Shown in pieces: positions 1 to 30,537 of a stretch of DNA of 30,537 bases (the stretch's first letter is position 1; the number at the start of each line of letters is the position of its first letter). Below the pieces are notes generated by a model that saw only the letters and a list, made by a program, of their open reading frames with translations, had not been told where the DNA came from and made no database searches. The stretch lies in the NCBI GenBank assembly GCA_041576165.1, contig JBFGLM010000052.1, positions 1 through 30,537 of the forward strand, read 5' to 3'. A program made the position numbers and the translations under genes. The DNA comes from Acidimicrobiia bacterium. GTDB lineage: Bacteria > Actinomycetota > Acidimicrobiia > Spongiisociales > Spongiisociaceae.

Positions 1-216
1 ATGGATCTGGCATCGGTAGTAGGGCCGGTCGTGGTTCCAGGTTCCCTCCATCCGACGTCCGCATTGGCCGCAGGAGACTCGGCCGGCCAGCACGTAGTGG
101 CGTCCTTCCTTGGGGGTGTGGGTGTAGCGGCGCTTGTTGCTGTGGAACCGGGCTTGGACGGCTTCCCAGTCCTCCCGGGTGACGAGAGCCTCGTGGCTCG
201 GCTCCTCGGACCAGAC
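1..216 (-). pseudogene. Large serine recombinase fragment (end of recombinase domain plus zinc ribbon); N-terminal catalytic part missing; runs off the left edge
   Basis: Manual minus-strand translation: VWSEEPSHEALVTREDWEAVQARFHSNKRRYTHTPKEGRHYVLAGRVSCGQCGRRMEGTWNHDRPYYRCQIH. It matches the H-x-A/P-L/I-V...W..VQ motif and the L-x-G-x-x-x-C-x-x-C-G-x-x-M...YYRC ribbon of large serine recombinases. Upstream of 216 the sequence belongs to another gene. Not in the ORF track. Confidence 0.8.
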
Positions 217-1020
217 CCGGCCTGATAGGGCCGGATCCAGGTGGCGCTGTGCGCGCCACCGATCTGTCCGCCCTTGAGACGCTGCAGGGTGGAGTCGGCG
301 AACCGCGATGAGATGTCGAGGAGCTGGCGGCGGCCGACGGCCATGACGGCCATGAAGAAGATCACCAGCAGGAACCGGGTCCAGAGGCCACCGGCCACGC
401 CGAGGAGTCCGTTGAGGCCGGTGACGAGGAGGCCGAGGAAGACACCGCGGACGACCACGAGCGCGACGACGCGCACCAGGGCGGCGACCCAGTGCCACAG
501 CAGGCTTCGCCCCGCTCCGGGGAACAGTCCGGCGTAGAGGGCGATCGCCAGCAGCGCGATCAGGAACAGGGCGAGGCCCTTGGCTACGACGAGGGTGAAG
601 GCGGTGATGATGAAAAGCGCGAGGGCCGCGGCGGCGACCACCAGGTACAGCAACGCACCGACAAGGCGACCGATGGAGGCCTCGGCGTTGAAGGCGGCCT
701 GGGCTTGGCATCCCGCGGCCTCCATCAACTGCCGGGGGGCGTCATCGAATCCGTGTGGGCCCGACGCCAACGCCTGGTTGCGAGCGGGGGCGCAGCCCGG
801 TGCCTTCGAGGAGCTGGCCCCAGCTGATCGTGTCGTACGGGTCGCGTACGAACCGGGCCATCAGCGCCCCGCCGAGTTGAGCGGAGACGTCAGCGCAGCG
901 GTCGGAGTCGGCGGCGAGGGAGACGATCTCCGCTGAGATCCCACCTGCGGTGCCCATCGCTCCGGTGACCGCGCCGCCGAAGCCGGGGCCGGTGGTGACG
1001 TGGACGAGGACGGCGAACAC
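217..1020 (-). pseudogene. Truncated, frameshifted multi-TM protein resembling actinobacterial ICE/conjugative VirB6/TrbL-like proteins
   Basis: ORF 742-1020 (...FVRDPYDTISWGQLLEGT) continues after a 1-nt frameshift near 796-798 as CAPARNQALASGPHGFDDAPRQLMEAAGCQAQAAFNAEASIGRLVGALLYLVV...YAGLFPGAGRSLLWHW...FLLVIFFMAVMAVGRRQLL, with several hydrophobic helices. No plausible N-terminus. Family assignment is by recalled similarity. Confidence 0.55.
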
Positions 1021-1488
1021 GATCTTCTCAACGGCAGCTCCGTCACAGACGGCTGCAGGGTTCTGATATCGAACACCGGCTCACTCGCTGCTTCGGAGAG
1101 ATCGGATTGCTACGCGCCCGCGAGCCAGGCGCAGGTGCTAAATCCCGTCAGCGGTGCGATTGATCCGCTGCCCGGGCTGTCAGATCGTGAAATGAGCTCT
1201 GATAGCGAATGCCAACACGGCGGAGTAGCTACGTTCGTCGACGGCAGCACTGCTCTCCGCCCGCTTCCCTCTGGTTAGCTCCAGCGGCGCTCTCATCCAC
1301 TGCGTCGACGGCGAGCGGTCGATCACCTACGTCGGCGATGGCGGCTATTACGAGAACGGGCTCTTCATTCTGCTCCAGATCTGGGAGGCCATCGAGCCCC
1401 TCGTCCTGAAGCACAATCTCGAATACGACCGAGTTCTGACGTCGACGACGGCGAGCCGCCAAGTTTCCGGATTGTCCCGCGGGTCGTT

Positions 1489-1926
1489 GTGCTCGACAAC
1501 CACTACCGCAGCAGCGCTACGTCAGACGCGCCTGGTCGACCCCTCGGGACACTTGCCCCAATCGTCGCCAGCTCAGAAACACCGAGCCAGGCTGGCCTGG
1601 AGCAGATGGCGGAAGCTGCGATCCGTGACGCGAACTTGCGGTGCTCTGTCGAGGAAGTCTCGCCGCCATCACCGAGCACGAACAAGGCTGCGCCATCGCT
1701 ACGTGATGAACTCCAGATTCGATGCGCCGCCGCAGACGATCGATCGAGGCTTCTGGTTATCGCGCCTCGGACTGAGCCGTCGGTGTCGGCACCTCTTGGT
1801 TGGGTGTTGTCCGAAGCCACGCGCAAAGACCTCGACGACGCGATGGAAGTCGAGCTCAACTCCGGCGAGATACGTCTCGAGGACCTAATGCGCCAGTTGT
1901 CTGCGCTTCCCGCGGCGCAGCCGTGA
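1489..1926 (+). pseudogene. Possible degraded hypothetical gene in the element cargo
   Basis: Only the 3' part (KDLDDAMEVELNSGEIRLEDLMRQL) has coding-like codon usage. No family recognised. The region looks more AT-rich than the cluster. Confidence 0.2.
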
Positions 1927-2056
1927 GATGCAGACAAAACGATCCTGTAGTGGGTCGTCACGGTTGAATGAACGGCGGAACTGTTGAGATGAGCAGCGAC
2001 ATCGATCGGCGAGAGTGTCCCAGAAGACGGCACACCCAGTTGGAGGTGGGCCCGAC

Positions 2057-2078
2057 GGTGTCCGTCAGGTGTCCGTCA
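2057..2078 (+). repeat. Perfect tandem 11-bp direct repeat GGTGTCCGTCA x2; candidate tyrosine-integrase arm-type binding sites
   Basis: 2057-2067 and 2068-2078 are identical and lie ~100 bp upstream of the tRNA 3' fragment, the usual att-arm arrangement. A GAAATCC...GGATTTC inverted repeat (2122-2148) lies between them. Confidence 0.6.
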
Positions 2079-2180
2079 GACAACCCATAACGACCAAGAA
2101 CAACCAGAGTGAACAACAGGCGAAATCCTCTGCCCCACAAGGGATTTCAGCTGAGCCGACAGTGATCCAAAACTCTCATT

Positions 2181-2230
2181 CTGCCTTCACACGGCAGAGG
2201 TCATTGGTTCGAACCCAGTAGCGCCCACCA
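2181..2230 (+). mobile_element. 3' half of tRNA-Val(CAC); duplicated att core of an element integrated at a tRNA-Val gene (not an intact tRNA)
   Basis: Anticodon stem CTGCC/GGCAG with loop TTCACAC (anticodon CAC), variable loop AGGTC, T-arm ATTGG-TTCGAAC-CCAGT, acceptor 3' strand AGCGCCC-A-CCA. The required 5' acceptor strand (GGGCGCT) and D-arm are absent upstream. Confidence 0.85.
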
Positions 2231-2461
2231 ACTCGGAAGGCCACGCGTTGGTTGGTTTCTCAGTTGTGGCAACGTTTTCCTGCGAATCTGGATGTGCGGC
2301 TGGCTTTCAACGCGAACAGCCCGAAATAGCTGCCGAGATCGCCGGGATGCGGACACCGCACGCGACGAGGGTCAGCAAGAAGCAACACGATATCCATGTC
2401 GTGTCCAGAGGACCCGGGCGAGTTGGCCGAGATATGCGCCGGACGGATTCGCGCCCGGACG

Positions 2462-3253
2462 TCAATCCGGGAGCCGGACCGCCTTTCCCTGCGCCAGATG
2501 GAGCGATGCATCGCTCACGATCGCCGGCGCGTTGGATCCCGTCGCCAGTTTCTCCGACACTGGGATGCAGCCCCCGGTGTAGCGCATGAAGTCCTTCCAG
2601 GCCTCCATGTTCTCGGGTGCCAGCAGCGTATACGTGAACAGGTGCATCATGAACGCCCCGCCGGGGTCCGCGTCGTACTGCTGCTCGAAGATCTTCAGCA
2701 CTTCGGCGGCCGGGCGGGGGTGGTAAAACAGCAATTCGACGTCGTGCGGGTACTTGGCAGGGACCCAGGTCACCCCGTCCGGCATGGCATCGTTGTCGTG
2801 TGGTGTGACGCTGGAGAACCACTCGATGCCCACGTCGACGAGGGCGGCGGCCGCCTCGGGGCTCATTGCGCCCTTGGCGCCGATCCACAGACCGTTGGGC
2901 TCGACGCCGACCTCGGCAAGCCCGTCGACGCACATCTCCAACTCATCACGCAGTGTTGTCCGCGTCATCTCGGGAGTAACGAGGTAGTGCAGCCTCCCGT
3001 GAGTCCCGACCTCATGCCCCTCGTCGACCATCCGTCTGATCACCCGCTTGCGATACGGGACGTCTCGCCACAGGAAACAGAAAGTCATCCGGGCGTTCAC
3101 CAACCGGGCGGCATCGAGCCAGGTGAAGTAGTGCTCGTCCTCGTACCATCGGGAATGGAGCCACAGCTTGCGTCGGGCAAGATCGGGGTCGCTTTCGGAG
3201 ATGTCCTTGGTAAACCAGTACAGCTCCTCCTGGTAGGCGTCGAACTGTGCCAT
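2462..3253 (-). CDS. Polysaccharide deacetylase/NodB (CE4) fold metal-dependent hydrolase, divergent
   Basis: GHEVGTHGRLH metal motif, RMTFCF strand, C-terminal MMH. ATG at 3253 has GGAGG RBS (ORF track extends to 3286). Confidence 0.75.
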   Translation of the reverse strand: MAQFDAYQEELYWFTKDISESDPDLARRKLWLHSRWYEDEHYFTWLDAARLVNARMTFCFLWRDVPYRKRVIRRMVDEGHEVGTHGRLHYLVTPEMTRTTLRDELEMCVDGLAEVGVEPNGLWIGAKGAMSPEAAAALVDVGIEWFSSVTPHDNDAMPDGVTWVPAKYPHDVELLFYHPRPAAEVLKIFEQQYDADPGGAFMMHLFTYTLLAPENMEAWKDFMRYTGGCIPVSEKLATGSNAPAIVSDASLHLAQGKAVRLPD

Positions 3254-3321
3254 GCCGATTCCTCCGATCACCCGCCGGCCGAGCATATCGAACGGACTGT
3301 GAGGCTGGTGGACGGCTGGGA

Positions 3322-4176
3322 TCAGGGAAGAGCACGCGCTGTCAGCAAAGCCACCTGGTCGGCGAATCCCCTGGGATCGTCAGCAGCGATGAAGTCGGTT
3401 CCGCCGGAGAACACGTGGCTCGTCGCCAGCGGGACCGAAGCACGGGCCGCCTCGAACCATCCGAAGACTCGGTCGCGCTCGCCGCCAAGGAGATGGACCG
3501 GCATCGAAAGGCTTCGCAGCGCCGGGAGTGGATCGTATCGCCACATTGCCCGATAGGCGGTGGCATAGTCCCGGCCGCACGCCAGGTACGCTTCCACGTG
3601 CCACTGCACCTCCGCAGGGCTGAGATAGGGGTACTGACCGAGGACCCGCTGCCAGAGGTCGATCAGGTGGCTGCCGTCCGCTCGCACGACGATGGGCTCG
3701 GCAAAGTCGGATGCGAGGCGCTGACGTCGGGCGTCTGCGGTGTAGACGGGAAGGCCGTGGAGCACGAGGCCCTGGGTGCGTTCCGGAGCGCGGTGGGCGG
3801 CTGCCAATGCGATGACCGATCCCGTCGCCCGGCCCAGCAATACAGCTGGCGCGCCGGTTGTACCGACGCGGTCCGCGATCTGCCAAACGAGATCGGCGTA
3901 GTCCTCCATCTCCCACCCACCCGGGACGGGGTCCGACCACCCGTACCCGGGCGTATCGAAGGCAAACGGATGGGTGAATTCGGAGAGGAGAGGAAGGACG
4001 GCGTCATAGTGACCGGAATGAAGCGGCGTCTGGTGGATTACCAGGAGCAGCGGCAGATGCGCCGCATCCTGCCGATCGACGGTCCGGTAATGCACATGAC
4101 CCCACGGCAGCCGCACATACCCGCGCTGGACTGGCTCGACCGGGATGTCCTGCGGTCCTTGGCCGGGCGACGACAC
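3322..4176 (-). CDS. Alpha/beta hydrolase fold protein with non-canonical nucleophile elbow
   Basis: GHVHYR, IHQTP, DTPGYGWSD motifs. Elbow is G-R-A-T-G. C-terminal GGTDF sits where GAGH-x is usual. Confidence 0.85.
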   Translation of the reverse strand: MSSPGQGPQDIPVEPVQRGYVRLPWGHVHYRTVDRQDAAHLPLLLVIHQTPLHSGHYDAVLPLLSEFTHPFAFDTPGYGWSDPVPGGWEMEDYADLVWQIADRVGTTGAPAVLLGRATGSVIALAAAHRAPERTQGLVLHGLPVYTADARRQRLASDFAEPIVVRADGSHLIDLWQRVLGQYPYLSPAEVQWHVEAYLACGRDYATAYRAMWRYDPLPALRSLSMPVHLLGGERDRVFGWFEAARASVPLATSHVFSGGTDFIAADDPRGFADQVALLTARALP

Positions 4177-4183
4177 GGTGCCG

Positions 4184-4189
4184 ACTCTA
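4184..4189 (-). promoter_or_regulatory. Candidate -10 element (TAGAGT) for a leaderless transcript of the 3322-4176 gene
   Basis: TAnnnT hexamer 7 nt upstream of the GTG start, with no SD in between; typical actinobacterial leaderless layout. Confidence 0.35.
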
Positions 4190-4265
4190 CTGGCCGAGCT
4201 CGAGGATTCTCCGGTGGTCGTGCGATAAGGTCGGTCAGGCGCTCAGCGAAGGAGGGGATGCCAAC

Positions 4266-5267
4266 TTGGCGGCTTTGATCACCGGAGGGAACGGTTTCGT
4301 CGGCCTCAACCTCGCGGAGGAGTTGCTGACGAGCGGGCGCACGGTAGTGACCTTCAGTCGGCGCCCCCTCCCGGAGCCGGCTCGTCAGGAACTCGCCGAT
4401 CTCGACGGCATCCTCATTACCGAGCAAGGTGACGTTCGCGACTGCGACGCGCTGAGGCGAGTCATAGCCGAAAACGCGGTGGACAGGGTCTTCCACGGCG
4501 CCATCGTCACGGCAGGCCGCCACAGGGAGCTGAGCTCGGCGAGGGACATCGTGGACATCAATGTGATGGGGACCGTCGCCGTGCTCGACGCCGCCCGGCA
4601 CGAGGGCGTGAAGCGGGTTGTCTACGCCTCCTCGGGTGCCGTGTACGGGGATTCCCGATTCGGCCCCGAGCCGCTGGATGAGACTGCGCCGTTCGCGCCG
4701 ACGGCGCTCTACGGCATAACGAAGGTGACCGGGGAGCTGCTCACGCGCCGCTATCAAGAGCTATGGGGGCTATCGACAGTGTCCGCTCGGATCAACGCTG
4801 TCTTCGGACCGTGGGAGCGGGACACGGGAGTGCGTGATACTTTGAGCCCCATGCTGGGTCTGGCGGCTGCCGCGCTCCGCGGCGAACGAGTTCGGTGGTA
4901 CCGCGGCTCGCCGCAGGACTGGATCTACTCTCGCGATGTGGCTCACGCGTGTGCAGTGCTCCTCACTACGGAGACGATCGCTCACGACGCCTACAACATT
5001 GCACCTGGATATGCATGGGATGTTGCGAGGTGGGTCGACCGGCTCGCGATCGGATACGCCGAATTGGATCTGGAATCGGTGGCGGCACCGGAAGACGCCG
5101 ACATAGTGGAGCACACGACACCGGGCCGGGTCAGGACCCCGGTTGCCAACGATCGGATCAGGGAGCTGATCACCGAATTCCCCCGACACGATTCCGACGC
5201 CGCGCTGGACGACTATCTCCGCTGGATCGAGGACCACGCCGACTTCATCGCAGCAGCGATCCCGTGA
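4266..5267 (+). CDS. NAD-dependent epimerase/dehydratase (extended SDR)
   Basis: ITGGNGFVG Rossmann motif, ASSGAVYG, YGITK catalytic YxxxK, AVFGP, DWIYSRDVA. Confidence 0.92.
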   Translation: MAALITGGNGFVGLNLAEELLTSGRTVVTFSRRPLPEPARQELADLDGILITEQGDVRDCDALRRVIAENAVDRVFHGAIVTAGRHRELSSARDIVDINVMGTVAVLDAARHEGVKRVVYASSGAVYGDSRFGPEPLDETAPFAPTALYGITKVTGELLTRRYQELWGLSTVSARINAVFGPWERDTGVRDTLSPMLGLAAAALRGERVRWYRGSPQDWIYSRDVAHACAVLLTTETIAHDAYNIAPGYAWDVARWVDRLAIGYAELDLESVAAPEDADIVEHTTPGRVRTPVANDRIRELITEFPRHDSDAALDDYLRWIEDHADFIAAAIP

Positions 5268-5336
5268 TACCGGAGCCGTCCCGGGTCGGGCTTCGCGTCG
5301 CGGCCGCCTCGATCTTTGCGGCTTAGAATCGAAGCC

Positions 5337-5868
5337 ATGCCATCAACGTGTTCCAGCGGGGCAGCGTGGACGGCATCGTGGTGGATGACCCCCGCCGATC
5401 ACAGACCGTTGGAGAGGATCACCATCAATCGCGCCGGCTATCCGGTGGGTCGGACCATGGGTGCCCCCATCGACGACGACTGGTCCGTTGAATTGATCCA
5501 CCGGGCAGTCCGCCGGCGATTCGAACAGATGGGTGCATCCCCTCGTGGAGGTCGTGTGAGTGGGAACTCCATCGGGGACCGCGGTGAATGACGGGCCGCA
5601 CGTCTGCGGTTTCGGGCTCCAAGCCCCACGTGTCGTCTTCCCCCGCATCCACCGCGAGTTTCTCGATCCCGGCGAGATCTGGCGGCGTTGCCTCGAGAGA
5701 ACCGAACGTCACCTTGCCAGTGGGCAGAACCTGGCATCGGCGCGGGACCAGGCCGCCGTAGATCGCAACCTCGCCGGCATCTTGGTCCGGCCAGCTCGGA
5801 TCCGAGCCGAGGGGTTCGGCTCGCGGGCCGTGTCGTGCACCGGGACGTGCTACCCGCGTGATGGCTGA
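5337..5868 (+). pseudogene. Probable decayed gene of unknown function
   Basis: Coding-like GC3-rich stretches in successive + frames (RAGYPVGRTMGAPIDDDWSVELIHRAVRRRF; VVFPRIHREFLDPGEIWRRCLERTERHL...AAVDRNLAGILV). No family recognised. Confidence 0.3.
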
Positions 5869-7297
5869 TGGGCCGCTCATCCCGGCGTTGGCCAGGTGGG
5901 CTGCGGCAGTGCGCGACCAGGGTCTGCCCGGTCCGGTTGCCACGGATGCCCGCCGGCGCGTGCTCGACACGACTGGAATCATGTTGGCCGCCCTGCGACT
6001 GCCAACAAGCGCCGCCGCCCTCACTTGGGTCGCCGCCCGCGGAGGCGCGACCCGCGCCACGGTGCCGGGCTTGGCGCACCGCACCACCGTCGGCGATGCC
6101 GCTTTCGCCACCGGCGTGCTCGCCGGATCCTTGGAGTTCGATGACACCCACTTGCCATCGATCGTCCATCCGAGCGCCTCAGTGGTGCCCGCCTCCCTTG
6201 CCGCCGCCGAGAGTGGAGCCGCGGATGGCGCCACCTTGCTGGTGGGTGTGGCCGTCGGGATCGAGATCGCCGTCCGGATCGGGATGGCCGGATACGTCCC
6301 GGAGACGCGAACCAATCTCTGGCTGGAGCGCGGCCAACACGCCACTTCGATCTGCGGCATGGTCGGCGCCGCAGCGGCTGCCGCGCTGGTCATGGGGCTC
6401 CCCGCCGCCGCGATCGCACATGCGATGGGCGGTGCTGTTTCCAACGCTTCGGGCATCCTCGAGGCCAACCGCACCGGGGGCACGATGAAGCGGACCCACT
6501 ATGGATGGGCCGCCATGGGTGGGGTCATCGCAGCTGAGTTGGCAGCCGCCGGCTTCACCGGCCCGCCGACCGCATTGGAAGGTCGCTACGGGATGTTCAC
6601 CGGTCTGCTCGGAGACTCCGCCAGGACCGCCCCGGTGGTAGATGGCCTCGGTGAGCGCTGGCTCGTCCACGACGTTGTGGTCAAGCCGTATCCGACGAGC
6701 GCCTTCGCCCACGGCGCAATCGACGCCGTGCTGCGGCTGCGCGACGCGGGCCTGCGCCCGGCAGACGTCGCTACTCTGACGTTGCGGGTCTCGGCGCCGG
6801 CGGTACGAACACTCGGCGAGCCGATCGAGCTCAAACGCCGGCCGGCAAACGCGTTTGAGGCGCAGCGCTCCGGGCCGTATCTGATAGCAGCGGCCCTCGC
6901 CGGGGGGAGCGGACTCGGTGTAGGTCTGGACGACTTCACTGACGATCTCCTCCGGGACCCTATCCGGCTCGATCTCGCATCTCGCGTCTGCGTGGAGGCG
7001 GCGGCGGAATTCGATACAGAGTTTCCCGAGCGTTTTCCCGCCGAGGTGACTGTGACGACGACTGGGGGGCGAGAGCTGACGGAGCGGGTACTCGACCCGA
7101 GAGGCGGGCCGGAGGCACCGCTTTCGGCAGACGAAGTCACAGCCAAGTTTGCCGACAACGTTCGCTCGGTGCTCGAGCCGGAGCAGGCAGATCTGTTGCG
7201 CTGGGCCGTTGGGGAACTCGGAGTAGCGACAGGACCGGCCGACGTCGCGTCTGCGCTCGCGGCGAGCAGCCTGAGTAGCTCTCCAATGCACACGTGA
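5861..7297 (+). CDS. MmgE/PrpD family protein (canonical motifs)
   Basis: LEFDDTH...HPS, GQHATSICG, GILEANRTGGTMKRTHYG, FTGPPTALEGRYG, KPYPT...HGAIDA, PRGGPEAPLS. Confidence 0.92.
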   Translation: MADGPLIPALARWAAAVRDQGLPGPVATDARRRVLDTTGIMLAALRLPTSAAALTWVAARGGATRATVPGLAHRTTVGDAAFATGVLAGSLEFDDTHLPSIVHPSASVVPASLAAAESGAADGATLLVGVAVGIEIAVRIGMAGYVPETRTNLWLERGQHATSICGMVGAAAAAALVMGLPAAAIAHAMGGAVSNASGILEANRTGGTMKRTHYGWAAMGGVIAAELAAAGFTGPPTALEGRYGMFTGLLGDSARTAPVVDGLGERWLVHDVVVKPYPTSAFAHGAIDAVLRLRDAGLRPADVATLTLRVSAPAVRTLGEPIELKRRPANAFEAQRSGPYLIAAALAGGSGLGVGLDDFTDDLLRDPIRLDLASRVCVEAAAEFDTEFPERFPAEVTVTTTGGRELTERVLDPRGGPEAPLSADEVTAKFADNVRSVLEPEQADLLRWAVGELGVATGPADVASALAASSLSSSPMHT

Positions 7298-7309
7298 AGC
7301 AGGCCGTCC

Positions 7310-8173
7310 TCAGACGACAAGCAGCGGGTTGACCAGGCTCCCGGTGGCACCAACGATCGGGAGCGGAGCCACGACCGCCATCCCCGCCGAGAACGCTTCT
7401 CCCGCCCCGGCGGCGCGGGCGGCGGCGAAGTCGCAGTTGTCGACTATCGCCAGCCCAATCGCCCAGATCAGCCGGTGCACGTTGAGCCGTTCCCGCGGCT
7501 CGATGGGCGCATCGAGGAGATCCCAGAGGAGCAGCGCGATGGAATGGTCGGCGAGCCACTCTGCGACGTCATCGGTGACAGCCTGGTAGAGATCCTCCGG
7601 GCCATCGGAAGTCAAGCGATCCCGACCCAGGTCGAGGATCAGTGCATCGCCGGGTTCGGGGATGAGGCCGGCGCCGTTCAGGACGGCTTCGATCTCGGCC
7701 GCCGTGGCCGGGTCATCGGCCCCGACGGCGCTCGACCCCCGAAAGGACGGGACGTCGACGTAGAGACCGCGGGTCACGATCCCCGTCCGGGCCCATGTCT
7801 CGATGGAGGTCGGCGCGGGGATCTCGGACGAGGGGACTTGTCCGTACCAGGCGCCATCCCACCCGACGTGGGACAGGCCGTCGAGATGCGTCTTGTCCAG
7901 TCCGTGGCATGCCGCCGAGAAGCGGTCGTAACCCACCGTCACTCGCCCGAACTCCTCTACCCACCGGTGCAAGTGCAATGCTTTGTCGTCATCTGGGTCA
8001 TTTCCGACCAGCCGGCGCGCCAGGCTGATGCTGCGACCGTGGCGGACCGTGGCAACCGCCCGGGCGATGGCAGCAGGGTCGATGGACGCCACTGAACCGC
8101 ACCGTTGCGGATCCGGAGCCCCTTCTCCGGCGAGCTCCTCGAGCCGGCGGTCGAGTCGGGAAGGCTCTCTCAC
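7310..8173 (-). CDS. Cyclase-family (kynurenine formamidase-like) metal-dependent hydrolase
   Basis: HGLDKTHLDGLSH metal motif, GIVTRGLYVDVP, PGDALIL, C-terminal APLPIVGATGSLVNPL. AGGAG RBS before the GTG. Confidence 0.88.
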   Translation of the reverse strand: MREPSRLDRRLEELAGEGAPDPQRCGSVASIDPAAIARAVATVRHGRSISLARRLVGNDPDDDKALHLHRWVEEFGRVTVGYDRFSAACHGLDKTHLDGLSHVGWDGAWYGQVPSSEIPAPTSIETWARTGIVTRGLYVDVPSFRGSSAVGADDPATAAEIEAVLNGAGLIPEPGDALILDLGRDRLTSDGPEDLYQAVTDDVAEWLADHSIALLLWDLLDAPIEPRERLNVHRLIWAIGLAIVDNCDFAAARAAGAGEAFSAGMAVVAPLPIVGATGSLVNPLLVV

Positions 8174-8299
8174 GATCTGCTCCTGCGCTGGGTGCGGATC
8201 ACCAGGGTGGGGTTTGGTCGCCTCGCGGACACTAGCCCGCCGCGCGAACGGTCGCTACGCTGCCCAAGGGTCGTCGAGGAGGACATTACGAACGCGCCG

Positions 8300-8695
8300 T
8301 TGATTCTTCGAACGGCTGACGCAACTTCGATCGACCGCGGCTCGGGGATCAGAAGCATCCCACTCGTCGGCGGGGACACCGGAGCCGAACGCCTGCTGGC
8401 CGGCGTGACCGTGCTTCCTCCGGGAGCATCGATTCCGCTACACACGCACTCGAGTGAGGAGTTCATCCTCATCCTCGAAGGCGACGCCATGTGCGAATTA
8501 GAAGAGGAGTCGCACCGGCTGGCCCCCCTCGATGCCACCTACGTGCCTGCCGGGATTCCGCACCGGTTCCTCAACGTCGGGGATGGACCGATGCGCATCT
8601 TGTGGGTGTACACCGACGTGGACACGACCAGAACCCTGGTGGCGTCGGGCGAAACCCTCGGTCATCTCGACTCCTATCCGGACGAAGGGTCGTGA
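8300..8695 (+). CDS. Cupin domain protein (start uncertain: TTG 8300 or ATT 8285)
   Basis: PGASIPLHTHSSEE and YVPAGIPHRFLN cupin motifs. GAGGAGG at 8276-8282. Confidence 0.88.
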   Translation: MILRTADATSIDRGSGIRSIPLVGGDTGAERLLAGVTVLPPGASIPLHTHSSEEFILILEGDAMCELEEESHRLAPLDATYVPAGIPHRFLNVGDGPMRILWVYTDVDTTRTLVASGETLGHLDSYPDEGS

Positions 8696-8723
8696 CGCTC
8701 GGAGGGCATTCGAGGCAACCGGG

Positions 8724-9944
8724 ATGAGATTGTTCCGCCCGCCAATCGATGTCACGCCGAACCGATCGTGGCTCATGGCGGCGATGGCGTTGGTGATGGT
8801 GACGGGAGGGTTCGTCAGATCGGCGCTGCCGGTGCTCTCGATATTCGTCATCAGGGAGTTCGACCTGAGCGCGTCGGAATTCGGGCTGCTGCTGACGCTC
8901 TTCATGATGTCGCTCACGGTGGGGGCACCGGTGACCGGGAGGATCACAGACGTCGTCGGCGGCCGGCGCCTCCTCACGGCCCGGTTCGTGGTCGTCGTTT
9001 TCGGCCTCGCCGCCGCCGCAGCGGCGCCTTCCTACCTGATGCTGGCCGTGGTCGTGATCATCACCGCCTTGAGCCTGGGCGGTGGCAATCCGGGTACCAA
9101 CAAGCTGATCGCCCAATATGTCACGGCCGGCCATCGCGGGACTGTCATGGGCGTGAAGCAATCCGGTGGCCAGCTCGGCGTGCTGGTGGCCGGTTTGGTG
9201 CTGCCGGCGATCGCGGTGGCCGCATCGTGGAGAGTCAGCCTCGTCACTGGAATCGTGATCCCGATCGTTGGCCTCATGCTGCTGCTGACCGTCGTCCCTC
9301 CGGATCGTCCCGGCGCCGGGAGAGCGGGCGGAACGTCGACTGTTGCTCCCTTCGACTCGATGGTGTTGCGGCAGATCGGCCTGGTCGGGTTCGCGATGGG
9401 AGCGGGGGTGTCCGCCGTGTTCGGGTTCCTGCCGCTCTATGCGCAGGAAGAGGTCGGCATGTCGTCCACCGCCGCGGGTGCCGTCGTTTCTCTGATGGCC
9501 TTCGTGGGCGTCGGCGCCCGGATCCTCTGGGGACGTCAAAGCGAACGCGCCGATCACTTCTCGGAGCCGTTTGCTCTGCTTGCCCTCCTCTCCATCGGCG
9601 CCACTGCCGCCATCGCAGCCGCTTCGACCGTGGGGTCTCTGGTTCTGTGGATAGGCGCCGCCGCAGCAGGTGCCAGCCTGGAAGCATGGAACTCGGTCGG
9701 GAACCTGGCAGTGGTGACTCTGGTGGACTTGCAGCACGCCGGCAAGGCATCCGGGCTCGTGATGCTCGGTTTTCTCCTGGGCGGAGCGCTCAGCCCATTT
9801 GCTTTCGGCTACCTCGTAGACATCTCGGGATATGGAGCGGCTTGGACACTTGTGGCCTCCTGCTTTGCCGCCGCGCTGATCGTGTCGCTGCGCTGGCGCC
9901 ACACCGAACACAATCAGCTCGCAACTCCGGGCCGAGCAGCGTGA
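8724..9944 (+). CDS. MFS transporter
   Basis: ~12 hydrophobic segments, motif A GRITDVVGGRR, RGTVMGVKQSG, ARILWGRQSER. Confidence 0.9.
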   Translation: MRLFRPPIDVTPNRSWLMAAMALVMVTGGFVRSALPVLSIFVIREFDLSASEFGLLLTLFMMSLTVGAPVTGRITDVVGGRRLLTARFVVVVFGLAAAAAAPSYLMLAVVVIITALSLGGGNPGTNKLIAQYVTAGHRGTVMGVKQSGGQLGVLVAGLVLPAIAVAASWRVSLVTGIVIPIVGLMLLLTVVPPDRPGAGRAGGTSTVAPFDSMVLRQIGLVGFAMGAGVSAVFGFLPLYAQEEVGMSSTAAGAVVSLMAFVGVGARILWGRQSERADHFSEPFALLALLSIGATAAIAAASTVGSLVLWIGAAAAGASLEAWNSVGNLAVVTLVDLQHAGKASGLVMLGFLLGGALSPFAFGYLVDISGYGAAWTLVASCFAAALIVSLRWRHTEHNQLATPGRAA

Positions 9945-10840
9945 TCGGAGCCGACCTGGGGCCGGTCGGTGTCTGGAGTGGGCACCTTGGTCGGATGCGT
10001 GCCCCCGAGTCACGCCATTGCGTCGCGGCGCTGGAGGATATGGGGTGGAGGGCGCTGTGGATACCGGAGGGCCTACACCTCAAGGAGGCCTTTTCCCACG
10101 CCGCCCTGTTGCTGGGAGCCACCGGGCGCCTCGTGGTGGCTACCGGCATTGCCAACGTGTGGTCGCGCTCGCCGACCGCGATGATCTCGGGCGCAATGGT
10201 CCTCGGGGAGGCCTACCCCGGTCGCTTCGTTCTCGGCATCGGGATCAGCCACCCCGAATCGATGGGGCCGCTGGGTCATCCATGGAAGCGGCCCGTCGCC
10301 GAGATGGAGCGCTACCTCGACGGTATGGAAGCAGCCCAAGACCGCTACCTCGCGCCTCGGCCCCGCCAGCCCGTCCCGGTGCTTCTCGCCGCGCTCGGGC
10401 CACGGATGCTCCGGCTCGCTGCGAGCCGTACCGCCGGTGCTCACCCGTACTTCGTCCCCGTCGAGCACACTGCATTCGCCAGGGAGACGCTCGGTCCGGA
10501 CGCGTTCCTGGCAGTGGAGATTGGAGCGGTGCTCCAATCGGATGCCGAGGAGGCGCGCCGGCTCGCCCGCAAACACATGGAAAACCCCCTCAGCCTGGGC
10601 GCATACCGACGGAACTTGTTGCGATTGGGGTGGACCGAGGCGGATCTGGAAGCGGGAGGTTCCGATGCACTTGTCGATGCTCTGGTGGCATGGGGCGATC
10701 CCGACCGGGTAGCGGCCCGGATCGCCGCCCACCATGGCGCCGGAGCCGACCATGTTTCCGTTCAGATCTACACCAAGCGCCGGGACGAGTTTCCCATCAG
10801 AGGCTATGCGGCGGTGGCTGCGGCAGCGGGCCTGCCGTGA
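9941..10840 (+). CDS. LLM-class, probably F420-dependent oxidoreductase (MSMEG_4141-like), copy 1
   Basis: LWIPE, VATGIANVWSR, GRFVLGIGISH, AALGPRMLRLA, GAHPYFVPVEHT, GGSDALVDALVAWG, AGADHV. GTGA overlap with the MFS stop. Confidence 0.9.
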   Translation: MIGADLGPVGVWSGHLGRMRAPESRHCVAALEDMGWRALWIPEGLHLKEAFSHAALLLGATGRLVVATGIANVWSRSPTAMISGAMVLGEAYPGRFVLGIGISHPESMGPLGHPWKRPVAEMERYLDGMEAAQDRYLAPRPRQPVPVLLAALGPRMLRLAASRTAGAHPYFVPVEHTAFARETLGPDAFLAVEIGAVLQSDAEEARRLARKHMENPLSLGAYRRNLLRLGWTEADLEAGGSDALVDALVAWGDPDRVAARIAAHHGAGADHVSVQIYTKRRDEFPIRGYAAVAAAAGLP

Positions 10841-11081
10841 TGGCCCTCTCGGCTCGACATGCTTGCCCTTGGCACCGCATGCCGGCCCTCGTACACGCCG
10901 CACCTCCTCGAGGCACCAAATCCATGCAGACAAGACGCGAGAAAAGGAGAGCACGGTGGCGAAGGACCCCCCCGGGGGGTGAAGGCGATTCTGGGTTCCG
11001 ACATCGTCGCAGCCGTCGATCGCCCGCCGGGCGGCTGAATCCAACCAAACGACGCACACATATCGAGAGCAAGGGAAGACC

Positions 11082-11510
11082 ATGACCGACAGAGGAGACA
11101 TGCAGGATCAGGCTGCGGCGCGCGAGCAGGTTCTCGACGAGATCCGAATGCGACGCGGCTTCACCCTTCCCCTCCACGAGCTGATGGCCGACGTGGACGT
11201 GGAGATCCTGCGCCGTTACAACGATCTCGCCGGGTACGTCATCTTCGATCCGGAACCGCGGGCGCTCGACCTCAAGACTCGTTTCCTGGTGCTGGTTGGG
11301 ATCACGACGGCAGTCAGGGGCGATCGGGAGGGCGTCGAGTGGAGCACGCGAATGGCGATGGAATACGGAGCCACCGAACGGGAAGTCCTCGAAGCCATCG
11401 TGTTGGCGGGATTACCGGCCGGGAGTCCTGCGGTCGAGTTCGCCGCCAGGGCGTATACCGAAGCGAAGGAAGGGCGTGGCTGGGTGGAAGGCAGCGGCCA
11501 TGATGGCTGA
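11082..11510 (+). CDS. Carboxymuconolactone decarboxylase (CMD/AhpD-like) family protein
   Basis: LDLKTRFLVLVG...AMEYGATEREVLEAI...AGSPA pattern. No CxxC. Alternative start at ATG 11100 after AGAGGAG. Confidence 0.8.
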   Translation: MTDRGDMQDQAAAREQVLDEIRMRRGFTLPLHELMADVDVEILRRYNDLAGYVIFDPEPRALDLKTRFLVLVGITTAVRGDREGVEWSTRMAMEYGATEREVLEAIVLAGLPAGSPAVEFAARAYTEAKEGRGWVEGSGHDG

Positions 11511-13539
11511 GCCCCCCGAGACGGAAGTCGCCACGACTCGCTCTGCGCGGTATCCCACCCTGTTCTCCCCCCTCGCCATCGGTCCCAAGACAGCTCGGAA
11601 CCGGGTGTGGATGACCGGGCACGGCACCCAGCTCGTCAAGGACCACAACTTCACCGACGCCCATGTTGCCTATTACGCCGAGCGGGCCAAGGGTGGGGTC
11701 GGGGTGATCACGATGGAAGCCATGGCGGTCCATCCGACAACCCAGCCATACGAGGGGAAGATCTTTGCGTTCGATAGGCGCGTCGTCCCCAACTATCGCA
11801 AGATCGCCGCCGCGGTCCGCGTCCACGGCACCTTGGTGCTCGGCCAGCTGTGGCACCGGGGGCGCCAGACCGACAGCATGGTCAGCCGGCTACCGGTGTG
11901 GGCCCCGAGCGCGGTCCCGGGCGTCGTGTACCGGGAGATGCCACATGAGATGACGACCGACGAGATTGCCGAAATCGTCGCCGGGTACGAGACGTCGGCC
12001 CGCTGGTGCGTCGAGGGGGATCTGGACGGCGTCGAGATCCACGCGCTCGCCCACGGATACTTGTTGGGCAATTTTCTGTCGCCGGCGACCAACCACCGTA
12101 CCGACGCCTATGGCGGGTCGTACGAGAACCGGCTCCGTATCGTGATGGAGATAATCGACCGGGTACGGGCCGTGGTGCCGCCAGATCGTATGCTGGGAAT
12201 CAGGATCAACGGCGACGATGGAGAGATGGAAGGGGGGCTCCGCCCTCCGCAATGGGCCGTGATCGCCCGCAGCCTCGCCGACACCGGGTCGCTCGACTTC
12301 ATCTCAGTGAGCCAGGGGACCTACCTCAACCGCATGCTGATCTACCCGGCCACGCCAGAGCAGCCCGGCTACCAGGTACCGGCCACGGCACAAATCAAGG
12401 CAGCCGTCCCGGAGCTTCCCGTGGTCGTCGTCGGGAGGATCACAACGCCAGAGCTGGCCGAGTCGATCCTGGCGTCGCACAAGGCGGACATGATCGGGAT
12501 GACCAGGCAGCTGATCGCCGACCCGGAGTGGCCGCGGAAAGCACTCGAGGAGCGAGACGACGACATTCGGCCATGTGTGGGCGCCAACTGGTGTATGGCG
12601 GCAATCGTGAAGACGCCGCTGGCCTGTGTGCACAATCCCGCCGTAGGTAGAGAGGCCGCGCTCGGCGTAGGGACGCTGGTCCCGGCCGCCACCCCGCGTC
12701 GGATTGCCGTCGTCGGTGGCGGACCGGCCGGCATGCGGGCGGCGTTGGTGGCGGCCCAGCGTGGCCACTCCGTGACGCTGTACGAGCGAGACCACGAGCT
12801 TGGTGGCCAGGTGAACTGGCTCGCCAAGGCAACCTCGTACCGGGAGATGCGCGGCATCGTCGATTGGCTGCGATCCCAGATCGAGAAGACGGAAATCCGG
12901 GTCGAGACCGGGGTGGAAGCGACGGCCGACTCGCTCATTGCTGAAGGCTTTGATGCCTTCGTCATTGCCACGGGCTCGACGCCGCGCCGTGACGGCTGGA
13001 CGGCGCTTCATCCATTCCGCTGGGGAGACGGTTCACAGGTGGAGGGAACGGACCAGTGGAACGTGTACACGCCGCTCGAGATCCTGCACGACGAGGTGGA
13101 CGTCCCCAGCTCCTGCCTGATCCTCGACGACGTCGGGGAGCGGCAGGCCGTCGTGGTGGCCGAATACCTCGCCGAGCGGGGCCACCCGGTCGAGATCGTG
13201 ACCCGGCTGTCACATATCGCGCCGGGGCTGGCCAATAGCCGCGACATCGGCAGCACCCACGCCCGGCTGAGGAAGATGGACGTTGTGTTCACACCGAACC
13301 ACGAGATCGCCCGCATCGAGGAGGATCGGGTTGAGCTGCGCGACGTGCACACCGGGGACATCGTGGTTCGTGAGCCGGTCGACGCGGTCGTCCTCGTGAC
13401 CGGGAACCGGGCGAACGACGACCTGCTGCGGGAGCTGAAGCAGCGCGGCGCCGACGCGCGCGGCATCGGTGACTGCCTTGCACCGCGACGAATCTTCAAC
13501 GCTATCTGGGAGGGTGAGCTGGCAGGACGCGAGGTCTGA
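11503..13539 (+). CDS. Old Yellow Enzyme barrel + FAD/NAD(P) oxidoreductase (FadH/StcD/DgcA-like)
   Basis: LFSPLAIG..NRV, YYAERAKGG, QLWHRGR, HGYLL..FLSP..NHRTDAYGGS.ENR, RPCVGANWC...CVHNP, VVGGGPAG, IATGS, IGDCLAPR. Overlaps the CMD stop (ATGGCTGA). Confidence 0.92.
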   Translation: MAEPPETEVATTRSARYPTLFSPLAIGPKTARNRVWMTGHGTQLVKDHNFTDAHVAYYAERAKGGVGVITMEAMAVHPTTQPYEGKIFAFDRRVVPNYRKIAAAVRVHGTLVLGQLWHRGRQTDSMVSRLPVWAPSAVPGVVYREMPHEMTTDEIAEIVAGYETSARWCVEGDLDGVEIHALAHGYLLGNFLSPATNHRTDAYGGSYENRLRIVMEIIDRVRAVVPPDRMLGIRINGDDGEMEGGLRPPQWAVIARSLADTGSLDFISVSQGTYLNRMLIYPATPEQPGYQVPATAQIKAAVPELPVVVVGRITTPELAESILASHKADMIGMTRQLIADPEWPRKALEERDDDIRPCVGANWCMAAIVKTPLACVHNPAVGREAALGVGTLVPAATPRRIAVVGGGPAGMRAALVAAQRGHSVTLYERDHELGGQVNWLAKATSYREMRGIVDWLRSQIEKTEIRVETGVEATADSLIAEGFDAFVIATGSTPRRDGWTALHPFRWGDGSQVEGTDQWNVYTPLEILHDEVDVPSSCLILDDVGERQAVVVAEYLAERGHPVEIVTRLSHIAPGLANSRDIGSTHARLRKMDVVFTPNHEIARIEEDRVELRDVHTGDIVVREPVDAVVLVTGNRANDDLLRELKQRGADARGIGDCLAPRRIFNAIWEGELAGREV

Positions 13540-13665
13540 GGGGCGGCGGGCGCCTCCCCGTCCGTAGAATCGACATGAGACCGGCGATGCGAGACACGAC
13601 GGAACGAGGAGGGCGAGTCTGCACATGGCGCGCTGCGGGATTCGCCTCCGTCCGATGACGCCGGC

Positions 13666-15051
13666 ATGACTGGGCGCTCCGATCCGGCACCGACGACCAA
13701 GAGCCTCGCTGAATTCGTGGCCGGGATCCGGTACGACTCTCTGCCGGCAGCGGTGACGGCCAAGGCGCGGGGCTGTGTCCTCGACTTCTTGGGGGCCGCC
13801 GTCGCCGGCTCCCGCCGGGAGCATTGCCGAGCCGCGGTGGGCCTGGTCTCGTCGTTCGGCGGAGTCCCGGAGGCGACGGTCCTCGGCCAAGGTCGATCGA
13901 CCTCCGCCCCGTGGGCGGCATACCTCAACGGAGTCTTCGGATCATCCACCCCACAGCAGGACGATGTCTGGAAGGAGTCGCTCGGCCATCCAGGCGTAGG
14001 CACCCTCCCGGCGGCGTTCGCCCTGGGGGAGCGCTCCGGAGCGTCGGGGCGGCGATTACTGCAGGCCGTGGTCGCCGGTTACGAAGTGGCGATGCGCATC
14101 GGCTCGGCGGTAGGGAAGGAGAGCCTCAACCGGGGCTGGCATCCCCGGGGAGGCGTCAACTACTTCGCGGCGGCCACCGCCGGCACGTCTGCCCTGGGGA
14201 TCCAGGATCCCGATGTCCACCTGCGGGCCCTGAGCCTTGCGGGCAACACCGCCGCGGGCCTGACCGGGGCGTCCTATTACTACGACGCCTGGTACACGTT
14301 GTCGGGCAACGCCTCCCTCAACGGCGTGCTCGCTGCACTGCACGCACAAGCCGGCTATAGCTCCGGACCGGAGATCCTCGAGGCGGCTCACGGCGGCTAC
14401 CTCCGGGTGGTGGTGGACGAGGCCGACTGGGACGCACTGGTGCGCGGGCTCGGCGAGGAGTGGCAGATCCTGCGAATCGGCCAGAAGGTCCACGCCTCCT
14501 CCGGCGCCACGCACGCCGCCATCGACGCCACGCTCCAGATCGTGCAAGAGCACGATATCCGGCCGGATGACATAAGACAGGTGCGGATCCGCGGCTTCCG
14601 TTCGATGGTGGGACGTACCGGCAGGCCGTTCCCGCAGAACCTCGTCCACGCCGGGATGAGCGTCCCGTTCCTGGTGGCGGCGGCGATCCGCGACCGCAAA
14701 GTGGGGCTCGACCAGACGGGGCCCGAAGCACGGCAGGACCCGGTGCTGCGCTCGCTACAGGAGCGGATGGAGCTGGCAGAGGATCCGGAGCTGGAGGATC
14801 TCGCGCCGCGCTATCTCGGTGCCGCAGTAGAGATAGACACCACCGACGGACGCACCGCCTCCGCTCGTGTCTTGGTCCCCAAGGGCGACGCTGAGAACCC
14901 GCTGAGCCCCGCCGAGCTGGAGGCGAAGTTCCACGACCTTGCCGGCCCGGTGCTCGGCGCCGAGCAGGCGATGGCGGTAGTCGAAGCGGTGCGCCGCCTC
15001 GACGAGTTGGACGATCTCGAGCCGCTGCTGGCTCCGTTGCGGATCGCCTGA
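13666..15051 (+). CDS. MmgE/PrpD family protein, divergent active-site motifs
   Basis: Fold motifs retained (LDFLGAAVAG, HPG..TLPAA, GYEV..RIG, HAAIDA, PKGDAENPLS), but DDVW replaces DDxH and AWYTLSG replaces KxxHxG. Confidence 0.9.
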   Translation: MTGRSDPAPTTKSLAEFVAGIRYDSLPAAVTAKARGCVLDFLGAAVAGSRREHCRAAVGLVSSFGGVPEATVLGQGRSTSAPWAAYLNGVFGSSTPQQDDVWKESLGHPGVGTLPAAFALGERSGASGRRLLQAVVAGYEVAMRIGSAVGKESLNRGWHPRGGVNYFAAATAGTSALGIQDPDVHLRALSLAGNTAAGLTGASYYYDAWYTLSGNASLNGVLAALHAQAGYSSGPEILEAAHGGYLRVVVDEADWDALVRGLGEEWQILRIGQKVHASSGATHAAIDATLQIVQEHDIRPDDIRQVRIRGFRSMVGRTGRPFPQNLVHAGMSVPFLVAAAIRDRKVGLDQTGPEARQDPVLRSLQERMELAEDPELEDLAPRYLGAAVEIDTTDGRTASARVLVPKGDAENPLSPAELEAKFHDLAGPVLGAEQAMAVVEAVRRLDELDDLEPLLAPLRIA

Positions 15052-15071
15052 GCGGTTCGGGGCCTTTCCGT

Positions 15072-16241
15072 TCAGCACCCGGCCGGTCGCGACCGAAGCC
15101 GTCCGGCACCAGCGAGCAAGGCAGCGCCTACCAGCCACACGGCTGCCACCAACCAGGCGACGGTGAACGAAACTGCCCCGGCCGTCCAGCCGAACACAAC
15201 GGGCCCGATCGCGCCGCCGGCCGAAGCAACTGATTGCCCGAACCCGGTGGCGGCTGCCGGTGCGTCGCGATGCCGGTAAACGATGGCGTAGACATATGCG
15301 CCCTGCCAGCCCCACACGGTGGCGAAGGCCAGCAAGGGAGCTGCGACCTGCAGGCCGCTCACGCCGGGGGCGAGGAGGAGTAACCCAACCGAGCCCACCG
15401 CCAGCAGCGCGGCGAGAAAGCCTGTTCCGTCCGAGTCGCGCCGGTCGGTCAACAGGCCGATGCCGATCCGGATGGCGATACCGGCGAGGCTGCCGACCGC
15501 GACGAGCCGGCCGGCGGCCGACTCGGCGAGGCCCCGTTCCACCGACGAGGTCACGACGAACCCGGCCAGCGAGGCGGATGCCGCCGCCCCCAACGCTCCC
15601 GACAGCCCGAGCAATATCAGCGGTCGGGAGGGTCGAGGAGCGCGCTGCCGGGAGAGGCCCACCGTCCGTCCGTGGCTACCCCCGGGCACCGCAATCGCCA
15701 GCAGCAGCGCTGCCAATGCAGCACCGCGATACGCCCAGCGCCATCCCACCGTCAAGGCAACGGCGGGCACCGCAACCCCTGCCAGGAAGATGGCGATCGG
15801 CACCGACGACTGCTTCATGGCAAACACCAACGCCTGTCGGTGCGGGTCCACGTTGGACGACAGCGCCCAGTTGACCGCAGGCTGTCCCACCGCGTGACTG
15901 AGCCCGGAAGCGGCCAGGGCTACAGCCAGCCCGGCCGGCGAGCCGACTAGGAATCCGATCGAAGCCAAAGAAGCCGCCACCAGCAAGGCGGAGGCTCGCA
16001 TCCCGAGAGGCCAGCCAATCCGCTGCACGTAACGGCCGAACGGGGCCGAGAACAGCGACATCGCCAGGAAGTAAGCCCCGATGGCGACTCCCAGCGTGGC
16101 AACGCTGATGTCGAGATCCTGGCGAATACTCACCGCCAGAGTGCCCGTGAGGAAGGCAGGTAGCGAGGAGGAGATGGTCAACAAGTTCCCGGTGACGACC
16201 AGCCGGGTGGTGTCGACCGGCCGTCCGGAATCCCGACTCAC
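15072..16241 (-). CDS. MFS transporter
   Basis: Multi-TM, GRYVQRIG, RQALVFAMKQSS, GLLTDRR. GTG at 16241 overlaps the hydrolase stop (GTGA). Confidence 0.88.
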   Translation of the reverse strand: MSRDSGRPVDTTRLVVTGNLLTISSSLPAFLTGTLAVSIRQDLDISVATLGVAIGAYFLAMSLFSAPFGRYVQRIGWPLGMRASALLVAASLASIGFLVGSPAGLAVALAASGLSHAVGQPAVNWALSSNVDPHRQALVFAMKQSSVPIAIFLAGVAVPAVALTVGWRWAYRGAALAALLLAIAVPGGSHGRTVGLSRQRAPRPSRPLILLGLSGALGAAASASLAGFVVTSSVERGLAESAAGRLVAVGSLAGIAIRIGIGLLTDRRDSDGTGFLAALLAVGSVGLLLLAPGVSGLQVAAPLLAFATVWGWQGAYVYAIVYRHRDAPAAATGFGQSVASAGGAIGPVVFGWTAGAVSFTVAWLVAAVWLVGAALLAGAGRLRSRPAGC

Positions 16242-17059
16242 GACAGGTCGGACAAGAAGTCGTCGAGCAGCGCGGCGAACCGATCCGGGACATCCTGGGC
16301 GATCCGGTGCCCGGCGCCGGCCACCGTGACACCGCGGGCGCCCGGGATCATCGAGACGAGCCGCTCCATCCGATCCGACGGAAACGTAGGTGACTCCGCT
16401 CCTCGTAGCACCAGGGTGGGGCACCGCACCCGGATCTCGTCCCAGATATCCGCCTCGAGTGCCGCCTCGGTGGTGGCCACTCCGGGCGGGTAGAACCGGC
16501 TCACCATCGACCCGTCGGGGAGCACCTGAAATGAGTGATCGAGGACGTGGTCCCGCATCATTTCAGACCAGCGGGACCCATGCGGCAACCTTGCCCGGGC
16601 CGTCGCAAGATCGGGGAACGTGTGCTCCTCGAGTATCTCTCGTTGTGCCCGCCGGCTCCGCTTCGGATCGAGTGAGAGGCCCGGGTCGGCTACAACCAGC
16701 CCTGCCACCTCGGCGGGGAACCGAGACGCATGGAGCAATCCAAGGTTGCCGCCGGTGGCAGCCCCGACCAGGACGTAGCGATCCAATCCGACCTGCTCGA
16801 CCACTCCGGCGACATCGGCCAGATGGTGATCGAGCGTGTAGCCGGCGGATGGATAATCCGACCTTCCGTGGCCCCGGTAGTCCATCGCCAAGTACCGGTT
16901 AGGAGCCTCCGAAGCGGCGATGGCGAAGTCCCAGACCCTGGCATTGGTCCGGTTGGGGTGCAGCAATAGGACCGGGGGCTCGCCTCCCGGCCAAACCACT
17001 ATGTGGATCGTCCTTCCCGGGAGTGGCACGAATTCCGACAGCGGCGCCTCTGCTTCCAC
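16238..17059 (-). CDS. Alpha/beta hydrolase fold protein with non-canonical nucleophile elbow
   Basis: LLHP, DYRGHGRSD, elbow G-A-A-T-G-G, CPTLVLRGAES, GAGHRIAQDVP. Confidence 0.88.
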   Translation of the reverse strand: MEAEAPLSEFVPLPGRTIHIVVWPGGEPPVLLLHPNRTNARVWDFAIAASEAPNRYLAMDYRGHGRSDYPSAGYTLDHHLADVAGVVEQVGLDRYVLVGAATGGNLGLLHASRFPAEVAGLVVADPGLSLDPKRSRRAQREILEEHTFPDLATARARLPHGSRWSEMMRDHVLDHSFQVLPDGSMVSRFYPPGVATTEAALEADIWDEIRVRCPTLVLRGAESPTFPSDRMERLVSMIPGARGVTVAGAGHRIAQDVPDRFAALLDDFLSDLS

Positions 17060-17166
17060 GGTCGTGTGTCTACCACGTGCCGACCCCGTCCGAGCAATAG
17101 AAGAAGCGGAACGCGCGATCAGCTCGCCGGCGCTACGTTGCGCCGCGAGTATCCGGAGGAGGAGCT

Positions 17167-17859
17167 ATGACGAGTCGAGTGTGGGAGCTGATCGCAGCTG
17201 ACCGGCCGGCCGTCGGGACCTACGCAACGCTGCAGGACACGGCCGTCGTCATGATGCTGGCCGCGGCCGGACTTGATTTCGTTCGTTTCGACCCTCTCAA
17301 CCACGACTACTGCGGCCGGTTTCCGGACCTGATGGCGGCGGCCCACGAGGCGGGTCTCACCGTCTGGGTGCGGGTTGCCAACGACCCCCAACAGGTCGCC
17401 ACCGCGGCCGCTCTCGGCGTCGACATCGTCACGATTCCCGAGGTCCATTCGCCGTCCGAAGTCGTTGCCGCGCTCGACGCTGCTCGTGAGGTCGTTCCGG
17501 AGGGAAGCGCTTTCGCGATCGGGGGCCAGATCGAAGACGCAACCGGCTTGGCTGGGCGAGAGGCGATCGTGGCAACGGATGGACTGCGCGTGGTCCACAG
17601 CGGACGCAACGACCTGGCGAGGTCGCTCGGTGTTCCCGGAGAACCGTTCCACCCCGCCGTCCTCGCCGCCGAGGAACTGGTGGTGGAAGCTGCCATGTCC
17701 GCCGGCAAGCAGGTGTCCCTGCATCACCCGTTGACCGAGGACGGGATACGACGGGCCCGCATTTGGTGGGAGCGGGGAGCCCGGATCTTCACATTCGACA
17801 CCGATCGTGCAATGCTCGCCCGCAATCTGGAGGCAATCGCCGAGGCTCTCGCCGGGTAG
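17167..17859 (+). CDS. HpcH/HpaI aldolase/citrate lyase family protein, short and divergent
   Basis: AAGLDFVRFD...H, WVRV, QIED..G, GRNDLARSLG. Strong GGAGGAGG RBS. Confidence 0.8.
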   Translation: MTSRVWELIAADRPAVGTYATLQDTAVVMMLAAAGLDFVRFDPLNHDYCGRFPDLMAAAHEAGLTVWVRVANDPQQVATAAALGVDIVTIPEVHSPSEVVAALDAAREVVPEGSAFAIGGQIEDATGLAGREAIVATDGLRVVHSGRNDLARSLGVPGEPFHPAVLAAEELVVEAAMSAGKQVSLHHPLTEDGIRRARIWWERGARIFTFDTDRAMLARNLEAIAEALAG

Positions 17860-17929
17860 GCGACCAGTCGGCGGGCTCCGTTTCGTCATCCTGACGTGAT
17901 TGCGCGGCGCGGTCGGACGCCGGCAGATC

Positions 17930-18310
17930 TCAGAGCTGGATGAGTTCGACTCGCACTCGGTCCGGCGTGTGCAGGAAAGCGATCGTCCTGCCGCTGGCGA
18001 GCCGTTCCGGGCTGGAGACAAGAGTGGCGCCCATACCGACGAGACGCGCGATGTCGGCGGTGATGTCGTCGCTCTGAAAGCCGATGTGCTCTAATCCGAA
18101 CCGGGAGTCCGGCTGTTCTGCTGCCAGTTGCTCATTCGGGCGGGGGCCCGAGATGAAGATGGGAACGCCGTTGTCGCTAACACATCGGACGAATCGATCT
18201 CCCTCGGATCGCACTTCGTCGCTCTCGACGCTGACACCGAGAGCCTGCGACCACCAGTCCGCTGACGCGCTCGGATCGGGGCTCTTGATGTGGACATGGT
18301 GGAATAGCAT
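17930..18310 (-). CDS. VOC/glyoxalase family protein
   Basis: FHHVHI, GLEHIGF, AFLHTPDRVRVELIQ. GGAG RBS. Confidence 0.88.
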   Translation of the reverse strand: MLFHHVHIKSPDPSASADWWSQALGVSVESDEVRSEGDRFVRCVSDNGVPIFISGPRPNEQLAAEQPDSRFGLEHIGFQSDDITADIARLVGMGATLVSSPERLASGRTIAFLHTPDRVRVELIQL

Positions 18311-18411
18311 GTTGACTCCGGTTCGCTCGACATTGAGAGTATCGCCTCGTTCGAGACCGCGATCGAGTGGCGGACAAACGTATACGATCGGGCTGAAGGA
18401 AGGCCGGGACG

Positions 18412-19458
18412 TTGATCCACCTCGACACCGATGATCCGATCGAAGCTTGCTTCGAACGCGACTGGACCGACGGGCTTCCGGTCGTTCCTCCGACGCCCGA
18501 TCGGGTCGAACGCATGCTGGGTTCTGCGGTCGACCGCGCAGGAGAGATTGTCGCCGTGCTGCCCCCCGGCGGGGGAGAGGCCACGCTCGAAAGGATCGCC
18601 GCGAACGCCGTCATGGCAGGATGCCGTCCCGAAGCGTTTCCCGTAGTCGAGGCGGCTGTCCGCGCCATCGCCGATCCCGCCTTCCAGCTAGAACGAGTCC
18701 TCACGACTCTCCACTCGCGCAGTCCCATGGTGGTGGTGAGCGGTCCGGTGGCGGGGGCGCTTGGCATGAATGGCGGGTTCTCGGCGCTAGGGGCCGGCAA
18801 TCGCGCCAACGCCACGATCGGCAGGGCGGTGAACCTGGTGTGCCGTTCCATCGCCGGAGCTCGGCCGGGCGGCCTCAACCCGGCAACCCTGGGACATCCC
18901 GGATCGTTCACGTTCTGCTTGACCGAGAACGTGGCCGATTCGCCTTGGCCGCCGATCCATACCAGCTTCGGCTTTGACAGGAGTGAGTCGGTCGTATCGG
19001 TGTACGCAGCGGATGCCCCGGTCTGCATTGCCGAGGTGGCCCGCCTCGAGTCGGCGGTGCTCCTCGAGTTGCTGGCGGCTGCCGTGGCGCTGCCGGGAAC
19101 GTACAACGCGTTGCACCGTCAGGACCTTTGGCTGGTGTTGTCGCCGACGCACGCCTCGGTTCTGGACGGCGCCGGCATCGATCGGGAATCGCTGGCACGG
19201 CATCTCCACGAGCAAGCCAGGATCCCGGCGCATCTGGTACCCGCAGAGCGCATCGCCGGAGGGGAGCTGTTCGAGGGTACGCCATCTGCGATCACGCTGG
19301 CTGCCCTCGCCGAGGGGGCGGTGCCCGTGGTGGACGATCCGGCACGGGTGCGTGCCGCCGTGGCGGGCTCGCGGCTCGGCGGCTACACGGCAGTGATCTT
19401 CGGGTCGGGAGTCACCGTGAGCGTTGCAGTGCCGGCGGCGGGAGGGAGCGGAGGGTGA
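18412..19458 (+). CDS. Conserved uncharacterised protein (DGLPVVPPT family), partner of UGSC-family (seleno)proteins
   Basis: WTDGLPVVPPT..RV..ML, IAANAVMAGC.P, GNRANATIGRA, ATLGHPG, EN...SPW. Its stop overlaps the next start (GTGA). Confidence 0.8.
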   Translation: MIHLDTDDPIEACFERDWTDGLPVVPPTPDRVERMLGSAVDRAGEIVAVLPPGGGEATLERIAANAVMAGCRPEAFPVVEAAVRAIADPAFQLERVLTTLHSRSPMVVVSGPVAGALGMNGGFSALGAGNRANATIGRAVNLVCRSIAGARPGGLNPATLGHPGSFTFCLTENVADSPWPPIHTSFGFDRSESVVSVYAADAPVCIAEVARLESAVLLELLAAAVALPGTYNALHRQDLWLVLSPTHASVLDGAGIDRESLARHLHEQARIPAHLVPAERIAGGELFEGTPSAITLAALAEGAVPVVDDPARVRAAVAGSRLGGYTAVIFGSGVTVSVAVPAAGGSGG

Positions 19459-20039
19459 ATCGCATCGTGCTCGTCGATCCGGTAGCGGCTGCGGCTATGG
19501 CCCCGTCGCCCGAGGAGGCTCTCCGCCCAGTGGGTCCGGGTCCGGTCGCCCTGGCCGACGCGATGCTGAACCCATCAGCGGAGTGGGGGGATGGAATCCT
19601 CGACGCTGTCGATTACTCAATCCGTCGGGGGGATCGATCGATCCGGACAGAACGTGTGCGCCGGAGCCATGGGGTCGACTCCCCGGGTCCCGAAGCCTGG
19701 GCTTCGGCGATGGCCGCCGTCTACAGGGCGATCGTGATCGCGGCAGGCGACTGAGGCACCTGCTCGTCGCGCAGTGTGCGCGACGTCGCATCCGCCCGTC
19801 GCCTGGGTGTCCCGGCGGTGGCGATCCTCACCGCCGAGCTGGAGAGACTCGCCGTCGACACTGCTCGGGCGACGGGGATCGATCCGATCGAATGCACCGT
19901 TACCGTGGGCACTCCGTTGTTCGGGTTGTCGCGGTCTGCCGTCGCCAGCCAGGCGTCGATCGCCGCCGACGCCGCGGCTGTGCGACTCGGCGTCGCCCAA
20001 CCCGCCGACCACAAGCCGGATGAGTCTCGACGCGTTTGA
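19455..20039 (+). CDS. UGSC-family selenoprotein (U-G-T-C variant), Sec at codon 100, 194 aa
   Basis: The 3' part of ORF 19128-19754 and ORF 19776-20039 are one frame split by TGA at 19752-19754: AIVIAAGD-U-GTC-SSRSVRDVASARRLGVPAVAI. GTG 19455 has a GGAG-rich RBS. A hairpin follows the UGA. Confidence 0.85.
19765..19785 (+). promoter_or_regulatory. Candidate bacterial SECIS element
   Basis: CGTCGCGCA-GTG-TGCGCGACG: perfect 9-bp stem starting 10 nt after the UGA, apical loop beginning GU about 20 nt from the UGA. Confidence 0.75.
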
Positions 20040-20062
20040 CGCTGTGACTCGCTCAACGGTAT

Positions 20063-20099
20063 GTTCGATTAGCAGCGAACGGGCAAGCGTTCGTATCGT
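20063..20099 (+). promoter_or_regulatory. Candidate operator GTTCG-N8-CGAAC-N8-GTTCG abutting a TATCGT -10-like hexamer upstream of the ABC operon
   Basis: Half-sites at 20063-67, 20076-80 and 20089-93; TATCGT at 20094-99. Confidence 0.35.
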
Positions 20100-20148
20100 G
20101 GACATCTGTCTCGGCCGCTTTGAACATGATCTAATCGAGGGAGGACAC

Positions 20149-21945
20149 GTGCACCCGAAACGCCCCCGCCATCTATCGCGCCCATCGCGCAGTCTGCGAC
20201 ACCTGTCGGTGATCCTGTTGGGTCTCGCTCTCGTGGCCTCCGCTTGCAGCGACGACGCCGACGACACGACGACCACCAGCGCAGCCGCGACCACCACCGC
20301 TGCACCGGCTGGGGACGATACGACCACTACGGCTGCACCCGGTGGTGACGATACGACCACCACCGCTGCACCCCCGGCCGAGGGCGCCACATTTGTGATG
20401 GCGGTGCCCGGCCTACCGACTAGTTTCGACAACCAGGCGAATCCCCAGGGGGATCCGCAACGTTGGACTCACTACGAACTGGCCTCGAACCTGGTTCTGT
20501 ACGACGCACAGGTGGCGGGATTGGCCGATGACGGCTGTACCGCACTGGCCGGCGTCGACGCCATCCGCGGCGAGCTGGCCGAGTCGTGGGAGTGGAACGA
20601 TGACCGGACCGAGCTCACCTTCTTCCTTCGTCAAGGCGTCCTGAGCCCAGATGGGAACGAGATGACCTCCGAGGACGTCAAGTGGAGCCTTGACCGCGGT
20701 CTGGCCGAGGGCCGGGTCGTCCGGTTCCTGGCTTACCGGGCATCACACTTCGTGGGTCCTGACGAGGGTGACCCGGTGATCCCGGGTGACAGTCCGTACG
20801 AGATTGTCGACGACTACACGATCAAAGTGAATATCGCCGACCCGACGGCGATCGACGCGGCGTTGTTCACATACCACCAATTCCAGATCTGGGATACGAC
20901 CGCGTTGGAGCCGCACATCACGGCCGAGGATCCCTGGGCCAAGGAGTTCATCGAGCTCAACTTCCCGAACTTCGGGCCGTGGATGATCGAGAGCTTCGAT
21001 CCCGGCAACGAGGTCGTATACGTACGTAATCCGAACTACTGGAACAACGACGGTATCGGAAACGTTGACCGCTTCATCCTCCGGGCGATTCCCGAGGCCT
21101 CGACTCGATTCCAGCTGCTGCAGTCGGGCGACGTCGACTACGTCAACCGACTCCAGTTCGACCAGTACCTGGCGCTCCAGGACGATCCGAACGTCACGGT
21201 GAAGTCGTGCCAATCACCCAACCGTGAGCCTCTCGTGCTCAACCTGAACGACGAGCGATTCGCCGATGTCCGGGTCCGCCAGGCCGTGTCGAAGGCAATC
21301 GACCGCGAAACGCTCGTTGCCGGCGCCTATCTCAACTTCGCCGCCATTCCGTCCACGACAGGGCTCTCTGCGGTTTACGACATCGGTAGTCCGGAGCTGG
21401 TGTACGAGTACGATCCAGACGAAGCGCGGCAACTGCTGGCCGATGCCGGCTATCCGAACGGCTTCGATGTGACTCTGACGTACAGCACGACGCGACCCGG
21501 CGCGCACGTGGAGCAGGCGTCGATCCTCGTACAAAACATGTTGCGCGACGTCGGCATCAACACCACCTTTGATGTGGTGGCTTCGGGGAGCGATTTCAGG
21601 CAGCAGTTCACCGAGGGTAGGTATGCCGCGATGATGTACCTGGAGCCCCCAGCGATTGCCGACCCCTATTACTCGGGGAACCTGTATAACCAATCGCAGT
21701 CGAACAACAACTCTCACGACTACGAGAGCAGTCAGTACGACACGCTCATCAAGCAGATCGAGCAGACCCCGCCCGGCCCCGACCGCGAAGCGCTCCTAGA
21801 GGAGCTTTCCGACCTGATCGTCACGGACATCCCCATGGTGTATATGGTCGAACCGACCTACCTGCATGCGTTCCGATCGAACATCACGAACTACATTGCA
21901 CCGGCCCACGGCGAGGTGATGGTGTTCAACCTGATCAAGCAGTGA
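20149..21945 (+). CDS. ABC transporter substrate-binding lipoprotein, family 5 (DppA/OppA/NikA-like)
   Basis: GGAGG RBS + GTG, lipobox ASAC, Thr-rich linker, ELAESWE..TFFLRQGV..DG..MTSEDVKWS, GPWMIESF, RNPNYW, DVRVRQAVSKAIDR, YDPDEARQLLADAG. Confidence 0.93.
   Translation: MHPKRPRHLSRPSRSLRHLSVILLGLALVASACSDDADDTTTTSAAATTTAAPAGDDTTTTAAPGGDDTTTTAAPPAEGATFVMAVPGLPTSFDNQANPQGDPQRWTHYELASNLVLYDAQVAGLADDGCTALAGVDAIRGELAESWEWNDDRTELTFFLRQGVLSPDGNEMTSEDVKWSLDRGLAEGRVVRFLAYRASHFVGPDEGDPVIPGDSPYEIVDDYTIKVNIADPTAIDAALFTYHQFQIWDTTALEPHITAEDPWAKEFIELNFPNFGPWMIESFDPGNEVVYVRNPNYWNNDGIGNVDRFILRAIPEASTRFQLLQSGDVDYVNRLQFDQYLALQDDPNVTVKSCQSPNREPLVLNLNDERFADVRVRQAVSKAIDRETLVAGAYLNFAAIPSTTGLSAVYDIGSPELVYEYDPDEARQLLADAGYPNGFDVTLTYSTTRPGAHVEQASILVQNMLRDVGINTTFDVVASGSDFRQQFTEGRYAAMMYLEPPAIADPYYSGNLYNQSQSNNNSHDYESSQYDTLIKQIEQTPPGPDREALLEELSDLIVTDIPMVYMVEPTYLHAFRSNITNYIAPAHGEVMVFNLIKQ
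20299..20373 (+). repeat. Intragenic 33-nt imperfect tandem repeat (AAP[A/G]GDDTTTT x2 + AAP), flexible linker
   Basis: Units at 20299-20331 and 20332-20364, partial unit at 20365-20373. Confidence 0.8.
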
Positions 21946-21964
21946 TCGACGGCGGAATACCCGT

Positions 21965-21992
21965 TCCGGCCGGGGCCGACACCCCGGCCGGA
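21965..21992 (+). terminator. GC-rich hairpin after the SBP gene (mRNA-stabilising or partial terminator)
   Basis: TCCGGCCGGGG-CCGACA-CCCCGGCCGGA, 11-bp perfect stem, no U-tract. Confidence 0.55.
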
Positions 21993-22093
21993 GCGATCCG
22001 CCTCTTCTGTCGATTGCGAGGCCTACGTGCGGGACCCGTACGCGCCATCTACGCTCAGCCTCTAGACGGCCGAGGGATCGGGACTCACACGGA

Positions 22094-23116
22094 ATGAAGC
22101 GATTCACGGGGTTCCTAGCGAAGCGGATCGTGATGATCCCGGTCTCGCTGTTCATCGTGATCACGCTCTCGTTCGGCATCATCGAGCTGCTGCCCGGGGA
22201 CCCTGCGGTGGCTATTCTCGGCGAGTTCGCCACCGAGGAAAGCCTGCAGCAGGTCAGAGAAGAGCTCGAGCTCGACGAGGCCGTTTGGGTTCGATACGTC
22301 CACTACCTCGGTCGAGTTGTGCAGGGCGATCTGGGGACGTCGTTCTTCTCGGGACGCGAGATCACCTCAGAGATAGCCCGCTTCCTGCCCAACACGATCG
22401 AGCTGCTCGTGGTCGGGCTCATACTGGCGAGCGTCATCGGGATCCTCGTTGGCACAGTGGGGGCCTACTTTCGGGGGCGGCTGCCGGACCGCTTCGCCCG
22501 CCTCACCATCACAGTGTTCCAGTCGACCCCACCGTTCTTGCTCGCACTGCTCCTCATCTACTTCATGTTCTACTTATGGGGGTGGGCGCCGCCCCCGGTC
22601 GGCCGACTCCCGCTCACCGAAACCGGGGTCGGCGGCGCCGGCGGTGGGGGTTGGCTGCTTTTCAGCAGCCTGTTCAGCGGCAACTGGTCCCGGTTTGTAA
22701 CCGTGCTGCACCACATGCTGATGCCGGCGATCACCCTCGGCTTTGTCTATGCCGCTTACTTGGGGAAGACGACGCGTAACACCATGGCCCAGGCACTTGT
22801 GTCTGCTCAGGTCGAGTTCGCCCGAGCCTCCGGACTGCCGGAGCGGAAGGTCATCCGATACGCCTTCTTGCAGGCGCGGACGCCCATCCTCACCTACGGC
22901 CTCATCCTCTTTGGGGCTTTGGTCGGAGGAGCGGCGATCGTGGAGATCGTGTTCTCCTGGAGGGGCGTTGGCGAGTGGGCGTTGCGGGCCATGCTGGACG
23001 TGGACGCGCCTGCGATCCAAGGGTTCATCATCATCACCGGGATCATCACCCTGACGGTCTATCTGGTACTCGACTTGATAGTGCTCTTCCTCGACCCCCG
23101 GGTGACCTATGACTGA
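22094..23116 (+). CDS. ABC permease, DppB/OppB-like
   Basis: LLPGDPA, QGDLGTS, LPNTIEL, EAA-like FARASGL, IVEIVFSWRGVG, LDPRV. Confidence 0.93.
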   Translation: MKRFTGFLAKRIVMIPVSLFIVITLSFGIIELLPGDPAVAILGEFATEESLQQVREELELDEAVWVRYVHYLGRVVQGDLGTSFFSGREITSEIARFLPNTIELLVVGLILASVIGILVGTVGAYFRGRLPDRFARLTITVFQSTPPFLLALLLIYFMFYLWGWAPPPVGRLPLTETGVGGAGGGGWLLFSSLFSGNWSRFVTVLHHMLMPAITLGFVYAAYLGKTTRNTMAQALVSAQVEFARASGLPERKVIRYAFLQARTPILTYGLILFGALVGGAAIVEIVFSWRGVGEWALRAMLDVDAPAIQGFIIITGIITLTVYLVLDLIVLFLDPRVTYD

Positions 23117-23987
23117 TACCGAGACCACGGCCACCCTTGCTTCTCCCGGACCCCAAATCGGTGGGTTGCGGGCTACCTGGGATCGGTTGCGTCGCTACCC
23201 GGGCATCCTGGTGGGCGGATTCATCATCGTCGGTTTGGTGCTGGCCGGGTTCTTCGCCCCACTCCCGTACGACCCGATCGAACCCAACGTGTTCGAGATC
23301 CTGCAGGCCCCGTCCGCCGCCCACTGGTTCGGCACAGACGTCATCGGCTTCGACATCTTCTCGCGGACCATCGATGCCGCCCAGCGGGACATTCCGCTTG
23401 CTCTGATAGGCGCCCTTGTGTCCCTTGTCGTCGGTGTCCCTCTCGGCCTGGTGGCGAGCGCCAAGGGCAAGGCCGGAGAGCGCATCATGCGGGCCTTGGA
23501 CGTGTTCCAAGCGTTCCCCCTCATAGTGCTGTCGGTCGCGCTGGTGACCGTCACCGGCAATGAGCTTCGCAATGTTGTTTTCGCCATCCTCATCATCAAC
23601 GTGCCGCGCTTCATGCGACTGGTTCGCAGCGAAGCGCTGTCGCTGCGAGAGAGCCGTTTCATGGAGGCTGCAGAGGCAGTGGGCTGTTCTCGCACCCGAA
23701 TGATGTTTCGCCACATGCTGCCCAACGTCGTTGGCATCACCATGGTGCAGACCTCGTTGGCGACGGCCCACGCACTGATCGTTATCGCATCGCTCAGTTT
23801 CCTCGGTATCGGGGTCACGCCACCCGATGCGTCATGGGGCGCCATGATCCAAGCAGGGGCCCGCCAGATGGCCACCGGCGAATGGTGGGTAGTCACCTTC
23901 CCCGGGCTAGGGGTGCTGCTGGCTGTTGCCAGCTTCAACATGGTGGCCGACTCACTCGACGCTTTCTTCGACCGGAGCGGTAGATGA
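23109..23987 (+). CDS. ABC permease, DppC/OppC-like
   Basis: HWFGTD..G.DIFSR, FMEAAEAVG, RHMLPN, LSFLGIG..PP.ASWG. Confidence 0.93.
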   Translation: MTDTETTATLASPGPQIGGLRATWDRLRRYPGILVGGFIIVGLVLAGFFAPLPYDPIEPNVFEILQAPSAAHWFGTDVIGFDIFSRTIDAAQRDIPLALIGALVSLVVGVPLGLVASAKGKAGERIMRALDVFQAFPLIVLSVALVTVTGNELRNVVFAILIINVPRFMRLVRSEALSLRESRFMEAAEAVGCSRTRMMFRHMLPNVVGITMVQTSLATAHALIVIASLSFLGIGVTPPDASWGAMIQAGARQMATGEWWVVTFPGLGVLLAVASFNMVADSLDAFFDRSGR

Positions 23988-25012
23988 CGGCCCAGCATGA
24001 CGGACGTTCCGCCGCGACCGACGCCCCAGCCTTGCGGGTGGCCGGATTGACGACGGAATTCGTCACTAGGCGCGGCGTGGTGCACGCGGTCAACGACGTC
24101 TCGTTCACTGTCGGGCGGGGCGATATCGTCGGCATTGTGGGCGAGAGCGGTTGTGGCAAGTCGGCTACTGTTCGCTCGATCATGGGCCTAATCCGCTCGC
24201 CGGGGCGAGTGGTCGGTGGCTCAGCCGAGATGGGCGATCACGACCTGCTGCAGCTGTCACGGCGAGACCTTCGCAAGATCCGAGGAGCTCAGATCGGCTT
24301 TGTTGCCCAGAATCCCTTCGGATCGCTCAACCCGATTCTGAACATCCGCCGCCAGTTCCACAACGTTGTCAACTCGCATCGATCGGCGAGCCGCGAAGAG
24401 ACCTACGAGTTGGGACTATCGATGCTCCGTTCGGTCGGCATCGCGGGTCCCGAGCGGGTCCTCGACGGCTACGCTCACGAGCTCTCGGGCGGGATGGCGC
24501 AGCGGGTGGTGATCGCCCTCGCACTCTCACTGGATCCCGCCTTGGTGATCGCCGACGAGCCGACGACAGCACTCGACGTTACGGTGCAGCGGCAGATCCT
24601 GGACCTGATCAGCGGCTTGGTCAAGCAGGATGATCGGTCGATGCTGCTGGTGACTCATGACCTCGGTGTTGTGGCCCAGTACTGCGACCAGGTGGTGGTG
24701 ATGTATGCAGGGAAGGTGGTGGAGGCGGGTCCCGTTGCAGAGGTGTTCACCCGCCCGCTGATGCCTTATACGCTCGACCTGCTCGAAGCGATTCCGCGCC
24801 GAGGTGCGTCTCTGCGCAATCTGCGGGGCCGGGTTCCCGATCTCATCAACTATCCCACCGGGTGTCCCTACAAAACCCGGTGTCGGTTCGCGTTCGACCG
24901 CTGCCTCGACGAGGTACCTGCTCTCCGGCCTATCGGGGACGGGCGGGCGGTGGCCTGTCACCTAAACGTTCACGAGGAGGTGCCGGAGCTTGCCTCCATT
25001 GGTTCGGGTTGA
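23984..25012 (+). CDS. ABC ATPase, DppD/OppD-like
   Basis: GESGCGKS, LSGGMAQR, IADEPTTALD, THDL, C-terminal GCP..RC..C...C. Confidence 0.95.
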   Translation: MTAQHDGRSAATDAPALRVAGLTTEFVTRRGVVHAVNDVSFTVGRGDIVGIVGESGCGKSATVRSIMGLIRSPGRVVGGSAEMGDHDLLQLSRRDLRKIRGAQIGFVAQNPFGSLNPILNIRRQFHNVVNSHRSASREETYELGLSMLRSVGIAGPERVLDGYAHELSGGMAQRVVIALALSLDPALVIADEPTTALDVTVQRQILDLISGLVKQDDRSMLLVTHDLGVVAQYCDQVVVMYAGKVVEAGPVAEVFTRPLMPYTLDLLEAIPRRGASLRNLRGRVPDLINYPTGCPYKTRCRFAFDRCLDEVPALRPIGDGRAVACHLNVHEEVPELASIGSG

Positions 25013-26048
25013 AGGCGTCGACAAGACGTTCCGCCGGGACGGTGGTCCGCCGGTGTATGCGGTCGACGAGGTGTCGTTCGAGATCTCTCCGGGCGAAACG
25101 CTGGCGTTGATCGGGGAGAGCGGCTCGGGCAAGTCCACCGTCGGACGTCTCGTGCTCGGGCTGATCGATCCCGATGCCGGCACCGTCGAGTTCGAAGGTC
25201 GCAACATCAACGGCATATCCAGCTCAGAGCTGCGGGCGACGCGATCACGAATGCAGGTTGTCTTCCAAGAGCCCTACGAGTCCTTGAACCCTCGCATGCG
25301 AATCGGTGCCATCGTCGAGGAGCCCCTCGTTGTCCACAACAAGACGCTGAGCAAGGGTGAACGCAGAGAGCGCGTGCTCGAGACGTTCGAGGCGGTCCAC
25401 CTCGACGCCGAGTTCGCCGACCGGTTCCCGGCGGCGCTTTCGGGAGGACAGCAGCAGCGAGTTGGTATCGCCCGCGCAGTAGTCACCCGACCGTCGTTCA
25501 TCGTGCTCGACGAGCCCACCTCATCGCTGGACCTGTCTGTTCGCGCCCAGATCCTGAATCTTCTTGGCGAACTCCAAAACGAGTTCAACCTCGCCTATCT
25601 GTTCATCTCACACGACATCTCCACCGTCGAGTACTTCAGCGACCGCGTTGCGGTGATGTACCGCGGCCAGATCGTTGAATCGGGCAACACCGATGACGTC
25701 ATAGACGACCCGCAGCATCCCTACACGGCGGCGCTATTGTCGGCCGCCCTGTCCGTCAATCCCACCGAGCACCAGGAGCACTTTCCGCTCGAGGGCAGCA
25801 TCCCCAGCAACACCGAGTTGGCCACGGGTTGCGTCCTGGCCGGTCGCTGCCCCATCGAGATCCCGGAGTGCTCACAGGAGCGGGTGCCACTCGAATCTAC
25901 TGCTACGGATCGTCGCGTCCGGTGCATCCGAGTTACCAGCGGTCCCCTCCAAGCGCGCCTGCCGATCGGGGCCTCCCCAGGACCGGACCGGGCGGCCGCG
26001 GAGTCGAACGCAGATCCAAAGAGCGGCGAGCCCGGTTCCGCGGAGTAA
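24990..26048 (+). CDS. ABC ATPase, DppF/OppF-like
   Basis: GESGSGKS, LSGGQQQR, LDEPTSSLD, SHD, HPYT, C-terminal Cys motif. Confidence 0.95.
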   Translation: MPPLVRVEGVDKTFRRDGGPPVYAVDEVSFEISPGETLALIGESGSGKSTVGRLVLGLIDPDAGTVEFEGRNINGISSSELRATRSRMQVVFQEPYESLNPRMRIGAIVEEPLVVHNKTLSKGERRERVLETFEAVHLDAEFADRFPAALSGGQQQRVGIARAVVTRPSFIVLDEPTSSLDLSVRAQILNLLGELQNEFNLAYLFISHDISTVEYFSDRVAVMYRGQIVESGNTDDVIDDPQHPYTAALLSAALSVNPTEHQEHFPLEGSIPSNTELATGCVLAGRCPIEIPECSQERVPLESTATDRRVRCIRVTSGPLQARLPIGASPGPDRAAAESNADPKSGEPGSAE

Positions 26049-26068
26049 TCCCCGAAGGAGGAACCTGA

Positions 26069-27331
26069 ATGAATCTCGTGATCACGGGAGCCGTCCTCAT
26101 CGATGGCACCGGAAGGGATCCGACAGAGAACGCCGTGGTGGTGGTCGAGGATGGGACGATCGTCGCAGCAGGTCCGGCCGACTCGATCGATCGGGCCGAC
26201 GGCAACTACCACGAGATCGATGCCGCGGGCGGATTCGTGCTCCCCGGGCTCTTCAACATGCACGAGCACCTCGCGTATCGGGAGATCGTCGGGCAGCCGT
26301 CCAAGATGATCGGCGACCGAATCCTCACTGCGACGACGGCAGTGCGCAATGCGCTGAACGGTCTGTCGCGCGGGTGGACGACAGTGTGCGATATGGCATC
26401 GCCCTATCGCGTCGCGGCCACCATGCGTGATCTCATTGCCGCCGGAGACGTGATCGGACCCCGGGTGATGGCGGCCGGGACACCAATTTCCGTCACGGGC
26501 GGGCACGCCACCGGGTCCGGCGTGTTGTGCAGGGAGGCCGACGGGCCGGACGCGGTGCGGGCGGCGGTCCGGGCCAACTTCCGGGATGGTGCCGACTTCG
26601 TGAAGGTGATGGCGAGCCATGACCCCTACTGCATGCCGGGCCACGAACAGACTCGGGCCGAGATGGGTCCCGATGAAATCCAGGCCGCCTTCAGCGAAGC
26701 CCGCCGCTGGGGGAAGCTCACCACCTCCCACGTGATGGGAACCGAGGCGATCGGGAACGTGCTCGATGCCGGAGTCGACATTCTGCACCACGGAACCTAT
26801 CTGGACGAGGCCCTCGCGGCGCGCATCGTGGAGGCCGGGGCTTTCTTCTGTCCCACGGCAAGTGCCTATCAGCGCCAGACGATGAACCCGCTCTTCGGGC
26901 GGGGCGGGGCGTGGGCCGATGCCCACGACGCCCTCGTCGCTCCCCACGCCGAGTCGCTTCGTATCGCCGTGGCCGGCGGGGTGAAGATCGTCATCGGCAC
27001 CGACAGCACCGGCTGGTACGCCGAGGACGTCGCCATGTTGCGGGAGGCGGGTATGAGCCCGATGGGCAGTCTGCTGGCCTGCACGTCGGTTCCTGCTTCG
27101 GCTCTGGGTCTCGGCACCCGACTCGGGACTGTGGAACCGGGCAAGATGGCGGATTTGGTGGTACTGGGATCCGATCCGCTGGCCGATTCCTACGCTCTCG
27201 ACCATGTTCAGATCGTTGTCGCCGGCGGGATTGTCCACGATCCGGCAAGCCTCCGCATCGAGACGGACCGGTCGACCCGGTTTGTAGATCACCGCCGTCA
27301 CTCGACGCCGACCCGAGAGGAACCGACATGA
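26069..27331 (+). CDS. Metal-dependent amidohydrolase (prolidase/imidazolonepropionase-like subgroup)
   Basis: PGLFNMHEH, TGGH, GADFVKV, SHVMG, HHG, GTDS, GTVEPGKMADLVV. AGGAGG RBS. Confidence 0.92.
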   Translation: MNLVITGAVLIDGTGRDPTENAVVVVEDGTIVAAGPADSIDRADGNYHEIDAAGGFVLPGLFNMHEHLAYREIVGQPSKMIGDRILTATTAVRNALNGLSRGWTTVCDMASPYRVAATMRDLIAAGDVIGPRVMAAGTPISVTGGHATGSGVLCREADGPDAVRAAVRANFRDGADFVKVMASHDPYCMPGHEQTRAEMGPDEIQAAFSEARRWGKLTTSHVMGTEAIGNVLDAGVDILHHGTYLDEALAARIVEAGAFFCPTASAYQRQTMNPLFGRGGAWADAHDALVAPHAESLRIAVAGGVKIVIGTDSTGWYAEDVAMLREAGMSPMGSLLACTSVPASALGLGTRLGTVEPGKMADLVVLGSDPLADSYALDHVQIVVAGGIVHDPASLRIETDRSTRFVDHRRHSTPTREEPT

Positions 27332-28062
27332 CAAAGACGATCCGGTTCGAAGTCGCACGACCGGGTGGACGGAACGAGAGGGTGGAGCTTCCCGTCGCGC
27401 GGGTCTACAACACCGGATCAGCCACGCGTGACCCTGAGGCCGCCAGGGCCCACCAGGAGGAGGTCGCCAAGATCGGGATCTCGATCGCGTTCAACGTGCC
27501 CTCACCCCGCATCTACCCGGTGGCCGCGGCGCAGCTCGTCACGGACGACGAGATCGACGTGCTCCACCACCGGACGTCGGGCGAGGCTGAGGTGGTGCTG
27601 CTCCAGGTCGAAAACGAGCTCTATGTCGGGGTGGGATCGGACCACACCGACCGGGCGCTGGAGACCATCTCGATACCGTGGTCGAAGCAGTCGTGTCCCA
27701 ACGTGATGGCGCCCCGGATCTGGCGATGGGAGGACGTCGCCGCCCGGTGGGACGAGTGCGTGCTCAGCTGTGAGATCGACGGAAGCCCCTACTCGACCGT
27801 CGGGGTGGATGTCTTCACTCGCCCCCACGATCTCCTCGGGCAGGTGGCCGAGCGGGTCGATCTCCCAGACGAGGGATTCGCCCTGTTCTGTGGCTCCTAC
27901 GCATCCCTCGACAAGACGATGCGCTACGGCGAGAACTGGGGCATCCGGCTCGACCATCCTGACACTGAAATGTCGATCCAGCACTCGTACCGCGTCGTCG
28001 ACTTGATGCAGGAGATCCACGAGGACTACCGGGTCCCCGTGTTACCGGAGGAGCTGTCGTGA
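27328..28062 (+). CDS. DUF2848 family protein (FAH-like fold)
   Basis: RD..A..HQEE, P..YPV, TSGEAEVV, VGVGSDHTDR.LE, SKQSCP. ATGA overlap with the amidohydrolase stop. Confidence 0.82.
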   Translation: MTKTIRFEVARPGGRNERVELPVARVYNTGSATRDPEAARAHQEEVAKIGISIAFNVPSPRIYPVAAAQLVTDDEIDVLHHRTSGEAEVVLLQVENELYVGVGSDHTDRALETISIPWSKQSCPNVMAPRIWRWEDVAARWDECVLSCEIDGSPYSTVGVDVFTRPHDLLGQVAERVDLPDEGFALFCGSYASLDKTMRYGENWGIRLDHPDTEMSIQHSYRVVDLMQEIHEDYRVPVLPEELS

Positions 28063-28970
28063 CGGGAGTGCTGGATCGTCTTGGGGCGGCCAATCTGGGC
28101 ACACTCGGACTGTGGAGCGGCGGCGCCCAACTAGGTGCTTTGTCGGGGCCGGACGCACGGAGCGCGGCCCGCGAGATCGAGGACCTCGGCTTTGGGGCGT
28201 TGTGGATCCCAGAGTCGACGGGCAAAGAAGCATTCGCCCACGCCGCGATGCTCCTCGCCGCCACCGAGCGGATCGTCGTGGCGACCGGAATCGCCAACAT
28301 CTGGTCGCGGGATGCGATGGCGATGGCCAACGGGGCACGCACGCTCGCGGAGGCTTTCGGAGGCCGCTTTCTGCTCGGGATCGGGATCAGCCATGCCCCA
28401 ACCGTGAATCGTCGTGGGCACCGCTACGACCGGCCTCTCGCCACCATGCGAGAGTACCTAGACGCCATGGAAGCGGCAGCGTACTCGGGACCCGATCCCA
28501 AAGCTCCGGTTCCCGTCGTGATCGGGGCACTGGGACCGAAGATGCTACAGCTCGCGGCCAATCGGACCGCCGGTGCCCACCCGTATTTCGTGCCTGTAGA
28601 GCACACTCGGATGGCACGGGAGGTCATGGGCTACGGGCCGCTGCTGGCACCTGAGCAGGCCGTGGTCCTGCGGGCAGCTCCGGACGCGGCTCGCCAGATC
28701 GCCCGGACCCACATGGCCCGTTACCTCGACCTCGACAACTACACCAACAACCTCCGTCGGCTCGGTTGGGGTGACTATGACTTGGCAGACGGCGGAAGTG
28801 ACGCCCTGGTGGACGCCATTGTCGCTTGGGGCGATGTCTCCGCCGTCGCCGAGCGGGTGCGGGCCCACCAGAAAGCTGGAGCGGACCATGTCTGCGTCCA
28901 GGTATTCGGAGACGAACCGTCCGATTTCCCACTCGGCGACATAACCAGGGTGCGGGAGGCGCTGCGATGA
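28059..28970 (+). CDS. LLM-class, probably F420-dependent oxidoreductase (MSMEG_4141-like), copy 2
   Basis: LWIPE, VATGIANIWSR, GRFLLGIGISH, ALGPKMLQLA, GAHPYFVPVEHT, LAPEQAVV, NYTNNLRRLG, AGADHVCVQ. GTGA overlap. Confidence 0.92.
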   Translation: MTGVLDRLGAANLGTLGLWSGGAQLGALSGPDARSAAREIEDLGFGALWIPESTGKEAFAHAAMLLAATERIVVATGIANIWSRDAMAMANGARTLAEAFGGRFLLGIGISHAPTVNRRGHRYDRPLATMREYLDAMEAAAYSGPDPKAPVPVVIGALGPKMLQLAANRTAGAHPYFVPVEHTRMAREVMGYGPLLAPEQAVVLRAAPDAARQIARTHMARYLDLDNYTNNLRRLGWGDYDLADGGSDALVDAIVAWGDVSAVAERVRAHQKAGADHVCVQVFGDEPSDFPLGDITRVREALR

Positions 28971-28974
28971 GCGG

Positions 28975-29206
28975 TCTCGGGCGACGTGTTCTGGCGATGC
29001 GTGGACCCTTGGCTGCCGTGGCCGGGTTTCGGGCGATTGGTCCAGCTCATGAGCATCGTGAAGGGCCCGGTGCATCATCCTGGCGACGTTACGAACGGAC
29101 TTTGGAGCGAGCGCTTGCCAGTTCGCGAGCCGGACTCCTGGAGTTCCCGATAGAGCTGACGAAGGTGATCGGGTCGGACTTTGGTGAGCTTCAGCGTCGG
29201 AGCGAG
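28975..29206 (-). pseudogene. Tyrosine integrase remnant (core-binding/SAM-like domain), two frameshifts
   Basis: Reconstructed: LKLTKVRPDHLRQLYRELQESGSRTGK / ALAPKSVRNVARMMHRALHDAHELD / IARNPATAAKGPR, with shifts near 29115 and 29038. Matches the L..L.P.HL..LY..L...G....L.PK.VRN....LH.AL..A......RNPA pattern. Confidence 0.78.
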
Positions 29207-29463
29207 CTCTGATCTCCTGTGGGGGAGCCGCCCGCGGACAGAGGTCCCCAAATCGGCTGCACACCCGTGCGGGGTCCTGTAGCGTTCGGGCCGTGGCGGA
29301 GTTGTGGCTCCGGCCGAGGTCGGACGAGTTGAAGGGGAGTGGAGGACGGTGACGCCCGACTAGGGCGATGTCGTGATCGGTCAGGTGCGGAGCTCCGCCT
29401 GATAGATCCCCGCTCGCCTTCTGGATGGTTTGAGTCGCGCGGGAGAGTGGAGAGGAAGGAATC

Positions 29464-30537
29464 ATGAGCACGATCAGACGGGGGCTCGTCTTTGCGGTTC
29501 TTGCTGTCGGCCTGGTGGCGGCGGCGACAGCACCGGCGAGCGCCGATCAATCGACAGCAGCCGATAAGAAGATGGATTTGTTATTCGAATCTCCCAACGA
29601 CGGGGGGTTCACCAACTCCGATATTGCCTTCTGGGGTGACCTGGCCTACGTCGGGAACTACGGCGGCTTCCGGGTCTTCGACGTGTCCGATCCGGCGAAC
29701 CCGACGTTGGTGGCCGACGTCTCCTGCCCGGGTCCTCAGAATGACGTGTCCGTCTGGGATCGTGATAACGATGGCGGGGCCGACATCTTGTTCTTGTCAG
29801 TCGACGCGGTCCTGACCGGTCCAGAGTGCGGTGCCGCTGTTGCGGCGGACGCCCGCGATCCGGACGGCTGGGAGGGTATTCGCATCTTCGACATCAGCGA
29901 TCCCGCGAATCCGTTCCAGATCGGGGCGGTCTACCAGGATTGTGGGTCCCATACCCACACCTTGGTGCCACGGCCGGGCGAGAACCGTCTCTTGCTGTAC
30001 AACTCGTCGTACTCGCTGAGGCCGGGTCCGACGTGCGGCCAGCCGGCTGAAGGACAACCCATCCACCACGATCGCGACCCGCTCCATGGTGTGATCCAGG
30101 TCGTCGAAGTGTCGTGGGACGGCGGCGACCCGCTGGGTCTGGTCACCGCGGTCGAGATCGCAGAGCCACCGATCAACTACCCGGGTGATCCGGACAACGC
30201 CTTCGACCCTGCAGAGCACGGGCTCGGGTTCTTCGACCCGCTGCGAGCATGCCACGACGTCGGCGTACACCTGGGTGTCGGGTTGGCGGCGGGGGCGTGT
30301 GCCGAACAGCTCCAGGTGTGGGAGATCGACGCCAACGGGATTCCGGACACGGCGAATCCGGTCTGGGTCTTCGACGACTCGGTTGATTTGAACGGCGCAA
30401 CCGGCGACCCGGCCGACACGGAGATCGCGGTCGACTTCTGGCACACCGCTCGCTTCACGTGGGACGGCAAGTACGTCCAGGGCGACGACGAGTCGTTCGG
30501 AGGCGGCTGCCCGCCGGTCACGGCGATCGGATTTGGC
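29464..30537 (+). CDS. Secreted LVIVD-repeat (beta-propeller) protein, partial (runs off the right edge)
   Basis: Not in the ORF track (no stop in the window). MSTIRRGLVFAVLAVGLVAAATAPASA signal peptide, then NSDIAFWGDLAYVGNYGGFRVFDVSDPANP..CPGPQNDVSVW, WEGIRIFDISDP, CGSHTHTL, CHDV, FWHTARFTWDGK..DESFGGG. Purine-rich RBS. Confidence 0.88.
   Translation, partial: MSTIRRGLVFAVLAVGLVAAATAPASADQSTAADKKMDLLFESPNDGGFTNSDIAFWGDLAYVGNYGGFRVFDVSDPANPTLVADVSCPGPQNDVSVWDRDNDGGADILFLSVDAVLTGPECGAAVAADARDPDGWEGIRIFDISDPANPFQIGAVYQDCGSHTHTLVPRPGENRLLLYNSSYSLRPGPTCGQPAEGQPIHHDRDPLHGVIQVVEVSWDGGDPLGLVTAVEIAEPPINYPGDPDNAFDPAEHGLGFFDPLRACHDVGVHLGVGLAAGACAEQLQVWEIDANGIPDTANPVWVFDDSVDLNGATGDPADTEIAVDFWHTARFTWDGKYVQGDDESFGGGCPPVTAIGFG

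Follow-up and report, generated by a model that had tools for sequence, protein, structure and literature searches.

The UGSC-containing selenoprotein family was described in 2008 by Zhang and Gladyshev in PLoS Genetics, where it is counted as one of the predicted selenoprotein families of highest abundance in aquatic metagenomes, with 255 Sec-containing and 21 Cys-containing sequences in GOS, and where its fold is called 'likely Trx-like' (PMC2398784). In a more recent listing the family appears with the model NF041046 (PMC13188914). The family itself, the pairing of its Sec and Cys forms, its abundance, its SECIS and its fusion to a domain named Unknown_1 have all been in print since 2008.

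The locus presented here lies in the window, by which we mean the whole stretch of 30,537 nt that was analysed, and comes from an Acidimicrobiia bacterium. It shares with the described family the domain in its full length, a Sec column followed by x-x-C, an invariant Ser at +7 and an invariant Asp at +10, together with the register of the SECIS and an Unknown_1 partner that is adjacent or fused. It differs in the motif, which reads U-G-T-C-S-S-R-S-V-R-D in the window and U-G-S-C-x-S-C-S-V-H-D in the family. Judged by sequence, what is particular to the window is its membership of a divergent Arg/Arg branch, its U-G-T-C and a score that lies below the NCBIfam cut-off. We propose that the UGA at 19752 is almost certainly a genuine Sec codon of a small redox protein of the UGSC family. 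The features on which the argument turns are as follows.

18412 to 19458, forward strand: partner gene of 348 aa, 'Unknown_1' family, an open reading frame whose stop TGA (19456-19458) overlaps the start of the UGSC gene (GTGA)
19441 to 19445, forward strand: putative Shine-Dalgarno-like GGAGG, 9 nt before GTG 19455, as read from the sequence
19455 to 20039, forward strand: gene for a UGSC-family selenoprotein (194 codons and a stop), with Sec at codon 100
19752 to 19754, forward strand: UGA predicted to be read as Sec (U100), with Cys103 (TGC, 19761-19763) completing U-x-x-C
19765 to 19785, forward strand: SECIS hairpin with a 9-bp stem and the loop GUG, from folding and from pair counts in 39 sequences

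One reading frame across an in-frame UGA

The sequence and its translation with TGA as U bear out the initial annotation in that a single frame runs from GTG 19455 to the stop TGA at 20037-20039, with TGA 19752-19754 as its sole internal TGA. The surroundings of this codon read V-I-A-A-G-D-U-G-T-C-S-S-R-S-V-R-D and so place it in a UxxC motif. The accompanying remark that no further Cys follows the motif does not stand, as Cys147 is also present in the protein, though it is not conserved. The start at GTG 19455 is supported by the GTGA overlap with the upstream gene, by the GGAGG, by a Pfam match that begins at residue 7 (profile position 3) and by the N-terminus of P0122, a database fragment of 99 aa that is 73% identical and aligns at its N-terminus with this start. 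The GC content by codon position is 0.76/0.57/0.73 before the TGA and 0.71/0.61/0.80 after it, which is the same pattern in both halves and like that of the upstream 348-aa gene (0.73/0.55/0.77); the intergenic stretch 3' of 20039 is without this coding pattern.

Contigs from four runs in four studies span 19752-19785 with no difference among those listed, the four runs not all being independent as one may be the window's own source. The only variants listed within the gene are 19803 C>T, which is synonymous (Leu117), and 19873 C>T, which gives Thr140Met. Among the runs listed as containing the stretch none is an RNA run. TGA 19752 is not an assembly slip.

ORF calling with table 11 splits the region into 19128-19754 and 19776-20039, the division into two small ORFs that had been anticipated, and relatives are stored in the same halves. 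One could accordingly take the locus for two small genes (19455-19754 and 19776-20039) with a hairpin that is an attenuator or a by-product of the codons, an explanation to which the storage of database relatives as halves lends some weight, as does GTG 19776, which could in principle be a start. We regard it as very improbable, given that one Pfam domain spans the junction. The read-through protein matches PF24696 (UGSC) with 69 bits against a cut-off of 25, and since residues 7-176 are covered (profile 3-168 of 172) with Sec at 100, the match runs across the TGA; the C-terminal ORF by itself reaches 27 bits. Furthermore, Cys-form homologues and fusions are continuous at this point, the predicted fold is one compact domain in which the break would fall inside a strand-loop-helix unit, and GTG 19776 sits inside the hairpin. 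We continue with the reading of one gene translated across the UGA.

The SECIS hairpin and its conservation

In the reference bacterial SECIS, that of E. coli fdhF, the G and U of the loop occupy positions 23 and 24 when the U of the UGA is taken as position 1. The stem of the window hairpin (19765-19773 with 19777-19785, nine Watson-Crick pairs) begins exactly 10 nt after the TGA and closes a loop of G19774, U19775 and G19776, of which the G and U are again nucleotides 23 and 24. The two elements are alike in lying directly 3' of the UGA within coding sequence and in exposing a G and a U in the loop; the window hairpin differs in that its stem is without the bulged U, its loop is of 3 nt rather than 4 and its helix is a perfect, GC-rich one of 9 bp. 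Folded alone, the 21-nt hairpin has a free energy of -14.8 kcal/mol (z -3.32), which none of 200 shuffles equals, and the 49 nt from the UGA reach -23.6 kcal/mol (z -2.66), a value attained by one shuffle in 200.

The bSECIS criteria, as given in PMC13188914, are an apical loop of 3-9 nt, an upper stem of 4-16 bp, a spacing of 16-37 nt between UGA and loop, a G in the first two loop positions that is usually followed by G or U, and a minimum free energy (MFE) of -7.5 kcal/mol or lower. The window hairpin lies within every one of these bounds, with a loop of 3 nt, a stem of 9 bp, a G then a U, a spacing of 19 nt and its -14.8 kcal/mol. No Rfam family reached its gathering threshold in the window, and around the hairpin a search at E up to 10 brought up chance matches only.

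The conservation of the hairpin was followed in a gapless alignment of 39 distinct Sec-form sequences that extends from the TGA to +42 and in which A22, G23 and U24 are invariant. In the helix formed by columns 14-22 with 26-34, 85.8% of cells are paired, the five inner pairs are kept in 39 of 39 sequences, and shifting the 3' arm by 1-3 columns lets the pairing fall to 8-56%. Compensatory double changes are found at pairs 18-30, 19-29 and 21-27; pair 19-29 goes from U-A to C-G in five sequences, the window among them, and pair 21-27 from C-G to G-C in five. The rows of L069 and L072 come from unpublished genomes and, having the commonest pair at every position, add no covariation. Covariation scores 0.146, compared with 0.062 for shuffles, none of 500 of which reaches the score of the alignment, a result to be read with the kinship of the 39 sequences and the position of the stem in coding sequence in mind. 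Part of this signal could reflect coupling at the level of the protein, because Cys-form relatives of the window's branch also keep Arg/Arg. With these comparisons the claim of a SECIS geometry, made originally from a 9-bp stem and a GU-starting loop 10 nt downstream, is confirmed by folding, by the bSECIS criteria and by covariation.

One of the double changes touches the protein as well as the RNA. The swap of U19-A29 to C19-G29 turns codon +6 from UGC (Cys) into CGC (Arg) and codon +9 from CAC (His) into CGC (Arg), and it has occurred in two branches, that of the window and that of L048 and L071. The Cys-form relatives that keep Arg/Arg do so without a SECIS, and either the RNA or the protein could drive the coupling.

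As a Cys-form control we used 13 family loci without the TGA, ten of them with the Cys motif and three (L066, L070 and L091) outside the pattern. All 39 Sec forms use AGU as the Ser codon of the loop, as opposed to one of the 10 Cys forms, the other nine having AGC (7), ACG (1) and UCG (1), and the median MFE of the hairpin is -12.4 kcal/mol in Sec forms as opposed to -4.7 in Cys forms. The hairpin of the window is the most stable of the 39. As far as these alignments tell, the pairing is kept in Sec-form relatives and decayed in Cys forms.

Homologues, decoding machinery and the genome bins

The initial annotation had placed the protein near a UGSC-type family with Cys homologues, and the PF24696 match and the Cys forms found here agree with this. 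In the search of genomes with PF24696 the window gene was found again at 62.1 bits with one TGA inside. It scores 61.4 bits against the NCBIfam equivalog NF041046, short of the curated cut-off of 125, and is therefore a divergent family member that is not filed as an equivalog. The genome bin to which the window contig is assigned (G000) holds a second, canonical UGSC copy (G000:C8) with 138.7 bits, U-G-S-C and one in-frame TGA. An hmmscan of all 34 members of the protein alignment at E up to 10 returned PF24696 for 34 of 34 and no GRDB (GrdB/PrdB) family. A word-indexed protein search with the read-through protein returned no match, as did a search of PDB sequences with the UGSC profile.

Among 60 relatives, PF24696 is matched in 19 of the 28 genomes from the same family and in none of the 32 from other families of the order. 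By translation the sequences form three branches, namely ALAD-U-GSC-x-SCSVHD, GLGN-U-GACTAWSCHD and the window's own GD-U-[GA]TC[ST][ST]RS-x-RD, which may be summarised as U-G/A-T-C-x-x-R-S-x-R-D. The window's branch is common to G023:C42 (L037, 39% identical) and to the metagenome locus L042. A scan of metagenomes gave three loci of this branch, two of which (L040 and L041) are identical in sequence to L037, and a scan of genome contigs gave only L039, which is near-identical to the window. The independent Sec-form orthologues of the branch that were found are three in number, these being the window with L039 and G319, L037, and L042; Cys forms and fusions occur in the branch as well. In the wider class, a profile of the window's branch matches 139 of 401 sampled Acidimicrobiia genomes, and among the 150 class-level matches listed 136 bear a TGA and 14 are free of stops. 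Sec-form UGSC is common in Acidimicrobiia, and the view that Sec use is uncommon in actinobacteria, with which the locus had been introduced, does not apply within this class.

The position of the Sec codon is held across the homologues. Exactly one TGA is present in 24 of 24 full-length PF24696 matches from genomes of the same family, a 25th being clipped by a contig end, and in L037 and L042 the TGA stands at the same codon as 19752. When 1.84 billion representatives were searched exhaustively with HMMER, 75 matches were obtained, and 15 of these were aligned with the window protein. Three of these 15 are N-terminal fragments (P0122, P0131 and P0133) that all end exactly at ...GD, and hence stop exactly at the Sec codon, P0122 ending in ...AAGD. 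The lone C-terminal fragment aligned, P0126 (87 aa), begins at the codon that matches 19776. Of the 11 full-length homologues ten have Cys in the Sec column, for example in ...GD-C-I-T-C-S-S-R-S-V-R-D, and one, P0128, has Gly. Trp is present in none of the 11. Continuous homologues with UGA or Cys at this position, which had been named as what to look for, are therefore found, and a non-Cys residue such as Trp, which had been named as speaking against Sec, is limited to the one Gly. In 34 aligned sequences U/C100, C103, S107 and D110 are invariant.

The existence of Cys forms in the family also allows the TGA to be taken for a recent inactivation of a Cys codon, which would make the locus a nonsense pseudogene yielding a 99-residue fragment or nothing at all. 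The score of the window gene, the lowest among the family matches in relatives (62 against 93-142 bits), fits with this. Against it stand the TGA at the same codon in orthologues and fragments of 39-73% identity (L037, L042, P0122, P0131 and P0133), a hairpin that has kept the invariant AGU and is exceeded in stability by none of the 39, a C-terminal half that keeps its profile match and its coding GC pattern, and the fixation of the TGA in contigs of four studies. We give an inactivated gene no greater chance than a pair of small genes, and prefer a functional Sec codon.

A Sec codon requires its machinery, and the search for selA, selB, selD and tRNA-Sec, the absence of which had been raised as an objection, returned all of them. 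Bin G000 consists of 161 contigs and is 96.5% complete with 7.5% contamination, and is thus mixed; it holds two selA and two selB, all above cut-off, a selD with an in-frame TGA of its own and two tRNA-Sec with the anticodon TCA. The window contig recurs as G319:C41 in a bin of another family that has 1% contamination, with 345.3 bits to the clade C profile compared with 348.4 for the gene of the window, and L039 differs from the window contig by 8 ungapped mismatches in about 6.58 kb compared. The contig may be mis-binned in G000 or in G319. In the second bin, too, there are selA, a TGA-containing selD and tRNA-Sec, and beside the selA a selB homologue with 53.9% identity over 462 aa. As both candidate bins have the Sec machinery, the owner of the contig, whichever it is, can decode Sec.

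Low-level read-through of UGA occurs in bacteria, and it is conceivable on this ground that a variant code or near-cognate suppression places Trp, Cys or Arg, rather than Sec, at UGA 19752. This is the least probable of the alternatives. TGA serves as the stop in 15 of the 17 Pfam-supported ORFs of the window, the UGSC gene and its upstream neighbour included, so that recoding at 19752 is site-specific and there is no general reassignment. The Sec pathway is complete and the SECIS canonical, and the residue that replaces Sec is Cys in ten of the 11 full-length homologues and never Trp. Even when the inactivated gene, the two genes and the insertion of another residue are added together, the outcome is an unlikely one, and insertion of Sec at the UGA is the explanation that we retain. 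The gene had been called a hidden selenoprotein, and the machinery, the SECIS and the homologues support this, with the proviso that it is hidden from gene callers only.

The Unknown_1 partner and a model for the UGSC protein

The 348-aa partner matches no family in Pfam or NCBIfam. Among 8000 candidates scored, 5481 are homologues at E up to 0.001, and nearly all of them are named 'hypothetical protein'. Cys71, Cys169, His247 and several Gly, Pro and Arg are invariant in 33 aligned partner sequences. A homologue of the partner adjoins the UGSC gene on the same strand at 54 of 55 loci, or at 52 of 53 when two unpublished loci are left aside, and the sole locus at which it does not adjoin offers only about 150 nt of flank. 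Natural fusions of the partner with PF24696 are found in P0033, P0034 and P0092. The first two belong to the window's branch and have Cys at the Sec position (...GD-C-V-T-C-...-R-G-V-R-D); P0092 ends in ...AIGD and is accordingly a Sec-form fusion that the gene caller has truncated. Fig S1A of the 2008 paper shows an alignment of the 'UGSC/Unknown_1' fusion that contains the motif A-x-N-x-V-M-A-G-C (PMC2398784), and as the partner shares this motif we identify it with the Unknown_1 domain. A search of PDB sequences for relatives of the partner gave a single match (E 0.53), and the ESM Atlas gave only unnamed clusters and one UGSC-fusion cluster at 0.88.

Beyond the pair, no constant third gene was found across 49 other loci with 146 flanking ORFs; the U-G-A-C branch alone has AtuA and an acyl-CoA dehydrogenase as regular neighbours, at 6 of 6 loci. 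Downstream of the UGSC gene the window encodes an ABC transporter of Opp/Dpp type (SBP_bac_5, two permeases and two ATPases), an amidohydrolase, a DUF2848 protein and a luciferase-like monooxygenase, and upstream a glyoxalase, an HpcH aldolase, a hydrolase, MFS transporters, MmgE/PrpD and an OYE-type reductase.

For the UGSC protein, AlphaFold2 gave on the 34-row alignment a model of alternating strands and helices with a pLDDT of 88.6 and a pTM of 0.82. In it Sec100 lies between the end of the strand 92-96 and the N-terminus of the helix 101-116, with Cys103 one turn beyond. Foldseek returned no match for this model at E up to 0.001. The best match in VIA-align is a de novo designed protein (Z 12.1, rmsd 4.4, 129 aligned), which is followed by unrelated flavodoxin-like, PurE, LarB, cobalamin-binding and LacI-type domains, and no thioredoxin is among the matches listed by Foldseek or among the 50 entries of VIA-align. 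The fold is predicted to be a flavodoxin-like three-layer alpha/beta sandwich with a parallel sheet, a generic architecture that indicates no function. This prediction departs from the 'likely Trx-like' suggestion of 2008. The thioredoxin-fold selenoproteins with UxxC or CxxU (Trx-like, Prx-like and SelW-like) also place Sec-x-x-Cys at the N-terminus of a helix that follows a strand, and this placement in the model suggests selenenylsulfide redox chemistry; they differ from the window protein in the parallel-sheet, three-layer sandwich that is predicted for the latter. The model of the partner (pLDDT 87.2, pTM 0.89) likewise gave no Foldseek match at E up to 0.001, and no chain among 48,161 reached a Z of 5. 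The best of these matches to the partner, the N-terminal domain of class I fumarate hydratase, was set aside as too weak (Z 4.8, rmsd 5.1, 170 aligned).

The model that we propose is the following. The hairpin at 19765-19785 would recruit SelB carrying Sec-tRNA(Sec), so that UGA 19752 would be decoded as Sec and not as a stop, yielding a product of 194 residues. Sec100 and Cys103 would then stand at the N-terminus of a helix, in a geometry that, in the predicted structure, suits a redox-active selenenylsulfide pair. The UGSC gene would be translationally coupled to the upstream 348-aa Unknown_1 protein with its two invariant Cys. We hold it to be highly probable that Sec is inserted at 19752 in a manner dependent on SelB and the SECIS, and that the result is a small redox protein working with this coupled partner. 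Most likely the two proteins work jointly as the two parts of a single oxidoreductase, presumably in a physical complex. Since Cys+6 and His+9 of the main branch are replaced by Arg and Arg, the chemistry of the window's branch could differ from that of the main branch.

For annotation, the locus is a single gene where gene callers give two hypothetical ORFs, and the database entries of its relatives repeat this error. The locus supplies a clean control of Sec against Cys forms for the SECIS, and it is further evidence that UGSC is always accompanied by Unknown_1, a predicted fold without a solved relative. The UGSC family stands in Pfam and NCBIfam and is abundant. More speculatively, and with more doubt than confidence on our part, we suggest that UGSC may be the selenium-containing small subunit, and Unknown_1 the large one, of a widespread and as yet undescribed two-part oxidoreductase, of which the Arg/Arg branch may be a functional variant where a Cys/His pair beside the active site gave way to Arg/Arg through one compensatory U-A to C-G swap in the SECIS stem, the RNA signal and the surroundings of the active site having co-evolved.

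Coupled changes in the SECIS stem and the protein

Within the gap-free alignment of 39 distinct Sec-form sequences, base-pair replacements in the SECIS stem go together with changes in the protein encoded by the same nucleotides. The swap lies in the following region:

window 19770-19781: swap region in the SECIS stem, alignment columns 19-21 and 28-30 counted from the U of the UGA

Here a compensatory U-A to C-G swap converts both Cys+6 and His+9, the sixth and ninth residues after Sec in the main UGSC branch, to Arg at once, and this swap with its Arg/Arg pair is present in two separate branches. A second stem swap, C-G to G-C, goes with replacement of Cys+6 by Trp.

Downstream of the UGSC gene in the window

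The region that follows the UGSC gene holds these features:

window 20036-20065: promoter-like site (TTGACG, 18 nt, TATGTT), beginning at the UGSC stop codon and preceding the SBP_bac_5 gene
window 26069-27331: amidohydrolase gene
window 26911-28062: longest ORF containing DUF2848

The SBP_bac_5 gene probably starts at GTG 20149, and no terminator-like site was found between the UGSC stop codon with its promoter-like site and this gene. Some 420 nt of the longest DUF2848 ORF are shared with the amidohydrolase gene, and the Pfam match of this ORF begins only at residue 169, so the actual gene start probably lies much later.

Selenoprotein genes and binning of the genome

The genome bin of the window, G000, carries a second, canonical copy of the UGSC gene, and selD, encoding selenophosphate synthetase, is interrupted by an in-frame TGA in G000, G319 and G023 alike, which marks SelD itself as a predicted selenoprotein in each of these three genomes:

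G000:C8:28043-28543 (L014): canonical UGSC selenoprotein gene, second copy, motif U-G-S-C-V-S-C-S-V-H-D; partner homologue downstream, overlapping it by ATGA
G000:C1:171385-172317 (L003): selD with in-frame TGA
G319:C34 (L077): selD with in-frame TGA
G023:C88 (L078): selD with in-frame TGA

The window's contig (G000:C52) occurs a second time as G319:C41, in a bin of a different family (profile score 345.3 bits, against 348.4 bits for the window), and again at locus L039, with 8 mismatches over 6.58 kb. The tRNA-Sec contig G000:C145 is 99.1% identical to G319:C113, the two selA/selB loci of G000 are only about 69% alike, and contamination of G000 stands at 7.5%. Either G000 or G319 probably contains mis-binned contigs.

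The partner and its neighbours

In the U-G-A-C branch of UGSC, all six loci counted (L031, L032, L033, L035, L036 and L038) have an AtuA-family gene (PF07287) on one flank and, on the opposite flank, the partner followed by an acyl-CoA dehydrogenase. At the orthologous locus L037 (G023:C42, about 384-1471) the partner gene appears split over two frames, the N-terminal part ending at 1298 in one and the C-terminal part at 1471 in another; the cause is a frameshift or else a fault in the assembly. A partner homologue of 427 aa, database protein P0095, bears an N-terminal segment annotated as PF02515 (CoA-transferase family III), a possible hint at acyl-CoA chemistry.
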